The notes below the pieces were generated by a model. That model ran no database searches. It was given only the letters and a program-made list of their open reading frames with translations, and had not been told where the DNA came from. Below are positions 1 to 64,000 of a stretch of 64,000 nt of DNA, piece by piece. This DNA comes from Candidatus Nanohaloarchaea archaeon. Its GTDB lineage: Archaea; Nanohalarchaeota; Nanosalinia; Nanosalinales; Nanosalinaceae. Positions within the stretch are counted from its first letter, which is position 1; each line of letters starts with the position of its first letter. The stretch lies in the NCBI GenBank assembly GCA_013343275.1, contig CP046106.1, positions 448,001 through 512,000 of the forward strand. Reading direction: 5' to 3'. The position numbers were made by a program, and so were the translations under genes.

Positions 1-125
1 ATCTCTACAATTGCATCGTAGTCGGAGACGTTATTATCTGCAGGGCCTTCCTCCACAGTATCAGCTTTATCTCTTAGGGTTCTATATGCTTCTCTGTTGT
101 CCTCGAAAGTATGTAGATCATCCAT
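1..125 (-). CDS. Hypothetical acidic protein (partial, runs off the window start)
   Basis: Read by hand: ATG at 125, MDDLHTFEDNREAYRTLRDKADTVEEGPADNNVSDYDAIVE..., open to base 1. Preceded by GGTGA SD and a TATA-like element. Confidence 0.6.
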   Translation of the reverse strand, partial: MDDLHTFEDNREAYRTLRDKADTVEEGPADNNVSDYDAIVE

Positions 126-194
126 TGAGTTGTTCACCTTATAGTTGTTACTTACTCATAGTAACTATATAAACCTTTTGATTTTTGCAGAAAT

Positions 195-920
195 CTACAG
201 CAGTTCTACTCCCTCATCGTCTTCAGAGGATTGCGGTTCAAAAACCGGGCCTCCAGCAGTTTCATCTAGGCTTCGGGCAGTTTCAATATTGCTCTCTATA
301 TCGTTGTAGACATCCCAAGATACTCCTCTACTGCGGGCAGATTCAGCAAGCGATTCAAGGTCTAAGTTTTCTGCCATCTCAACTGCTCTCTCCCCTACAG
401 CATCAAAATCACCAATATACTGGACGAGATCGTGTTCCTCTGCAGCACTCTCGGCCTCGCTCTTCACAGCTGAGTAGACTCCATTGATACTGCCTCCAGC
501 GTTCTCGAAGTCGAAGGCATAGAATCCTTCGGAGTCAGTAGAAGTATTATCAAGAATATCGCCCTGCCCCATCAAGGCCTCGAAGGCATAGGTATCTACC
601 AGTGATTCTGCAGCGTGCTCAGAGGCCTCTAGTTCTCCCTCACCTCCAAGTTCCGAGGTGATTAAAACACCTTCTTCAGAGTCGAAAGATGCGTCTGGAA
701 CCCTGATATCGTAGTCTAGCTCATCTGCCAGAACCTCTGCCATTAAATCATAAGAGGCAGATTCTTCATCCTGAGGCCTGACAAAAACATTACTGCCATT
801 GTATTCGGCGACCTCCATCTCTTCCGCGTTTTCTCCCGGAGAGTAGCCTCTCTCATCAGCAACCTCCATGAAAGGCCTTACATCCTCAAGATCTTGGTAA
901 GTAGGGCTCCAGTTATCCAT
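195..920 (-). CDS. Hypothetical protein, possible degenerate HipA/PI3-4-kinase-like fold
   Basis: Acidic 241 aa ORF. Segments LAEVLADEL..IRVP, FEALMGQGD..DN and YAFDFE resemble HipA-like kinase motifs. Confidence 0.45.
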   Translation of the reverse strand: MDNWSPTYQDLEDVRPFMEVADERGYSPGENAEEMEVAEYNGSNVFVRPQDEESASYDLMAEVLADELDYDIRVPDASFDSEEGVLITSELGGEGELEASEHAAESLVDTYAFEALMGQGDILDNTSTDSEGFYAFDFENAGGSINGVYSAVKSEAESAAEEHDLVQYIGDFDAVGERAVEMAENLDLESLAESARSRGVSWDVYNDIESNIETARSLDETAGGPVFEPQSSEDDEGVELL

Positions 921-956
921 GTTTTTATCAACTCCATTTTGCTACGATCAGCATTC

Positions 957-1313
957 CTATCTTTGGTAGGTCTCGGCAGTTTCAGAACCTTCCAGCTCAA
1001 GACCTAGATCCATCTCCGTTCCATCGCTGTTCAGGTGGTTGTACATCTCACGGAACTCTTCGAGCTCCATTTCTTCACCAGATCCTCTCTCGTAGATCTC
1101 TACCTCAGAGTCGTCTCTCTGAGAGAGCATCTGGAAATCCTCATCGAAGTTATCTGCAATATACTCTAGTCCTGCTACTAGGCCCTCTTCATCGAATATA
1201 CTGATCTTCTCATAGGCCTCGTCTCCAGTGTCAATTCTTTCTCTGGATACCCTGTACTCCTTGCCGGAGAAAGTTCTATCCATATCCTGTCTTCCCTCTC
1301 CAAATCCGTTCAT
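957..1313 (-). CDS. Hypothetical acidic protein
   Basis: 118 aa ORF with host-like acidic composition and GGGTGA SD upstream. Confidence 0.65.
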   Translation of the reverse strand: MNGFGEGRQDMDRTFSGKEYRVSRERIDTGDEAYEKISIFDEEGLVAGLEYIADNFDEDFQMLSQRDDSEVEIYERGSGEEMELEEFREMYNHLNSDGTEMDLGLELEGSETAETYQR

Positions 1314-1317
1314 GGTA

Positions 1318-1437
1318 TCACCCAGTCTGTACTGTGATCTTTTTATGTTCGATTTTGGAGCCGCCTATCTCAGCCCTCAACTCATCAAGGGTCTCATTTG
1401 CAATAGTTTCGTATTCAGTTTCAGTCATAGCAATCAT
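1318..1437 (-). CDS. Putative small protein (39 aa)
   Basis: Read by hand: MIAMTETEYETIANETLDELRAEIGGSKIEHKKITVQTG*. Its stop lies within the SD of the next gene; TATA-like element upstream. Confidence 0.5.
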   Translation of the reverse strand: MIAMTETEYETIANETLDELRAEIGGSKIEHKKITVQTG

Positions 1438-1533
1438 ATGTTACTATTTAGTAGTCACAAAATAAAAACCTTTTGGTCGGAGGTCTAGTATCCTGGAAAA
1501 GTATTTGAAGCTGAGGCCATCTTCACCAGATAG

Positions 1534-2667
1534 ATGGCAAAGCCTGCTGGAAAAGAAAAACAGCTCCCGAGAAACATAAACTCTGCCGACTCAGTCCCTG
1601 TCGACGATATAGATTTCAGATCAGGTGAAAAAGATAAATCAGTTGAAGAGCTTCTGGACGAACACAAAAGACTGGGAGTCAGGCCTTTTACCGCAGAAGT
1701 ACAGGAATTTGAAAGATTGGATGAGGGTCGACGCTCCGATATCCTCAACAGTATAGACCAGTCCGTAGATCTGGAGACAGATGAATGGATGGAACCAGAC
1801 TATGAAAACGCAGATATTGAAGTAGACTGGGAGAAACTGAAAGAAGCCTCCGATGAGGAGAGAAGGTTTGAGAAACTTGAGGAAAAATACACTGGGCCTG
1901 CAGGCCTTTTCCAGTTGTCTGTACAGCCGGATGATGATATAGAGTGGCAGCCAGGCGATTTCTTCTCCATAAAACTTCCCGAAACACCAGGCCTTGATCT
2001 TCAAGGCCATCAGGTACCCGAAGTTCGCAGGGAAACAGCAGAGGACGAGACTGTTTTCCGGGCCTATTCTATCGGTTCCTCACCGAACGATGATGCCATT
2101 GATTTCTACATCAAAAGGATTCCGGATGAAGCAGTTACAGAACAGTCTCTAACCCCTGTACTGGATGCGAAGATGAAGGAGGCCGATGAGATAACCTTGA
2201 GAGGGCCTTACAGCGATGAGCTTTCGATAAAGGAAACTTCCGAGAAGGACATGGTTTATGTCTCGACCGGTACCGGCATGGCCCCACTGAAAAGCATGAT
2301 AGATTTCAGCCTGGAGGAAGGCCTTGACAGCTTTGAAGGAGAGGAAAGGGATATGTATATCTTGCTCGGCGCATCCTATGAGGATGAATTACCGGCCCAC
2401 CAGCATTTCCAGGAACTGGATGAGGAAAACGAAAACATACATTATATCCCTACAGTCAGTAGAGAGAGTCTTGTCTCGGACTGGGATGGTGAAACCGATT
2501 ACGTACAGAACGTGCTCTCAGACTATGCCGGAGACGAGATCGATATGGAAAATGCCGAAGTATACGTCTGCGGAATGAGCACGATGGCACAAGGAGTCAG
2601 ACAGACAGTAGAAGAACTAGGCCTGGACACCGAAAACGGGAGCTACCACGAAGAAGTATTCGACTAG
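1534..2667 (+). CDS. Ferredoxin-NAD(P)+ reductase family FAD-binding oxidoreductase
   Basis: RAYSIGS FAD motif, STGTGMAP NAD motif, YVCG, C-terminal EVFD. Confidence 0.85.
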   Translation: MAKPAGKEKQLPRNINSADSVPVDDIDFRSGEKDKSVEELLDEHKRLGVRPFTAEVQEFERLDEGRRSDILNSIDQSVDLETDEWMEPDYENADIEVDWEKLKEASDEERRFEKLEEKYTGPAGLFQLSVQPDDDIEWQPGDFFSIKLPETPGLDLQGHQVPEVRRETAEDETVFRAYSIGSSPNDDAIDFYIKRIPDEAVTEQSLTPVLDAKMKEADEITLRGPYSDELSIKETSEKDMVYVSTGTGMAPLKSMIDFSLEEGLDSFEGEERDMYILLGASYEDELPAHQHFQELDEENENIHYIPTVSRESLVSDWDGETDYVQNVLSDYAGDEIDMENAEVYVCGMSTMAQGVRQTVEELGLDTENGSYHEEVFD

Positions 2668-2721
2668 AAAAACTGCGTTAGAAGTCTAGTTTATTTGAAA
2701 TTTCAGGCCTCACACTTCTTT

Positions 2722-3501
2722 ATGAAACTCAAATTCCTTGGAACAGGTGGAGGCCGTTACGTCACCGGTGAGCAAAAAAGGAGAACTGCAGGAATAATAG
2801 TTGAGACAGAGGAGACAAAGTTACATGTTGATCCTGGGCCGGGTGCACTGGTGTACGCCAACAAGGAACTTGAGAACCCGGAAGAAGTTGAAGGCCTGAT
2901 AGTTTCACACGCGCACCTCGACCACGCCAGCGATGCAGAACCAATCATTGAAATGATTACCGAGGCCTACAGCAACCAGGCCGCGCTTTTCGCCAATGAA
3001 ACCGCTCTCAACGGCTACGGCGACATCGAGAAATCAGTCTCGAACTACCATGAAGGTCTCTGCTCCAGAGTTGAGAAACTGGAAGAAGGATCGGAATACG
3101 AGTACAAGGACGTAAAGATAGCGTCTCAGGAGATGTTCCACGGCGATCCAAGGACACAGGGCTTCACCTTGGAGACCGAGGAAAAGAAGATCGGTTTCTG
3201 GACCGACACACAGTACTCGGAAGAACTTCTAGGCCTCTACAAAGACTGTGACGTAATAGTTATCTACTGCACTCGGCCTGAAGGAAACTCTGTGAAGAGT
3301 CATACCGCGATCGGTGAAGTACCGGAAATAATGGAGAGTACTGAGGCCTCGACATGCATCATCACACATTTCGGCTACTCTCTTTTGGACTCTGATCTCG
3401 ACGAACAGAAAGAATACATAGAAGAGAGAATAGATGGAAAAGTTATCTTTGCCGATGACGGCATGGAGTTCCCGGGAAACAAGAACCTGGCCAGCTTCTA
3501 G
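2722..3501 (+). CDS. MBL-fold metallo-hydrolase
   Basis: FLGTGGG, DPGPG, SHAHLDH (HxHxDH), THF motifs. ATG at 2722 preferred over the upstream TTG. Confidence 0.9.
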   Translation: MKLKFLGTGGGRYVTGEQKRRTAGIIVETEETKLHVDPGPGALVYANKELENPEEVEGLIVSHAHLDHASDAEPIIEMITEAYSNQAALFANETALNGYGDIEKSVSNYHEGLCSRVEKLEEGSEYEYKDVKIASQEMFHGDPRTQGFTLETEEKKIGFWTDTQYSEELLGLYKDCDVIVIYCTRPEGNSVKSHTAIGEVPEIMESTEASTCIITHFGYSLLDSDLDEQKEYIEERIDGKVIFADDGMEFPGNKNLASF

Positions 3502-3756
3502 AAAAATTTTAAAACATTTCAAGGCCCTTTCTTCTGTATGAGAGCTGCTGGCTTACTGCGGAAAGGTGGATGCTTTGTACCTCCAGCAGCTGCTATCGAA
3601 TAATCTGAACTCTTTAACTAATGAATTAACCGATTTCTACAGATTTTTGTCTAAAATTTATGCTATGAGTTTCTACCTGAATTCAACGGTTTCACGCTTT
3701 GAAAGTTTAAAATCATTTAAGAATCATTTCAGCTTATCTAACCGAGGCCTCTAAAA

Positions 3757-6384
3757 ATGGAAGGAGACTACAATCCGGAGAAAATTGAAGAGAAATGGCA
3801 GCAAAAATGGGAAGAACAAAATACTTACAGGTATAAAGGAGGGGAAGGAGAAGTATTCTCCATCGACACACCACCTCCAACAGTTTCAGGAAACCTGCAC
3901 TTCGGCCACACCTACGGCAACACGCTAACCGATTTCCAGGCCCGCTTCCAGCGCATGCAGGGCAAAGACGTTTTCTTCCCGTTCGGATACGACAACAACG
4001 GTATTGCAAGCGAGAGGCTGACAGAGAAAGAGCTTGGAATCAAGCATCAGGACTTTGAACGCAGAGAGTTCCAGAAAAAGGTTCGCGAAGTCTGTACCGA
4101 GTACGAACAGAAGTTCGAGGACATTATGAAGGAGTTTGCTTTCTCCATGGACTGGTCGAATACTTACAAGACTATCGATCCGGAAGTTCAGAAAGTTTCC
4201 CAGCTGTCCTTCATCGATCTATACGAACAGGGCCGAGAGTACCGTGAGAAAGGCCCGGCAATCTGGTGTCCGGAATGCGAGACAGCAATCAGCCAGGTCG
4301 AGACGGAGGACGCGGAGCGGCACTCACACTTCAACGATATCGAGTTCCCTCTGGCCACAGGCAACGGCTCAGTTATAATCTCTACTACAAGACCTGAGCT
4401 TCTGCCAGCGTGCGTCGCGATCTTCGTCCATCCCGAAGACGAGAGCAACGAGCACCTGGTCGGAGAAAAGGCCGAAGTCCCGCTTTTTGACTACGAAGTC
4501 CCTATAATTGAAGACGAGAGAGTCGACAGAGAGACTGGTACAGGCGTCGTCATGTGCTGTACGTTCGGAGATCAGAACGACATCGAATGGTACCAGGCCC
4601 ACGACCTCGATCTCAGAGTAGCAATCGACAGAGACGGCACAATGACTGATCTGGCGGAAGACTACAAAGGCCTTGATACGAAAGAGGCTCGTGAAGAGAT
4701 TGTAGAGGATCTAGACAGCGAAGGATATCTAATTGATCGCAGAGAGATCACTCACACAGTCCAGGTCCACGAAAGATGCGATGAAGACATCGAATTCATG
4801 GTTACAGAGCAGTGGTACGTTGAACTGCTGGATCACAAGGACGAGTACCTTGAGGCCGGCGAAGAGATGGACTGGTTCCCTGAGAAAATGTTTACACGGT
4901 ACAAGAACTGGATTGAAGGCCTTCAGTGGGACTGGTGTATCTCCCGACAGAGAGACTCCGGAATTCCGTTCCCTGTCTGGTACTGCGAGGAATGTGGAGA
5001 AGAGATCATAGCTGACAAGGAGGACTTGCCTGTCGATCCTATCCAGGATACTCCTGTAGGAGAATGCCCGGAATGTGGCCACGACGAGTTCAGGCCTGAG
5101 AAAGACGTATTCGATACATGGGCCACCTCATCGCTAACTCCGCTGATCAACGCTGGATGGCACTGGAACGCAGAGGAAGAGGAATACGAGATGGAGAGGC
5201 CTGAGCTTTACAAGTTCGATTTGCGGCCTGAAGGCCACGACATCATCAGTTTCTGGCTTTTCCATACAGTTGTCAAGTGCTACGAGCACACAGGAGAAAC
5301 ACCTTTCGAAGGCACTATGAATCACGGGCATGTTCTCGACGAGAACAGGGAGAAAATGTCGAAGTCACGAGGCAATGTTACAACACCTCAGGAGATCCTC
5401 GAGGATTATCCTGTCGACGCGGCCCGTTACTGGGCAGGCGCAGTCAAGCCAGGCGACGATCTGCCGTTGAAGGAGAAAGATCTGGTTTCAGGGGAGAAGT
5501 TGCTGAGAAAGCTGTGGAACGCATCCAAGCTAGTTGACGACTTGACACCTGCAGAGAGACTGGATCTTGAAGAAGATAAACTGGATGAAGTTGATAGATG
5601 GATCTTCGCAGAACTGGACGATACATTGGAAGAAGTTACAGAACACATGGAGGCCTACGAGTTCTCCAAGGCCCGTGATAAGCTGCGGTACTTCTTCTGG
5701 CACACATTCTGCGACGACTACCTGGAGATCACAAAGCAGAGGCTCTCAGACGAAGATAAGAGCTCTGCACAGTATGCACTGCAGGAAGTTCACCGCTCAA
5801 TCGTCAAGATGTTCGCACCGTTCATTCCTCACATCACCGAGGAGATCTGGAACCAGATGCATGACTCGGGATCCGGAACGGTTTCCGATCAAGAAGACCT
5901 GTCTTCGCAAAGTATTCACCGCAGCAGCTGGCCTGAAGACTCGGGAATTGAGGCTGACCTGGAGGCCGGAGAGACAGCGATGGAAGTTATCTCCGCACTC
6001 CGGAAGTACAAGTCCAGCAACCAGATGGCGTTGAACGAGGAACTCGAACACGTCACAGTCTACGGCAACATCTCAGGGATGGAAGACCCTATCAAGGAGG
6101 CTATGCATATCGAAGAGCTCGAGTCAAAGGATGGAGAACCGGAGACCGAGAAGAAGATCATCGATATCAGCCTTGATTACTCTAACGCCGGCCCTAAGTA
6201 CGGCGACAAAGTCTCCGAGATAGAAGAGGCCCTGGAGAACAACGAATGGATGATCGACGACGGCCGATTAGAGGTTGCCGATGAGCACCTGAAGCCGGAG
6301 ATGTTCGAAGTCCACGAGGAACGGACTTACACAGGAGAAGGGGAGATGCTGGAAACAGAGAATGCTCTCGTTGTAATCAGGTAA
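3757..6384 (+). CDS. valS: Valine--tRNA ligase
   Basis: IDTPPPTVSG-LHFGH, DWCISRQR, KMSKS motifs. Confidence 0.97.
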   Translation: MEGDYNPEKIEEKWQQKWEEQNTYRYKGGEGEVFSIDTPPPTVSGNLHFGHTYGNTLTDFQARFQRMQGKDVFFPFGYDNNGIASERLTEKELGIKHQDFERREFQKKVREVCTEYEQKFEDIMKEFAFSMDWSNTYKTIDPEVQKVSQLSFIDLYEQGREYREKGPAIWCPECETAISQVETEDAERHSHFNDIEFPLATGNGSVIISTTRPELLPACVAIFVHPEDESNEHLVGEKAEVPLFDYEVPIIEDERVDRETGTGVVMCCTFGDQNDIEWYQAHDLDLRVAIDRDGTMTDLAEDYKGLDTKEAREEIVEDLDSEGYLIDRREITHTVQVHERCDEDIEFMVTEQWYVELLDHKDEYLEAGEEMDWFPEKMFTRYKNWIEGLQWDWCISRQRDSGIPFPVWYCEECGEEIIADKEDLPVDPIQDTPVGECPECGHDEFRPEKDVFDTWATSSLTPLINAGWHWNAEEEEYEMERPELYKFDLRPEGHDIISFWLFHTVVKCYEHTGETPFEGTMNHGHVLDENREKMSKSRGNVTTPQEILEDYPVDAARYWAGAVKPGDDLPLKEKDLVSGEKLLRKLWNASKLVDDLTPAERLDLEEDKLDEVDRWIFAELDDTLEEVTEHMEAYEFSKARDKLRYFFWHTFCDDYLEITKQRLSDEDKSSAQYALQEVHRSIVKMFAPFIPHITEEIWNQMHDSGSGTVSDQEDLSSQSIHRSSWPEDSGIEADLEAGETAMEVISALRKYKSSNQMALNEELEHVTVYGNISGMEDPIKEAMHIEELESKDGEPETEKKIIDISLDYSNAGPKYGDKVSEIEEALENNEWMIDDGRLEVADEHLKPEMFEVHEERTYTGEGEMLETENALVVIR

Positions 6385-6465
6385 TCTTCCTCTAACCTCT
6401 CTTCTTTCTTACCTCTTCTTTGCTTTCTGAAGTAGTTAAAAGAATTCAGGCCTCTTATCTTCTAC

Positions 6466-7707
6466 ATGAGCCAGAATCAAAACCACGATGAAATGAGCAA
6501 GTACCAGTTGAAGAAGCTGGTCAACAAGCTGGAGGACATCAGAGGCCGGAACACTGAGCTTGTATCGCTGTACATTCCTGCAGGATACGACATGTCGAAG
6601 ATCTCCGAGTTTATTACATCCGAATCTTCAGAGGCCGAAAACATCAAGTCGAAGCACACCAGGAAGAACGTGAAGGCCGCCCTTGACAAGATTTCCAGGA
6701 GGGTGAAGGAGGAGCCTGTTACCCCGGAAAACGGTGTTGCTTTCTTCGCAGGAAATGTCTCCGAACGCGAGGGACGGCCTGATATCCAGCTGTGGGAGGT
6801 TATCCCTCCTCAACCGATCGAATCACGCAGATACCGCTGTGACAAGGAGTTTGTTCTACAGCCTCTGAAAGATATGATCGTCGACGACCGAGTTTACGGA
6901 CTGATCGTTGCCGACAAGAACGAGGCTGCGATAGGATACCTTCAGGGCTCCTCAGTGAAGACCGCATATACACTATCATCTAATGTGCCTGGAAAGACCA
7001 GGGCCGGAGGACAGTCGGCACAGAGGTTCGCCCGTTTGAGAAAGGAGATGCTGAAATCCTTCCTCCAGGAGATAGCGGAGAAATCGAAGAACGCATTCAT
7101 GAGTAAGGCCCGCGAGGATAAGCTGCTGGGCATCATTATCGGAGGCCCTGGATTTGTGAAGGACAAGCTTGTCAGCGATGACTACCTTCATCAGGAACTT
7201 CAGGACAAGGTTATTGCGAACAAGTCGCTGGGCCACTCCGGGGAAGGCGCACTGAAGGAGCTTGTTAACAAGGCGGAGGACGATATCGAGGACTCTGCTG
7301 TTGTGCGTGAAAAGCAGTTAGTGAACGATTTCCTTGAGAACCTGAAGGAGGAGAACGGGAAATCCGAGTACGGCCTGGAACCTGTAATAAAGGCCCTGAA
7401 AATGGGTGCTGTAGATACCATTCTCATCTCGGAGGACTACGAATCTTTCAAGGCCGACTACGAATGTCCCAACGGCCACGAAGATACAGTCTTCGAAGAG
7501 GAGGCTGAGATAGAGGATTCAAAGGAGTGTCCTGAGTGCAATGAGGAGATGAAACTCGAGGAGATGCAGGACATAGTCGATTACATGGCAGGTAAGGCCG
7601 AGGAGATGAGTTCGGATCTTGAGATTATCTCCACTGATCACGAGGAAGGTCAGAGATTGATGAATATGGGAGGCGTTGCCGCCATCCTGCGGTACAGAAT
7701 CCGTTAA
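6466..7707 (+). CDS. prf1: Peptide chain release factor aRF1
   Basis: NIKS, YRCD and GGQS motifs; C-terminal GGVAAILRY. Confidence 0.97.
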   Translation: MSQNQNHDEMSKYQLKKLVNKLEDIRGRNTELVSLYIPAGYDMSKISEFITSESSEAENIKSKHTRKNVKAALDKISRRVKEEPVTPENGVAFFAGNVSEREGRPDIQLWEVIPPQPIESRRYRCDKEFVLQPLKDMIVDDRVYGLIVADKNEAAIGYLQGSSVKTAYTLSSNVPGKTRAGGQSAQRFARLRKEMLKSFLQEIAEKSKNAFMSKAREDKLLGIIIGGPGFVKDKLVSDDYLHQELQDKVIANKSLGHSGEGALKELVNKAEDDIEDSAVVREKQLVNDFLENLKEENGKSEYGLEPVIKALKMGAVDTILISEDYESFKADYECPNGHEDTVFEEEAEIEDSKECPECNEEMKLEEMQDIVDYMAGKAEEMSSDLEIISTDHEEGQRLMNMGGVAAILRYRIR

Positions 7708-8366
7708 GCAGATTTTTCTATAAGTATAATGTAGAGATCGCGGGCCTTTCTGTATGCGATAACCGAGCCAACTGCTAGGATAACTGTTACTATTATCAGC
7801 GTGGAGAGGCTGTCGATCAGGCCTGCTATTCTCTCAAGGTATTTTTCGCTGCCTACCCACCAGCCAATCATCCCGAGAATGAAGTTACGGGGCATCATTC
7901 CGATGAAAGACCATATACCGTACTCTCTCCAGTCCATCTGGAAGAGGCCAGCGCTCCCGGAGATGAGTGAGAGAGGCACGATAGGTACCGCACGGAAGAG
8001 CGCTACATAGTATTTTTCCCGACCTGAGTCGAAATGGCTTTCCAGGTGCTGGACTTCCTCCCATTTTACGTCCAGATATTTACCGTACTTCTTGATGATC
8101 GGAGGGCCGCCGTAGTAAGCTGCGCCAAAGACGAAGTAGGAGCTGAGTACCGATGCGATAGATGCAGGTATCGCGATTATAAACAGAACCTTTACTACTG
8201 CCGCCGGCACTGTTGCGGCCTCTATCAGCAGGAATCCGGCAGCCATCGGTATGATAGGGGATGGAATAGGGACGAAAACTTCTTCGATCACCATTCCAAG
8301 CATTACTGCGAGAACTCCATGCTGCTGGATAAGCTCGAAAAGCAGCTGTACAAAACCATCTAACAT
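7704..8366 (-). CDS. DedA/VTT family membrane protein
   Basis: IEEVFVPIPS and FRAVPIVP..IS..AG motifs; several TM segments. Confidence 0.88.
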   Translation of the reverse strand: MLDGFVQLLFELIQQHGVLAVMLGMVIEEVFVPIPSPIIPMAAGFLLIEAATVPAAVVKVLFIIAIPASIASVLSSYFVFGAAYYGGPPIIKKYGKYLDVKWEEVQHLESHFDSGREKYYVALFRAVPIVPLSLISGSAGLFQMDWREYGIWSFIGMMPRNFILGMIGWWVGSEKYLERIAGLIDSLSTLIIVTVILAVGSVIAYRKARDLYIILIEKSA

Positions 8367-8414
8367 AGATTTCAGTTACTCAGGGAGACTTATGAAAAGG
8401 AAGGAGGGCCTCCC

Positions 8415-9863
8415 TCAGAGAAGGTTTTGCAGCAGTTTCCGGAGGTATGAGACTAGGCCCTGCAGGTCGTACTTCAGGCTATCCACCAGATCCGTACCCT
8501 GTCTGAAACTGTTTTCAGGTATATCCAGCTTCCTGATAGTCAGATTTTCTGCTTCACGGGAAGGCTCTGCCGAGTACACAGGGTAGTCGTAGCTGTTTAT
8601 CCTGTCGAGACAGTTACTAAACTTTTCTCTACTGTCGTACTTGCAGGGAGTCATATCCAGGTACTGGGAGAATATCTCCCACTTCCGTTCAGGACTGTCG
8701 ACCTTGCCGCTTACATTAAATTTCTCGTAGAGCCGGGATAGACGGCCTCCTCTCGACACGTAGTTCTTGATTATCAGCTCGGAGTAGGCATAGCCAAACT
8801 CTCGGTGCTCAGAATCGAAGCTGGACCAAGTCTTCATGAAATTCAGGTCATTCTGATAGTAGTTCCAGAGAACCTCAGGATCTCCTCTGGAAGGAACAAG
8901 GCTGTAGGTATTGTCGGAGGGATCAGGATCCCAGCGAATATCATCGCCAAAAACCTCTCCAGGAGGCCTCACATCCCTGTCCTCGCTGCTTAACTTCTTC
9001 CTCACAAGAAACTCAACGTATTCAGCAGTTCCCTCATCGAAGTAGGCCGAAGAGGTCCTGTCCCAGTTAAACTCACGGTCATTCAATCCGTGAACTGTCT
9101 CATGCGCCAGCACAGGTATATAGTCAGAACCTATATTCTGCCGGACCATCATCGAACCTCCGATATACTCACCGGCACTCCAGCTGTTCGCCACCCTCCT
9201 GTACACATCCTCAGGCATTGAAGCAACCGGGAACCGCTGGAATTCCTGCACAACACCTGTAGTACCTATCGAAATTTCATAGGCCATCGATGTATTCCCC
9301 CGATAATCTCCGAAGAAAGAGTAGTAACGGGTCTCATTCCCTTCTCCGAACTTTACACGGAGTGATACCGGGCCTTCTCCTCTGAACTTCAAGGTATTAT
9401 TTGAGTAAGATGTTTCAAAACCGTAGCTTTTCCAGCCTGAAATTAAATTATCGACGTGAAGCACTCCACGGCTCTCCTCTCCGCTAAAACCTGGCAGAGA
9501 TAGTTCTCTCTTGTAAAGGCCCCTGTATATCTCCTCGGCGTCTGCCGTGACATTCATCACAATTTTAACCGTCTCATTCATCCGTCTAGGACCAGAATTA
9601 GTCGTAATATGGATCTGCTGGCCTTCCACACGGTAGTCTTCTATCCTGCCTATAGAGTCTCTAACTGAGATTATCCCGGCCGATTTCGGTATCTGCCATG
9701 TAAGACTCCATTTATTCACCGGACAGTTACTCTCACAGTTCAGCTCTATCGAAGTGTTGAGCTGCATCCCGCTCTTAGATATACTGGCTTCGTGGTACAC
9801 ATCGGCAGATGCTGCTGATACAAGAGCAGCCGCCAGAAAAACGAGAAAAAGCAGTTTCCTCAT
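8415..9863 (-). CDS. Secreted putative zinc metallopeptidase (gluzincin/MA-like)
   Basis: N-terminal signal peptide; LAHETVH followed by YFDEGTAEY. Confidence 0.65.
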   Translation of the reverse strand: MRKLLFLVFLAAALVSAASADVYHEASISKSGMQLNTSIELNCESNCPVNKWSLTWQIPKSAGIISVRDSIGRIEDYRVEGQQIHITTNSGPRRMNETVKIVMNVTADAEEIYRGLYKRELSLPGFSGEESRGVLHVDNLISGWKSYGFETSYSNNTLKFRGEGPVSLRVKFGEGNETRYYSFFGDYRGNTSMAYEISIGTTGVVQEFQRFPVASMPEDVYRRVANSWSAGEYIGGSMMVRQNIGSDYIPVLAHETVHGLNDREFNWDRTSSAYFDEGTAEYVEFLVRKKLSSEDRDVRPPGEVFGDDIRWDPDPSDNTYSLVPSRGDPEVLWNYYQNDLNFMKTWSSFDSEHREFGYAYSELIIKNYVSRGGRLSRLYEKFNVSGKVDSPERKWEIFSQYLDMTPCKYDSREKFSNCLDRINSYDYPVYSAEPSREAENLTIRKLDIPENSFRQGTDLVDSLKYDLQGLVSYLRKLLQNLL

Positions 9864-9917
9864 GGAACAGTTATAGGGCGTGAAGGCATAAAAAGTTCCT
9901 ACAGCTGAAGAACAAGT

Positions 9918-10502
9918 ATGGCCATACTCTCCGACAAGGACATCAAAAAACTGATCAAAGAGGAAAACGCTGTATACGTGAAAAAAGGGCCTGAACTCGA
10001 CAACGAACTTCAGGTAGGGCCTTCTTCAATCGATCTCCGGCTCGGATACGACTTCACCTTCCCCGAGACACGGAAAATGAAAGCTCTAGATACTAAAGAC
10101 ATGGATAGCTTTTCACGCAAACAGAAGGAGATGAAGGCCTCTGCGGAAGAAGGGGTTGTAATTCATCCCGGAGAGTTTGTTCTTGGAACAACACTGGAAA
10201 CTGTTAATATACCTGATAACATGGTTGCAAGGATTGAAGGCCGTTCCTCGTACGCTCGTCTAGGCCTTATTCCTCACGCGGCGGGAGGTTTCGTTGACGC
10301 AGGTTTTGAGGGCCAGATCACGCTGGAGATTCAGAACCTTGGTAACGTGCCGATAACGATCTACCCCGAGGACCGTATCTGCCAGATGGCGATTGAGACT
10401 ATGACTTCTGAGGCCGAGAAACCTTACGGTGAGAAAAAGGATTCGAAGTACATGAATCAGGAAGGTGCTACCGAGGCCCGACTTGATAAGGAGAAAAGGT
10501 AG
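9918..10502 (+). CDS. dcd: dCTP deaminase
   Basis: PSSIDLRLG, EGRSSYARLG, VDAGFEGQITLE motifs. Confidence 0.95.
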   Translation: MAILSDKDIKKLIKEENAVYVKKGPELDNELQVGPSSIDLRLGYDFTFPETRKMKALDTKDMDSFSRKQKEMKASAEEGVVIHPGEFVLGTTLETVNIPDNMVARIEGRSSYARLGLIPHAAGGFVDAGFEGQITLEIQNLGNVPITIYPEDRICQMAIETMTSEAEKPYGEKKDSKYMNQEGATEARLDKEKR

Positions 10503-10543
10503 ATTTTAAGAAGAAAAAGTTGGGATGTGTCTGTGGTGGAACG

Positions 10544-10657
10544 TCAGAGGCATTCCTCATGGCATACGCCGTTTTCCTGCCTCTCCATGTCCTGATCGCT
10601 GTGTACAGCGTTACCACAGACTAGGCAAAAGCCTATCTGTTTTACAAGTTCTGGCAA
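10544..10657 (-). CDS. Small zinc-finger protein (CxxC...CHxxC), 37 aa, TTG start
   Basis: Read by hand: MPELVKQIGFCLVCGNAVHSDQDMERQENGVCHEECL*. GGGGGAGG SD; paralog at 49218. Confidence 0.75.
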   Translation of the reverse strand: MPELVKQIGFCLVCGNAVHSDQDMERQENGVCHEECL

Positions 10658-10775
10658 AAATTCCCTCCCCCGATGTAAAAATCATGTAGGAAGAATTATA
10701 ATTTCGATTGTAGCTGACACCAAACGTTCAGGAGATCAACCAGAGTTAAAAATTTCTCAAGGCCTTCTTACCTGT

Positions 10776-11522
10776 ATGAAACCTGTTGATGCACACTGCC
10801 ACATAGATTTCGACCAGTACAGCGAGGACCGTGAAGAAGTAATCCAGAGATCGAGAGAAAGACTGGAGTTTATCGTTAACGCTGGTAGCTGCCTGGAAAA
10901 CAACAGGAAGGCCTTACAGCTTCAGGAAGAATATCCAGACTTTGTGATAGCTAATCTAGGTCTGCATCCCACCTACACCGACAAGTTCGACCAGCTTGAG
11001 GAGGTAAAAGAGCAGATTAGAGAGGAAGATCCTGCTGCAGTCGGTGAGATAGGTCTAGACCATCATCATGTAGACAGCCCGGAGATGCGAGATCGGCAGG
11101 AAGAGGTTTTCAGACAGATGCTCTCCCTGGCCGAAGAGCTAGATAAGCCTGTTGTAGTCCATTCAAGGGATGCAGAGGAGAAGTGCGTGGATATACTGTC
11201 AGAGTACGATCTTGAGGGCGTTATGCTCCACTGCTTTAACGGCAGTCCTGAACTTGCCGGGAAAGCAGCTGACAGAGGATACTTTATCGGAGTTACCACA
11301 CAGGTTCTCTACTCGAACCGTGTTAAAGAAATTGTAGAGTCTTTAAGCATTGAGGACATGTTGTTAGAGACTGATTCTCCTTTCCTCTACCGTGGAGAAA
11401 GGAACGAGCCGTTAAACGTTATAGAGAGCGCCGAGAAGATTGGAGAGTTGAAAGAAGCGGATAAGGCACAGGTTGTGGAAAAGACTTCTGCCAACGCTGT
11501 CGAGTTATTCAGAGATGGCTAA
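10776..11522 (+). CDS. tatD: TatD family DNase
   Basis: DAHCH, GLHP, VGEIGLD, HSR, HCF, ETDSP motifs. Confidence 0.95.
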   Translation: MKPVDAHCHIDFDQYSEDREEVIQRSRERLEFIVNAGSCLENNRKALQLQEEYPDFVIANLGLHPTYTDKFDQLEEVKEQIREEDPAAVGEIGLDHHHVDSPEMRDRQEEVFRQMLSLAEELDKPVVVHSRDAEEKCVDILSEYDLEGVMLHCFNGSPELAGKAADRGYFIGVTTQVLYSNRVKEIVESLSIEDMLLETDSPFLYRGERNEPLNVIESAEKIGELKEADKAQVVEKTSANAVELFRDG

Positions 11523-11567
11523 GCCATTAAATGTTTCCTAAATAATCCTTAATCAAGTGAATTCAAA

Positions 11568-12032
11568 ATGGTTTTCAACAAGATCAAAGACACTGTCAGC
11601 AGAGGAGAAAACATTGCAGTTTTCGTGGACGGCCCTAACGTCGTCAGAAAGGAATTTGACCTGGATCTTGACGAACTGAGAGAGGAAATAGAGGAAGAAG
11701 GCAACATAAAGATCGCGAAAGTATTCTTGAACCAGTATGCATCCGACAAACTTATCGAAGCTATTGTTTCACAGGGTTTCGAAGCTGCACTTGGCCTTGG
11801 AGGAGAAAAGGCCAAGGAGAGCGACGTAGATGTATACATGGCAGTCAACGCGATGGAATCAGTGTTTGATGATAATATAGACAAGATTGTGCTTGTTACA
11901 AGGGATACAGACTTCCTTCCTGTTATACAGAAGGCCAAAGAGCATGGTAAGGAGACGATACTGATCGGAATGGAGCCAGGGTTCTCAACTGCACTGAAGA
12001 ATGCCGCAGACAAAGTAATAGAACTTGACTAG
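11568..12032 (+). CDS. NYN domain protein (LabA/DUF88, TIGR00288-like)
   Basis: FVDGPN, DVDV, TRDTDFLP, ALKNAAD motifs. Confidence 0.9.
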   Translation: MVFNKIKDTVSRGENIAVFVDGPNVVRKEFDLDLDELREEIEEEGNIKIAKVFLNQYASDKLIEAIVSQGFEAALGLGGEKAKESDVDVYMAVNAMESVFDDNIDKIVLVTRDTDFLPVIQKAKEHGKETILIGMEPGFSTALKNAADKVIELD

Positions 12033-12035
12033 AAA

Positions 12036-12362
12036 ATGGCGCCTATCCGCTTCGACATAATGGGGGCGCTGGATTTCATTTCCGGCATACTCCTTCTCTA
12101 CACAGTATCTCCTGTACCAGAAAGCGTGGCAATGATACACGCAGGATTCCTTATATTCAAAGGTGCTGGAAGCATGATTAACTCCGTAAGATTCCCCTTC
12201 TTCATATTCATACTCGGAGGTTTCGCAGACCTGATATCGGCATCAATACTTTTCTACGGAAAACCTCCCATCCTGATGGACCACAAGATCTGGATTTCAG
12301 GCCTCCTCTTCCTGAAAGGAGTCTGGAGCATGCTGGGCCTGATGTCAATTCAGTCCTCGTAA
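12036..12362 (+). CDS. Small membrane protein
   Basis: Hydrophobic 108 aa with an internal repeat (D.ISg.lL...KG). Confidence 0.75.
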   Translation: MAPIRFDIMGALDFISGILLLYTVSPVPESVAMIHAGFLIFKGAGSMINSVRFPFFIFILGGFADLISASILFYGKPPILMDHKIWISGLLFLKGVWSMLGLMSIQSS

Positions 12363-12508
12363 GTTCTCTTCAACTCTTCAATCATCCTGACCTTGACAGG
12401 GCTCTGCTCTTCCTCCTCAAAACGGTTCTTCAGCTCTTCCAAGGCCTCAACTTTTTTCTCATCAGAAAACTCGTCAAACTCGTCGGGGAGCTCGGACTCT
12501 ATATCCAT
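12350..12508 (-). CDS. Small acidic hypothetical protein (52 aa)
   Basis: Read by hand: MDIESELPDEFDEFSDEKKVEALEELKNRFEEEEQSPVKVRMIEELKRTYED*. Confidence 0.65.
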   Translation of the reverse strand: MDIESELPDEFDEFSDEKKVEALEELKNRFEEEEQSPVKVRMIEELKRTYED

Positions 12509-12540
12509 GAAAAGTACATTTTCTCCTAAAACTATTCAAT

Positions 12541-13293
12541 TTAACTGTTCAGAGAGTTGTTAATCCTCTTAAGCAGCTCGATAATCTGCTCGTTCTGAGA
12601 CTTCAACTCCTCGAAATCCCCCTGCGAATCAGCAACTGACTGAGAACTATCATCCGAGTGAAGGCCTGCATTCTCCATCTTTCTACGGGTATTGCTGCTT
12701 ACCTGAGGCTGGGAGCTACCACTCTGAGGCCTACCTGCCTGAGCATTCGGATTACCTCTCGACCTATTTCCCTGAGAACCTGAACCAGAACTATTTCCTG
12801 AAAGCGATCGGCCTCCAGAGTTACCTCTGCTATCCCCTCCCGAAAGGCTTCTACCAGAGCTACCTTGATTTCCAGTCCTTCCGCTCTGACCTCCGGACGG
12901 AGAGTCAAGTGAACGACCTGACTGACCTGAACCGGATGGCTGCTGTGATGGAGGGCCTTGCTGGCCGCCTCTACTGTTTCCCTGATTCTGGCCACTGTTC
13001 TGACCAAGGTTACCCTGCTGAGGGCCTGATTGAGGAGGGTTAGATGGTGAAGAACCATTGTTGCCGGGATTCTGCTGCGGGGAATTCCCTGGAGCAGCGT
13101 TTCCATTATTATTGTTATTTCCTGTTCTACCGCCGGAGGAGAATCCATCGCCTCCACCGTCTAGAGAACTATCTCCTGAATCTCCGAAACCGCCACCGAG
13201 GTCGGAATCATCGAAAGAAGATCCGCTGTTATCGTTGCTGCTGTCGGAGCTGTCCCCTCCAACTGCGTTCTTCACGTCGTCAAAAACTCCCAT
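12541..13293 (-). CDS. Low-complexity G/S/N/Q-rich disordered protein with C-terminal coiled coil
   Basis: Composition; N-terminal MGVFDDVKNAV; C-terminal ELKSQNEQIIELLKRIN. Confidence 0.75.
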   Translation of the reverse strand: MGVFDDVKNAVGGDSSDSSNDNSGSSFDDSDLGGGFGDSGDSSLDGGGDGFSSGGRTGNNNNNGNAAPGNSPQQNPGNNGSSPSNPPQSGPQQGNLGQNSGQNQGNSRGGQQGPPSQQPSGSGQSGRSLDSPSGGQSGRTGNQGSSGRSLSGGDSRGNSGGRSLSGNSSGSGSQGNRSRGNPNAQAGRPQSGSSQPQVSSNTRRKMENAGLHSDDSSQSVADSQGDFEELKSQNEQIIELLKRINNSLNS

Positions 13294-13344
13294 ACAACTT
13301 ATTGCGGTAATCCGGTTAAATAAACTTTTGAAAAAGAGGCCTAA

Positions 13345-15624
13345 CTATCTCCTTCCCTTGAACTTCCTGAAGCCGACCTCGCCAAGGAACACAACCAAGG
13401 CCAGTACCAGCAGGTAAGGCGTCAGAGAAGTCTTCCTGACAACTTTCTCGCTACTGAAACTTCTGAGATCACTCACAATCTTATCCTTCTTCCCTACAGA
13501 ATACACTTCTCCACCAGTCTTCCTGGCGATGCTATCAATCCTGCTATCATAACCTACTTCCTGCAGCTCAGGATTGTAATTATAGCTGTAAGGAACACCA
13601 TGGAAACTATGGAACCCAAGGCCTTCAGGATCAAGCCTGTCAGAGTAAGTACCACCCGCATCACGAGTCAAACCTTCAATACTGTACGAAGCCTCAACCT
13701 CAGGCCTCGACTCGCCTCTACGCGCCGAAGAAACAGAAACCCAGCGGCCTTCACGGCTTACATCGCCGACAGCCCAACTGAAGGTACGGATAACAGCAGA
13801 TGGGTCTTCTCTCATCAGCCCTGCCAGGTTCTTATTATCAGCTGAGAAGGCTGCAACCCTGCCAAGTCCGTAACGCCAGGTTGTCAAAACAGGATCGCCG
13901 TCCTGCGTAGCAAGCAGCAGATTACCGGAGGGCCTTACCTTTACAGAGTCCGTTCCAGTGACTCGGGAATTGGTATTAAGGCCTTCAGTAATGAAGTGCT
14001 GGTTGTTGATGCTCTGGACTGTTCCAACGCCGGAGTTTCCGCCTCCAGCCATTATGCTGAATCTGCCTCCTGATTTCAGGTATTCAAAAGATCTTATGTG
14101 TGTTCTGGAGGTTAGTTCGCTGAGGAAGGAAGTATCTGCCGCATCTCCTATCGTTACGAAGTAGAGAGGATGTTTGCTAGAGTCTAGACTTTCAGCAACT
14201 TCTTTCATCTTTGCTTTATCCTGTTCTGCGGTTATCTTGATGTTACTGTTTGTTGCCTTGGTGATGTCCTCGAACTTGCCGTCTGTTATCATTACGATAG
14301 CGGTTTCCCCTTCCTTTCTCTGAGCAAGTTCTTTGGCTCCCCTCAAACCGTAGGACTGTATGGCTCCTGCAGTACCTTCAAGAGATGCTATACGGGACAT
14401 CAATCTTTGACGGTCATTTTGGTACGTCAGGCCCAGGAAAGCAGGCTGACCAGGGTTACGGACTATCCTTGGATCATAACCTTCATTTCCAAGACCATAA
14501 TTCAGTATTGCAACCTTGGAGCTAGGATTATTTCTGCCAAGTATCTTGACGAAAGAACCAGCTACCGTCTCCGCAGTCTGTTCCCTGTCACTGAAGAGAC
14601 TGTAAGATGTATCTACAGCCAGAATTATTCGAGCACCCTTATTCTCATTGTCAGCTCCCGGAACTTTCCTCACTGGAAGAATGCTGTAAGGCATGTTGTA
14701 TTCTCCCGTGTAGACCAGGCCTTTACCTTTTGTTATGTACGGTATAAGCTCTTTTTCATTAAACTCTTGCTTGGCGAATACGGCATCGTAGCTGGAGAGA
14801 TCTTCTGGTACTTCGCTGACATGCTCTAGCTTGAAGTACTGCTGTAGATCGGATTGGAGGGGCGAGCTCTCTCCTATTACTAGTATCTTCGGTTTCTCAG
14901 TTACTTCTACTGTTTTGTAGTATGCATTGTTGGCGTTTTCCCTGTCGTTAGCCTTCAGCACTGCTTTTATCTTGTGATAGCCTTTTGATTCAAACTGTCT
15001 TGTAAAGCTCCAGTTTCCGCTAATCTCGCCTTCCTTGACTGTCTCCCCATCAACCATAACTTCTACAGAGACCGGGCTTTCTGCCGTGGAGCTGACCTTC
15101 ACAGTAAACCTGTTGTTTGCTCCTGGAACTGTTCTTGATGGGCCTCTTATAGTTACTGCGTGTTCTTCCTGCATTTCTGGTTTGATGAAGCTGACTGTTG
15201 CGTTCTTTTTCTGGGCCTCTTTTACTACCTGTGTGAGGTCTTCGTTGGTCTGGAGGTCGGACATTACGAGGTAGGCCTTGTTGGGCTCCAGGTTCCGGAG
15301 AATGTTGTTTTTGATCTCTGAGCTATTTCCGGATGCTATTATCTCGGTTTCTGTCTGTATATCTGAGAACTGTATGTTTTCCTGTTTCATGAACTGTGTG
15401 GAGCGCGAGTTATCTTTCAGCAGGTTGAGATGAGGGTTCTCCATTCTCTGCTGCGACATCTGTATCTGTGGGCCTGCAACTGCCAGAGCCAGCAAAAGTA
15501 TTACCGCAAAGCGGGTTGCTCCGAGGATCTTTGGATACTTGTCTGAGGCAGTATAGATTGTATAGAGGCCTGTAATGCTCAGCGCCACCAGTACTAGGGC
15601 CAGAGGTTGCTCGAATCCTATCAT
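13345..15624 (-). CDS. Membrane-anchored vWA-domain protein
   Basis: N-terminal TMs, DNSRS and DTSYS MIDAS-like motifs, MITDG, WRYGLGRV, C-terminal TM. Confidence 0.8.
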   Translation of the reverse strand: MIGFEQPLALVLVALSITGLYTIYTASDKYPKILGATRFAVILLLALAVAGPQIQMSQQRMENPHLNLLKDNSRSTQFMKQENIQFSDIQTETEIIASGNSSEIKNNILRNLEPNKAYLVMSDLQTNEDLTQVVKEAQKKNATVSFIKPEMQEEHAVTIRGPSRTVPGANNRFTVKVSSTAESPVSVEVMVDGETVKEGEISGNWSFTRQFESKGYHKIKAVLKANDRENANNAYYKTVEVTEKPKILVIGESSPLQSDLQQYFKLEHVSEVPEDLSSYDAVFAKQEFNEKELIPYITKGKGLVYTGEYNMPYSILPVRKVPGADNENKGARIILAVDTSYSLFSDREQTAETVAGSFVKILGRNNPSSKVAILNYGLGNEGYDPRIVRNPGQPAFLGLTYQNDRQRLMSRIASLEGTAGAIQSYGLRGAKELAQRKEGETAIVMITDGKFEDITKATNSNIKITAEQDKAKMKEVAESLDSSKHPLYFVTIGDAADTSFLSELTSRTHIRSFEYLKSGGRFSIMAGGGNSGVGTVQSINNQHFITEGLNTNSRVTGTDSVKVRPSGNLLLATQDGDPVLTTWRYGLGRVAAFSADNKNLAGLMREDPSAVIRTFSWAVGDVSREGRWVSVSSARRGESRPEVEASYSIEGLTRDAGGTYSDRLDPEGLGFHSFHGVPYSYNYNPELQEVGYDSRIDSIARKTGGEVYSVGKKDKIVSDLRSFSSEKVVRKTSLTPYLLVLALVVFLGEVGFRKFKGRR

Positions 15625-17315
15625 TCTATATCACCTATGTAGTAGAGGTATCCTGTCTCGATGAGCGCCAGCAGTAAAACTGCGAGGGCTGAAAGGTTCT
15701 GCACGCTTTTAGGCACGGTAGCAGTACCAGAGCTCTCCGAGATCGATTCTTTCTGTTCTGGCGAGGATTCGTCCTCGTTTAACAGGTTGGCTGCATATGT
15801 TTTTCCGTTTCTGTCGTAGAATCCTGTCTGGTTGAACTCTACGAGCTGTCCTGAAACTAGCTCTGTGCTTCCTGTCTGTACGTTCAGGTCTTCCGCAGTC
15901 TTGACTTCTGTGTACTTTTTCACGAGGTCTTTCCAGAATATAGGGTAGAGGAAGTTAGTGCGGAAGTCCTCATCCCGGATATTGTAGAATATGACGTCTC
16001 CCTGCCCATACTTGGTGTGAACGAGAGCCTCCGAAGGATCCGACAGCGAGTTACCGGTTGCTGTTGCATTGTAGACCTGTGTGCTGCCGATATTGATCTT
16101 TCTGGGCTTGTTGAATTCCACATCCATAGATTTCCGCTCCCCGATATCCTTGACAGGTAGAGATTCGAAGTACTGAGGCTGGAGGCCTGGAGAGGCAAAT
16201 ACCACTGCGGTAGCTCCGTCCTGCACATTCTGCTCTATTTTGTTTATACTTGTAGAAAGTGGGTTATCGGAAGTATCCTGATCGAAGCCTCCTATCACAT
16301 AGACATCGGAGTTCGGAACTGTGTCCAGATGAGGCGAGTAATACTCAGGATCTGTCGAGTTAATAATATCCAGAGCTGTAAACAGGTAGTTATTCTTTTC
16401 ATCGGAGATAAGCGCTGTTTGTAAGCTGTAATCTTCAGGCAGATAGATAAAGGCCTTGTTATCTGCCTTCATGCCATCAGTAGGTAGTTTGACAGTATTT
16501 TTACCTTTTTCCAGTTCAAGGTTTACTCTGCGGGCCTCTCCAGACTGTAGCTTCACAGTTTCTGAGGTTTCGTCAAGAGTTACCTGGATCTCCTGTGTTG
16601 TTTCTCTGTAGTTCTTGACTTCTATCCATCCCTTCTTCGGGCTTAGATCGACTATACCCCAGGAGTTAGAGCTGGCAAGATCCATAGCTTCTATATCCCT
16701 GTTTGCCGACATGCTCTGAATCAGCGAGTTAGTTTCTGAAGAGCTGAGTGTGTGGTCGGTATCTGTAGCAAGAACAAGCTGCCCTGTAAAGGTTTGAGCT
16801 GTTCGAAGACCCTGTATCATATCTGTTCCTGTCTGTTCCTGCTCTACACTTTTTATAGCATTTTTAGCAGCACTGGTCGAGCCCTGCTGTAGCAGTACCT
16901 CTACATCGTCGTTGACAAGTATAACAGTATTTTCTTTTCCAAGGTGATCGATAGCAAACTGTTTGGCCTCCTCTAGATTGCCCTGCATGCTTGCCGAGTT
17001 ATCTATAACTATGACAGCGCTGTCTGCAGTGGCCGGTGCGTTGATGAAAGGGTTTGCTGCGGCTGCCGCGATAGCTGCTACGAATAGTATGTGGAATATC
17101 AGCATTAGATTCCTGAGTACTGCGGACAATGCCTGCTGGACCTTGCCGTCTTTCCTGTCCTTCATGAAGAAGCGGATTGACGGCATCATTTTCTCGTCAG
17201 GTTTCGGCCGTACAAGGTAGAAAATTATCAATGGTACAAGCGCTGCAAGAGCCAGAGACCATGTCGGGTCCAGAAAGTAGTTACTGAGTGCCGAGTTACT
17301 TAGGGCGGAAAGCAT
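15621..17315 (-). CDS. BatA/vWA domain membrane protein
   Basis: BatA-like N-terminus (PLIIFYLVRPKP...PSIRF), IDNSASM MIDAS motif, C-terminal TM. Confidence 0.82.
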   Translation of the reverse strand: MLSALSNSALSNYFLDPTWSLALAALVPLIIFYLVRPKPDEKMMPSIRFFMKDRKDGKVQQALSAVLRNLMLIFHILFVAAIAAAAANPFINAPATADSAVIVIDNSASMQGNLEEAKQFAIDHLGKENTVILVNDDVEVLLQQGSTSAAKNAIKSVEQEQTGTDMIQGLRTAQTFTGQLVLATDTDHTLSSSETNSLIQSMSANRDIEAMDLASSNSWGIVDLSPKKGWIEVKNYRETTQEIQVTLDETSETVKLQSGEARRVNLELEKGKNTVKLPTDGMKADNKAFIYLPEDYSLQTALISDEKNNYLFTALDIINSTDPEYYSPHLDTVPNSDVYVIGGFDQDTSDNPLSTSINKIEQNVQDGATAVVFASPGLQPQYFESLPVKDIGERKSMDVEFNKPRKINIGSTQVYNATATGNSLSDPSEALVHTKYGQGDVIFYNIRDEDFRTNFLYPIFWKDLVKKYTEVKTAEDLNVQTGSTELVSGQLVEFNQTGFYDRNGKTYAANLLNEDESSPEQKESISESSGTATVPKSVQNLSALAVLLLALIETGYLYYIGDIE

Positions 17316-17350
17316 CTCTGTATTATTCTTCTATCTGAACATTTATACAA

Positions 17351-20038
17351 TCAGTCTTCAATCCTGTCCATCACTTGCTGGTGCATCTGCTGAAGCCTCT
17401 CCTTCCTGTCCTCCATCTTGATAACGTCGGTACTACCCTGCAACAGCAGGTTATGGCTGAAAGGAGAAGGCACGTCAGCCTCACGCAGACCATAAGTTAT
17501 TTCTCCCGAACCAAGGCCTTCAATAACCTCTTTCGCATGCTTGATATCCATTGCATCCTCCATTATCTCTCTATAGGTCTCCTTCACCATCGGGAAGTCC
17601 TCACCATACTCGTTTCGAATAGTTGAGAGCAGGAAATGGCCTTTCATCTGCTGCTGGCCCACAGTCTTCGAGTTGCCGGCGTAGTTCCTGAGAATCATCA
17701 GCGATCTGCCTGCGACGTGTCGGAACCTTCTCTTCATCAGCTCTGTCTTCTTCACGGCCTCCTTCAGTTCCTCCTCAGGATTGCATTCTGCGAGGTCTTC
17801 AAGCAGTTGATCGATATCTACAGGCCTTCTCGGCGTGACAAGTATGAATCCGTTGTCATCGATCACCATGCCGATGTTGGAGCCGAACTTCTTCTGCAGC
17901 ATGTTCGCCAGAATCCTCGCGATCGCATCATGCGCTCTCCGGCCGTAGATAGTCTGGAAGATCAGGTTCTGCCGGTTATCATCGTCAATATATTTCTCAA
18001 CAGTTATCTCTTCGTGGCTTGATACTTCTCCTGTGAACTGGTACTGTTCCTTGATGTAGCCGAAGATTGCGCGTGCCGTGTTCTCATCAAGGTAATAGTT
18101 GTGCATTATCCATTCAACGATATCATCGTCGCCTGCACCCATCTCCAGCTGCTGTGCTACCTGCTGACGGAACTTGCCAATTTTAAGGCCTAGATCATAG
18201 CTTAACGGCAGTCTCTCAGAGTACCAGGAAGGTACCGTCGGCGAACGGTTCGGCTTCGGATCGACGAATACCTTCATTCCCTTGGCATAGCTGAACTGAT
18301 ATGTTTTCCCGCCCAGAGTAAAAATATCGCCTTTCGTCAATCTATCAAGGAACTCCTCATCCAGCGAACCAACAAACTTACCTTCTCCACGAGTCTTTAC
18401 GTCGTACCCCGTCTCATCCGGTATCGTGCCGATGTTTGTCATGTAGATGACGCGTGTCATTTTTCCGGACCGGCCGAACCTGTTCTCCTCTCTGTCAACC
18501 CAGATCTTCCTGTAAACATTCTGATCCTCAAGCTCCTCGTACTCTCCGCCGAGATACTTCATAACAGCCTCAAAGTCCTCCCTGTCGAGGCCCTTGTAGC
18601 AGTAACTTTTTCTTATGACATTATATGCGTGATCGATGTCCCAGCGGTGATTGCAGGCCATTCCTACCATGTGCTGGCTGAGTACATCGAGGGCCTGTGT
18701 CGGTATCTGTATCTTATCGAGTTCGTCTTCCTTTGCGCACTTGGTAAGGACCGAACACTCCATTGCGTCGTCCCTGTCTGTTACTATCATTTTTCCTTTA
18801 GCCTTTTCCCCTATTTTGTGGCCTGATCGGCCTATTCTCTGGATACCTCGTGCTACTCCTTTCGGTGATCCAAGCTGGAGTACGAGATCGACTGTTCCGA
18901 TATCGACACCGAGTTCGAGACTGGTCGAGGTTACTGCGACCTTCATCTCCCCTTTCTTCAACTTCTCCTCTACATCCAGACGTACTTCTCGGGACATACT
19001 GGAGTGGTGGGCTCCGATGTTCTCGTCGTAGTGATCTTCAAACCGGCCTTTGAGCCCGTTGACTATGCGTTCCGTTGCGGATCGAGTATTGGTGAATATT
19101 ATAGTTGTTTCGTGGTCCTGGATCAGGTTATGGAGTTTATCGTACAGCGCTTCCTGTATCTCGTCCGGCGGTGTATGGATAAGGTCCTCTACTGGGGAGA
19201 CTGTTTCCAGATCGATCTCCTTGGAGGCCGCTACATCCACAATCGTACATCCTCTCGACTCGTACTCCTCATCCGAGACCGCTTCAGCAGTCTCGATGTC
19301 TTCGTACTCGGTCTCCTCTACTTCGATATCTTCCTCGGCCTCGTATCCTACAAGGAACTTCGCGATCTCATCAATAGGGGCCTGTGTCGCTGAAAGGCCT
19401 ATCCTAGTCGGAGAAGTGTTCGCCATGTCTTCCAGTCTCTCCATCGACATAGATAGGTGTACTCCTCGCTTGTTCTCGCTCAGAGAGTGGATTTCATCAG
19501 TAATCATGTACTCTACATCGCGCAGGTGCTCCTTGAACTTCGGAGAGTTAATCAGTATACCCAGGCTTTCCGGAGTAGTAATCAGGATATGTGGCGGAGT
19601 ATCCAGCATCTTGGATTTCTCTGCATCAGTTGTATCGCCAGTCCTTACCGCGGATCGTACCTCCGGAACTTCACGGCCATTTTCCTCCGCTGTCTTCTTG
19701 ATCTCAGCCAGCGGATCCTGAAGATTCCTCTGTATATCATTGTTCAGGGCCTTCAACGGAGAGACATAGATCGCATAGACCTTGTCCTCCAGTTCTCCTT
19801 CATCCCCTTTCCTGTACAGATCGTTAAGTATAGATAGAAAAGCGGAGAGAGTCTTTCCTGATCCCGTTGGCGCACAGATCAGAGAGTTCTCATGGCTATT
19901 GATCAGGTCGAAAGAATAGCGCTGCGGTGCTGAGAGACCTGGAAACTTGTCGTTGAACCATTCCTTGACGTACGGCTCGAAGTCATCAGGGAGTGTTTCC
20001 GAGGCCTGTTCTTCATCTGCGAATTTTATCTTGCTCAT
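17351..20038 (-). CDS. lhr: ATP-dependent helicase Lhr
   Basis: APTGSGKT, SPLKALNND, TTPES, DEIH, SAT, QRIGRSGH motifs. Confidence 0.95.
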   Translation of the reverse strand: MSKIKFADEEQASETLPDDFEPYVKEWFNDKFPGLSAPQRYSFDLINSHENSLICAPTGSGKTLSAFLSILNDLYRKGDEGELEDKVYAIYVSPLKALNNDIQRNLQDPLAEIKKTAEENGREVPEVRSAVRTGDTTDAEKSKMLDTPPHILITTPESLGILINSPKFKEHLRDVEYMITDEIHSLSENKRGVHLSMSMERLEDMANTSPTRIGLSATQAPIDEIAKFLVGYEAEEDIEVEETEYEDIETAEAVSDEEYESRGCTIVDVAASKEIDLETVSPVEDLIHTPPDEIQEALYDKLHNLIQDHETTIIFTNTRSATERIVNGLKGRFEDHYDENIGAHHSSMSREVRLDVEEKLKKGEMKVAVTSTSLELGVDIGTVDLVLQLGSPKGVARGIQRIGRSGHKIGEKAKGKMIVTDRDDAMECSVLTKCAKEDELDKIQIPTQALDVLSQHMVGMACNHRWDIDHAYNVIRKSYCYKGLDREDFEAVMKYLGGEYEELEDQNVYRKIWVDREENRFGRSGKMTRVIYMTNIGTIPDETGYDVKTRGEGKFVGSLDEEFLDRLTKGDIFTLGGKTYQFSYAKGMKVFVDPKPNRSPTVPSWYSERLPLSYDLGLKIGKFRQQVAQQLEMGAGDDDIVEWIMHNYYLDENTARAIFGYIKEQYQFTGEVSSHEEITVEKYIDDDNRQNLIFQTIYGRRAHDAIARILANMLQKKFGSNIGMVIDDNGFILVTPRRPVDIDQLLEDLAECNPEEELKEAVKKTELMKRRFRHVAGRSLMILRNYAGNSKTVGQQQMKGHFLLSTIRNEYGEDFPMVKETYREIMEDAMDIKHAKEVIEGLGSGEITYGLREADVPSPFSHNLLLQGSTDVIKMEDRKERLQQMHQQVMDRIED

Positions 20039-20061
20039 GGCCCTGAAGTAAAGTGCAAGAT

Positions 20062-20913
20062 TTAAGAGGATGAAATTGAGAAGTTCTCCTCGGCGTAATC
20101 AAAGCCTTTGGCAAATATAGCTGTTGCAAGGCCTACCAGAGGCTGAAGAGCTATCATCAAGGAGACCAGGACAGGAATAAATATTGCAAAATGCTTGCCC
20201 TGCAGTTGAGCTCTCACCGCATCACTTATCCTGGCCGAGATATCTATCTGACTTCCTCCAGCAGATATCTGACTTGTTAGTTGCTGTGGAACTTCCGAGC
20301 GGGCCTCTATAAATGCAGAGTTGAGTGTCTGGAGCTCCTGCCTGCTGAAATCGTCTTTTGTCTCATTTATTACAAAGCTGCTGGTGTAGAGGATGGTTGC
20401 GTTGGCTGTCTGCCTTACAGTCGCCATCTGTTTGTTTTTCTGTGATGAGACCAGGTTGCTCTGGTTAACTATTCTCTCTCCTGACTGGCCCAGAAACTCT
20501 GCTGTCTGGTTCTGAAGCTGATTCTCGATCTGTGGATTGCTCATGGCGACATAGATCATTGATGCTCCGAGTATAAGGCCGAGGAAGAGAAGAGGCAGGT
20601 GTGTTGAGCCGTAGTACTCTCTAAACCTGTCTCCACCGGCAAACACCGATACGAGAACTGTTCCTATGGCTGCTATAACCGAGCCTACAGCCACAGGGCC
20701 TCCCATAAACACAAATCCTAGTACTGGTAGCGCGGCTAGAGAGGCCTTGTTGAATCCTTCTTTGGATATGTAGGCTGTGAAGCCGAATACCAGTGTAATC
20801 GGGAGCAGAGCTACAAGAGTTACCGGCCTAGAAATATCGATGAAATACGTCATTGAAGCTGCAAGGGCCGATAATGCGAAAACCGTCGCGGCCTCAAGGT
20901 AGGCTCTGTCCAT
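20062..20913 (-). CDS. Hypothetical multi-pass membrane protein
   Basis: Several TM segments plus a soluble loop. Confidence 0.75.
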   Translation of the reverse strand: MDRAYLEAATVFALSALAASMTYFIDISRPVTLVALLPITLVFGFTAYISKEGFNKASLAALPVLGFVFMGGPVAVGSVIAAIGTVLVSVFAGGDRFREYYGSTHLPLLFLGLILGASMIYVAMSNPQIENQLQNQTAEFLGQSGERIVNQSNLVSSQKNKQMATVRQTANATILYTSSFVINETKDDFSRQELQTLNSAFIEARSEVPQQLTSQISAGGSQIDISARISDAVRAQLQGKHFAIFIPVLVSLMIALQPLVGLATAIFAKGFDYAEENFSISSS

Positions 20914-20942
20914 GAACAGTAGAAAATTCTACAGGACGATTT

Positions 20943-21881
20943 TTATAGCCCCAGTATTTCCGATACCAGGGCCTCAGCATGGCCTCTGTCGCGGGCGTTC
21001 AGTATAACTCTTCCATCTTCGAAGACCGTTACTTCTCTTCCATCGATTTCGGCCCGTGTCAAGTATTCATTGTCGGCGATTATATCGCCGAGCTTCTCCA
21101 GTTTTCCTGCATCTGTTTCTGAATCTAAATGTACCTGGTACTTGTTTTCTCCACATACAGCTGTGGTTTTACTCTGGCCGTTGAGTCGTGGAAGACTTTC
21201 CTGGTGGCATACCTTGCATCCATCGCTTTCCACATCCAGACTTTCTCCCTTATGGACAACATCCAGTTTCTCTTCTGTTTCCATGCCTGCAAGGAGTTTG
21301 ACAGCTTTTTCAGCAGATTTAAGACCGGTCTGGCCCGATATCTCTCTCAATACACCGGCTGTTTCACACGTCTCCAGTTTACCCGGGCTTACCTTCTCAA
21401 ATATACAGTTAAAGCATTTTTTGTCGAAGAGCATGGAGTATCCCTGTTCTGCTATTGCTGCAGTGTAGATCCACGGCAAGCCTTCTTTTTGAGAGAACTC
21501 GGAGATCAGCAGTCGTGTCTCCAGGTTGTCGGTTCCGTCAACAATCAGATCGACGTCCTGCAGGATACCTTCTATATTATCTGGTGACAGGCTCTCGACC
21601 CTGGTCTCTACATCTGTAAACCTGGAAAGGTATTCCCGGGCAGCTTCAGCCTTGGGAAGACTCTCCTCACACTGTTCCGGAGTATAGATATTGGAGGAGT
21701 ATACATCATTTGATTCCAGGTAGTCTCTATCAATTATCTTCAGATCTACGCCATGGCGGGCTAGATTCTCTGCTATTACAGATCCTGTTGCTCCTAGACC
21801 TATCACAGCGACAGTAGATTGCTGGAGTACCTTCTTCTCTTCTTCTCCGTAGTTTTGAAGTGCTTCAAATCTTGAGTACAC
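20943..21881 (-). CDS. ThiF/MoeB/E1-like adenylyltransferase with C-terminal extension
   Basis: GLGATG, DRD, DGTDN, CFNC, CETAG, CKVC motifs. Confidence 0.88.
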   Translation of the reverse strand: MYSRFEALQNYGEEEKKVLQQSTVAVIGLGATGSVIAENLARHGVDLKIIDRDYLESNDVYSSNIYTPEQCEESLPKAEAAREYLSRFTDVETRVESLSPDNIEGILQDVDLIVDGTDNLETRLLISEFSQKEGLPWIYTAAIAEQGYSMLFDKKCFNCIFEKVSPGKLETCETAGVLREISGQTGLKSAEKAVKLLAGMETEEKLDVVHKGESLDVESDGCKVCHQESLPRLNGQSKTTAVCGENKYQVHLDSETDAGKLEKLGDIIADNEYLTRAEIDGREVTVFEDGRVILNARDRGHAEALVSEILGL

Positions 21882-21932
21882 AGTTCTAGAGTTGCAAAAG
21901 AATTTTTATTAATTCCAGATGCATACCTGAAT

Positions 21933-22763
21933 ATGATTAATACTGGAACTTTAACGCCAAGTCTTTCGGATCTGGGCCTGCCTGCTGTAAGTGTAGGGCC
22001 AGAAGTTGTGATCGCGGCCGCTGCAGTCGTAGTAGCTGGCTGGGCAGTCAACAAGTTTTCCGACTACCTTATCGCAAAGTCTATCAAACGCAGACACGGG
22101 GATAAACATGTTATCAAGACATCTCAGAGGATATCTGCATACGCAATCTACTCGCTGACAGCAGTAGCTCTGCTGGGAGTTTTCGGCGTACCACTAGCCG
22201 CTCTCGGCACAATGGTTGGACTGATTGGTCTTGGACTATCCTTCGCTTTGAAGGACATGATCGCGAACTTTATCTCAGGCCTTCTGATCATGATTAACAG
22301 GCCTTTCAAGATTGGAGATCAGATCGAAGTATCCGGCGAATCCGGCACTGTTAGAGATATCAAGATCCGGGCCTCTGAGATCAAGACATACGACGGCAGG
22401 AAAGTTATCGTACCTAACTCTGTGCTGTACAGCAACACAGTTATCAACAATACGGCCTATGATGAACGCCGTTTCGAAGTTGTTGTAGGTGTAGGTTACG
22501 ACGACGATGTAGAAAGCGCCAAGGAACTCGCAATGGGGACACTGGAAGAAGCCGAAATGACCGAGGACAATCCTGAACCAGAAGTCCTTGTCGATGAGCT
22601 TGGAGGTTCCTCTGTAAACCTCAAGCTTCGTGGCTGGACCAAGCCTTCAAAGGCGAACATGGTGAAGGCCTCTTCAGAGGTTACCCAGCTTGTCAAGGAC
22701 AAGTACGACGATGCAGGAATTGATATCCCTTACCCGATCAGAACTATTTACATGGAGGAATAA
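21933..22763 (+). CDS. mscS: Small-conductance mechanosensitive channel
   Basis: GLSFALKD..NFISG, RPFKIGD, VPNS, IPYP motifs. Confidence 0.92.
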   Translation: MINTGTLTPSLSDLGLPAVSVGPEVVIAAAAVVVAGWAVNKFSDYLIAKSIKRRHGDKHVIKTSQRISAYAIYSLTAVALLGVFGVPLAALGTMVGLIGLGLSFALKDMIANFISGLLIMINRPFKIGDQIEVSGESGTVRDIKIRASEIKTYDGRKVIVPNSVLYSNTVINNTAYDERRFEVVVGVGYDDDVESAKELAMGTLEEAEMTEDNPEPEVLVDELGGSSVNLKLRGWTKPSKANMVKASSEVTQLVKDKYDDAGIDIPYPIRTIYMEE

Positions 22764-22843
22764 GGGCCTCCCTTTTTCCCTTTCCTTTTCTCGCTTTTTT
22801 CTTCACCGTTTTCTTCTTAAGAATGGAACTCGCTGTTTGTGGT

Positions 22844-23155
22844 ATGCCAACAGATATCGACCCTGAAAAGATGGAAGATATTAAAAACAGCGAAGAGACC
22901 TGGATAATCGACTTCTGGGCCGACTGGTGCCAGCCGTGCAAAATGCTAGCTCCTCACTTTGAAGAGGCCTCTGAAGAACTTGACGATGTTAAATTCGGGA
23001 AAGTTGACATGGAAGAGCATCAGGATATTGGTACCGAGATGGGTGTCCGGGCCCTGCCTACACTGATCATCATGAAAGACGACGAGGAGATCGCAAGAAA
23101 GTCCGGTGCAATGAACAAGGCCGACCTGATGGACTGGATCAACTCGAACCTATAA
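22844..23155 (+). CDS. trxA: Thioredoxin
   Basis: DFWADWCQPCK and VRALPT; ATG at 22844 preferred. Confidence 0.92.
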   Translation: MPTDIDPEKMEDIKNSEETWIIDFWADWCQPCKMLAPHFEEASEELDDVKFGKVDMEEHQDIGTEMGVRALPTLIIMKDDEEIARKSGAMNKADLMDWINSNL

Positions 23156-23650
23156 CCAGCTGCTCCAGTCAACCTGGCCGTACTCACTTTCCAGTTCAGG
23201 CCATTCATCAATTTTCTCTTCTATTTCATCTACCACTTCCTCCACCGAAAGATCTGTTGTATCTATTTCCACAACTATATCCTGATTTTCTACGGCCTGC
23301 GACAGTACTATATCTAGGGCCTCGGATTCAAGGTTCTCCCTGACTTTTGTCTCAGAGTACTCTCTTTCCTCGAGTCTCTCGTCAAGGACCTCCGGGTCAC
23401 AGCGCAGTACGAAACAGATGTCTGCCGGATAGTAGTGTGAGAGATGGCCCTCAATCACGACTTCGTCGTATTTCTCTACTTCTTCCTCCAAGGCCTGTAT
23501 CATTGCATCTATATCTACCTCGAACTCTTCTTTCTGCTCGCCGAGGCCTCTTTCTTTGACGAATTCTGTCAGATGTATTACCGGGAGATCCAGGGCCTCT
23601 GAAATGGTTGTTTTGCCTGTTCCAGGGGTTCCTGTAACTGTTATTATCAC
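23150..23650 (-). CDS. Atypical adenylate kinase (AK6/Fap7 family)
   Basis: TGTPGTGKTT, EGHLSH, RCDP..L..RL..R.Y...KV.EN. Confidence 0.9.
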   Translation of the reverse strand: MIITVTGTPGTGKTTISEALDLPVIHLTEFVKERGLGEQKEEFEVDIDAMIQALEEEVEKYDEVVIEGHLSHYYPADICFVLRCDPEVLDERLEEREYSETKVRENLESEALDIVLSQAVENQDIVVEIDTTDLSVEEVVDEIEEKIDEWPELESEYGQVDWSSWL

Positions 23651-23719
23651 ATCGAATTCTTTCTCGGCGTAGACATAAAAGTTTGAATTACTCCTGTGTA
23701 CTCAAGGAGGAGTTTATTT

Positions 23720-24670
23720 TTGATAAGCATCTGGACGGAAAAGTACAGGCCTGACAGCCTTGACGAGGTTGTTGGACAGGAAGATATAGTTGACAGACTG
23801 AGCGCTTTCGTAGAGGAAGACTCAGTACCACACATCCTGTTCGCAGGGCCTGCAGGAACAGGCAAAACCACTTCCGCAATCGCCATGGCCAAAGATCTGT
23901 ACGGCGACGAATGGAAGCAAAACTTTATGGAAACCAACGCCTCCGACGAGAGAGGAATCGATGTAGTAAGAGAGAAGATCAAGGACTTCGCCCGAACCAA
24001 GCCTATTAATGCAGAATACAAGATAATTTTCCTTGACGAGGCTGACGCACTTACTTCAGATGCACAACAGGCCTTGAGACGTACAATGGAGCAGTTCTCC
24101 GATAACTGCCGGTTCATCCTCTCATGCAACTACTCATCCAAGATCATCGATCCAATCCAGTCCCGATGCGCAGTTTTCCGATTTAACCGTCTGGAGCAGG
24201 AGAAAGTTGAGGACTACATCGAGAGGCTGGGTAAAGAGGAAGGATTCAAGATCTCCCAGGATGCAATCGATGCAATAATGCGTGTATCGGACGGCGATCT
24301 ACGGCGTGTAACCAATATACTACAGACAGCCTCAATTCAAAACGATGAGATCGAGGAGGAAGATATCTACGCAGTAGCCGCATCTTTAAGGCCTGACGAA
24401 ATCAGAGAGATACTTGACAAGGCCCTGGACGGTGACTTTATCGATGCCCGTGAGGATCTGGCTGAGATCATGATCAACAGAGGCCTTGACGGCCAGGACG
24501 TGATCAACTCGATTCACAGAGAGGTTTTCGACCTGGATATCAGTGATGACGCAAAACTGGAGATCGTCGAACAGCTCGGTGAGTTCGAGTTCAGAATTGC
24601 CGAAGGAGGAAGTAGCGACATCCAGATAGAGTCCCTACTGGCCAAGATCGGAAACCTGGAGAACAACTAG
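23720..24670 (+). CDS. rfcS: Replication factor C small subunit
   Basis: WTEKYRP, GPAGTGKT, NASDERGID, DEAD, SRC. Probable TTG start after GGAGG SD. Confidence 0.96.
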   Translation: MISIWTEKYRPDSLDEVVGQEDIVDRLSAFVEEDSVPHILFAGPAGTGKTTSAIAMAKDLYGDEWKQNFMETNASDERGIDVVREKIKDFARTKPINAEYKIIFLDEADALTSDAQQALRRTMEQFSDNCRFILSCNYSSKIIDPIQSRCAVFRFNRLEQEKVEDYIERLGKEEGFKISQDAIDAIMRVSDGDLRRVTNILQTASIQNDEIEEEDIYAVAASLRPDEIREILDKALDGDFIDAREDLAEIMINRGLDGQDVINSIHREVFDLDISDDAKLEIVEQLGEFEFRIAEGGSSDIQIESLLAKIGNLENN

Positions 24671-24754
24671 AAAATGATTTATTTTACTCAAAACCTGGAA
24701 GGCCTTCGAAAGCTATTCTCTGAATAGCTTCTTGGGCTATCGTACCGTAACACG

Positions 24755-25939
24755 ATGTGGGTAGAAAAATACAGGCCTGAAAGTCTTTCGGAATACCGTG
24801 GAGCATCCAGTCAGAAGGAGGAGCTCCAGGAATGGATCAAAGACTGGGAGAGGGGCGATAAACCTGTTCTCCTGCATGGTCAGGCCGGTACCGGGAAGAC
24901 CTCTCTCGTCGAGGCCCTTGCAAATGATATCGGATACGAGCTTGTTGAGACTAATGCTTCCGACGTAAGAACTAAATCAAAGCTGAAGGAGGAGTTAAAG
25001 GAGGCAACCAGACAGGCCTCGTTTTTCGGCGGTAAGAAGCTGATTCTGGTCGATGAAGTAGATGGCATGGGTACCGGTGATAGAGGTGGTACTGCCGAGC
25101 TGAAGAGAATAGTAGAGGAATCGCGTTTCCCCGTAGTTATGACTGCTAACGATGCCTATGACAACAGTATCCGCAGTCTGCGGAACATGGCCAAGACTGT
25201 AAAACTGGACTCCGTCCATACTAACTCTATCGCAGCACATCTGAAAGAGATACTTGAAGAGGAAGGTATAGAGTATGAAGACGGTGTTCCGAAAAGGATC
25301 GCTCGTCAGGCCGGCGGTCAGATGCGTTCAGCGATCAATGATCTGGAAGCAGTGGCTATGGGCAAGAAAAAGATTACTGCAGATGATCTGGATGTTATTG
25401 CCAGTCGTGATAACCGTCAGGAGATCTTCGATTCTTTGAAGATTATTTTCAAGACTATGAACCCGGATAATGCCCGTCAGGCTACGGAGAACCTGGATGA
25501 GGACGCTGAAACGTTTATGCAGTGGATCCGGGAGAATATTCCACGTGAGTACAAAAGGCCTGCGGATATTGCAGAGGCCTACGATAATATTTCGAAGGCT
25601 GATGTGTTCAATGGCCGTATTATGCGAGATCAGAACTGGAAGCTGCTGAAGTATGTGTACAGTTTCTCGACTGTTGGTGTCGCATTGAGTAAGGAGGAGA
25701 AGTACAGTGGATGGACGAAGTACCAGTATCCTTCGAAGATCAAGAAAATGGGTCAGTCACGGGCCTCACGTAACAAGCTGGAGAGTATTTCATCCAAGCT
25801 AGGGGAGAAACTACATATCTCAGGTAACGACGCTGTCCGTGAGATGCCTTTTATCTCTCAGATGATTGATGCAAGGCCTGAAGTTATTGAAGAACTGGAG
25901 CTGGAAGAAGATGAAGTTGAGTTTATAGAGGAGTTCTAG
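24755..25939 (+). CDS. rfcL: Replication factor C large subunit
   Basis: WVEKYRP, GTGKT, NASD.R, DEVD; adjacent to rfcS. Confidence 0.94.
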   Translation: MWVEKYRPESLSEYRGASSQKEELQEWIKDWERGDKPVLLHGQAGTGKTSLVEALANDIGYELVETNASDVRTKSKLKEELKEATRQASFFGGKKLILVDEVDGMGTGDRGGTAELKRIVEESRFPVVMTANDAYDNSIRSLRNMAKTVKLDSVHTNSIAAHLKEILEEEGIEYEDGVPKRIARQAGGQMRSAINDLEAVAMGKKKITADDLDVIASRDNRQEIFDSLKIIFKTMNPDNARQATENLDEDAETFMQWIRENIPREYKRPADIAEAYDNISKADVFNGRIMRDQNWKLLKYVYSFSTVGVALSKEEKYSGWTKYQYPSKIKKMGQSRASRNKLESISSKLGEKLHISGNDAVREMPFISQMIDARPEVIEELELEEDEVEFIEEF

Positions 25940-26268
25940 TTGACAGGCACACAGGTCAGTCTTATCTCAGCGCGTGGATTGCGCAGTGTTACGTTGAAGC
26001 AGTCAGTGCTGCTATCTCTGTTCCAGTAAACTGATGAGGCACTGTACCTACTTATGCTGTTCACCATCTTATTGAAGTTCCGTATATCCTTTGGACTTCC
26101 CTGATCTACCTGTAGTGCCTCGTCTTGAATCATGTTTACGTAGTAGGCTTCTGTATCGGGACTGTATCTCTGGTTCTGTACCTGAGTCATGGCGGCTGCG
26201 GTCGCCATCACAATCAAACTGATTATTACTGCAGAGATTATCATAAACTGTCCTTTGCTTCTACTCAT
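25936..26268 (-). CDS. Pilin-like protein with class III signal peptide
   Basis: SKG/QFMIISAVII hydrophobic N-terminus. Confidence 0.7.
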   Translation of the reverse strand: MSRSKGQFMIISAVIISLIVMATAAAMTQVQNQRYSPDTEAYYVNMIQDEALQVDQGSPKDIRNFNKMVNSISRYSASSVYWNRDSSTDCFNVTLRNPRAEIRLTCVPVN

Positions 26269-28786
26269 TTGACCACCTCAGATCAAGCCGGTAAGGCATA
26301 AACACTTCCTCACTAACACTTCCCACGATCTCGGTTGAGAACCGCGGCTGGTTCTGCTGCTCGAAAGAAAGCTGATCTCCTCTCAACCAGTACAGCGTAG
26401 AGGCCAGCACCTTTACATCTGACTGCTCGTAACTCTGCTCGTACGCCGCTCTTGCCAGTCTCTGACCTTCAAAACCTTCAAAATTGGTTCTGTAATTGAT
26501 CAGTTCTATCTCGTCCGATCCTGCAAAGACAAACTCCGCACATAGCCTGCCGTCGTCACAACCTGTTTCATTGTTGAAGGCAACCCTGTAACGCCGGTTA
26601 GCTATAATAACTCTTTCTCCCTGCAGGAACGGGCCTTCACCCTCATCGCCGTAATTACCGTTGTCATTGAAGTCGACATTCAGGGCCCGTATATCAGTTC
26701 CATCGCTTGAACCTAGATAAGTGTTAAGCACGCTATATGTTGCACCATTCGGGAATGTGAAAGTATCCATCGTATACTCTGACCCTGAAGGCGCACCGGG
26801 CGGCGGCGATGTAGGTGACATACTCCAGGAGGAGGCATTCCAGTCATCCGAGTTGTACCTGTGGTTGATGGCATAGAAAAAGTTGTTATCCGAGGTCACA
26901 GTCTCAGCGCCTCCAGACTTCACCCAACCTCCAGGAACCAGAGAGACATCACGCTGATCTCCGTTAAGCCCCTGGAAGTATGAGTCAGCCTCATCAGAAA
27001 CCGTAGTGGTGAAACCTCCAACCAGGTTAGCGAGATCCACAAGGCCTGCCGTTACCTGAATCGAGCCAGACGAGGCCGTACCGCTACCGCTTCCACCACT
27101 GATCTGTATATTGAAGTTAGTATTACCTGATCCACTTCTCACGAATATACGGCCTCCTGCACCACCACCGGCAGAGGAACTTGCATCCCCTCCATTCGCC
27201 GATAAAGTGCCAGATCCGGAGACCTGATGGGACTCTACTCTAATGCTGCCTCCTGAGCCGCCACCGCTGTCCGCAGTTCCATCCTCACCGTCCATAACTA
27301 TAGAGCCTGAGAGCGCGAATTCTTCGCTCTGTATCCATACAGAACCTCCACCAGATCCGCCAGCAGCATTGTCATCTGTATCGTATCCTCCAGCAGATCC
27401 AGGGCGTTTGGCCTCGAAGGAAGAACCGTATTCGCTGCCTCCTGCAGCGGCTCCAGAACCTCCAGGCCCACCGTATCCTCCGCCACCGGCTGCAGTTGCA
27501 GATCCACCTGCTCCTGGGCCGTAAGCAGTAGAGCCACTGCTTCCATATCCTGCCCCCGTTCCTACGAGAGATCCGTCAATATTGACCTCTCCTTCTACCA
27601 CAATCTTTGGTGCATACTTGCTGTAAAGTACGTTTTCACATGTGCCACTAGGAGAGTTCTTGCATACTGAAAGATTGTTCTCGACATAGGCCGTGGCCCC
27701 TGATTCAATTGTCAGGCTGTTCAGGAAATGCCTGCCCGGGCCGAATGTGCAACCGGAGTTGGATGAGTCTATGATCACATCTCCGGTATGGGGACAGGTG
27801 GTGGATTTGCTTCCCTGGCTCATACCTACCCATTCCAGGCCAAGGTCCTGAATGAAGTCATTACTGTTGGTAGTGGATTTATCCAAATTCATCAAGAGAA
27901 GAACTGAGCCTGTTTTCATGAAGTCCTCCACCTTCTGCCGGTTGGCCTGAATACTGGAAAGAGCTGCCTCATCTCTGAAAACCAGTATCTCGTACTTTGA
28001 CAGGTTTGCACGTCCAAGATCAAATGTGCTTACAGAGGTCCTGGTGTTTATGCCATTGACCTCTCTGGAAAGCATTTTCTTCATTTTAACAGGTTGATCA
28101 GCTTTGAAGAGCGATACACTGCTCGAATCTATCTCCTTGATATCATAGTAAGTATCAGGGTTGTCATCTGTCATATTACCCCAGAGGAAAAAGTTATCGA
28201 TATAGTAAGGGCCTTCACTGTTAGTGAACTGGCACTGAGTCTTGTTATCTACCCAGACGGTATCATAATCAGTCTCGGAATTGAAACCTCCAGAAACTCT
28301 TGGATCGGTATCCCCCACATAGAGCACCACGTTGTGCCGTGATTGACGGGAGGCAGCAGGATCTGTCTGCCGGAGCGGTACTCCTGGCTGCACTTCCTCT
28401 TCTAACTCTGTCAGATCACCGCTGCAGTCTGTGATTCCCTGGAGGCCCTGATTCGGGTACTGTCTCTTCGGCAGAACATTGTATCCTACAGAGGTCTCAA
28501 GTATAGGCAGATTTGAAACCGTCCCCGATACATGCATATTACGGCCTGATATCGTTGTTATAGCGGTTTTAAGAGACCCTATTTCGGCGTTCTTCATGAA
28601 GTGAGTTATGTGGCCGGTTTTCTTGAGCGTATAGCTGATATCCTGGGCTGCGACCTCCTGCTGGAAATTGCTCCAGTTCTGATTGTCAGGGATATCAAAG
28701 CTTCCGGCTGCAAATGCAAGAAGTATGAATATAGATACCATTAGTTCTATTGCGTATCCTGCGCCTTTCCTGTTCACCAGGCCCAC
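26261..28786 (-). CDS. Large pilin-like protein with class III signal peptide and Gly-rich domain (candidate adhesin)
   Basis: RKG/AGYAIELMV N-terminus; repeated GGGxGGxI/V motifs; lies within the pilus operon. Confidence 0.72.
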   Translation of the reverse strand: MGLVNRKGAGYAIELMVSIFILLAFAAGSFDIPDNQNWSNFQQEVAAQDISYTLKKTGHITHFMKNAEIGSLKTAITTISGRNMHVSGTVSNLPILETSVGYNVLPKRQYPNQGLQGITDCSGDLTELEEEVQPGVPLRQTDPAASRQSRHNVVLYVGDTDPRVSGGFNSETDYDTVWVDNKTQCQFTNSEGPYYIDNFFLWGNMTDDNPDTYYDIKEIDSSSVSLFKADQPVKMKKMLSREVNGINTRTSVSTFDLGRANLSKYEILVFRDEAALSSIQANRQKVEDFMKTGSVLLLMNLDKSTTNSNDFIQDLGLEWVGMSQGSKSTTCPHTGDVIIDSSNSGCTFGPGRHFLNSLTIESGATAYVENNLSVCKNSPSGTCENVLYSKYAPKIVVEGEVNIDGSLVGTGAGYGSSGSTAYGPGAGGSATAAGGGGYGGPGGSGAAAGGSEYGSSFEAKRPGSAGGYDTDDNAAGGSGGGSVWIQSEEFALSGSIVMDGEDGTADSGGGSGGSIRVESHQVSGSGTLSANGGDASSSAGGGAGGRIFVRSGSGNTNFNIQISGGSGSGTASSGSIQVTAGLVDLANLVGGFTTTVSDEADSYFQGLNGDQRDVSLVPGGWVKSGGAETVTSDNNFFYAINHRYNSDDWNASSWSMSPTSPPPGAPSGSEYTMDTFTFPNGATYSVLNTYLGSSDGTDIRALNVDFNDNGNYGDEGEGPFLQGERVIIANRRYRVAFNNETGCDDGRLCAEFVFAGSDEIELINYRTNFEGFEGQRLARAAYEQSYEQSDVKVLASTLYWLRGDQLSFEQQNQPRFSTEIVGSVSEEVFMPYRLDLRWSNE

Positions 28787-29640
28787 ACCTCCATTTTCAC
28801 AGGGTGGACAGTGCTACCTACTTCCATCGCTGCGTACCGATTCAGCTTGATAACTCGAGAATCCTGATCGAAAGCCGCACCAAAGGTAGTCATGGTTCTC
28901 TTGAGTACAAACATTGCTCCAGGCTCCTCTTTCCTGTTCTGTACTGTATGAAGCTGGAAAGGGTAGCCTGCAAGGGTTAAAGTGCCTCCTACCGCGTGAC
29001 GCGTGTACTTATACTGTGTTCCAAAGTCACAGGGATAGTATGCCGAGGCGTTGTACTCTGTCTTGTACACAGTATCGTAGACACCGTTATGCGATACAGT
29101 AAGGAAGCAGTACCGTGTCGATACAAAGTCCTCAACAGTGTAATGGACTTCGTTATCTGCACTCCAGTAGTTATCTATATCGCTGTCCGGTTCATCGATA
29201 AAGCTCGGTGAGTTAGAGCGGGTAAAACTTTTCGAGGTAGTAATTACGGGCATCCAGGTAAAACGGAACCTGTAATCGTGGCTTAGATGTAGGGCCTCTG
29301 TAAATATAGAATAGTTTAGCTTGTCGGATCCGACAGTTGAAAGCCTGTCTATCTTGTCTTTCTGCAGGAGTTTGTAGTCAGAGGCCAGACCTACATCTTC
29401 AGTGCTGCGGAGAGTAGAGAGGTTCTTCTCCCAGTTAGTGGTTCCCTGACCATGACCGGAGTAGCCTGGCTGCGTCATTAGGCGTGTTGAGAGGCTGTAG
29501 GCCTCCAGGTTAAGCGATGCCTGATGTACATCGTTCCTGAACTCCGGTACCTTTCCAGCGCCGATCGATGCTATTCCAAGCACCGCTATGAGGAATAGAA
29601 CCATTGAACCGAAGTACTCGATGCTGAACTGCGCTTTCAT
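28774..29640 (-). CDS. Pilin-like protein with class III signal peptide
   Basis: Likely start MKA/QFSIEYF at 29640, overlapping the stop of the upstream gene. Confidence 0.75.
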   Translation of the reverse strand: MKAQFSIEYFGSMVLFLIAVLGIASIGAGKVPEFRNDVHQASLNLEAYSLSTRLMTQPGYSGHGQGTTNWEKNLSTLRSTEDVGLASDYKLLQKDKIDRLSTVGSDKLNYSIFTEALHLSHDYRFRFTWMPVITTSKSFTRSNSPSFIDEPDSDIDNYWSADNEVHYTVEDFVSTRYCFLTVSHNGVYDTVYKTEYNASAYYPCDFGTQYKYTRHAVGGTLTLAGYPFQLHTVQNRKEEPGAMFVLKRTMTTFGAAFDQDSRVIKLNRYAAMEVGSTVHPVKMEVWAW

Positions 29641-30692
29641 TATGGCAACCCCGCAGGAGCAACTATCATCATGAATGCGACGAAGGCCAGTGGCAGCATG
29701 ATTAAAGCGTGTTTTACACCTGCGCTCGGGCTTCCCTCTGATACCTGACCCGCAACTGCTGCGGTACATGCTCCCTGTATCATCAGCATTGTGAAGAGCA
29801 GCGACTTGTAGTAAGCCATTCTGCCGTAACTGTACTTGTTAGCGTACTGGCTGGTCAAATCATTAGTTACGTTAGCCGGGATAAATCCAAAGATCTTTGC
29901 TGTAGAGCAGAAAGGTCTTGCCGATGCGATAGCTCCACTACAGTAGTTGGTCGGGCCGCTGCCTCCGCCTCCGCCACTACCCTGACTACTCAACACCTCT
30001 TTTACTCCAGAGAGCGCTCCCGGATCAGGGCTTCCAAGGCCGAGGAGCTGCGCCAGCATAGTGTATATTCCTATCGTTATGCCTATGAACAGGAAGTAGA
30101 TAACGTACATGATGACAAGTTGCTGTCTCAGTTTTGCGTCTTTCTCCTGTATAACCTCCTTGAGTTTGGTTGCGTCCTCTCCTACAGATTCGATGGTCTG
30201 CGTGATTCCACCCCCGCTCTCAAAGCTCTGAATTATGATAGATGTCGACTCCTGTATGACTGCAGAGTCGCTCATACGTTTGTTGAAGCGCTCCATAACC
30301 TCTGGGAACGGGATTCCCCATGTAAGCTCGTAGTGGATCTTCTCGATCTCGCTGTTAAGCCTTCCGTAATCCGTTTCCTTGGCTGATTCAAAGGCTCTCA
30401 TAATTGTCATGCCTCCTCTCTTCGACTCAGCCAAGTCCTTCAGGAAGGAAGGGAATTGATCCTCCATCTGTCGAACCGCCCTATTACGGAGGAAAGATAA
30501 AATACCATAAGGTACAACGCCTATAAGCAGGCCCAGTATGAATGCGATTCCTCCTATTCTGTCAGCGCCCTGAAGGTAGAGGAAGAGGCCTATAAGCAGT
30601 ATAAATCCACCTACAGCTAGAGCTCCATAAATTATCTTCTTTGTAAGCGAGTAACCTGGTTCAAAGTCTTCCTCCTGGAAAAAATCTAGCAT
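29640..30692 (-). CDS. Type II secretion system F family (PilC/TadC-like) platform protein
   Basis: FPSFLKDLAE..RGG, WGIPF, ESGG motifs; TMs. Confidence 0.88.
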   Translation of the reverse strand: MLDFFQEEDFEPGYSLTKKIIYGALAVGGFILLIGLFLYLQGADRIGGIAFILGLLIGVVPYGILSFLRNRAVRQMEDQFPSFLKDLAESKRGGMTIMRAFESAKETDYGRLNSEIEKIHYELTWGIPFPEVMERFNKRMSDSAVIQESTSIIIQSFESGGGITQTIESVGEDATKLKEVIQEKDAKLRQQLVIMYVIYFLFIGITIGIYTMLAQLLGLGSPDPGALSGVKEVLSSQGSGGGGGSGPTNYCSGAIASARPFCSTAKIFGFIPANVTNDLTSQYANKYSYGRMAYYKSLLFTMLMIQGACTAAVAGQVSEGSPSAGVKHALIMLPLAFVAFMMIVAPAGLP

Positions 30693-30696
30693 TTTA

Positions 30697-31569
30697 TCAC
30701 CTTATTCCTCCAGGAGCTATCCCTCTTACAAAGATTATGAACATACCAGAAATTAAAGGAAGGCCTACGAAGATCGCTATTACCTGAACTGTTACAACCA
30801 GCTGGGGCGACATTGATGCAAATGAGCTCATAACTGCGCTCATAGATGTAAAAATTATAGAACCAACAATGACGATTGTAATATACATCTCCACCAGCAG
30901 AGATAGCTGATCAGCAAACTCCTCAACTCTCCTCTCGTAATCATTCATTAAAGTCTCTGCCCTCTGTCTTAAAAACTCTCTAAGAGACCCTCCCGTAGTT
31001 ATAGAGTGGTTAATACCCCAGACAAGCTCTTCAAAATCATCACTAGGAGTCCTCTCGGCTGCACGCTTCAAGGCCTCACTTATATCCATACCTAGAGTGT
31101 TGACATCCCTACTGATCTTGGCAGCCTCCTTGGAAACCTCTCCATACTCCTCCACCTCTGAGAGATTCTGGAAGATTTCAGGTAGGGATGTACCGGTGCC
31201 TGCCAGAGTCGACAGATACATTGTGGCAAAGGGTAGAGTATCCCGAATCTTGGAGGCCCTGTTGCTTACCAGTATTCGCGGGTAGATGTAGAATCCTACA
31301 AATGTAAATATTGAGAAAAGTATTCCAAATATTATCCCTATCATAAGGCCTGCGATACCCATACTCAGAGCCATTAAGCCTCCGATAAACAGGAAGCTGG
31401 CGCCGAATACTGAGGCTGTTGAAACAAACATGGTGCTCAGGTATTCCGGCAATGAAATTTCCAGACCTGCCTTGGTAAGCTTGGGTCTCAAGCCTTCAAA
31501 GTACTCAAGATACTGCAGTGCGTATGCTCCGGCTAACTGGTAACAGAAATCGCTATACTTCTTGAGCAT
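30697..31569 (-). CDS. Type II secretion system F family (PilC/TadB-like) platform protein
   Basis: LPFATMYLSTLA, YGEVSKE, G.DISEAL...AERTPS. Confidence 0.88.
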   Translation of the reverse strand: MLKKYSDFCYQLAGAYALQYLEYFEGLRPKLTKAGLEISLPEYLSTMFVSTASVFGASFLFIGGLMALSMGIAGLMIGIIFGILFSIFTFVGFYIYPRILVSNRASKIRDTLPFATMYLSTLAGTGTSLPEIFQNLSEVEEYGEVSKEAAKISRDVNTLGMDISEALKRAAERTPSDDFEELVWGINHSITTGGSLREFLRQRAETLMNDYERRVEEFADQLSLLVEMYITIVIVGSIIFTSMSAVMSSFASMSPQLVVTVQVIAIFVGLPLISGMFIIFVRGIAPGGIR

Positions 31570-33265
31570 TGTTAATGTCTACTTCTTCATTATCAGCATT
31601 AAATGTTTGCCCAATCTTCTCCATCACTCTCTGCGGGTTAGAGTAGTACCTAGAAATCATATCACCTACATCCCTGTAGTGCTTGATCTGCTGGTCCTGC
31701 ATGTAGTTCAGTACGTGCTGACGGTTCCGGACCTCGTTCTTCAGATCCTGATAGTCCATTCCACTCTGATCGGCAATATCCTTCAGGATCATCGACTTGT
31801 TCTCGACATAGTACTCATCCTCCTTCGGATCCCATCCAAACACCTTGTTCGCATCAATACCCGTCCTCTCCTCATATCCACGGACTTCAAAGATGCCGTT
31901 AATCCTTCTGATATAGCTGCCGTCACGGCGAATCCTGGAAATCAACATAACAGCATCCAGAGTCTCGATCAGGCTGCCAGACAGGTTAATCGGCTCAGTC
32001 GTCAAACGGTCCATAAGCATGTCAAGGCTGTCGGCGTGGATAGTACTGAGTCCTGTGTGGCCTGTTGCCATCTGCTGGAACAGAATGTAGGCCTCTTCAC
32101 CACGGACCTCACCGACGATAATGTACTCAGGTCTCTGACGTAGAGATTCCTTGAGCAGGTTATCCATCGATACCTCTCCACCTTCCTCAGCGGATGAACC
32201 GAAACCTGAACGTGCTACCTCTGGCACCCAGTGCTCGTGTGGAAGCCTGAGCTCTGGCGTGTCCTCGATCGAGACAATCTTCTTGTCAGGCCTTATGAAC
32301 AGAGATAATGCATTTAGCTGTGATGTCTTACCGGATCCTGTAGTTCCTGCAATCAGTATTGATTTTCCGTGTTCCACCAGTGTCCAGAGATAGCTGTACA
32401 TCTGTGCGTTCTCCGTCTCGTAGTCCATCATGTGGATAGGAGTCAATGGGTCCTCTGTGAAACGACGGATCGTGAAGTTCGAACCTTTACGAGCAATGTC
32501 AGTTGCCAGAGTGGCCTGTACACGGGAGCCATCCGGCAGCGAACCATCGAGAAGTGGGCTGGAGACCGAAATCGACCGGCCGCATCTCTGAGCCAGCTTC
32601 ATGACAAACGCATCCAGCTCATCTTTCTCCTCCCAGACAATATCTGTCTTCACTGAGCCATATTTCGGGTTTCTGTGGTATGCATAGACAGGGATACCCT
32701 TCCCGTCGCAGGAGATATCCTCTACCTCAGTGTCGTTCATCAGAGGCTGCAGTCTTCCGAGGCCCGCGAAATCCCTCTTTGTGTAGTACCGTATTACCTC
32801 TTTCTGCTGACTGGTGACGTTCAGATTGTATTTATCGACAATAGTATCTATCTTCTTCTCCAGGTATTCGTCCGCGTCTCCGCTCTCAAGGTCGTTGAAG
32901 TCTATATCGAAGCTTCTCTGCATGATTGAATGGACTTTATCAAGAAGCTGCTCTATCTGAGGAGTGATCTCTGGTTCAACAACTCTGTAAACCAATTCTT
33001 CCTCCTCTTCGCTCCAGGAAATATGGGCCCATGCATACACCATTTCGCCTTCATCCGGGTCTGCAGGAACTAATGGGTATGTAACATCTACATCTGTTAG
33101 ATCAGCTTCGTCCTGTCCTTCATCGATCATCTCAGGGCTGAACTCTCCCGGAGCAGGTACCGAGATACCTGGTTGATTCTGGGTTTCCTCTTCCTCGTCT
33201 TCATACCACTCCGGGTGTTTCATCTTCCGGAGCCTACCTATCAACCCGTTCAAGTTCGCAGACAT
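31553..33265 (-). CDS. pilB: Type IV pilus assembly ATPase (archaeal PilB/VirB11 family)
   Basis: EDISCDG, GTTGSGKT, SIEDTPE, LRQRPEYIIVGEVRG, TGH..STIHA. Confidence 0.93.
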   Translation of the reverse strand: MSANLNGLIGRLRKMKHPEWYEDEEEETQNQPGISVPAPGEFSPEMIDEGQDEADLTDVDVTYPLVPADPDEGEMVYAWAHISWSEEEEELVYRVVEPEITPQIEQLLDKVHSIMQRSFDIDFNDLESGDADEYLEKKIDTIVDKYNLNVTSQQKEVIRYYTKRDFAGLGRLQPLMNDTEVEDISCDGKGIPVYAYHRNPKYGSVKTDIVWEEKDELDAFVMKLAQRCGRSISVSSPLLDGSLPDGSRVQATLATDIARKGSNFTIRRFTEDPLTPIHMMDYETENAQMYSYLWTLVEHGKSILIAGTTGSGKTSQLNALSLFIRPDKKIVSIEDTPELRLPHEHWVPEVARSGFGSSAEEGGEVSMDNLLKESLRQRPEYIIVGEVRGEEAYILFQQMATGHTGLSTIHADSLDMLMDRLTTEPINLSGSLIETLDAVMLISRIRRDGSYIRRINGIFEVRGYEERTGIDANKVFGWDPKEDEYYVENKSMILKDIADQSGMDYQDLKNEVRNRQHVLNYMQDQQIKHYRDVGDMISRYYSNPQRVMEKIGQTFNADNEEVDINNAQEV

Positions 33266-33673
33266 CTATCTATCACTCAAGATCAATTTGTTTTGCTCCT
33301 TCAAAATACTTACTTCCCCGCCGTCGGCTGAACCGGAGAATCGATACGTGGAGTTCAGGTTTTCAAAACTGGTTACATACTCCTCATTTCCTACAAGTAC
33401 GAAGAACTTACCGTTCTCCAGATCCATCTGATAGGAGGAATCGCCTATACTATCAGGCAGATCAACAGCCACCGTCGCAGAACCGTTCTCTATATGGCCA
33501 ACAGATAAAAGGGCAGTAGCAACTTTGGACTGCACAGCATCTACCTGCGAGGACTCCACATCCTCCATAATACTATTCTGGAAAGTAGTGAAAGCAGTTA
33601 GAAGACCTAGAGCAACCATAAGGCCTATACCCAGAGATAGTACCGCCTCCACCGCTATAAACTGGCCTTTCAT
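33266..33673 (-). CDS. Pilin-like protein (class III signal peptide)
   Basis: MKG/QFIAVEAVL N-terminus. Confidence 0.78.
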   Translation of the reverse strand: MKGQFIAVEAVLSLGIGLMVALGLLTAFTTFQNSIMEDVESSQVDAVQSKVATALLSVGHIENGSATVAVDLPDSIGDSSYQMDLENGKFFVLVGNEEYVTSFENLNSTYRFSGSADGGEVSILKEQNKLILSDR

Positions 33674-34353
33674 CCTAGATCTATGCTGATAACGTATCTC
33701 TTACGGTTTAAGGCCCTTCCAGAAGGCAATGTGACGGCCTCCGAACCCGTATCCATCCGGGTTCCTTCATTACGTATTCTTACAGTGGCGCCACCTGCAG
33801 CTTTTGTTCCTCCTGCAGCTACAAGGTCTATCTTTTCCAAACGAGAGCCAGAAGGTGTTTCTACATACATATTTCTGAACTCAATCCTGTAGGTCAGCAA
33901 AGTAGCTGAACCCCCAGTAGATTTCACCATGACTATCCCTGGAAGGTCTTTCCCGCTTATAGCATAGGCTCCGGTCTCTGCACTTGGTCTTATAGATATA
34001 TTTTGCAGACTGTCCCCTTTCAGAAATGTCCAGCGGTTGGCGTAGGGCGCGCTGCGGGAGGTACGGACCGTTACGTTGATGTAGTCTTTTTCAGAGTTAA
34101 CATTTACTCTGCGTATTGATGATTCCGAGTTCGGAAGCTTCAAGGGATACGGAGTTAATGTTCCTTCACCGGACTCCTTAACATCTATTATTTCCGAATA
34201 CAGGCCGACAACGTTATCTTCTATATTTGATACTGTTGCTTGGCCCTGTCGTTTCTCGAGTATAGGCGTTCCCCATACGTAGACAGATGCCACAGCACCT
34301 ATTGTAAGACCGGTGACTAGAATTGCAGTTACTGCAGTTGTCTGGCCTTTCAT
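33670..34353 (-). CDS. Pilin-like protein (class III signal peptide)
   Basis: MKG/QTTAVTAILV...VYVWGTP. Confidence 0.78.
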   Translation of the reverse strand: MKGQTTAVTAILVTGLTIGAVASVYVWGTPILEKRQGQATVSNIEDNVVGLYSEIIDVKESGEGTLTPYPLKLPNSESSIRRVNVNSEKDYINVTVRTSRSAPYANRWTFLKGDSLQNISIRPSAETGAYAISGKDLPGIVMVKSTGGSATLLTYRIEFRNMYVETPSGSRLEKIDLVAAGGTKAAGGATVRIRNEGTRMDTGSEAVTLPSGRALNRKRYVISIDLG

Positions 34354-34411
34354 GTAATCAGGATAATCAGAGATAGAATATAAAATGAGGGGAAATGAAA
34401 AGTAAGGAAGT

Positions 34412-34942
34412 TTAGCAGCCTACTGAGCTACTGGTCTGTGGATCACATGTCCATGGTCCGAAGCTCTTTGCCGCTCCATCCATACTAACTGATATGCCTA
34501 TTGAGTTAGCTGCTGAAGGCCACTCAATACCGGTATTACAGGTATACTTCTCTCCTGGATTCACAAGTTTGTAGTTGCTCTGCTCAAAGCAGTTCTTAGC
34601 TGTATCACTGAAGGTGAAAGGTGTTGATGCTAGTGCACGCCCGGAAACTGCCGAGCCTGTACCCTGCGGCACGTAGGACATGCTGAACTCAGTACTGTTC
34701 CACGCTACACTTCCTACGTTAGACAATGTAATATTGACATATGCCGGAGAGCCACTGGTCTTGTAGAGGCTCTCCATATTCATATCCGTATTCCTAATCT
34801 GCTGCTGCTGGTTCACCTGCTGGCCAGGATTCCCGATTAGGCTTTGGAACTGAGTGTATACAACTCCTACCGCTCCTACAGTTATGAGAAGTAGTAGAAC
34901 AATAGCAATTACAGGCGTTATACCTTTCCTCTTTGTTAGCAT
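34412..34942 (-). CDS. Archaeal type IV pilin (probable major pilin)
   Basis: RKG/ITPVIAIVLLLLITV canonical pilin H-domain; C-terminal Cys residues. Confidence 0.88.
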   Translation of the reverse strand: MLTKRKGITPVIAIVLLLLITVGAVGVVYTQFQSLIGNPGQQVNQQQQIRNTDMNMESLYKTSGSPAYVNITLSNVGSVAWNSTEFSMSYVPQGTGSAVSGRALASTPFTFSDTAKNCFEQSNYKLVNPGEKYTCNTGIEWPSAANSIGISVSMDGAAKSFGPWTCDPQTSSSVGC

Positions 34943-34994
34943 GATACCACTTATATCCTAGATTCCTTCTGCCTACTTAAATAGTTTTTTCGAC

Positions 34995-35477
34995 TTAACA
35001 GGAGTCTTCGCCGTTACTGTTGCTGCAGACTATCGAGGAGGAAGTATCGTACTGACCTCTCAGGACGATAGTAGTTGAACTCCCTACAGCAGGATAGGCC
35101 TTCATAGTATCTATAGTAACAGTATCTCCTGGATCAAGGGCGTTGTCCGACGGTGCACCGTAAGCATAGGTCCAGGATAACTTGTTGCCGTCCGAGTATA
35201 TATTCCAGAGCTTAACCCCGTCTTCCTCAGTAGCCAGAGTCATATCCCCATCATTTGTTACTTCAAGCCAGATATTACCGTTGCTACCTCTGTAACCGTA
35301 CTCTATACTTAACTCAGCTTTCTGCTCTTTGCTATCTACTCCTAATCTCTCCTTAACTCCTTCCCCAACATCGTCGACAGTATCGCTGAGAAAGATAGCT
35401 GAAGTAGAAACTGTGGCTATGCTGATAAGCAGAAGTAAGGAAGTTGCAACTACAGGAGTGACTCCTTTTCTATTCAT
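34995..35477 (-). CDS. Archaeal type IV pilin
   Basis: Likely start MNRKG/VTPVVATSLLLLISI at 35477; C-terminal C..C. Confidence 0.85.
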   Translation of the reverse strand: MNRKGVTPVVATSLLLLISIATVSTSAIFLSDTVDDVGEGVKERLGVDSKEQKAELSIEYGYRGSNGNIWLEVTNDGDMTLATEEDGVKLWNIYSDGNKLSWTYAYGAPSDNALDPGDTVTIDTMKAYPAVGSSTTIVLRGQYDTSSSIVCSNSNGEDSC

Positions 35478-36087
35478 TTTGATTATTGCCGTTACCTGAT
35501 CCAAACCTTTCTTTTAACTGCCTGACTCTCTCAGAGCTTTGGCCTCCAGAGTTATTTTGCTGCCTGCTCTGAGCATTACCTGATCTCTGCTGCCTGCCTC
35601 CTCCCTGAGCCATTCCGGCCTGCCGGAGGTTATTGTTTATATTCTGCAGATGGTTGATAACCTCTTCATTAGATGACTGAATATCCTGGGCCACATCATC
35701 CATCTTGTTACCTATGGCATCGGCGATTCTGCCTTCCATATCGCCAACCATTTCTCCTTCCATATCCATCTCGGAGGCCTCGTGAAGAAGGTCCATGAAT
35801 GAGTTCATGTTGTCAACTACCTCGTCCATCTTATGTGTCAGGTCTTCGACTTCGTTCTTCAACTCGTGAGTGGACTCAGTCATATCGTTGACGATTTTCT
35901 GGTTGGATTTCATTATGTCAAGAACATCACGGATAAGCTCATCGTTGCTTCCGCCAGCATTCTGCTGGGCCTGTTCCTGCATTTCATCAATTCTTCTTTC
36001 AAGTTTTCTGATAGGGCCAACTGGCACCATTTCATAGTCGTCATGCCCTTCGTCGTCGCCCAGTTCAACCTCGCTTCTTTTTGACAT
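35470..36087 (-). CDS. Coiled-coil protein heading the pilus operon
   Basis: Heptad-rich acidic core with Q/G-rich tail; overlaps the start of the first pilin. Confidence 0.75.
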   Translation of the reverse strand: MSKRSEVELGDDEGHDDYEMVPVGPIRKLERRIDEMQEQAQQNAGGSNDELIRDVLDIMKSNQKIVNDMTESTHELKNEVEDLTHKMDEVVDNMNSFMDLLHEASEMDMEGEMVGDMEGRIADAIGNKMDDVAQDIQSSNEEVINHLQNINNNLRQAGMAQGGGRQQRSGNAQSRQQNNSGGQSSERVRQLKERFGSGNGNNQNE

Positions 36088-36181
36088 AGTTAGGAGAACC
36101 TCTCTTATTGAAGAATAAGGTAGAAGCCGGTATTTATAATCAAGGGAAGAAAAAGAAATGAAATCTTTAGAGATGGGAGGG

Positions 36182-37867
36182 CTACATCATTCCTCCCATA
36201 CCGCCCATTCCTCCGCCAGGCATTCCGCCGGCGCCGCCTCCTGGGCCTCCTTCTGGTTCACTGTCGTCGGAGCTGAATCCTGAGGCAGAGATTACGTCGT
36301 CGATTCTGAGAATCATCTCTGCGGATTCTGATGCAGAGGTGACGGCCTGTGTCTTGATCTGTAGCGGTTCGACTACGCCCTGGTCAAAGAGTTTCTGGGA
36401 GCTGCCAGACGTTACGTCGAGGCCGGCCCATACCTGGCCTTCGTCATGTTTGTTTCTGAGATCGACCAGAGAGTCGATTGGGTCGTAGCCTGCGTTTTCT
36501 GCCAGGGTGCGCGGTACTACTTCCAGTGCATCGGCGAAGGCATTGATTGCGAGCTGTTCTCTGCCTCCTACGCTGTCAGCGTAGTCTCGGAGTTCCTGTG
36601 CAAGTTCTACTTCTGTTGCTCCGCCACCCCCTACTACTTTGCCATTTCTGAGGGCGGACGCTGCTCCACCGATTGCGTCTTCCATTGCTCTTTCTATCTC
36701 GTCGACTACGTGTTCTGTTCCTCCTCTTACAAGGATAGTAACGGATTTTGCAGCCGGGCAGTCCTGTACAAATGTCATCGCGTCGCCGCCGACAACTTTT
36801 TCCTGTACGGAGCCTGCTTTTCCGAGATCTGAGGCCTCTATGTCTTCTATATTTGTTACAATGTTTGCTCCTGTGGCCCGGGAGAGCTTTTCGATGTCTT
36901 TGGTTGATACCCTTCTGATTGCTGTGATTCCTTTCTTGGCAAGGTAGTGCTGTGCGATGTCGTCGATACCTTTCTGACAGAGAACTACATCTGCTCCTGC
37001 TTCGTCAAGTGCATCTACCATCTCCTTGAGCTGTTCTTCTTCCTGTTCGACGAAGTTCTTCATCTGGCTTGGATCGGAGATATTGATCTCTGCGTCAGTC
37101 TCTGTTTCCTTAACTTCGATTGCTGTATTCAGGAGCGCGATATCTGCGTCTTCGACTTCTGTAGGCATTCCGGTATGTACTCTATCCTTGTTTAGGATTA
37201 CTCCCTGTACAAGTTCTGTGTCCTCTACAGTTCCGCCCTGGCTTTTCTCCAGCTTGATCATTTCTCTGTCGATGACAAACTCATCTTCTCTCTCCTCTGC
37301 TACTTGCTTAACTGCGTCAACAGCGATCTCTGCCAGGTAGTCACGGGCTGTCTCTGCTGATTTGCCAGTCATAGACGTCATGGCTACTTTTTCAAGAGTT
37401 TCATCGTCGTCAAGCGATACATCTTCTGCGATATCGTTGAGAACTCTTGTTGCTCGCTCTCTGGCCTTACGGTAGCCTTTAGTTATGATTGTTGGATGGA
37501 TTTCCTGGTCCAGGAGATCCTCTGCCTGTTTCAGCAGCTCTCCGGAAAGTACTACTGCAGTTGTTGTTCCATCTCCGACTTCTTCTTCCTGAGTCTGTGC
37601 GACCTCGACCATCATCTTGGCGGCCGGATGCTCGAGATCCATTTCTTCAAGTATTGTTACACCGTCATTGGTCACTACAAGATCTCCTACGGAATCGACC
37701 ATCATCTTGTCCATTCCTTTAGGGCCTAGAGTAGTTCTTACTGCTTTTGCGACGGTTTTGCATGCATTAATATTGTTTTCCTGAGCGTCTTCTCCAGACT
37801 GTCTTTGGGTATCTTCCGACATTACGAAGATTGGCTGTCCTCCTAGTCCTGGCATAGAATTATTCAC
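36182..37867 (-). CDS. ths: Thermosome subunit (group II chaperonin)
   Basis: [24 protein letters not shown]; GGM-rich tail. Confidence 0.97.
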
Positions 37868-37941
37868 CTATTTTCATAGACATGTACAAAAAAATAAAAG
37901 ACTGTCTGTTGCCAGAAAATTGTCACAATACAGAGGGCCTT

Positions 37942-39804
37942 CTACTCAAGCGCTTTCTCCAGCTCTTCCTGCAAGATCTTCGATACAGTCCCTCCATCAG
38001 CCTCTACACGGCCCATCACCTGACCCATCAGGGCTCCCTGCGCATGCATGCCTTGCTCTTCGACCATCTCCTCTTTCTGATCTATTACTTCTCTGACAAC
38101 CTTTCTGATCTCTTCTTCAGAAGTCTTGCTCTCGGAAATTTCTTCTATAATTACTTCAACAGATTTACCTGTGCTGTTAAACTCCGAGACAAGCTCTTTC
38201 AGATCATCGTTCGATATCTTTCCTTCATCAAGCCCTCCAAGAATCTTGGAGTACTGCTCGTGGCCTAGGTCTTCTATATCGACTTCTTTCTCTAGGACAG
38301 AGTAGATATTGGTGAAAAAGTTTGCTACAAGCTTTTCATCATACTCGTCCTTGAACTTTTCGAACAACGGTAGCCTCTCGCTATATACTATCTGGGAAGC
38401 CAGTTCTCCGCCTATAATTTCCGAATATCTGTCTTCTCTTTCCTCGAGAGTGTCCGGCAGGTTCTGATCGATTTCCTGAACATCTTCCTCAGTAACTCTT
38501 ACCGCCGGTATATCGGTCTCAGGATACATCCGGGCGCTGCCTGGCAGAGGCCTTGCATAGCTGGTGGTAAAGTTCTGCTCAGCAGTCCTGGTTTCTTCCG
38601 GTACTTCTCCCTTATACAGTAGTTTTGCTCTATCTTTTACTGCCTGTGCTGCGGCCTTTGCCTGATCTTTCTCGGCAGCGATGACCGTGACTACATCTTC
38701 GTCATTTTTATCGAATACATCGGCTAGCTCTGAGAATTCTTCCGTCAGGCCGTAGTTTTCAAGGTCCTCATCTGTATGCAGTATTCCCTGCACTCCACGG
38801 GATTTCGCGTAGTCAACTAGCTCCTTGGCCACATATCTGTCTCCAGAGATCTTCTGCTTCATCTTACCTGTCAGGCCCGGGAGCTTCATTGCATATACTG
38901 CACCGTTGTTTTCCAGTACTGTAGAAATTATCTCATTATCTGTACTTTCGAAGACAGAAGTTACATTGTCAGCTACAATTTCCTGTTTTTCAAGCTGTTC
39001 TCCCAGCTCGACTAGGTTTTTCTGACGCTGGACTTCGTTCTCTATCACTTTATCGATATTCTCTACATCCTGGAATCCTTTGATCTCTACCCGAGAGCCT
39101 TCCTCGATAGAGACGTTGACGTCCTGTCTGATTGTACCGATTCCTCTGCGGGCTTTTCCTGTTGACCGGAGAAGCATACCTATCTTCTTGGCTACTTCAC
39201 GCGCATGCTCCGGGTTCTGGATCGAGGCATCGGTTCCTACCTCCACAAGAGGAACACCAAGCCTGTTGAGATCATAGAGAGCCTTATCTCCGTCCCTCTC
39301 ATGTATTCCAGCGGATTCCTCCTCCAGCTCGATGTCATCGATGTTTACTGTACCGGTCTCGGTCTCCAGTTTGCCGCCAAGGCCTATCATTGCTGTTCTC
39401 TGGAAGCCTGAGGTGTTGGAGCCATCCACCACCATTTTACGCATGACCTGGACCTCATCCGGAACATCTGCGTCAACCATACGTGTAAATATGAGAGCCG
39501 TCTCCAGGGCCTCTTCGTCGATGCTGTGCGGAGGTTCTTCATCGAGTTCTACGAGGCAGTTGTTGCGGTTATAGTATTTGTAGATGTATTTCTTGGATTG
39601 TTCTGCTGCTACTTCGGCGGCCTCGTCTTTCTCTCCGGTCTCTCCAGCTACTGCTCTGAGGTATCTGCTAACTCTGTGATCTGCGGCCTCGTCCTGAAGG
39701 TCTACAGGGCAGTCGCAGAAAAGTTTTGTCTCTGTTGCAAGCTGCTGGTGTATTTCGATTCCGCATTTGAAGCCTAGTTCTTCATAGTTAAGATTATTTG
39801 ACAA
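37942..39804 (-). CDS. gatE: Glu-tRNA(Gln) amidotransferase subunit E
   Basis: GIEIHQQL, RKMVVDGSNTSGFQRT, GTIRQDVNVSI, RMYPETD. Confidence 0.96.
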   Translation of the reverse strand: MSNNLNYEELGFKCGIEIHQQLATETKLFCDCPVDLQDEAADHRVSRYLRAVAGETGEKDEAAEVAAEQSKKYIYKYYNRNNCLVELDEEPPHSIDEEALETALIFTRMVDADVPDEVQVMRKMVVDGSNTSGFQRTAMIGLGGKLETETGTVNIDDIELEEESAGIHERDGDKALYDLNRLGVPLVEVGTDASIQNPEHAREVAKKIGMLLRSTGKARRGIGTIRQDVNVSIEEGSRVEIKGFQDVENIDKVIENEVQRQKNLVELGEQLEKQEIVADNVTSVFESTDNEIISTVLENNGAVYAMKLPGLTGKMKQKISGDRYVAKELVDYAKSRGVQGILHTDEDLENYGLTEEFSELADVFDKNDEDVVTVIAAEKDQAKAAAQAVKDRAKLLYKGEVPEETRTAEQNFTTSYARPLPGSARMYPETDIPAVRVTEEDVQEIDQNLPDTLEEREDRYSEIIGGELASQIVYSERLPLFEKFKDEYDEKLVANFFTNIYSVLEKEVDIEDLGHEQYSKILGGLDEGKISNDDLKELVSEFNSTGKSVEVIIEEISESKTSEEEIRKVVREVIDQKEEMVEEQGMHAQGALMGQVMGRVEADGGTVSKILQEELEKALE

Positions 39805-40330
39805 GATCTCTCACCTTCTCTCTGAGTTCTTCTTCCTCTATATCTTCGTTTTTGATAATGTAGTCGCTTAGAGACATCATCTTCCCGACACCGTTCTGGA
39901 TTTCTCTCAGGTCTCTCTCCTCGAAGCCATCTCCTTCGACATCCTCATCTCTCTGGCGAGCCTCTCTCCGTTTCCTGCGGGTTTCACGCGAGGCCCATAC
40001 AGCCACTACATCAATTTCTTCCTCTATCTCTTTCTCAAATCTTTTCTTTTCATCCCAGCCTCTCATACCGGTAATCACTATCTTATCTCTTTCATCAATT
40101 ATTTCCTGGAGATAAGGAATACTGAGTTGGGCGATCGCATCCATTCCGTGTTCCTCTCGCATAGAGTTCACGAAGTCTCCTGTAGAGGCGGTTTCAAGGT
40201 TTCTTTTCTGCATCTCTGTTCTCACTACATCTCCCATGTCAAGGACTACGAATCCTTCTTCCTCAAGCATTTCAGCGACAGTGGTTTTTCCTGCAAGAGG
40301 CATTCCTGTTACTCCGTATATTTCTGTCAT
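39794..40330 (-). CDS. Nucleotide kinase (UPF0200/dephospho-CoA kinase-like)
   Basis: TGMPLAGKTT, MGDVVR, G.R, ERDLRE...G. Confidence 0.8.
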   Translation of the reverse strand: MTEIYGVTGMPLAGKTTVAEMLEEEGFVVLDMGDVVRTEMQKRNLETASTGDFVNSMREEHGMDAIAQLSIPYLQEIIDERDKIVITGMRGWDEKKRFEKEIEEEIDVVAVWASRETRRKRREARQRDEDVEGDGFEERDLREIQNGVGKMMSLSDYIIKNEDIEEEELREKVRDLVK

Positions 40331-40585
40331 CTAGGCCGACCTCTTGACTTCGTCTCGTATCATTGATTTAGCTACCTGGTACTCTGTAAAGTCATCTATT
40401 TCGATCTGGTCAAATCCCTGCTGGTTCATGAACTGTTTCGGATTATCCAGCTCCTTCCCGTTATCGTAGGAGACTACCAGCGCGAACTCTCTGAGAATAT
40501 CGAAAACCCTCTCCTTCTTACCGCTTTCAAGGAATTTCTTGGCTTTCTTGTCGAATTCATCCAGCATATCGTCTTCACTCATCAT
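40331..40585 (-). CDS. Hypothetical protein
   Basis: 84 aa ORF tightly packed between gatD and the kinase gene. Confidence 0.7.
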   Translation of the reverse strand: MMSEDDMLDEFDKKAKKFLESGKKERVFDILREFALVVSYDNGKELDNPKQFMNQQGFDQIEIDDFTEYQVAKSMIRDEVKRSA

Positions 40586-41867
40586 ACATCGACCGCATCG
40601 TTACTTCTCCAGCGAGATTACTAGTCAGGTCTTCTTCAGGATTTTCAGAGTTCTCAAGAACCCACATCAGTTTGACATATGCTAACTCCGGATGCATGTC
40701 TTCAGCTGAGATAACTCCTGCATCCCGGATTTTAAGGCCTGTATCGTAGACATCCATGTCGATTCTTCCGAACAGGCACTGGGAGGTCATTACGACAATA
40801 GTATCCTCTGCAAGTTCTTCCAGCTTCTCCAGAATTTCTTCATGATGATCGGTCTCTCCATCCTCAAGATTGTTGACCGGTAAGTGCCCGAGGCCTGTTC
40901 CCTCAAGTACAACACCATCGTAATCCTGTTCAATCAGGAAGTCGATCTCCTCAGGGCCCATTCCCGGCCTTGTCTTCAGGAAGCCCACGTTCTCGTTCAG
41001 TTCAGTATTCTTTTCGTACTCCTCACTTGAGGCCTCGAAATTTTCCTCTACCTCGCCTGTCTCGTAGTTTACTCTTCCAAGAGCTGTTTCGTTAACGGCC
41101 TCAAACGCGTCTCTCCGGGATGTATGCATTTTACGGGCCTTGTGTGGCGGCAGAATGTTGCAGTAATTGTCGCTGCTGGTTTCATGCATGCAGATTCCAA
41201 ATCCTGTAAAGTCCGTTTCTTTCAGGAACTTTGATGCGCAGTACATGTTCATTGCTGCGTCGCTGGAAGGCCTGTCCGAGGATCTCTGCGATCCAACAAT
41301 CATGACGCCTGTGTCGATGTTCTGAAGCATAAGGCTGAGAGCTGCTCCTGTGTAGGCCATTGTATCAGTTCCGTGGCCTAGAATTATTCCGTCGTAGCTG
41401 TCTTTTTCTTCATCTATTTTTTCGGCAATCTGCTGCCAGTGAGCCGGCTCCATGTCTTCTGAAAACATCTGGGCCACGACCTTGCTGTGGATATTCACTT
41501 CATCGGCCAGTTCCGGGTACATTTCGAGGAGATCTTCCGGGTCGAAGGCCGGTTTGACTCCTCCTTCTTCGTATGATACTCTGGAGGCTATTGTTCCGCC
41601 CGTGTGTAGAATTAGTATTTCGGGCCTGTCTTCGTTGTGTTCTATTTCTCGGCCTTTTCTTTCGGAAGATTCGTTTTTCTCTACTAGTTCGATGTTTTCT
41701 GGTTCGAGGCCTATGTTGTATCCTGAGTCCAGTTTAAGCACTATTACTTCAGGGTCGCCGCTTTCTGGTTTCGGCATCAGTCGGCCTTCTCTATCGTTTA
41801 CTTTTACTGTGTCGCCGACTTCAATGTTGTTCTCTTCCAGCTGGGCCTGTATCTGTTCAGAATACAT
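40575..41867 (-). CDS. gatD: Glu-tRNA(Gln) amidotransferase subunit D
   Basis: KLDSGYNIG, TGGTIAS, HGTDT, GSQRSSDRPSSD. Confidence 0.96.
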   Translation of the reverse strand: MYSEQIQAQLEENNIEVGDTVKVNDREGRLMPKPESGDPEVIVLKLDSGYNIGLEPENIELVEKNESSERKGREIEHNEDRPEILILHTGGTIASRVSYEEGGVKPAFDPEDLLEMYPELADEVNIHSKVVAQMFSEDMEPAHWQQIAEKIDEEKDSYDGIILGHGTDTMAYTGAALSLMLQNIDTGVMIVGSQRSSDRPSSDAAMNMYCASKFLKETDFTGFGICMHETSSDNYCNILPPHKARKMHTSRRDAFEAVNETALGRVNYETGEVEENFEASSEEYEKNTELNENVGFLKTRPGMGPEEIDFLIEQDYDGVVLEGTGLGHLPVNNLEDGETDHHEEILEKLEELAEDTIVVMTSQCLFGRIDMDVYDTGLKIRDAGVISAEDMHPELAYVKLMWVLENSENPEEDLTSNLAGEVTMRSMYDE

Positions 41868-41983
41868 CTGAAACTGGTTGGAATATGAAAGCTTAATAAT
41901 CTAAACGGAGCCGGCGTTTTTTCTGGCCCGTTTTATAAAGTTTGCATCGGCATTGTTCTAGTATAAAAGGTGAAAATCACTTT

Positions 41984-43306
41984 ATGAAAGTTTACACACT
42001 TGGCGGTTATGAAGAAGTTGGAAAGAACATGACTGCCGTTGAAGTTGACGGAGAAGTAGTTATATTCGACATGGGTTATGATATGGAGAGCGTTGTCTCT
42101 TCTGAAGGCCAGGTCGATGAGATGACCACAAATCAGAGTCTAGATATTGGTGCAGTCCCTGAGGACGAACCAGTTCTGGATAAAAACGTTGTAGGAATTG
42201 TAATTGGTCACGGACACCTTGACCACGTTGGCGGCATTCCAAAGCTCGCCGGCAGTCACGACTGTCCTATCTACTGTACTCCATACACAGGTAAAATCGT
42301 AGAAAGAATGATCGAAGACGATCGCAAGAATGTCGACAACCAGTTGATTACACTGGACAAGGGAGAGGAAATGGAGATCTCAGGCAAGTTCACACTTGAA
42401 TTTGCTCACGTCAACCACTCAATCCCTGACGCAACACTATCTCTACTGGACACTCCAGAAGGATACGTTGTGTACGGTAACGACATGAAGATCGACAGAA
42501 GTCCAGTCATCGAGGAGACAACCGATGTCGAGAGACTGAAAGAAGTCGGAGAAGAGGGCGTAGAACTAATGATTCCAGGAACCACACGAGTAGACGAACC
42601 TGGACGGGCCCGTTCCGAGAAATCTGTTGAAGTAGAGCTCGAAGACGTACTGAACTCCTGCTACCAGGCAGGCGGAGCAGTAATCATGTCCACCTTCTCC
42701 AGCCAGATCAGCAGGCTGAACTCAATCATCGAGGCTAACAACGGACGCAGAAAGATCGCGTTTGTAGGAAGAAGCCTCAAGGAATACGTCGAGTCAGCAG
42801 AGGAACTAGGCCTTATCGACACAGGCCAGATTGAGGTAGTTTCCTACTTCGACGAATGTGACGAACTTATGAGCCGTGTTGACGGCGAGAGAAATGAGTG
42901 GCTTGTCGTTGCGACAGGAAACCAGGGAGAGAAAGGCGCACAGCTCGACAAGATCGCATCCGGAACATACGGATTCGACTTCGAGGAAGGCGACCACGTA
43001 ATCTTCTCCTCACAGGTAATTCCTTCACCAGTCAACGAAGCCAACCGCTACGAACTGGAGAAGAAGATGGAGGAGAAAGGAGTCAGAATCTATCCTGGTA
43101 TCCACACCACCGGCCACGCCCACAAGGAAGATCACAGAGACTTCATCCACTTCCTCCAGCCTAACAACATCATCCCAAGCCACGGAACAATCCAGAAGCT
43201 GGGCGACTACGTAGAACTCGCAAGAGAGGAAGACTACAGTCTAGGCGACGACGTCTTCGTCAGCGAGAACGGGAAGTGCATCGATCTAGAAGAAGCAAGC
43301 CTCTAA
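41984..43306 (+). CDS. rnj: Ribonuclease J (beta-CASP)
   Basis: GGYEEVGKNMT, HGHLDH, HSIPD, TGNQGE, HTTGHA, PSHG. Confidence 0.94.
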   Translation: MKVYTLGGYEEVGKNMTAVEVDGEVVIFDMGYDMESVVSSEGQVDEMTTNQSLDIGAVPEDEPVLDKNVVGIVIGHGHLDHVGGIPKLAGSHDCPIYCTPYTGKIVERMIEDDRKNVDNQLITLDKGEEMEISGKFTLEFAHVNHSIPDATLSLLDTPEGYVVYGNDMKIDRSPVIEETTDVERLKEVGEEGVELMIPGTTRVDEPGRARSEKSVEVELEDVLNSCYQAGGAVIMSTFSSQISRLNSIIEANNGRRKIAFVGRSLKEYVESAEELGLIDTGQIEVVSYFDECDELMSRVDGERNEWLVVATGNQGEKGAQLDKIASGTYGFDFEEGDHVIFSSQVIPSPVNEANRYELEKKMEEKGVRIYPGIHTTGHAHKEDHRDFIHFLQPNNIIPSHGTIQKLGDYVELAREEDYSLGDDVFVSENGKCIDLEEASL

Positions 43307-43320
43307 AAATAGAGGCCTTT

Positions 43321-43797
43321 CTACTTCCCCCATTTTACTTTACTTCCTTCTTCAATCGAATAGTTATCAGCAAAACCAGCATTTACTTCTATAACATACT
43401 TTGCAGGCCTCTCGCTGCGGTAAAGCTTTAGATTCTCCTCAGAAGTATTTGGCTGAGGGTATGCTGTTTCAATATTGATAATCTCTCTATCAGAGTTCAG
43501 AAACATCATATCCAGCGGGATATATGTGTTTTTCATCCAGAAAGCTCTAGGAGCTTCCTTCTTGAAGACAAAAAGCATTCCCTGATGCCGGCCCAATTCT
43601 TTCCTGTACATAAGGCCTCTCTCCCTCTCGGAAGAATTATCAGCTATCTCCAGGACAGCCCATGCACCGCTGGAACCTGCAAAACTTGCATTAACTGTCT
43701 CAACAGTGCTGGCATCCTGTTTATCGCCAGTTGATGATACGAGAACCCCTGTAGCTATCAGCGAAAGGCCTATCAAGAAAACTATTTTCCTGTCCAT
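43321..43797 (-). CDS. DUF192 family protein
   Basis: ERERGLMYR, GMLFVF, FWMKNT..PLD, YVIEVNAG. Confidence 0.9.
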   Translation of the reverse strand: MDRKIVFLIGLSLIATGVLVSSTGDKQDASTVETVNASFAGSSGAWAVLEIADNSSERERGLMYRKELGRHQGMLFVFKKEAPRAFWMKNTYIPLDMMFLNSDREIINIETAYPQPNTSEENLKLYRSERPAKYVIEVNAGFADNYSIEEGSKVKWGK

Positions 43798-43857
43798 AGT
43801 ACCTGTTTCTGACTTCTGGGATAAATAAACTAAATGTAACTCCCACAGAATTCTTTG

Positions 43858-45270
43858 ATGGCCTCAATAATTCTGCCTAACCAGTTGTTTGAGAACCCTG
43901 TTGACGAGAGCAAGAAATACCTTATCGAGCACAGCAGATACTTCACTGACTTCAACTTCCACAAAAAGAAACTGATCCTACACCGGGCTTCAATGAAGGC
44001 CTACGCAGAGAAATTCGACGTCGAATACATAGAATACAACGAAGATATCGCAGAAATTTTCCAGAAAGAAGACAGAATCCGAATGTACGACCCTGTAGAC
44101 CACAAACTCAGGAACCAGTTAGAGGCCTTAGCGGAGAAACACGATACAGAACTGGTTTTCGAGGAGAATTCTGGATTTATGGCCTCCATGGAGTTCAACC
44201 GTGAATACTTCGAGAGCCACGAATACTTCCAATTAAACTACTACAAACGGATGCGGAAAAAGTTCAACGTCCTAGTTGACGAGAATGGAAAGCCTGAAGG
44301 CGGAAAATGGAGCTTCGACCCGGAAAACAGGAAAAAGATGCCGGAAGATATAGAGAAGCCGGAAATACCGCAGTTCTCATCCCAACATGTCGAAGAAGCG
44401 AAGGCCTACATCGAAGAAAACTTTTCGGACAATCCCGGAAAGATTGAAGACTTCTTCTGGCCGGTGACGCGGGAACAGGCCTTGGAGAACCTGGAAGACT
44501 TTCTTGAAAACCGTCTGGAGAAGTTCGGGTATTACCAGGATGCGATCGACTCCGACCTAAAGTTTGGCTTCCACTCACTGCTTTCCTCATCGATCAACAT
44601 TGGGCTGATTACACCGGAGGAAGTTGTCGAGAAGACCCTGGAGGCGCATGAGGAAAATGATTATCCTATGAATTCTCTGGAGGGTTTTCTGCGGCAGATC
44701 ATCGGTTGGAGAGAATTCATCCGGGCGATGTACATGCTGGAGCCAGAGATGCGGGAGGCGAACTTCTGGGACGCGGATAACTCGATGCCTGAGGAGTTTT
44801 ACACCGGTGATACAGGCCTTCCGCCTGTGGATGATTCGATTCAGCATGCTTTGGATGATGCGTACTGCCATCATATCGAGCGGTTGATGGTTTTGGGTAA
44901 CGTGATGCTGTTGCTGGAGATCGATCCTGACGAGGTCTACGACTGGTTCATGGAGATGTTCATCGACTCATACGACTGGGTGATGGTGCCGAACATCTAC
45001 GGCATGAGCCAGTACAGCTGGGAAAACATGATGACCAAACCCTACATCTCCTCCAGTAACTACATCAACAAAATGTCACATTACGAGGGCGGCGAATGGG
45101 AAAACCACTGGGACGGCCTCTACTGGAACTTCATCAACAAGCATGAGGAGAAGATTGGAGATATTCAGCGGATGAGCTTCATGACTTCGACCTTGAACAG
45201 GATGAACGATGAGACCGTCGAGGATCATCTGGAGAATGCAGAAGAATATAAGGAAAGTCTAAATTTTTAG
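43858..45270 (+). CDS. Cryptochrome/photolyase-related protein (PhrB/CryB-like)
   Basis: FHKKKL..HRASM, PEGGKWSFD.ENRK, EGFLRQIIGWREF, HHIERLM, KPYISSSNYI. Confidence 0.92.
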   Translation: MASIILPNQLFENPVDESKKYLIEHSRYFTDFNFHKKKLILHRASMKAYAEKFDVEYIEYNEDIAEIFQKEDRIRMYDPVDHKLRNQLEALAEKHDTELVFEENSGFMASMEFNREYFESHEYFQLNYYKRMRKKFNVLVDENGKPEGGKWSFDPENRKKMPEDIEKPEIPQFSSQHVEEAKAYIEENFSDNPGKIEDFFWPVTREQALENLEDFLENRLEKFGYYQDAIDSDLKFGFHSLLSSSINIGLITPEEVVEKTLEAHEENDYPMNSLEGFLRQIIGWREFIRAMYMLEPEMREANFWDADNSMPEEFYTGDTGLPPVDDSIQHALDDAYCHHIERLMVLGNVMLLLEIDPDEVYDWFMEMFIDSYDWVMVPNIYGMSQYSWENMMTKPYISSSNYINKMSHYEGGEWENHWDGLYWNFINKHEEKIGDIQRMSFMTSTLNRMNDETVEDHLENAEEYKESLNF

Positions 45271-45304
45271 AAAAATACTTAGGATTTAGTGAGGAAGGAT
45301 CATT

Positions 45305-45613
45305 ATGCCACTAGACGCCTTCAAAGACGATGATGTATATTTGTTGGCCTCCTCATTCATCCTAGGTTACGGAATTCTACTAGTCTTAATGGAAGGATAT
45401 CTGCTCGATTTGAGCGATGTAAATATAATTATCCAAAGCACTGCTCTGGGACTATTTTTGACAGCACTAATAGGTTTTCCCGCAAAATTCATCATTGAAG
45501 ATATTCATCACAAAAGTAAGGCAGAGAAAAAGAAGAGTAAGTTTAATGACCTATTCGAAATCTTAAGGCTATTTGGCGGCGCACTTCTCGTAGTATTAGG
45601 GATTATTTTCTAG
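45305..45613 (+). CDS. Small membrane protein (AT-rich gene)
   Basis: About three hydrophobic segments. Confidence 0.6.
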   Translation: MPLDAFKDDDVYLLASSFILGYGILLVLMEGYLLDLSDVNIIIQSTALGLFLTALIGFPAKFIIEDIHHKSKAEKKKSKFNDLFEILRLFGGALLVVLGIIF

Positions 45614-46215
45614 CGTAACTCAAAGATTTCTTCACCCTTTCTTCTCCAGTTTTTGTCTTCTTCCTTCGGGTAGCCGATCGGGAAGATCAGTATAGGCCTT
45701 TCGCTGTCCTTCAAGTCTAGTTTGTTAGATAGTTTGTCTTGGTCGAAGCCTCTTACTGGGCAGCTGCCGATTCTCTGTGTTTTGCATGCGAGCATGAAGA
45801 ATGTGGCAGGTATGACGGTGTTTCTGGTGAGCCAGCCTGTCATGAATTCGCTGCCCCTGTCTTTGTAGTCGGAGTACATTTTACGCAGGTTCTCTGCTTT
45901 CTCCTCGTCGATCCTGCCTTCCTCCAGTTTGTGCTCTAGTACCTGGTCGGCGTTCACATCTATCTCCTCGTCTCCAACCAGGACTACAATCTTGTCGGCG
46001 TATCTCACCCAGCCGTTCACCGGTATCACGGAGCTGGTGGCTTTCTCCATCGCCTCCTCGGAATCCAGAACGATGAACCTGTACGGCTGGAGGTTAAATG
46101 CTGTCGGAGCATTCGTCGTCAGGTCGAAGATCTTCTCCAGTTTTTCCCTTTCTACTTCTTCATCTGTGAACTTCTTAACTGAGGACCAGTTCTCCATCGC
46201 ATCGATCAGATCCAT
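45610..46215 (-). CDS. Nitroreductase family protein
   Basis: SVKKF, APTAFNLQP, GSCPVRGFD, IGYP. Confidence 0.88.
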   Translation of the reverse strand: MDLIDAMENWSSVKKFTDEEVEREKLEKIFDLTTNAPTAFNLQPYRFIVLDSEEAMEKATSSVIPVNGWVRYADKIVVLVGDEEIDVNADQVLEHKLEEGRIDEEKAENLRKMYSDYKDRGSEFMTGWLTRNTVIPATFFMLACKTQRIGSCPVRGFDQDKLSNKLDLKDSERPILIFPIGYPKEEDKNWRRKGEEIFELR

Positions 46216-46257
46216 TATTCTCGCCGCAGAAAGAAAAGTAAAAAGGATGGTAGGCCT

Positions 46258-46437
46258 TTATTCTGCGTAGTAGGAGCCGAAGAATCCTGAGAGGAAGGAT
46301 GCGAATCCTACTGCGTAGAGCGCCCAGATCAGGTCCTGAGTTGGTACAGCGAATGATGCTGCGTAGGTTGCTACCAGGCTGATGACTAGTGATATAAGGC
46401 CGCTTATCGCATCGTCAGTGTAGTTATCTAGTTCCAT
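46258..46437 (-). CDS. Small 2-TM membrane protein (59 aa)
   Basis: Read by hand: MELDNYTDDAISGLISLVISLVATYAASFAVPTQDLIWALYAVGFASFLSGFFGSYYAE*. Confidence 0.65.
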   Translation of the reverse strand: MELDNYTDDAISGLISLVISLVATYAASFAVPTQDLIWALYAVGFASFLSGFFGSYYAE

Positions 46438-46469
46438 GGCAATTTCTGGAGTCTTTTAACTGAAATAGG

Positions 46470-46790
46470 TTATGGTGCACCGACCGCCACAATTGTGCTC
46501 TGTGTGTCGCCGTTAACCAGTTTTCTCTCTTCGTCGGCCGATACCCTGATTGCATCTCCTTCTTCCAGCTGTACTACCTCGTTGTCTACTTCGATAGCTG
46601 CCTGGCCTTCAGTTAGAAGATAGACTTCTTCCTGGCCTTCATCTGCATGGTCATGCTCCATTCCTTCCCAACCAGGTTCTGCATCAATAACAGTTATACC
46701 TAGATTTTCGCAGTCAAGTTCATCTCGCAGGAAATGCAGTGCACCGCCTTCTGCACCTACATTCCGATAGTTTGCCTTAGAATAGCTCAT
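46470..46790 (-). CDS. Cupin domain protein
   Basis: HDH...QEEVY..GDAIRV motifs; start MSYSK. Confidence 0.88.
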   Translation of the reverse strand: MSYSKANYRNVGAEGGALHFLRDELDCENLGITVIDAEPGWEGMEHDHADEGQEEVYLLTEGQAAIEVDNEVVQLEEGDAIRVSADEERKLVNGDTQSTIVAVGAP

Positions 46791-46891
46791 TGGAGAAAAA
46801 CACCTCACAGAAACACTCCTGCTCCAAACTTAAGGCCTTTTTGGAGAAGAGATTCAGGAATTTTATATTGTCTGAGAACACAATCGTTGAC

Positions 46892-47386
46892 ATGGTTCTG
46901 GAGACTGTTTTACTGGCAACCAGTATTTCTATAGTCAAGGCCTTGGTCTTCCTGGTTTTCGCAGGTATAGCTATCAGGCTCAGCTCCGATATAATTCGGA
47001 AAGCTGCCTCACACAAGTTCTCCGAACCGGTAGTTGTCGATCTTATAACGGATTCAGGCCGTTTTCTGCTGTGGTTCTGGGCTCTTCTTATGACTATGAG
47101 CATCCTCGGGTTCTCCGGGTTAGCAGCCTCTATGGGTACGGCGGCAGGATTCGTGGCACTGGGAGTATCCTTCGCACTGAAGAATGTGATCTCCGATACC
47201 GTGGCAGGAGCCTATCTTGCTCAGGACCCTGACTTCAACTCTGGCGACCGGGTAGAGACCGACGGCAGCGAAGGAGTTATCGAGGACGTAGGCCTCCGGA
47301 AAACCCGTCTACGGCTTGACAACAGCAACCTCAGAGTTCTCAATAATACCGATGTCGAGAAGAAATGGACTTTGCTCGAGGAGTAG
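46892..47386 (+). CDS. Short MscS-family mechanosensitive channel
   Basis: LGVSFALKNVISD.VAG, FNSGDRV, GLRKT. Confidence 0.85.
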   Translation: MVLETVLLATSISIVKALVFLVFAGIAIRLSSDIIRKAASHKFSEPVVVDLITDSGRFLLWFWALLMTMSILGFSGLAASMGTAAGFVALGVSFALKNVISDTVAGAYLAQDPDFNSGDRVETDGSEGVIEDVGLRKTRLRLDNSNLRVLNNTDVEKKWTLLEE

Positions 47387-47437
47387 GTCGGGCCTTACCA
47401 CTTGTTTTATACAAATTTTTCTATCAGAACTGTATTT

Positions 47438-49105
47438 ATGGAATTAGAGGAGATAGCTCGGAAATATGCTTTGAAGAATGCTGTCGAGCACGGCGGCGAA
47501 TGCAACCCTGGAGCAGTTATCGGAAAGATTTTTGCGGAAGAAGACTTTGAGAACAAAGGAGAAGTCACAGAGGCCGCACAGGAAGTATGCCAGGAGGTAA
47601 ACAGTAGGAGTCTTGAAGAGCAGGAATCCGAGCTAGAATCCTTCGAGTTCGAGGAAGAAGAGGAGGAAGAGCATGATCCGATTCCAGATCTGACGAACGC
47701 CGATGAATACGAAGAAATAGTTGTAAGGTTTGCTCCTAACCCGAACGGGCCTCCACACATCGGTCATGCACGTGGAATGACGATCAACGGCGAGCTACGT
47801 GACAAGTACGATGGCAAACTTATTCTAAGGTACGATGATACCGATCCGGTGACTAAGAGGCCTTTGAAAGAGGCCTATGACATGTATGCTGAGGACTACG
47901 AATGGCTGGGATACGAACCTGATGAAGTGCGGTACAGTTCGAAAAACTTTGATACTTACATAGAGTACGCTGAGAAACTGATCGAGATGGGGAAGGCCTA
48001 TGTCTGCAAGTGCTCGCAGGAGGAAGGCCACGAATACCGTGAGAAAGGTGAGGCCTGCCCTCACAGAGATCAGAGCGAAGAGAAGAACATGGAACTATGG
48101 CAGGGCATGAGAAACGGCGATATAGATGAGGGCGAAGCTACCCTTAAGATCAAGACCGATATGCAGCACAAGAACCCTGCGATAAGAGACTTCGTAGCCT
48201 TCAGAATCATCGATGACGCAGAACACCCTATCACCGGTGACAAGTACCGGGTATGGCCTCTGCTGGACTTCCAGGGCGCGATCGAAGACCATGTAATGGG
48301 CACGACCCATATTGTCCGAGGTAAGGAGCTGCGGGCATCGACAAAAAGACAGAAGTTTATCTACGACTACCTTGGCTGGGACTATCCTCACATCCAGTAC
48401 TGGGGCAATGTAAAGATCTCGGGATTCGAAGCTCCTGTAAGCACTTCAACACTTACAGAGATGATGGAGAACGGCGAGCTTGATGGATGGGATGATCCAC
48501 GTGCCCCGACACTTAGAGCGCTGCGGAAGAGAGGATTCCAGCCGGAGGCACTTCAGAACTTCTACATCGAGATGGGAGTCTCCGAGAAAGATATCGAGGC
48601 CAGTACAGAAACACTGGAATCACACAACCGTAAAATTGTAGATGACGGGGCCGAGAGAAGGTTTTTCGTGGAGAATCCTGTAGAGCTGGAGATTTCAGGA
48701 ATTCCAGAAGACATAGAACCTCACATGGCCCGCCACCCTGATCAGGACTGGGGAACGCGGAGCTTCGACCTTGAGAGAGATGACGGCACAGTTACAGTGC
48801 TTGTAGAGGAGAACGACCTTGAAGACGGTTTCCTCAGGTTAAAAGGCCTCTGCAATATCGAAATCCAGGGAGAGACTGCAGAGTACCGAGAGGGAGACCA
48901 TACCGAGGCGCTGGATAGAGATGCCAGCATAGTTCACTGGGTTCCAGCAAGTGCAGAAAAGGCCCGGGTTTTCATGCCGGACGGCAGAGAGATCGAAGGC
49001 CGTATAGAGCCTTCAGAGTACGAGAATGATACGGTCTACCAGTTCGAGAGGTTCGGTTTTGTTAGGTGCGAGGAAGAAGGAGAGTTCTACTTCGCCCACG
49101 AGTAA
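47438..49105 (+). CDS. gltX: Glutamate--tRNA ligase (archaeal, probably non-discriminating)
   Basis: RFAPNPNGPPHIGH, DDTDP, THIVRGKE, GWDDPR, QFERFGF. Confidence 0.96.
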   Translation: MELEEIARKYALKNAVEHGGECNPGAVIGKIFAEEDFENKGEVTEAAQEVCQEVNSRSLEEQESELESFEFEEEEEEEHDPIPDLTNADEYEEIVVRFAPNPNGPPHIGHARGMTINGELRDKYDGKLILRYDDTDPVTKRPLKEAYDMYAEDYEWLGYEPDEVRYSSKNFDTYIEYAEKLIEMGKAYVCKCSQEEGHEYREKGEACPHRDQSEEKNMELWQGMRNGDIDEGEATLKIKTDMQHKNPAIRDFVAFRIIDDAEHPITGDKYRVWPLLDFQGAIEDHVMGTTHIVRGKELRASTKRQKFIYDYLGWDYPHIQYWGNVKISGFEAPVSTSTLTEMMENGELDGWDDPRAPTLRALRKRGFQPEALQNFYIEMGVSEKDIEASTETLESHNRKIVDDGAERRFFVENPVELEISGIPEDIEPHMARHPDQDWGTRSFDLERDDGTVTVLVEENDLEDGFLRLKGLCNIEIQGETAEYREGDHTEALDRDASIVHWVPASAEKARVFMPDGREIEGRIEPSEYENDTVYQFERFGFVRCEEEGEFYFAHE

Positions 49106-49217
49106 AAGAAGGCCTTTTGACTTGAAAGTAGTATCGGAGGAGAATACAACTTCTCCTCTACAGATTTACTTATTACCCTCCTTCCCTCATTAATGTTCAC
49201 GGGGGAGGTGGATAATT

Positions 49218-49361
49218 CTGAAGACCGAAGTCGACAGGTTAGGCCTCTGCGTTATCTGCGGAGATAGAGTCCACAGCCAGGAAGACTACCTGCAAGCATC
49301 CGAAGGCTACTGTCACCAGAGCTGCGTAAACAATACTCGTATAGTAGAAGCTGAGGCCTAA
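49218..49361 (+). CDS. Small zinc-finger protein (CxxC...CHxxC), 47 aa, probable CTG start
   Basis: Read by hand: (M)KTEVDRLGLCVICGDRVHSQEDYLQASEGYCHQSCVNNTRIVEAEA*. GGGGGAGGTG SD 7 nt upstream; paralog at 10544. Confidence 0.72.
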   Translation: MKTEVDRLGLCVICGDRVHSQEDYLQASEGYCHQSCVNNTRIVEAEA

Positions 49362-49423
49362 CAGCGAAGAAAAAACCACAAACACTTTCTTTTTCTTCTT
49401 TCTTAGACGGCCTTTGAAAAGTA

Positions 49424-49566
49424 TGGGAAAGCCGGGAATCGAACCCGGGACCTCTGCGTATCTCACAAACGAATTGTTTTATTTAATCATCAAGGCCTTC
49501 CGTCGGCCTCTCATTGCTCATAAAGTTGTTATGAGCGCAGCGCTCTAACCGCTGAGCTACTTTCCC
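49424..49566 (-). tRNA. tRNA with CAT anticodon (elongator Met or Ile2), 70-nt intron at 37/38 (49460-49529)
   Basis: Acceptor stem GGGAAAG/CTTTCCC, anticodon arm CTGCG-CTCATAA-CGCAG after splicing, GGTTCGATTCC T-arm. Canonical BHB with central helix CTCA/TGAG and bulges TAA and ATA. Confidence 0.93.
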
Positions 49567-49679
49567 AAACTTTGAAGCGAAGTTTGATCACGCTCGGCTC
49601 CAAAGGAACCGACTTCAGAAAGTTCCTGAACGCCACCGTAGGTGGCTTCACGCGTGCCGCACTCCGCGTTAGGAGGCGA

Positions 49680-49753
49680 TGGGTTCGCCCGGATTCGAAC
49701 CGGGGATCTCCGCCATGTCAAGGCGGTGTCATAACCAGCTAGACCACGAACCC
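49680..49753 (-). tRNA. tRNA-Val(GAC)
   Basis: GGGTTCG/CGAACCC acceptor, CCGCC-TTGACAT-GGCGG anticodon arm, GGTTCGAATCC. Confidence 0.95.
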
Positions 49754-49878
49754 TTAGACGGTTAATTGATGGTTGGGAGTGTACTTTTTTGAATCACTTG
49801 CAGTATTTTGGTTATTGTTTTTCTGGTTAGGCTTAAATAGTTAGGAAGACCATTTCTGGGTAGAGGTAAGAACTGTCG

Positions 49879-50034
49879 ATGAGCGTGGAGTGTGAGAAGT
49901 GCGGTAACGATTTGCAGGTTAATCCTGTTGACAAACCGAACGTGGACTGGATGAAAGTTGTCTGCAGCGAATGTGGTCATGTAGAGAATATTTCGATGAT
50001 CCGGCTTTCTGCTACAGCAACTCAGGAGAGATAA
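49879..50034 (+). CDS. Small CxxCG zinc-ribbon protein (51 aa)
   Basis: Read by hand: MSVECEKCGNDLQVNPVDKPNVDWMKVVCSECGHVENISMIRLSATATQER*. GAGGT SD upstream. Confidence 0.72.
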   Translation: MSVECEKCGNDLQVNPVDKPNVDWMKVVCSECGHVENISMIRLSATATQER

Positions 50035-50118
50035 CAAAGTAAAAAATCTCTCCACCACCGATTTTCGGTTTTTCGAAGATGTTAAAAGTTCTCAGGCCTT
50101 ATTTTCTGGTAGATAGTT

Positions 50119-50652
50119 ATGGTAAATAAATGGCAAGATTACGAGACAGGGCCTGATGCGCCTGAAGAAATCTATGCAATTGTTGAAAATCCGACCGGAA
50201 CAAAGAACAAGTACGAATACGACAAGGAGAAGGAGTCTGTAGTTCTGGACAGAGTTCTTCACTCCGCAGTACATTATCCAGGAGACTACGGGTTCATCCC
50301 GCAGGCCTACTACGAGGACGGCGATCCAATGGACATCCTAGTCCTCACTACTCACGCCACCTTCCCTGGCTGTGTAATCGAGTGCAGGCCTATTGGAATC
50401 CTGTACATGGATGATGGAGGCGAGCAGGACGACAACATTATCGCAGTTCCAACCGAAGATCCAAGATGGGACGGCGTTGACAGCCTCGACGATCTATCCG
50501 ACCACAAGAAAGAGGAGATTGCAGAGTTCTTCAAGACCTACAAGAACCTCGAACCTAAGAAGCATGTCGAAATCGAGGGATGGGGCGGACAGGACGACGC
50601 ACACGACGCAATCAACCGCTCAATGGAACTCTACAGCGAAAAGTTTGAGTAA
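50119..50652 (+). CDS. ppa: Inorganic pyrophosphatase
   Basis: KYEYDK, YPGDYGFIP, DGDPMD, FFKTYK.LE. Confidence 0.96.
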   Translation: MVNKWQDYETGPDAPEEIYAIVENPTGTKNKYEYDKEKESVVLDRVLHSAVHYPGDYGFIPQAYYEDGDPMDILVLTTHATFPGCVIECRPIGILYMDDGGEQDDNIIAVPTEDPRWDGVDSLDDLSDHKKEEIAEFFKTYKNLEPKKHVEIEGWGGQDDAHDAINRSMELYSEKFE

Positions 50653-50689
50653 AAAATTCCCCGGAGGCCTGATAAAGAGGGCCTTCTCT

Positions 50690-51211
50690 TCATTTTCTAT
50701 TTCTTTCTACAAGTACTGCATTTCCTCCTGTTTCTCTGCGTATAGGAGTTACTTTTCCCGCAGTTTCAGTGCTTATATCCAGGGCCAGCTCTTCGACTTC
50801 GGGCAGTTCTCCTCCTGCATCTCTTTCTACTTCCGTCATTAGTGCTGCATCGAGGCCCTCATCTACCTTCCTTGCTATTGACTTGTAGTTCTCTACGGGA
50901 TTGTTTCTGGTGTTTTCCGGGTTGTATCTAAGCACTCCGGGCTTTGGAACCATCAACATTGCGGATTCGGTTCCGAGTTCGCCGCTGTAGTCCCACTCGA
51001 AAACGTTGGATTCTATATCATACTCAGGGCTTTCCTGTCCTGGAACTCCAAGCCAGTAAGGTTCTGACTCCACGCCTTGTTCCTCAAAGCTGTCTGCAGC
51101 ATCGTAAAGCCACTGATTTCTCTCAGTTTGCAGAGACTTGCCTGTAGCTACAACCGCTGTCGAACCATCTTCCTCCAGTCTTTCAGCAACATACTCATAC
51201 AGGCCCGTCAT
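50690..51211 (-). CDS. Hypothetical acidic protein
   Basis: Host-like composition; no family recognised. Confidence 0.65.
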   Translation of the reverse strand: MTGLYEYVAERLEEDGSTAVVATGKSLQTERNQWLYDAADSFEEQGVESEPYWLGVPGQESPEYDIESNVFEWDYSGELGTESAMLMVPKPGVLRYNPENTRNNPVENYKSIARKVDEGLDAALMTEVERDAGGELPEVEELALDISTETAGKVTPIRRETGGNAVLVERNRK

Positions 51212-51257
51212 ATTTTCGTTACCGCCGATCAACAACTTAACTGTTGTGGTGCGGTTT

Positions 51258-52070
51258 CTAGCTGCCGGTACTGGAGTAGTTGCTGAGGCCGTATTTCCAG
51301 AACCTGTAGGCCAGGAAGTAGAATACCGGGCCTACAAACGGCGTGACGAGTTTCCAGGTGTGGAAGCCTTCTTTTCCGAGCAGGAAGGATACAGGGAAGA
51401 ATGATGCGAAGGCTAGCGGTATCAGTGTGACGAGCAGGGCCTGTATCACTACGCCGAATATTCCTATAGGGTATTTTCTGAAGTTGCTGATGCGGAAGAT
51501 CAGCCAGATTGCGCTGCGGGAGGTACCTGTCCAGAATGCAGTGGTTGAGAACACCAGGTAGATCGAGGCCACTACAAGTATTCCGCTGACCATTGCAGAT
51601 GCCGCATAGACTAGTTCAACTAGGCCAAGGTTCAGGCCTATTTTTGTGCCTGCATAGATTACGAGCGCGAAGTTTGCGATTATCTTAGGCAGATTGTTGT
51701 CGTGGACATCGTCAGCATAGACTTGGAATAGCGGGTTCAGAGGCCTTAAGAGGAATCTGTCCATGTCTCCTGAGATTATGTAGTTTTCTCCAAGCCTTGT
51801 GATGTTGAACAGGAACATGTTCTGTATGAAGATTACCATTCCACCGAATCCGGAGAGGAAAAGCATTTCGTTGAACGTCCAGCCCTGCAAGGTCTCAATC
51901 TGTGTGAATACCAGTGTCAGGAAGGATATAGAGACTGCTACACTTACCGTCTGGCCTAGAGCTCCCAGCAGGAAATCTTTTTTGTATACAAGCCTGGATT
52001 TCCAGTACTGTACGAAGTACAGCCAGTAGATTCGGGCGTATTTCCTGAAAGTATCGATTTTGTTTCTCAC
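51258..52070 (-). CDS. ABC-2 family permease (DUF990-like)
   Basis: GDMDRFLLRPLNP, KYPIGIF, YSSTGS C-terminus. Confidence 0.9.
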   Translation of the reverse strand: MRNKIDTFRKYARIYWLYFVQYWKSRLVYKKDFLLGALGQTVSVAVSISFLTLVFTQIETLQGWTFNEMLFLSGFGGMVIFIQNMFLFNITRLGENYIISGDMDRFLLRPLNPLFQVYADDVHDNNLPKIIANFALVIYAGTKIGLNLGLVELVYAASAMVSGILVVASIYLVFSTTAFWTGTSRSAIWLIFRISNFRKYPIGIFGVVIQALLVTLIPLAFASFFPVSFLLGKEGFHTWKLVTPFVGPVFYFLAYRFWKYGLSNYSSTGS

Positions 52071-52074
52071 CGTC

Positions 52075-52857
52075 TTAGCCTCCCTGCACCGTCAGTCTTT
52101 TCTTTGCTTTTCGCCAGAGAAGCTCTGCGAGAACGAACAGAACTACTATCCACGCTACCTGTAACCCCAGAACGCGGAGAGCGCTCTCCGCTGTACCCTG
52201 GTAGATAGAGATAGGGCCGTCTACCATCCACGGGAAGGGAGTGAGATAGAATAGCTGTCTGATTCCTTCCGGCACCAGGTACAGCGGGATCATTGCTCCG
52301 GATAGAAGGCCTGCCAGCATTGTTCTCATCATTCTGAGACTCCAGCCTACCTTCGTCCAGAAGACTAGCATCGATGTAGCATAGGAAAGTACGATAGCTA
52401 GGTTCAGAGTCAGGAACAGCGAGGCCAGGAATACTACGGCATCTGCCGGGCCTGGTATTCCCACGTTCAGGAAGGCTATACCTGCCAGTAGTGCCGGGAG
52501 ACCTCTGATAACCATTTTGAAGGATGATCGGCCTATTTCGTAGAAGTATAGCTGTGATCTCAGGGAGACAGGCTTTTTCAGTTCGTTGACTATTGTTCCT
52601 CTCCTGATCCTGTCGCCGACCCAGTTTTCCAGGTTGGCCGAGGTAGCGTTGTTTATCACACGGGCCAGCGCCACGTACGATATAATTGTGCTGAAAGGTA
52701 CTGCAAGTGTTCCTGAGGCCGCGATCGCCTTCCAGACATAGTAGAAAAGTACCAGCGAGATAAGAGTGGAGCCTATACCTGAGAGTGTGTTTGCCCTGTA
52801 CTGCAGGCCTTCTCTGAGACCTACTTTTGTGAAAGAGAGGTACTTGCCGAGTTTCAT
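52075..52857 (-). CDS. ABC-2 family permease
   Basis: IRRGTIVNELKKP, LSGAMIPL, TVQGG C-terminus. Confidence 0.9.
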   Translation of the reverse strand: MKLGKYLSFTKVGLREGLQYRANTLSGIGSTLISLVLFYYVWKAIAASGTLAVPFSTIISYVALARVINNATSANLENWVGDRIRRGTIVNELKKPVSLRSQLYFYEIGRSSFKMVIRGLPALLAGIAFLNVGIPGPADAVVFLASLFLTLNLAIVLSYATSMLVFWTKVGWSLRMMRTMLAGLLSGAMIPLYLVPEGIRQLFYLTPFPWMVDGPISIYQGTAESALRVLGLQVAWIVVLFVLAELLWRKAKKRLTVQGG

Positions 52858-53838
52858 CTACAGGCCCTCGTTGTACACCTTTTTCACTACAGTTTCTATA
52901 TCCGGCTCCCTGATCTGGAAGTCAAGCACATCGTAGTTATCGAGTACTTCTCTCATCAGGTCGCTGGCAGAGATTACCTCGCGGTCGAAAACTATCTCTA
53001 CATGGCCGTCATCCTGATTGATCTCCTTTATGCCTTCCAGTTCAAGCTCGACAGGCTCTGTACCTCTGGTATCCATAACCAGTCTCCTCGAGGTGAATCT
53101 GTTCACCAAGGTGTCCAGCTCTCCATCGTAGATCTTCTTCCCTTCATCCAGAACCACTATTCTATCACAGAGGTCCTCTATATCGCCGATATCGTGCGTT
53201 GTCAGCATTACAGTGATATCTTTCTCCCTGTTCATCTTCTTGATGAAGTCCCTGATCCTTTCCTTAACTGCAACATCTAGGCCGATAGTAGGCTCATCGA
53301 GATAGACAATTTTAGGATGGTGGAGGAAGGCTGCTGCCAGCTCGCACCTCATCTTCTGGCCCAGCGAAAGTTTCCGGACAGGCTGGTCCCAGAAATCGGA
53401 GAGCTGGAGAACCTCGTCGAACTCCTCTATACGGGCCTCGTAGTCCTCATCGCTGACCTCATAGATCTCTTTCAGGAGCTTGAAACTTTCTTTTACCGGC
53501 AGATCCCACCAGAGCTGTGTTTTCTGTCCGAACACCACTCCAATATTCATTGCGTTTTTCTTTCTATGTTTATGCGGATCTCTTCCGTCAACCTCAATTT
53601 GGCCGGAAGATGGCTCGAGAATACCTGTTAACATCTTTACAGTAGTGGATTTTCCAGCGCCGTTGGCCCCGATATACCCTATCATCTCGCCTTCCTCGAT
53701 CTCAAGGTTCAGATCCTCTACGGCGTGAACTTCCTCGTAGTCCCGGGAGAGAAAGCTTTTCAGATATCCTTTGATACCCTCTCCTCTCTGGTAGATTCGG
53801 AAAGTCTTGTTCAGGTTCTCGGCTTTGATTAAACTCAT
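52858..53838 (-). CDS. ABC transporter ATP-binding protein
   Basis: GANGAGKST, LSLGQ, LDEPTIGLD, TTH. Confidence 0.95.
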   Translation of the reverse strand: MSLIKAENLNKTFRIYQRGEGIKGYLKSFLSRDYEEVHAVEDLNLEIEEGEMIGYIGANGAGKSTTVKMLTGILEPSSGQIEVDGRDPHKHRKKNAMNIGVVFGQKTQLWWDLPVKESFKLLKEIYEVSDEDYEARIEEFDEVLQLSDFWDQPVRKLSLGQKMRCELAAAFLHHPKIVYLDEPTIGLDVAVKERIRDFIKKMNREKDITVMLTTHDIGDIEDLCDRIVVLDEGKKIYDGELDTLVNRFTSRRLVMDTRGTEPVELELEGIKEINQDDGHVEIVFDREVISASDLMREVLDNYDVLDFQIREPDIETVVKKVYNEGL

Positions 53839-53864
53839 AGAAAAGAAGTTTTCAGCACAATTTT

Positions 53865-54263
53865 TTAACTTCTCCACCAGGGCTCATATGTCTCGAGGTA
53901 TGAGGGTTCTCTAGGCAACTCGGCACCATCTATAGAAAAATAAACCGAGTAATCTCCGTCTGCTACTCTGAGGAATTGATCGCCATCCACTGTAACCAGC
54001 ATCTTTGACTCAGTTCGCGGACTCTCCTCATAAGGATCCATTCCGTAACTGTCAAGTATTGAAGTTGACAAATCCGGGGAAAGTTCTGCTCTTTCGAGAG
54101 GTCTGTAGCCCGAGAAATCGAAGAATAAATCTTCTTTCCGGAAACCTCTAGCAGGTAGTTGAGTCCTTGCCTCATCAATATCGGTCAGATGCACAAGCGA
54201 AACCTCATCTTTATCTAGAAAACTATGCGTCTTATTCCAACCTGATTCGCCAGCATCTGCCAT
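53865..54263 (-). CDS. Hypothetical protein
   Basis: Acidic ORF; no family recognised; start uncertain. Confidence 0.55.
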   Translation of the reverse strand: MADAGESGWNKTHSFLDKDEVSLVHLTDIDEARTQLPARGFRKEDLFFDFSGYRPLERAELSPDLSTSILDSYGMDPYEESPRTESKMLVTVDGDQFLRVADGDYSVYFSIDGAELPREPSYLETYEPWWRS

Positions 54264-54339
54264 CAACAAAAAACCACCAAGCAAAACTTTTATCGATTAC
54301 TGAGAGAAATAAAGAAAGGAATACGTAAAGAGCCAAGGA

Positions 54340-55974
54340 CTATTCCTTCACCTTGACAGGCACTCCTTTCTCCTTCAAAAGCTCTACCTGGCGCTTGACG
54401 AAGTCTTCCTCATTAGATCCCTTTGTCGCAATCATGTAGACCTGTGCATCTCCAAAAGGCCTCATAACCCTTCCAGCCCTCTGAGTTGCCTGTCTACGGG
54501 AACCTCCCTGGCCCGACATGATGATTCCAACTTCTGTATCGGGTAGGTCAAGGCCTTCATCTCCGATCCTGGAGACAATGATCGTATTCATCTTGTCCTG
54601 ACGGAAGTCCTCAAAGTACTCCTCTCTGTCGTCAAAGTCAGTCTCACCGGAGATGAACGGTATATCGAACTTCTCAGAGATTTCCTCTCCCTGATCTATC
54701 CAGTCACAGAAGATAATCGTTTTCTCATCCTGATGCTCCTCCAGTAGATCCTCCAGCATAGGAATCTTCGCAGGGTTCTTAGAAGCCACTATTGCTTTCT
54801 TGATACCTGAGGCCTCCTCGTACTTGTGACGGTAGAAATCGGACTCCCATTCCACAAGGTTGATCTCTACATCCGGCTTGACAACGTAGCCTTCCGAGAA
54901 GAAACGGGCCCAGTCGCCGCCGATCTCCTGACCGATTAAAGCAAATATCTCCCGTTCCTTGGAGTCTTCCCTGACAGGGGAGGCCGATAGGCCTATCCTG
55001 CGGGTTGACTGTAGCGAAGCAGTCTTCCTGAACAGTTTGGATGGAATATGGTGTACTTCGTCGAAGATGATCAGGCCCCATTCCTTCTGGAATAGAGAGG
55101 TCTTCTCTCCAGCCATGTGGTATGTTGCGATCGTCACGTCCTTCATCTTCTTCTGATCTCCGTGGTACTGGCCGATCTGGTCCTCTGTCAGAGTTGTTTT
55201 GTCAAGTATTTCTCTTTTCCACTGGTTTACGAGCGATCTCTGCGGTACAAGTACCAGTGTCGGTGCGTCAACCTTCGCCATAAGGCCTATGCTGGTTACA
55301 GTCTTTCCTGATCCTGCAGGGTTGGCAAGTACTGCTGCTCTTTTCTCGTAGGCCTTTTCGACGTATTCTTCCTGGTAGTCACGTAGCTCTATTCCTTTGA
55401 GATCACAGCCAATTTTTTCGCTGGATTCCCGGAATTTTGAGTTGTCCTCTACCGGGTAGCCTTTCTTTAGAAGCGCTTTCTTGATCTCTGCGCGGGATTT
55501 AGCTCCCATCTGGATTCGGGACTTGGTGTCGGAGAGGTCGACGGAGAGATTCTGTCTTACTTTGTCGATTCCTCGGGCCCATTCCATTCGTTCCGGCTCT
55601 TCTGCTATGAGTACATGAGCCATTCGTTCGTGTTCGATCCGGAACATTTCCTGTTTTTCGTAGGTGCGCTCTACCCATTCGATGAAGTGCGGGTAGGATC
55701 CTACGAGTCGCGTGTATTTCTCCTTCATCTCCTCCAGCGAGAGATCGGAGTTCCAGACATCCATTTCCCTTACCTGGAACTTGTAGTGGTCTCCGGAGGA
55801 TGTTTCCATGTGTGAGATGGAAGATATTTCGCGTAATGTTTCCTCTGTAGGGTTTGAAAGTATAATTTCTCTCTGCGGTTCGAAGAAGACCACCTGATCT
55901 TCCTGCAGTTCATTTACTTTATCGATCAGTTCTTCCTTCGAAAGATCCTCTAGATCCGAATTTTCCTCTGACAT
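54340..55974 (-). CDS. xpb: XPB/Rad25-type DNA repair helicase
   Basis: LRDYQ, PAGSGKT, DEVHH, SASPVRED (RED motif), QRAGRVMR. Confidence 0.9.
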   Translation of the reverse strand: MSEENSDLEDLSKEELIDKVNELQEDQVVFFEPQREIILSNPTEETLREISSISHMETSSGDHYKFQVREMDVWNSDLSLEEMKEKYTRLVGSYPHFIEWVERTYEKQEMFRIEHERMAHVLIAEEPERMEWARGIDKVRQNLSVDLSDTKSRIQMGAKSRAEIKKALLKKGYPVEDNSKFRESSEKIGCDLKGIELRDYQEEYVEKAYEKRAAVLANPAGSGKTVTSIGLMAKVDAPTLVLVPQRSLVNQWKREILDKTTLTEDQIGQYHGDQKKMKDVTIATYHMAGEKTSLFQKEWGLIIFDEVHHIPSKLFRKTASLQSTRRIGLSASPVREDSKEREIFALIGQEIGGDWARFFSEGYVVKPDVEINLVEWESDFYRHKYEEASGIKKAIVASKNPAKIPMLEDLLEEHQDEKTIIFCDWIDQGEEISEKFDIPFISGETDFDDREEYFEDFRQDKMNTIIVSRIGDEGLDLPDTEVGIIMSGQGGSRRQATQRAGRVMRPFGDAQVYMIATKGSNEEDFVKRQVELLKEKGVPVKVKE

Positions 55975-56019
55975 ACCCGTGTGAAGGAATGTTAAATCTT
56001 AAATCCCTAATCCTGTTGT

Positions 56020-56622
56020 GTGAAAACCGAGCTCAAGAAACAGCTTTCGAAAATAAGCGATTTCGAGAACCCTAGAATCAGTCTGGAGCAGTACCGCACC
56101 CCTCCAGCGCTTGCAGCCGATCTACTGCATACAGCATACATGCAGGGAGATATTGAAGGCCTTAAAGTAGCAGATCTAGGTGCAGGTACCGGAATGCTCA
56201 GTCTTGGAGCTGCACTTCTAGGAGCAGAAGTTGTAGCTGTTGAGAAAGAGGATGATGCTGTAAGAATACTGGAGGAGAACGCCAAAGATCTAGGCCTTGA
56301 AGTCGAGATAGTTCAGGAAGATATTGAGGAGTTCAATCAGGATGCTGATACTGTATTGATGAACCCTCCTTTTTCCCAGCACTCTGATATAGGCCTCAAG
56401 TTCTGGGAGAAGGCATTGGAGCACGGCGATACGGTTTACGGGATCAGTCCTCGAGGCCTGCGTGAACGTATAAAAGATTTTGTAGGAAATTCCAGTCATG
56501 AAGTACTGGCGGTAGAGGAGTTCAGTATCTCTTTGCCGCCGAGTTACGGCTTTCATACAGAGGAAAGCCATGAAACCGAGATAGACTTGATAATCACGAG
56601 GAGAACAGATAATGGAACTTGA
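56020..56622 (+). CDS. METTL5-like N6-adenine RNA methyltransferase
   Basis: LEQYRTP, DLGAGTG, MNPPF, FH. Confidence 0.88.
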   Translation: MKTELKKQLSKISDFENPRISLEQYRTPPALAADLLHTAYMQGDIEGLKVADLGAGTGMLSLGAALLGAEVVAVEKEDDAVRILEENAKDLGLEVEIVQEDIEEFNQDADTVLMNPPFSQHSDIGLKFWEKALEHGDTVYGISPRGLRERIKDFVGNSSHEVLAVEEFSISLPPSYGFHTEESHETEIDLIITRRTDNGT

Positions 56623-56854
56623 AGCAGTAGAAAAAGGAGACCGGCTTATCGTAAACTTTCAGAAAAACCACACAGTCGCAAATCTTGTAAGGAAGGCAAT
56701 CTGGAAGAACGGCGGAGAAGCCGGTTACGACAAAGGACACCCACTGGGCGAAGACTCAAACCTTGTAATCGACGCAGACAACCCTCGCGAAGTACTCAAG
56801 GAAGGAATCGACACCGCTCAGGAATGGATGGAAGAGCTCGAAGACCAGGCCTAG
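56612..56854 (+). CDS. rpoL: RNA polymerase subunit Rpo11 (RpoL)
   Basis: HTVANL, AGY..GHPL; conserved neighbourhood with METTL5-like gene and TFS. Confidence 0.8.
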   Translation: MELEAVEKGDRLIVNFQKNHTVANLVRKAIWKNGGEAGYDKGHPLGEDSNLVIDADNPREVLKEGIDTAQEWMEELEDQA

Positions 56855-56926
56855 AGAAGGCCTTTCTTCTGGATAAATTTTTCTCAAGGGTTAACTCAAA
56901 AAAGAGGTCTCTCCAAGTTTTTCTTC

Positions 56927-57664
56927 ATGGATATCAGAAACCAGTACAGTTCTTTCAGGGATCAGGTCAAGGAGTTCGATGATATATACTTTATTTTCCT
57001 GGCTGTTCTCCTGGCATTCGGTACCCTTCAGACAACCGGAGCTGTTCTTGACACAGAGAAGCCTGTTGTTACCGTAGTTTCGCCATCCATGTGCCCGGAG
57101 CTACAGGTAGGAGACATCCTTTTCGTTAAAGGAGCTTCATACAGCAACATCCATGAAGGAGACATAATTGTATACAATGTCCCTGACAGAGTGGAATTCA
57201 CGGTAGGAGAGAGGAGGTATGTTCTGGAGCAGAATCAGAGCGGCACCCCATCAGTTGTTACTTCTATAGGCCGTTTCTCACTTCTCGGTGTCGATCCTGC
57301 ACGCGACAGAGACAACGACAGAGTTAGAATGTCGCTGAACGGAACCCAGCTGGAACCAATGTTTGAGGGCGAGAGCTACAGCATATCAGGCCGTAGCGTT
57401 GAGATCACATATGCTACAGATTTACCTCCTGGAGATATCCCTATCGTCCACAGAGTCGTGGAGAAAAATCCCTCCTATCTTGAAACTATGGGTGACGCCA
57501 ACACAGGGCAGCTCGAGTTTGAGAAGCATGTTGAGCCAGATCAGATTCACGGCAAGGTTTTCTTTGAAATTCCTCGTGTCGGCCTTGTAAAGCTCTGGAC
57601 TATGGACTTGCTGGGGTATGCTGGTGACAGGCCTTTCGTTATTGATAACACTCCTTCGTGCTAG
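56927..57664 (+). CDS. Signal peptidase I (archaeal Sec11/S26B type)
   Basis: VVSPSM.P.L..GD, IVHRV, TMGDAN, IPRVG. Confidence 0.88.
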   Translation: MDIRNQYSSFRDQVKEFDDIYFIFLAVLLAFGTLQTTGAVLDTEKPVVTVVSPSMCPELQVGDILFVKGASYSNIHEGDIIVYNVPDRVEFTVGERRYVLEQNQSGTPSVVTSIGRFSLLGVDPARDRDNDRVRMSLNGTQLEPMFEGESYSISGRSVEITYATDLPPGDIPIVHRVVEKNPSYLETMGDANTGQLEFEKHVEPDQIHGKVFFEIPRVGLVKLWTMDLLGYAGDRPFVIDNTPSC

Positions 57665-57705
57665 AAGTAGTTAATTTAAAGGTTGGTTGTTTAATCTATG
57701 GCAAT

Positions 57706-58041
57706 ATGGACTTCTGTGACGAATGTGGAGGAATGCTTGTATCCCAGAAGAAAGATGGGGAAACAGTAATGGAGTGCCGTGACTGCGGTCATGTTCAGGA
57801 CGTAGAGGGCGGTGACTACAAGGTAACTGAGGAGAAAGAAGACGATCCTATGAACCGTCTGAACGTTAATGAAGAGGGAGGCGACGAATCCACAAGGCCG
57901 ACTACGACAAAAGAATGCAAGAAGTGCGGTGAAGAGACAGAGCAGGAATGGTGGATGGAGCAGACACGTGCATCAGACGAGCCGGCCACACGTTTCTACA
58001 AGTGCCGTCAGTGCGGTAACGTGTACAAAGAATACGATTAA
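57706..58041 (+). CDS. tfs: Transcription factor S
   Basis: Two Zn ribbons; QTRASDEP with the acidic DE pair. Confidence 0.92.
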   Translation: MDFCDECGGMLVSQKKDGETVMECRDCGHVQDVEGGDYKVTEEKEDDPMNRLNVNEEGGDESTRPTTTKECKKCGEETEQEWWMEQTRASDEPATRFYKCRQCGNVYKEYD

Positions 58042-58043
58042 AC

Positions 58044-58670
58044 CTATTCTTCCTCTATCTCTACATTTTCAGCATCTATTTCATCGACAACAGAGTTCAA
58101 AGAAGTTCTAAGCTTACTTAACTCTCTATTAATCTTCTCAGTCCTGTTCTCAAACTGTGACTTCTCAACCTTGCTCTCAAGATCCCACTCCTGTCGATTC
58201 GAGTCAAGGATAAACTCCTCCTCGATCTCGCTGACCTTGTCCTCCAGGCTATTTACCCTCTCAAAGATCTCTCTATCCTGATTATCAATTTTGCTCTCAA
58301 GCTTCGAAACGCGGTTCTCAAGCCTCTGAGAGTCAGCTTTCTGGTTATTTAATTTCTGCTTCAGAGAAGAAATTTCGCTCCTGACATCATCCTTACTATC
58401 GTTAAGCTGCCTGAGCTTCTTATTCTGTTTAGACTGGATCTTGCTAAGTCTGCGGAAAATCCTCTCCAAGTCGTTAAGATCCTGCTTGTTTTTCTCAACA
58501 TCAGCCTGAAGGCCTTCAGAGAAATTCTGCTGAAGAGAATTGAAACGTGACTCAAAATCCTGAAGTGCGTTATCCATCGCATTAACGTGCGACTGAAGAG
58601 ACTGAATCTGTTCCTCTAACTGTTCAGTATTTTCAGCTGCCTCCTCACCTTTCTGACCTAACAAGTCCAT
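58044..58670 (-). CDS. Coiled-coil protein
   Basis: Continuous heptad pattern. Confidence 0.7.
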   Translation of the reverse strand: MDLLGQKGEEAAENTEQLEEQIQSLQSHVNAMDNALQDFESRFNSLQQNFSEGLQADVEKNKQDLNDLERIFRRLSKIQSKQNKKLRQLNDSKDDVRSEISSLKQKLNNQKADSQRLENRVSKLESKIDNQDREIFERVNSLEDKVSEIEEEFILDSNRQEWDLESKVEKSQFENRTEKINRELSKLRTSLNSVVDEIDAENVEIEEE

Positions 58671-58702
58671 AACCAGTTTTTGAGTTTGCTGGTATTTAAT
58701 CC

Positions 58703-58954
58703 CTAGTGCCGATGCCTCCAGTCAATCAACAGAATCTCCGCACCAGCCACAAAAAAGGCAAAACTCGCAACCATCAGGCCCGCAAACAGCTGGTACTCTC
58801 CAGGCCTGTAGTTATAGATCCCGGTACTGACGCGGTAACCTAGGTACGCGAAAAGAGCCACGAACGAGAGAAATCCTGTCAGAACCAGGAACTCTCCAAG
58901 AGGCCTGTTGTACAGAACCTTGTCATGGAGTTTCTCGAGGTTTTCGCGCACCAT
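58703..58954 (-). CDS. Small 2-TM membrane protein
   Basis: Two hydrophobic segments. Confidence 0.65.
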   Translation of the reverse strand: MVRENLEKLHDKVLYNRPLGEFLVLTGFLSFVALFAYLGYRVSTGIYNYRPGEYQLFAGLMVASFAFFVAGAEILLIDWRHRH

Positions 58955-58985
58955 ATTGAAATAGTTTTATCTCGGCTTATTTATT

Positions 58986-59315
58986 ATGCCCGAGAATCAA
59001 AGACGAGCGCCGGCAAGGCCTAAAGATATCGAGGAGATCGACCCGCAAAAAGATATTAGAGTACGAGTCGTAGGAACAGTAATTTCAGTAGACGACGACT
59101 CTGTCACAATCGACGACAGCACCGGATCTGTAGAGGTATTCCTGGAAGACGAGGCCATGGAAGATCTTGAAGAACAGCAGAGAATTAGAGTGCTCGGCCG
59201 AGTACTGCCGACCCCTGACAGCTTTGAAATCCAGGGAGAGATCGTGCAGAGCTTCGAAGACGTCGACCCAGAAATCTACGACAGCGTTAAAAAAGTTGTT
59301 AACACTTCTGAGTAA
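58986..59315 (+). CDS. OB-fold protein (RPA small subunit-like)
   Basis: RRAPA, RVRVVGTV, IDDSTGSV, RVLGRV; immediately upstream of pcna. Confidence 0.75.
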   Translation: MPENQRRAPARPKDIEEIDPQKDIRVRVVGTVISVDDDSVTIDDSTGSVEVFLEDEAMEDLEEQQRIRVLGRVLPTPDSFEIQGEIVQSFEDVDPEIYDSVKKVVNTSE

Positions 59316-59330
59316 CATAGGTGAGGAGGG

Positions 59331-60083
59331 GTGTTTAAAGCAGAAATCGAAGATGTTGGACTTCTACAGGACTCAATGAAAACCATTTCAGACCTAATCA
59401 GTGAAGGCCTATTCCAGTTAAAGGATGACGGCATTCACCTGGTTGCAGCAGACCCTGCAATGGTAGGTCTGGTAGATTTCCACATCGAAAAAGACGTATT
59501 CGAAAACTACGAACTTGATGAAGAATCAAAAGTAGGCCTAAATCTAGAAAATCTATACTCAATTCTTCGAAGAGCAAACAGCGATGACACAATTACTCTC
59601 GAAGTAAAGGACGACGAATCCAAGTTTTACATCAACATGGAAGGCCGCAGCACGAGAAACTTCTCACTGCCGATCCTCAATCTTTCAGAGGACGACATTC
59701 CTTCCACAGACCAGCTTGACTTCACATTCGAAGGAGAACTCGAGACAAAAGTTCTCGAAAGCGCTATAAAAGACGCGATGGTCGTCTCAGACTCCGTAAC
59801 AGTAACGGCCTCAAAGGACAGCATCGAGATCTCGGCAGAAGGCGACCAGTCCGATGTAGACTTCAAGATTACAGAGGACTCAGAAGGAGTACTGGAGCTT
59901 TCAGGAGAAGAGGCCAACTCAATGTTCAGCCTCGATTACCTGTCAAAGATGATCGGCGCCAAGAAACTATCAGATACAGTCACAGTCAAGATGGCCGACG
60001 AATTCCCAGTCAGACTGGAGTTCGAGATCCCAGATGAGGCCAACCTGAGCTTCGTACTGGCACCACGCATAGAAGAAGATTAA
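59331..60083 (+). CDS. pcna: DNA sliding clamp PCNA
   Basis: A.DPAMV, FSLDYL, FVLAPRIEED. GTG start after GGTGAGG SD. Confidence 0.96.
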   Translation: MFKAEIEDVGLLQDSMKTISDLISEGLFQLKDDGIHLVAADPAMVGLVDFHIEKDVFENYELDEESKVGLNLENLYSILRRANSDDTITLEVKDDESKFYINMEGRSTRNFSLPILNLSEDDIPSTDQLDFTFEGELETKVLESAIKDAMVVSDSVTVTASKDSIEISAEGDQSDVDFKITEDSEGVLELSGEEANSMFSLDYLSKMIGAKKLSDTVTVKMADEFPVRLEFEIPDEANLSFVLAPRIEED

Positions 60084-60216
60084 CTTCTTTCTATGCTTAA
60101 ACCAGAAGATCTCTGATCTTCGGATCCACGCATCGAGGAAGACTAAGGCTTCTCACGTGCTCTAAGAAGCATTATTGAATGCTTCGTCACGTATTGAAGA
60201 GGATTAAACCTCTTCC
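60063..60216 (+). repeat. Three degenerate direct copies of the pcna 3' end, each followed by a partial inverted copy
   Basis: ccacgcatagaagaagattaa (60063), ccacgcatcgaggaagactaa (60126), tcacgtattgaagaggattaa (60187). Confidence 0.85.
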
Positions 60217-60265
60217 CACCTCTTATTTTTCCTAATTTTCTCATCTAAGTAAAAAGAAAGAAAAT

Positions 60266-60952
60266 TTATTTCTCTGATTCAGCGCCGAAGTAAACTACCG
60301 AATCTAGAGGCCCAGAGAAAGCATCCTGAACCCTCTCAACCACACCAGAGAACAGTTCGGAATCTGATTCCCTGTAGGCCCCGAAAGGTATCGGGAAATC
60401 ACTCTGGACATCATAATCAAGGCCTTCCAGCCATTCTTCAACTTCTTCATCGCTGTGAAGTGTACTGCCTTCCGGCATATCATCGTTCAGGTCAGCCATC
60501 CTGCCGTTGTATAGTTTTCTGGCGCTTGACTCGCTGAACACATCGAATACAAAACCTTCCTCTGCTACACGGTTCATCTCATCAATAACTTCTTCCTCAT
60601 CCCCTACAAGGTGGAAAAGCCTTGGAGCAACTATATAATCGAATGCATCGTCCTGATAAGGGAGTCTGTGAGCATCGACACGCACAGCATCTTCCACCCG
60701 GTTATTTGCGACTGCTGCCTGAAGAGGCTCCTGCTCTATATCCGCTGCAAAATTCTCGTAATCATCCAGATACTCTGAAAGCAGTGCAGGGCCTGAGCCT
60801 AGTTCAAGTATTTTATCTCCCTGTTGTGCGCCGAGGCCTTCAAGCATCTCCTCGAAGTTGTGGTTCTGTCTCTCGAGCACCTTCTTTCCGCCGGCGGAAG
60901 AGTACCTTCTCTCTACATAGGTTTCCGGGTCTCTGTATATTTCTTCAGGCAT
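60266..60952 (-). CDS. Class I SAM-dependent methyltransferase
   Basis: ILELGSGP, DAHRLPY.DDAFD, LFHL, EMNRV. Confidence 0.85.
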   Translation of the reverse strand: MPEEIYRDPETYVERRYSSAGGKKVLERQNHNFEEMLEGLGAQQGDKILELGSGPALLSEYLDDYENFAADIEQEPLQAAVANNRVEDAVRVDAHRLPYQDDAFDYIVAPRLFHLVGDEEEVIDEMNRVAEEGFVFDVFSESSARKLYNGRMADLNDDMPEGSTLHSDEEVEEWLEGLDYDVQSDFPIPFGAYRESDSELFSGVVERVQDAFSGPLDSVVYFGAESEK

Positions 60953-61036
60953 AGAGACTGTTTACGCAGAAACTTTTTTATCTGAAATCTCGATGTGAGG
61001 CCGGGATTTTTACAGTTTCCTACCGCAATACTAACC

Positions 61037-62440
61037 ATGTCAGAGAAGGGGGGTGAGAAGAGGCCGCAGGACTGGAAGATACGCCAGTACTACGAACAGG
61101 AAGGCCTTAAGGAGAAGATTCTTGACATAGCTGAGTACCGCGAGATCGCTCCTACCTACCCAAACGGTTACGGTAAAAGGCCTGATGCCATCAACTTTCC
61201 AGGCGACTTCCAGGCCCTGGTTGAGGACGGTGCGGTCGCGTTCCATGCCTCTGTTGAGCGGTGGCGTAACCCTCTGCTGATCGACAATGTTTCTGACCTG
61301 GATCAGCTGCGTGAGGCCTGGGATCTGGTAATAGATATCGACTGCGACCACTCATTTGAACTTGCGAAAGATACTGCAGAACTTGTTCTCCGCGAACTGA
61401 AGGATCACGGTATCGAGAATATCAGTGTAAAATTCTCCGGTAACCGTGGATTCCATATCGGAGTCAGGGGGGAGGCCTTCCCTCAGGAGATCGACCAGCA
61501 GGAAATCTCCGATCTATACCCTCGGCTTCCGCGAGGAATAATTGATTACATCCGCGAGAACCTCAGAGATGAAATGGTAGAGCTAATCAAAGAATACGGC
61601 CTGGAGGAGAAGATGGAGACCGACAACGGCAGGAAGCCGTACAAGGTCTCCGATATAGAGAATGACTGGGGTCAGCGCCACCTTTTCAGAATGCCTTACT
61701 CTCTGCACGACGGTTCGTGGCTGGTATCACTGCCGATCGAAATCGACCATATACAGGACTTCGAGAAAGAAGAGGCCGAGATCGACAATGTTGAGTTCGA
61801 AACCGATTTCCTCGACGAGTATGAGGAGGGAGAGGCCACTAACCTTGCAGTACAGGCCATGGATTTCCTGGCCGAGCAGGAGGAAGAGCGGAGGGAAGAG
61901 ATCCAGAAGAAGCAGGATCGAGATTTTGAGAGGCCTGAAGATGCTATCCCCGAACAGCATTTCCCTCCTACGATAAAGAATATTCTGGAAGGCCTAGAAG
62001 ATGGCCGTAAGAGAGGTCTATTTATTCTGCTTAATTTCTACCGTACCGTTGGTTATTCATGGGAGGAGATAGAGTCTAAAATCTGGTCGTGGAATGAACG
62101 GAATAAGGAAGAGCTTGGTGAGACTTACGTGAAGTCACAGCTTCGATGGCACCGTGAGAGAAGCGAGGACGTCCCTCCCCCAAACTACGATTCAAACGGT
62201 TACTACAAGGATATGGGCGTCTATGAAGGAGATAACCTAGAGGAGCAGGTTTCCAACCCTGTAAGTTATGCTTTCCGGAAGGCCAACAGGCGCCAGAACA
62301 GTGAAGAAGATGAAGAGGAAAGCAATGAGAGCGATGAGGTTATGGAGTGTCCTTACTGCGGCAAGGAGTACAAATCCGAAGGTTATTACAAGAAGCACGT
62401 GGAGCAGTGCAACGAGGACCTAGAGGTAAAAAAGCTTTAG
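61037..62440 (+). CDS. priSL: Fused DNA primase PriS-PriL(CTD)
   Basis: WDLVIDID, KFSGNRGFH, RMPYSLH (PriS) fused to FPPTIKNILEGLEDGRKR (PriL/PriX-like); C-terminal Zn finger. Confidence 0.9.
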   Translation: MSEKGGEKRPQDWKIRQYYEQEGLKEKILDIAEYREIAPTYPNGYGKRPDAINFPGDFQALVEDGAVAFHASVERWRNPLLIDNVSDLDQLREAWDLVIDIDCDHSFELAKDTAELVLRELKDHGIENISVKFSGNRGFHIGVRGEAFPQEIDQQEISDLYPRLPRGIIDYIRENLRDEMVELIKEYGLEEKMETDNGRKPYKVSDIENDWGQRHLFRMPYSLHDGSWLVSLPIEIDHIQDFEKEEAEIDNVEFETDFLDEYEEGEATNLAVQAMDFLAEQEEERREEIQKKQDRDFERPEDAIPEQHFPPTIKNILEGLEDGRKRGLFILLNFYRTVGYSWEEIESKIWSWNERNKEELGETYVKSQLRWHRERSEDVPPPNYDSNGYYKDMGVYEGDNLEEQVSNPVSYAFRKANRRQNSEEDEEESNESDEVMECPYCGKEYKSEGYYKKHVEQCNEDLEVKKL

Positions 62441-62458
62441 CAGGTGTAGAGTATATAG

Positions 62459-63139
62459 ATGTCAGAAAACGCGTTAACCTTCAGCGAACTTAGAAAGATA
62501 CAGAAAGAAGAGAAAAGAGAGGAAGACCTAACAGAGCTAGGAGAAGACTTCCTGTTACGAGTATCCAACTATCTGAGATCCAAAAAAGAGAAGTCAGGAG
62601 AAGGCCGCGAATACAAGAACGCCAAAAGAGTTTTCGAGAAAATTATATCGCTCAGAGAAGACAAAGTAGTTAAAAACGCCAAGATATCGGTCAAAACAGA
62701 AGATCTAAGTTCTGACGATCTCATGCTGCCAAGAGAAAAAGAACTCTACAGGCAGCTGAAGGAAGTATTCAACGACCACAGAAACAGGATTGACGAGATA
62801 GTGGATTCAAGCAGCGAGATAGAGGAACTAGAAACGCCGGAAACTCAGCCAGAGCCAGAAGCTACCGATGAGAGCCAGGAACAGGTGGACGGAGATACAG
62901 AAGAGGAAGAACCAGAAGTAGAGAACGACGAAGACAGTAGCGAGGAACAGGAAGGTGCTGAGAGCAGTGAAGAAGACGTAGAGGAAGGATATACCAAGGT
63001 AAAAATAACTTCAGAAGTTCCAGAGTTCATGGGAACCGATCTCGAAACCTACGGGCCTTTCGATGAAGGGGAAGAAGCCAGCCTACCGGAAGACAACGCA
63101 GAAATTCTCGTAAACCGCGGTAATGCCGAAGAACTGTAA
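62459..63139 (+). CDS. ginS: GINS complex protein (Gins15-like)
   Basis: A-domain (RE.KVV, PREKELY), acidic linker, B-domain (VPEFMGTDL..YGPF..G...LP..NA.IL). Confidence 0.88.
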   Translation: MSENALTFSELRKIQKEEKREEDLTELGEDFLLRVSNYLRSKKEKSGEGREYKNAKRVFEKIISLREDKVVKNAKISVKTEDLSSDDLMLPREKELYRQLKEVFNDHRNRIDEIVDSSSEIEELETPETQPEPEATDESQEQVDGDTEEEEPEVENDEDSSEEQEGAESSEEDVEEGYTKVKITSEVPEFMGTDLETYGPFDEGEEASLPEDNAEILVNRGNAEEL

Positions 63140-63151
63140 TCTATACTAAAA

Positions 63152-63790
63152 ATGGTATCAAAAGTCTACGCTGTCAGCGGATCGTTAATAACAGAAAACC
63201 TTGACGAGCTAGGAGAACTAGCAGAGGCCCTAGAGAAGAACGAGGACCAGATACTTGTCGTTACAGGAGCTGGAGGCCTCAAAGAGTATATCTATTCTGC
63301 GGGAGAGTTCGGCAACCAGGGAGAACAGGATCTGGTTGGCATCGCGGCCACACGCCTGAATGCAAAGACCTTGATGACAGCAATGGAGGCCTACCCAGAT
63401 ACTCCTGAGACTGCCGAGGAGATCAGGACGGCGGCCTCTACCGAATTGAACGTTGTGATGGGAGGCCTTACTCCAGGCCACTCTACTGATGCTGTAGCTG
63501 CTATTGCTGCAGAGCTTCTGGAGGCCGAACTGTATATAGCCACCAGTATTGACGGAGTCTACAACAAGAATCCTGAGGCCGAGGATGCGAAGAAGCTTGA
63601 TGAGGTTACTCCGGAAGAGCTGAAAGGTATTATCGACGGGAACAACGAGGCCGGGCGTCACGAGTTGATCGATTCGACCGCTGTTGAGATAATCGAGCGT
63701 TCACGGACGGAGACCAAGATTTTTGAGGGAACATTCGAGAATATTGAGAGGCCTGGCAGTGCTGACGGCACCAGGATTGTTCATGAGTAG
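63152..63790 (+). CDS. pyrH: UMP kinase (amino acid kinase family)
   Basis: D.VGIAATRLNA, MGG..PGHSTDAVA, DGVY.KNP. Confidence 0.88.
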   Translation: MVSKVYAVSGSLITENLDELGELAEALEKNEDQILVVTGAGGLKEYIYSAGEFGNQGEQDLVGIAATRLNAKTLMTAMEAYPDTPETAEEIRTAASTELNVVMGGLTPGHSTDAVAAIAAELLEAELYIATSIDGVYNKNPEAEDAKKLDEVTPEELKGIIDGNNEAGRHELIDSTAVEIIERSRTETKIFEGTFENIERPGSADGTRIVHE

Positions 63791-63844
63791 TTTCAGGAGT
63801 GATGGTTCGGAGGCCTTTTAAAGTTTAATCTCGAGGGTTTTGGT

Positions 63845-64000
63845 ATGGTAAAGATTCCAAAAGAGCAGAGAAGGTACTGTCCTCACTGCGATAAGCATAC
63901 GGAGCAGACAGTGAAAGAAGTTACTAATCGCTCCACAAGCCAGATGAGCAAGAAGCACCGTAAGCGTCAGAGAAAGATCGATAACGGTTACGGATCATTC
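63845..64000 (+). CDS. rpl44e: 50S ribosomal protein L44e (partial)
   Basis: Read by hand: MVKIPKEQRRYCPHCDKHTEQTV...RQRKIDNGYGSF, runs off the window end. Confidence 0.9.
   Translation, partial: MVKIPKEQRRYCPHCDKHTEQTVKEVTNRSTSQMSKKHRKRQRKIDNGYGSF

Follow-up and report, generated by a model that had tools for sequence, protein, structure and literature searches.

The 64-kb window, meaning the whole stretch of DNA that was analysed, carries an intron-containing elongator-type tRNA(CAU) gene on its minus strand. Rfam matches the gene to RF00005 at 49424-49566 (60.4 bits, E 1.4e-10), and the RF00005 alignment holds a 72 nt insertion from model position 36 to 39 of the anticodon loop. ARAGORN does not report this tRNA(CAU), its only call nearby being tRNA-Val(GAC) at 49680-49753. 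The acceptor stem is formed by GGGAAAG and CUUUCCC and the anticodon stem by CUGCG and CGCAG, and the anticodon loop reads CUCAUA, intron, A; stem and loop therefore define a canonical 37/38 intron of 70 nt that runs from 49529 to 49460. An intron of this length and position in a tRNA with the anticodon CAT had been proposed in an initial annotation of the window, and is borne out both by the sequence and by the Rfam insertion. Intron positions are given below as i1 to i70, and the gene and its parts are arranged as follows:

49424..49566, minus strand: intron-containing elongator-type tRNA(CAU) gene (Rfam RF00005 and sequence reading)
49530-49566, minus strand: 5' exon (sequence)
49530..49536, minus strand: putative target strand G31-A37, with C34 at 49533 (sequence, pairing table)
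49460-49529, minus strand: intron, 70 nt (sequence)
49516..49523, minus strand: antisense (putative guide) element i7-14, UUAUGAGC (sequence, pairing parse)
49511..49514, minus strand: D-like box AUGA, i16-19 (sequence, structural parse)
49492..49510, minus strand: hairpin of GAGGCC (i20-25), loop GACGGAA and GGCCUU (i33-38) (MFE folds)
49484..49491, minus strand: K-turn bulge G39 A40 U41 and C-like box AUGAUUA (i40-46) (structural parse, CM alignment)
49469..49483, minus strand: A/U-rich linker i47-61, from the C-like box to the BHB strand (sequence)
49460..49468, minus strand: 3' side of the BHB, i62-70 (fold; constrained fold at -42.6 kcal/mol)
49424-49459, minus strand: 3' exon (sequence)

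The host tRNA(CAU) has a G1-C72 pair and is without GGG/CCC in its anticodon stem. A G1-C72 pair and an anticodon stem not closed at its base by three G-C pairs are the criteria for an elongator, and by these features the host is classed as elongator type and not initiator-like. That its identity is Met rather than Ile2 we only infer, the CAU anticodon alone being unable to separate elongator Met from Ile2. Were the molecule a tRNA-Ile2, C34 would be converted to agmatidine and the intron pairing would serve that pathway or block MetRS/TiaS. This identity seems quite improbable: the intron-bearing CAU tRNAs recorded in the accessible text of two reports are elongator Met (H. volcanii, PMC7714728; N. 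equitans, PMC3491384), Cm34 is on record for archaeal elongator tRNA-Met in the accessible parts of PMC6601510 and PMC4033218, and no positive pointer to Ile2 emerged in this analysis.

The splicing motif is a BHB of the canonical hBHBh' form. Its central helix, CUCA/UGAG, pairs C32-A35 with i65-68; the two bulges are of 3 nt each (U36 A37 i1 on one side, i69 i70 A38 on the other), and an outer helix pairs i2-4 with i62-64. The BHB thereby uses a second copy of the anticodon complement (i65-68, UGAG), and the guide complement is separate from the BHB helix, in agreement with the initial annotation.

The antisense element i7-14, UUAUGAGC, is complementary at every position to G31-A38 of the spliced tRNA. 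In the pre-tRNA it pairs with G31-A37 and intron A1, and A38, at 49459, completes the 8-bp duplex once the tRNA has been spliced. A single nucleotide (i15, A) stands between this element and the D-like box, and the fifth nucleotide upstream of that box is G11 (49519), the partner of C34. Both the perfect complementarity to G31-A38 and the pairing of C34 with the fifth nucleotide upstream of ATGA had been read from the sequence earlier, and both hold. The placement is the one given by the N+5 rule for box C/D guides, with G11:C34 at -5 in an 8-bp duplex spanning G31-A38. The isolated duplex has a computed energy of -8.8 kcal/mol. At 8 bp (6-9 bp in the related introns described below) it is short, the usual archaeal C/D guide duplex being of 10-12 bp.

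Downstream of the antisense element, the D-like box (ATGA in the DNA) and the hairpin described in the initial annotation are found at i16-19 and i20-38. The hairpin, with 6 bp (four G-C, one A-U and one G.U) and a 7-nt loop, is seen in every computed fold. Together with the two boxes it can be parsed as a K-turn, in which the stem i20-25/i33-38 is followed by the bulge G39 A40 U41, the pairs G42.A19 and A43.G18, U44.U17 and the closing pair U45-A16; G18 and A19 of AUGA provide the tandem sheared G.A pairs. A K-turn of the box C/D kind is present in this geometry as inferred from the sequence. The C-like box had earlier been read as TTGATGA (i37-43), a register that is wrong by 3 nt. With UUGAUGA as box C, a sheared G.A would lie directly on the stem with no 3-nt bulge, and this candidate was rejected; the true register, AUGAUUA (i40-46), is common to six related introns.

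The box C consensus is RUGAUGA and that of box D is CUGA. AUGAUUA matches at six of seven positions and AUGA at three of four, and the two boxes retain their GA dinucleotides, the U.U pair and the final A. The departure of ATGA from CUGA, raised as a caveat in the initial annotation, is real, and its weight is lowered by the occurrence of AUGA in four of seven introns and by the compensating A16-U45: this pair replaces the canonical C1-G6 box pair, which removes most of the worry over AUGA. Over 49300-49800 no Rfam C/D family scores above threshold, the best being snoR64 (20.3 bits, E 0.45, where the gathering score is 45).

As a rule an archaeal C/D sRNA needs both a C/D and a C'/D' motif, separated by about 12 nt, and archaeal C/D RNPs are thought to require two box pairs at a fixed distance from one another. 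The intron has no second GA box pair or K-loop in i1-15 or i47-70; a GUGA at i64-67, 17 nt from the C-like box, is without a partner. A search of i47-70 and the circular junction returned no second guide or box pair, and by sequence none is found in the linker at 49469..49483. The linker (i47-61) is itself missing from related introns of 43-48 nt, which stop within a few nt of their C-like box. As parsed, the window element combines the K-turn and the N+5 placement of a C/D guide and departs from the bipartite C'/D' organisation of standard archaeal sRNAs. With only one box pair, the RNA would be a natural "half-mer".

The elements differ widely in how readily they arise by chance. The bare string TATGAGNNNTGA is found once in the 64 kb against 0.88 expected, which is not significant, and K-turn-like units under a loose definition occur in 1803/5000 shuffles of the window intron. 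Of its mononucleotide shuffles, 162/20000 contain a Watson-Crick duplex of 8 bp through C34, and of its dinucleotide shuffles only 3/5000 contain a duplex of at least 6 bp joined to a unit of D box, stem, bulge and GA at N+5. It is the elements in combination that carry the case. Apart from the true sites, a relaxed motif, consisting of UGAG and a K-turn unit at N+5, matches the window strands (128 kb) once and the locus strands (195 kb) three times as background. Stand-alone copies of the module elsewhere in the window are limited to one background match at 1855 (+), inside an ORF.

The minimum free energy fold of the pre-tRNA (-51.5 kcal/mol, z -4.24) is equalled in stability by 0/200 shuffles, and holds both a guide-anticodon hairpin and the K-turn hairpin. 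In the nearest-neighbour model this guide-paired form lies at -51.5 kcal/mol versus -42.6 kcal/mol for the cloverleaf with BHB. The intron alone is only moderately stable (z -1.84, 9/200 shuffles as good). Anticodon-intron pairing is common in pre-tRNAs, and a guide-anticodon hairpin that is predicted to be the most stable state, in competition with the BHB, is what would be expected if the complement did no more than mask or chaperone the anticodon loop, timing splicing or blocking premature recognition. The K-turn would then be merely structural or a binding site for L7Ae, and no methylation would follow. The degenerate boxes and the single K-turn agree with such a role, which we nevertheless consider unlikely in view of the related introns.

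Related introns were sought in a genome collection with a pattern confined to exon features (D-arm, anticodon loop, intron-sized gap and T-arm), because intron content should not be presupposed. The scan gave at least 122 loci, mostly bacterial tandem tRNA genes, the pattern being too permissive. Parsing for a complementary anticodon stem left 49 rows among the matches listed, and nine bacterial tandem-gene rows were dropped (L004, L019, L024, L034, L053, L056, L107, L114 and L121). This small sample comprises 40 archaeal intron-bearing tRNA(CAU) genes, of which 39 are loci among the matches listed and one is the window gene; neither the window itself nor any locus under a Nanohaloarchaeota name was among the matches listed. 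By group, again among the matches listed, the 40 sampled genes divide into 14 from Methanobacteriales, seven from Haloarchaea, four from Thermoproteota, eight assorted others and seven that bear the module. The module is defined here as a Watson-Crick duplex of at least 6 bp through C34, and, at N+5, a four-letter box ending in GA that is directly followed by a stem-loop of 3-6 bp, then by a 3-nt bulge and GA. Pairs were counted by a programmatic structural parse; a MAFFT alignment of anticodon arm and intron misaligned the hairpins and was left unused.

Among the matches listed, the module is present in 7/40 introns, and all seven introns with a C34 duplex of at least 6 bp also carry the unit of D box, stem, bulge and GA. 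Offset 5 alone is positive: at offsets 2, 3, 4, 6, 7, 8 and 9 the unit is found in 0/40 introns each, among the matches listed. Dinucleotide shuffles of the same sample, among the matches listed, give an expectation of 0.0066 full modules in 40 introns. Besides the window, the module-bearing introns belong to a Nanoarchaeota MAG (L093), a Woesearchaeota MAG (L038), three Micrarchaeota-labelled loci (L054, L098 and L120) and an unlabelled locus with exons resembling those of L098 (L061). The seven positives amount to about four independent lineages, because four of them are closely related Micrarchaeota-type sequences. Among the matches listed, the module is found in 0/14 Methanobacteriales introns and in 0/7 haloarchaeal introns, the latter being 31-56 nt long. 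A Hadesarchaea locus (L041) was not counted, because its guide includes a G.U and its boxes are not separated by a stem; it is possibly a K-loop variant. The initial annotation had looked to other DPANN introns for conservation of guide, boxes and spacing, and this is found, with covariation, in 6/39 sampled genes among the matches listed.

The seven modules keep their box signature while their stems vary. In 7/7 the bulge has AU as its last two nucleotides and the tandem GA is kept, and the final A is retained in 6/7. The D-like boxes read AUGA in four introns and CAGA, UUGA and AAGA in the others, and D position 1 forms its closing pair with C position 6 as U-A in three, as G-C in one and as G.U in one, the two positions being an unpaired G.A in the remaining two. 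Across the seven introns, the second stem base pair occurs as A-U, G-C and C-G, and the third as G-C, C-G, U-A and A-U. The duplex spans tRNA nucleotides 30-35 in two introns, 31-37/39 in four and 31-38 in the window. It is these features that stand against a role in masking the anticodon loop. Masking does not need an exact 5-nt offset, yet the offset is kept in all seven introns and about four lineages despite the differing duplex spans; unlike a generic K-turn, moreover, the modules keep C/D-specific traits (AU before GA, the closing pair, the final A in 6/7).

The antisense element also follows its host. Guide position -2 tracks tRNA nucleotide 31, forming C:G in the window, L093 and L038 and U:A in the four Micrarchaeota-type introns, and guide position -1 is paired to nucleotide 30 in three introns. 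In the Micrarchaeota-type introns, guide position -10 pairs with U39 (4/4) and -9 with A38 (2/4), in the spliced reading only. Only a guide aimed at the host tRNA would be expected to track host nucleotides in this way. The tracking tells against a genuine C/D guide whose real target is another RNA, be it rRNA or another tRNA, with the complementarity to its own anticodon loop being secondary. An 8-nt guide is short enough to match other RNAs, and the accessible text of Randau 2012 (PMC3491384) names no target for the tRNA-Met intron RNA of N. equitans; no rRNA is found by Rfam in the 64-kb window. Given the covariation at -2 and the host matches at -9 and -10, another target is very improbable.

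A CM built from the six non-window modules ranks the window module (49484-49522) top in the 64 kb, with 15.5 bits and E 0.14. This support is weak, because an E of 0.14 is non-significant alone. The second match (40554-40583, E 0.4) falls where a small ORF begins and was set aside as background. A chance resemblance, in an intron functionless apart from being spliced, would find some room in this E value, in the frequency of loose K-turn-like units and in the unremarkable count of TATGAGNNNTGA. Set against the rarity of the module in shuffles of the window intron and its recurrence far above expectation, always at offset 5 and with covarying pairs, an accident of this kind has next to no likelihood.

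The single D-stem-C K-turn with an antisense element that places C34 at D+5, which formed the core of the initial annotation, is strongly supported by this recurrence, fixed spacing and covariation. From these features we consider it fairly probable that the intron is a minimal, single-K-turn box C/D guide for 2'-O-methylation of its own C34.

Several known systems bear on this reading, and are compared here through the accessible portions of the cited papers. The elongator tRNA-Met intron of N. equitans, 66 nt long, gives a stable and abundant RNA whose D box fits the consensus and whose C box departs from it at one point; the RNA also holds a 6-bp GC hairpin, and the organism has fibrillarin and NOP56 (PMC3491384). 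It is like the window intron in its elongator tRNA-Met-type host, its DPANN origin, its length (66 versus 70 nt), its C/D-like boxes and its 6-bp hairpin, and a one-position box deviation is a further likeness between the two. The characters of the N. equitans type, a tRNA-Met intron of about 66 nt that contains an internal 6-bp hairpin and C/D-like boxes, are all found in the window intron, with an elongator-type tRNA(CAU) as host; on this precedent the window element is grouped with known intron-encoded C/D-like RNAs. In contrast, the N. equitans RNA is supported as a stable RNA by RNA-seq, whereas the window intron is described here from its sequence. N. equitans belongs to the Nanoarchaeota and the window to the Nanohaloarchaeota, and their habitats differ. 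This comparison is by description only, and the word "anticodon" is absent from the accessible text of PMC3491384.

The euryarchaeal pre-tRNA-Trp intron guides Cm34 and Um39 (PMC4090602, PMC7994747). It was called a "unique example" in a 2014 review (PMC4090602), and the original work is credited to Clouet-d'Orval 2001, Bortolin 2003 and Singh 2004, as cited in PMC4090602, PMC7994747, PMC4033218 and PMC11408192. Like the window intron, it lies at the 37/38 site, is flanked by a BHB and can pair with its host's anticodon arm through a guide, putative in the window, for C34 of its own tRNA; in both, guide pairing competes with the splicing structure. The pre-tRNA-Trp intron is excised and circularised. 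It is about 100 nt long (103 nt in H. volcanii, PMC7714728) and forms a complete sRNA with two guides, one for C34 and one for U39, and C, D', C' and D boxes, whereas the window intron has one K-turn, one guide, the order D-hairpin-C and a different tRNA. No element of the window intron places nucleotide 39 at N+5, and it lacks the two-guide arrangement for Cm34 and Um39.

In Haloarchaea, Cm34 of elongator pre-tRNA-Met is guided by sR-tMet, a stand-alone box C/D RNA (Joardar 2011, cited in PMC4033218 and PMC6601510). This RNA has the target nucleotide that is predicted for the window element, shares with it the tRNA species and the setting in halophilic archaea, and is unlike the putative intronic guide in being encoded at a separate locus; the comparison is again by description only. 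The single-box-pair layout has counterparts of two kinds. A half-mer C/D RNA has been crystallised with its target and the archaeal core proteins (PMC6239191), and as in the reading proposed for the window one K-turn and one guide are enough for assembly of L7Ae, Nop5 and fibrillarin and for target binding in vitro (PMC6239191). Permuted sRNAs, with D upstream of C, exist naturally (PMC3491384, PMC6009581). The half-mers are laboratory constructs, and the permuted natural sRNAs, unlike the window element, keep two box pairs.

No account of a tRNA-Met intron that guides modification of C34 in its own tRNA was found in the literature searched, beyond whose reach lay the primary sR-tMet and pre-tRNA-Trp reports and Figure 6 and the supplements of Randau 2012. 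Nor does the literature searched yield a description of any such intron guide in Nanohaloarchaeota. Relative to that literature, the C34 self-target, the D-hairpin-C half-mer layout and the spread over several DPANN-type lineages are apparently new.

By analogy with established C/D RNP biology, L7Ae would bind the intron K-turn. Nop5 and fibrillarin would then be recruited, probably as a Nop5 dimer holding two half-mer RNAs, and fibrillarin would methylate the ribose of C34, the partner of the fifth guide position upstream of box D. Methylation would take place in cis on the precursor, followed by refolding to the BHB and by splicing. Because the precursor is predicted to be most stable with the guide-anticodon hairpin formed, methylation in cis first is the most economical order. 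Alternatively, the excised and probably circularised intron could possibly act in trans. The guide-paired ground state points toward action in cis, as do two relatives with duplexes of only 6 bp; the pairing of U39 and A38 only after splicing in the Micrarchaeota-type introns points toward trans, as does the stability of the N. equitans intron RNA in the accessible text of PMC3491384. Judged from the folding model, action in cis before splicing appears at least as likely as action by an excised or circular intron. As a more tentative extension, which we hold with less than even confidence, DPANN-type archaea (Nanohaloarchaeota, Nanoarchaeota/Woesearchaeota and Micrarchaeota) may share a half-mer box C/D RNP in their tRNA-Met intron, with the order D-hairpin-C, a 6-9-nt guide and C34 methylated in cis before splicing.

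It is tempting to speculate on what such an element would mean. If the proposal holds, the intron would be the smallest natural C/D guide, with a built-in "modify, then splice" switch, as the predicted change from the guide-paired state to the BHB could put modification ahead of splicing. Intron-encoded self-guiding would extend beyond tRNA-Trp and be a recurrent tRNA-Met solution in several reduced-genome archaeal lineages, and guide function would offer a concrete reason for intron retention in tiny genomes. Such introns would be a candidate origin of stand-alone guides such as the haloarchaeal sR-tMet, or the product of the loss of these guides into introns. A natural one-K-turn guide would also provide a physiological RNA on which to test half-mer and di-RNP assembly models directly. 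For annotation, the locus presents a tRNA overlooked by ARAGORN and an sRNA class outside the reach of Rfam.

None of the 55 ORFs scanned in the 64-kb window encodes fibrillarin, Nop5 or L7Ae. Fibrillarin orthologues occur in more than 90% of sampled archaea (PMC8481954), and the fibrillarin and Nop5 COGs serve as archaeal single-copy markers (PMC9258230). The 55 ORFs are of an archaeal housekeeping character and include aRF1, thermosome, GatDE, RFC, PCNA, TFS and several aminoacyl-tRNA synthetases. Pooled over 16 window ORFs, the encoded proteins are strongly acidic (D+E 0.191 versus K+R 0.107). The window comes from a nanohaloarchaeon, in keeping with the lineage presumed in the initial annotation: the GluRS adjoining the tRNA gene has its best named relatives in Candidatus Nanohaloarchaea (76%) and in Nanohalobium and Nanosalina (70-74%).

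In all four Micrarchaeota-type introns (L054, L061, L098, and L120, numbered as loci from the scan of the genome collection), guide position -10 pairs with U39 once the exons are joined, and in two of the four position -9 likewise pairs with A38. Because these -10:U39 and -9:A38 pairs require joined exons, the sequences hint that the substrate of Micrarchaeota-type guides would be the spliced tRNA rather than the precursor. In the same introns, the C-like box overlaps the strand expected to build the splicing helix.

Two further module-bearing loci concern the splice sites themselves:

L093, 320-384: module-bearing tRNA(CAU)
L038, 420-479: module-bearing tRNA(CAU)

With the intron set at 37/38, a canonical bulge-helix-bulge (BHB) was found in neither locus, and in L093 this placement makes position 38 a C. 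The splice sites of L093 and L038 may lie elsewhere, or the BHB motif may be relaxed. In the free introns of both, the closing stem also pairs the 5' part of the guide.

A Hadesarchaea intron, left out of the tally of seven module-bearing introns, resembles these in part:

L041, 401-492: tRNA(CAU) intron, 50 nt, Hadesarchaea MAG, UGUGAGUG-CUGA-9 nt-AUGAUGG

As read from the sequence, its D box is canonical (CUGA) and its C box near-canonical (AUGAUGG). C34 again falls at N+5, the guide includes one G.U pair, and there is no stem between the D and C boxes. The L041 intron may be a K-loop variant of the C34 guide, beyond DPANN.

Methanobacteriales introns are represented by fourteen of the matches listed:

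L003, L010, L011, L022, L025, L035, L039, L042, L043, L052, L066, L081, L092, L102: tRNA(CAU) introns, 35-40 nt

These are strikingly conserved, most reading GGGU...GCUCUGAC...CCUGGGAU, and contain CUGA; neither a C-like box nor an anticodon complement was seen in the fourteen.

Introns starting with ACA or ACG and ending with GUGAGAU or GUGAGAC occur in haloarchaea (L006, L029, L083, L086, and L028) and a Methanomicrobia MAG (L088). The ends of the window's intron (49460-49529) are similar (ACA...UGUGAGAU), and the guide module is absent from those six introns despite this likeness. Such ends may reflect mere common BHB constraint; alternatively, they may stem from common ancestry, with the module inserted or deleted.

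Other features of the window include:

49680-49753, minus strand: tRNA-Val(GAC), found by ARAGORN, which missed the intron-bearing tRNA(CAU)
40331-40585, minus strand: small unlisted ORF of ~84 codons, directly downstream of gatD
28774-35000, minus strand: archaellum or type IV pilus-like gene cluster

The second-best match of the covariance model built from the six non-window modules, 40554-40583 (E 0.4), lies at the start of the ~84-codon ORF and looks like background. The tRNA-Val(GAC) gene is 113 nt upstream of tRNA(CAU) on the same strand, and the two may be co-transcribed. In the archaellum or pilus-like cluster, one ATPase resembles FlaI, two membrane proteins resemble ArlJ/FlaJ, and a pilin is UpsA-like; large unannotated ORFs are found close by.
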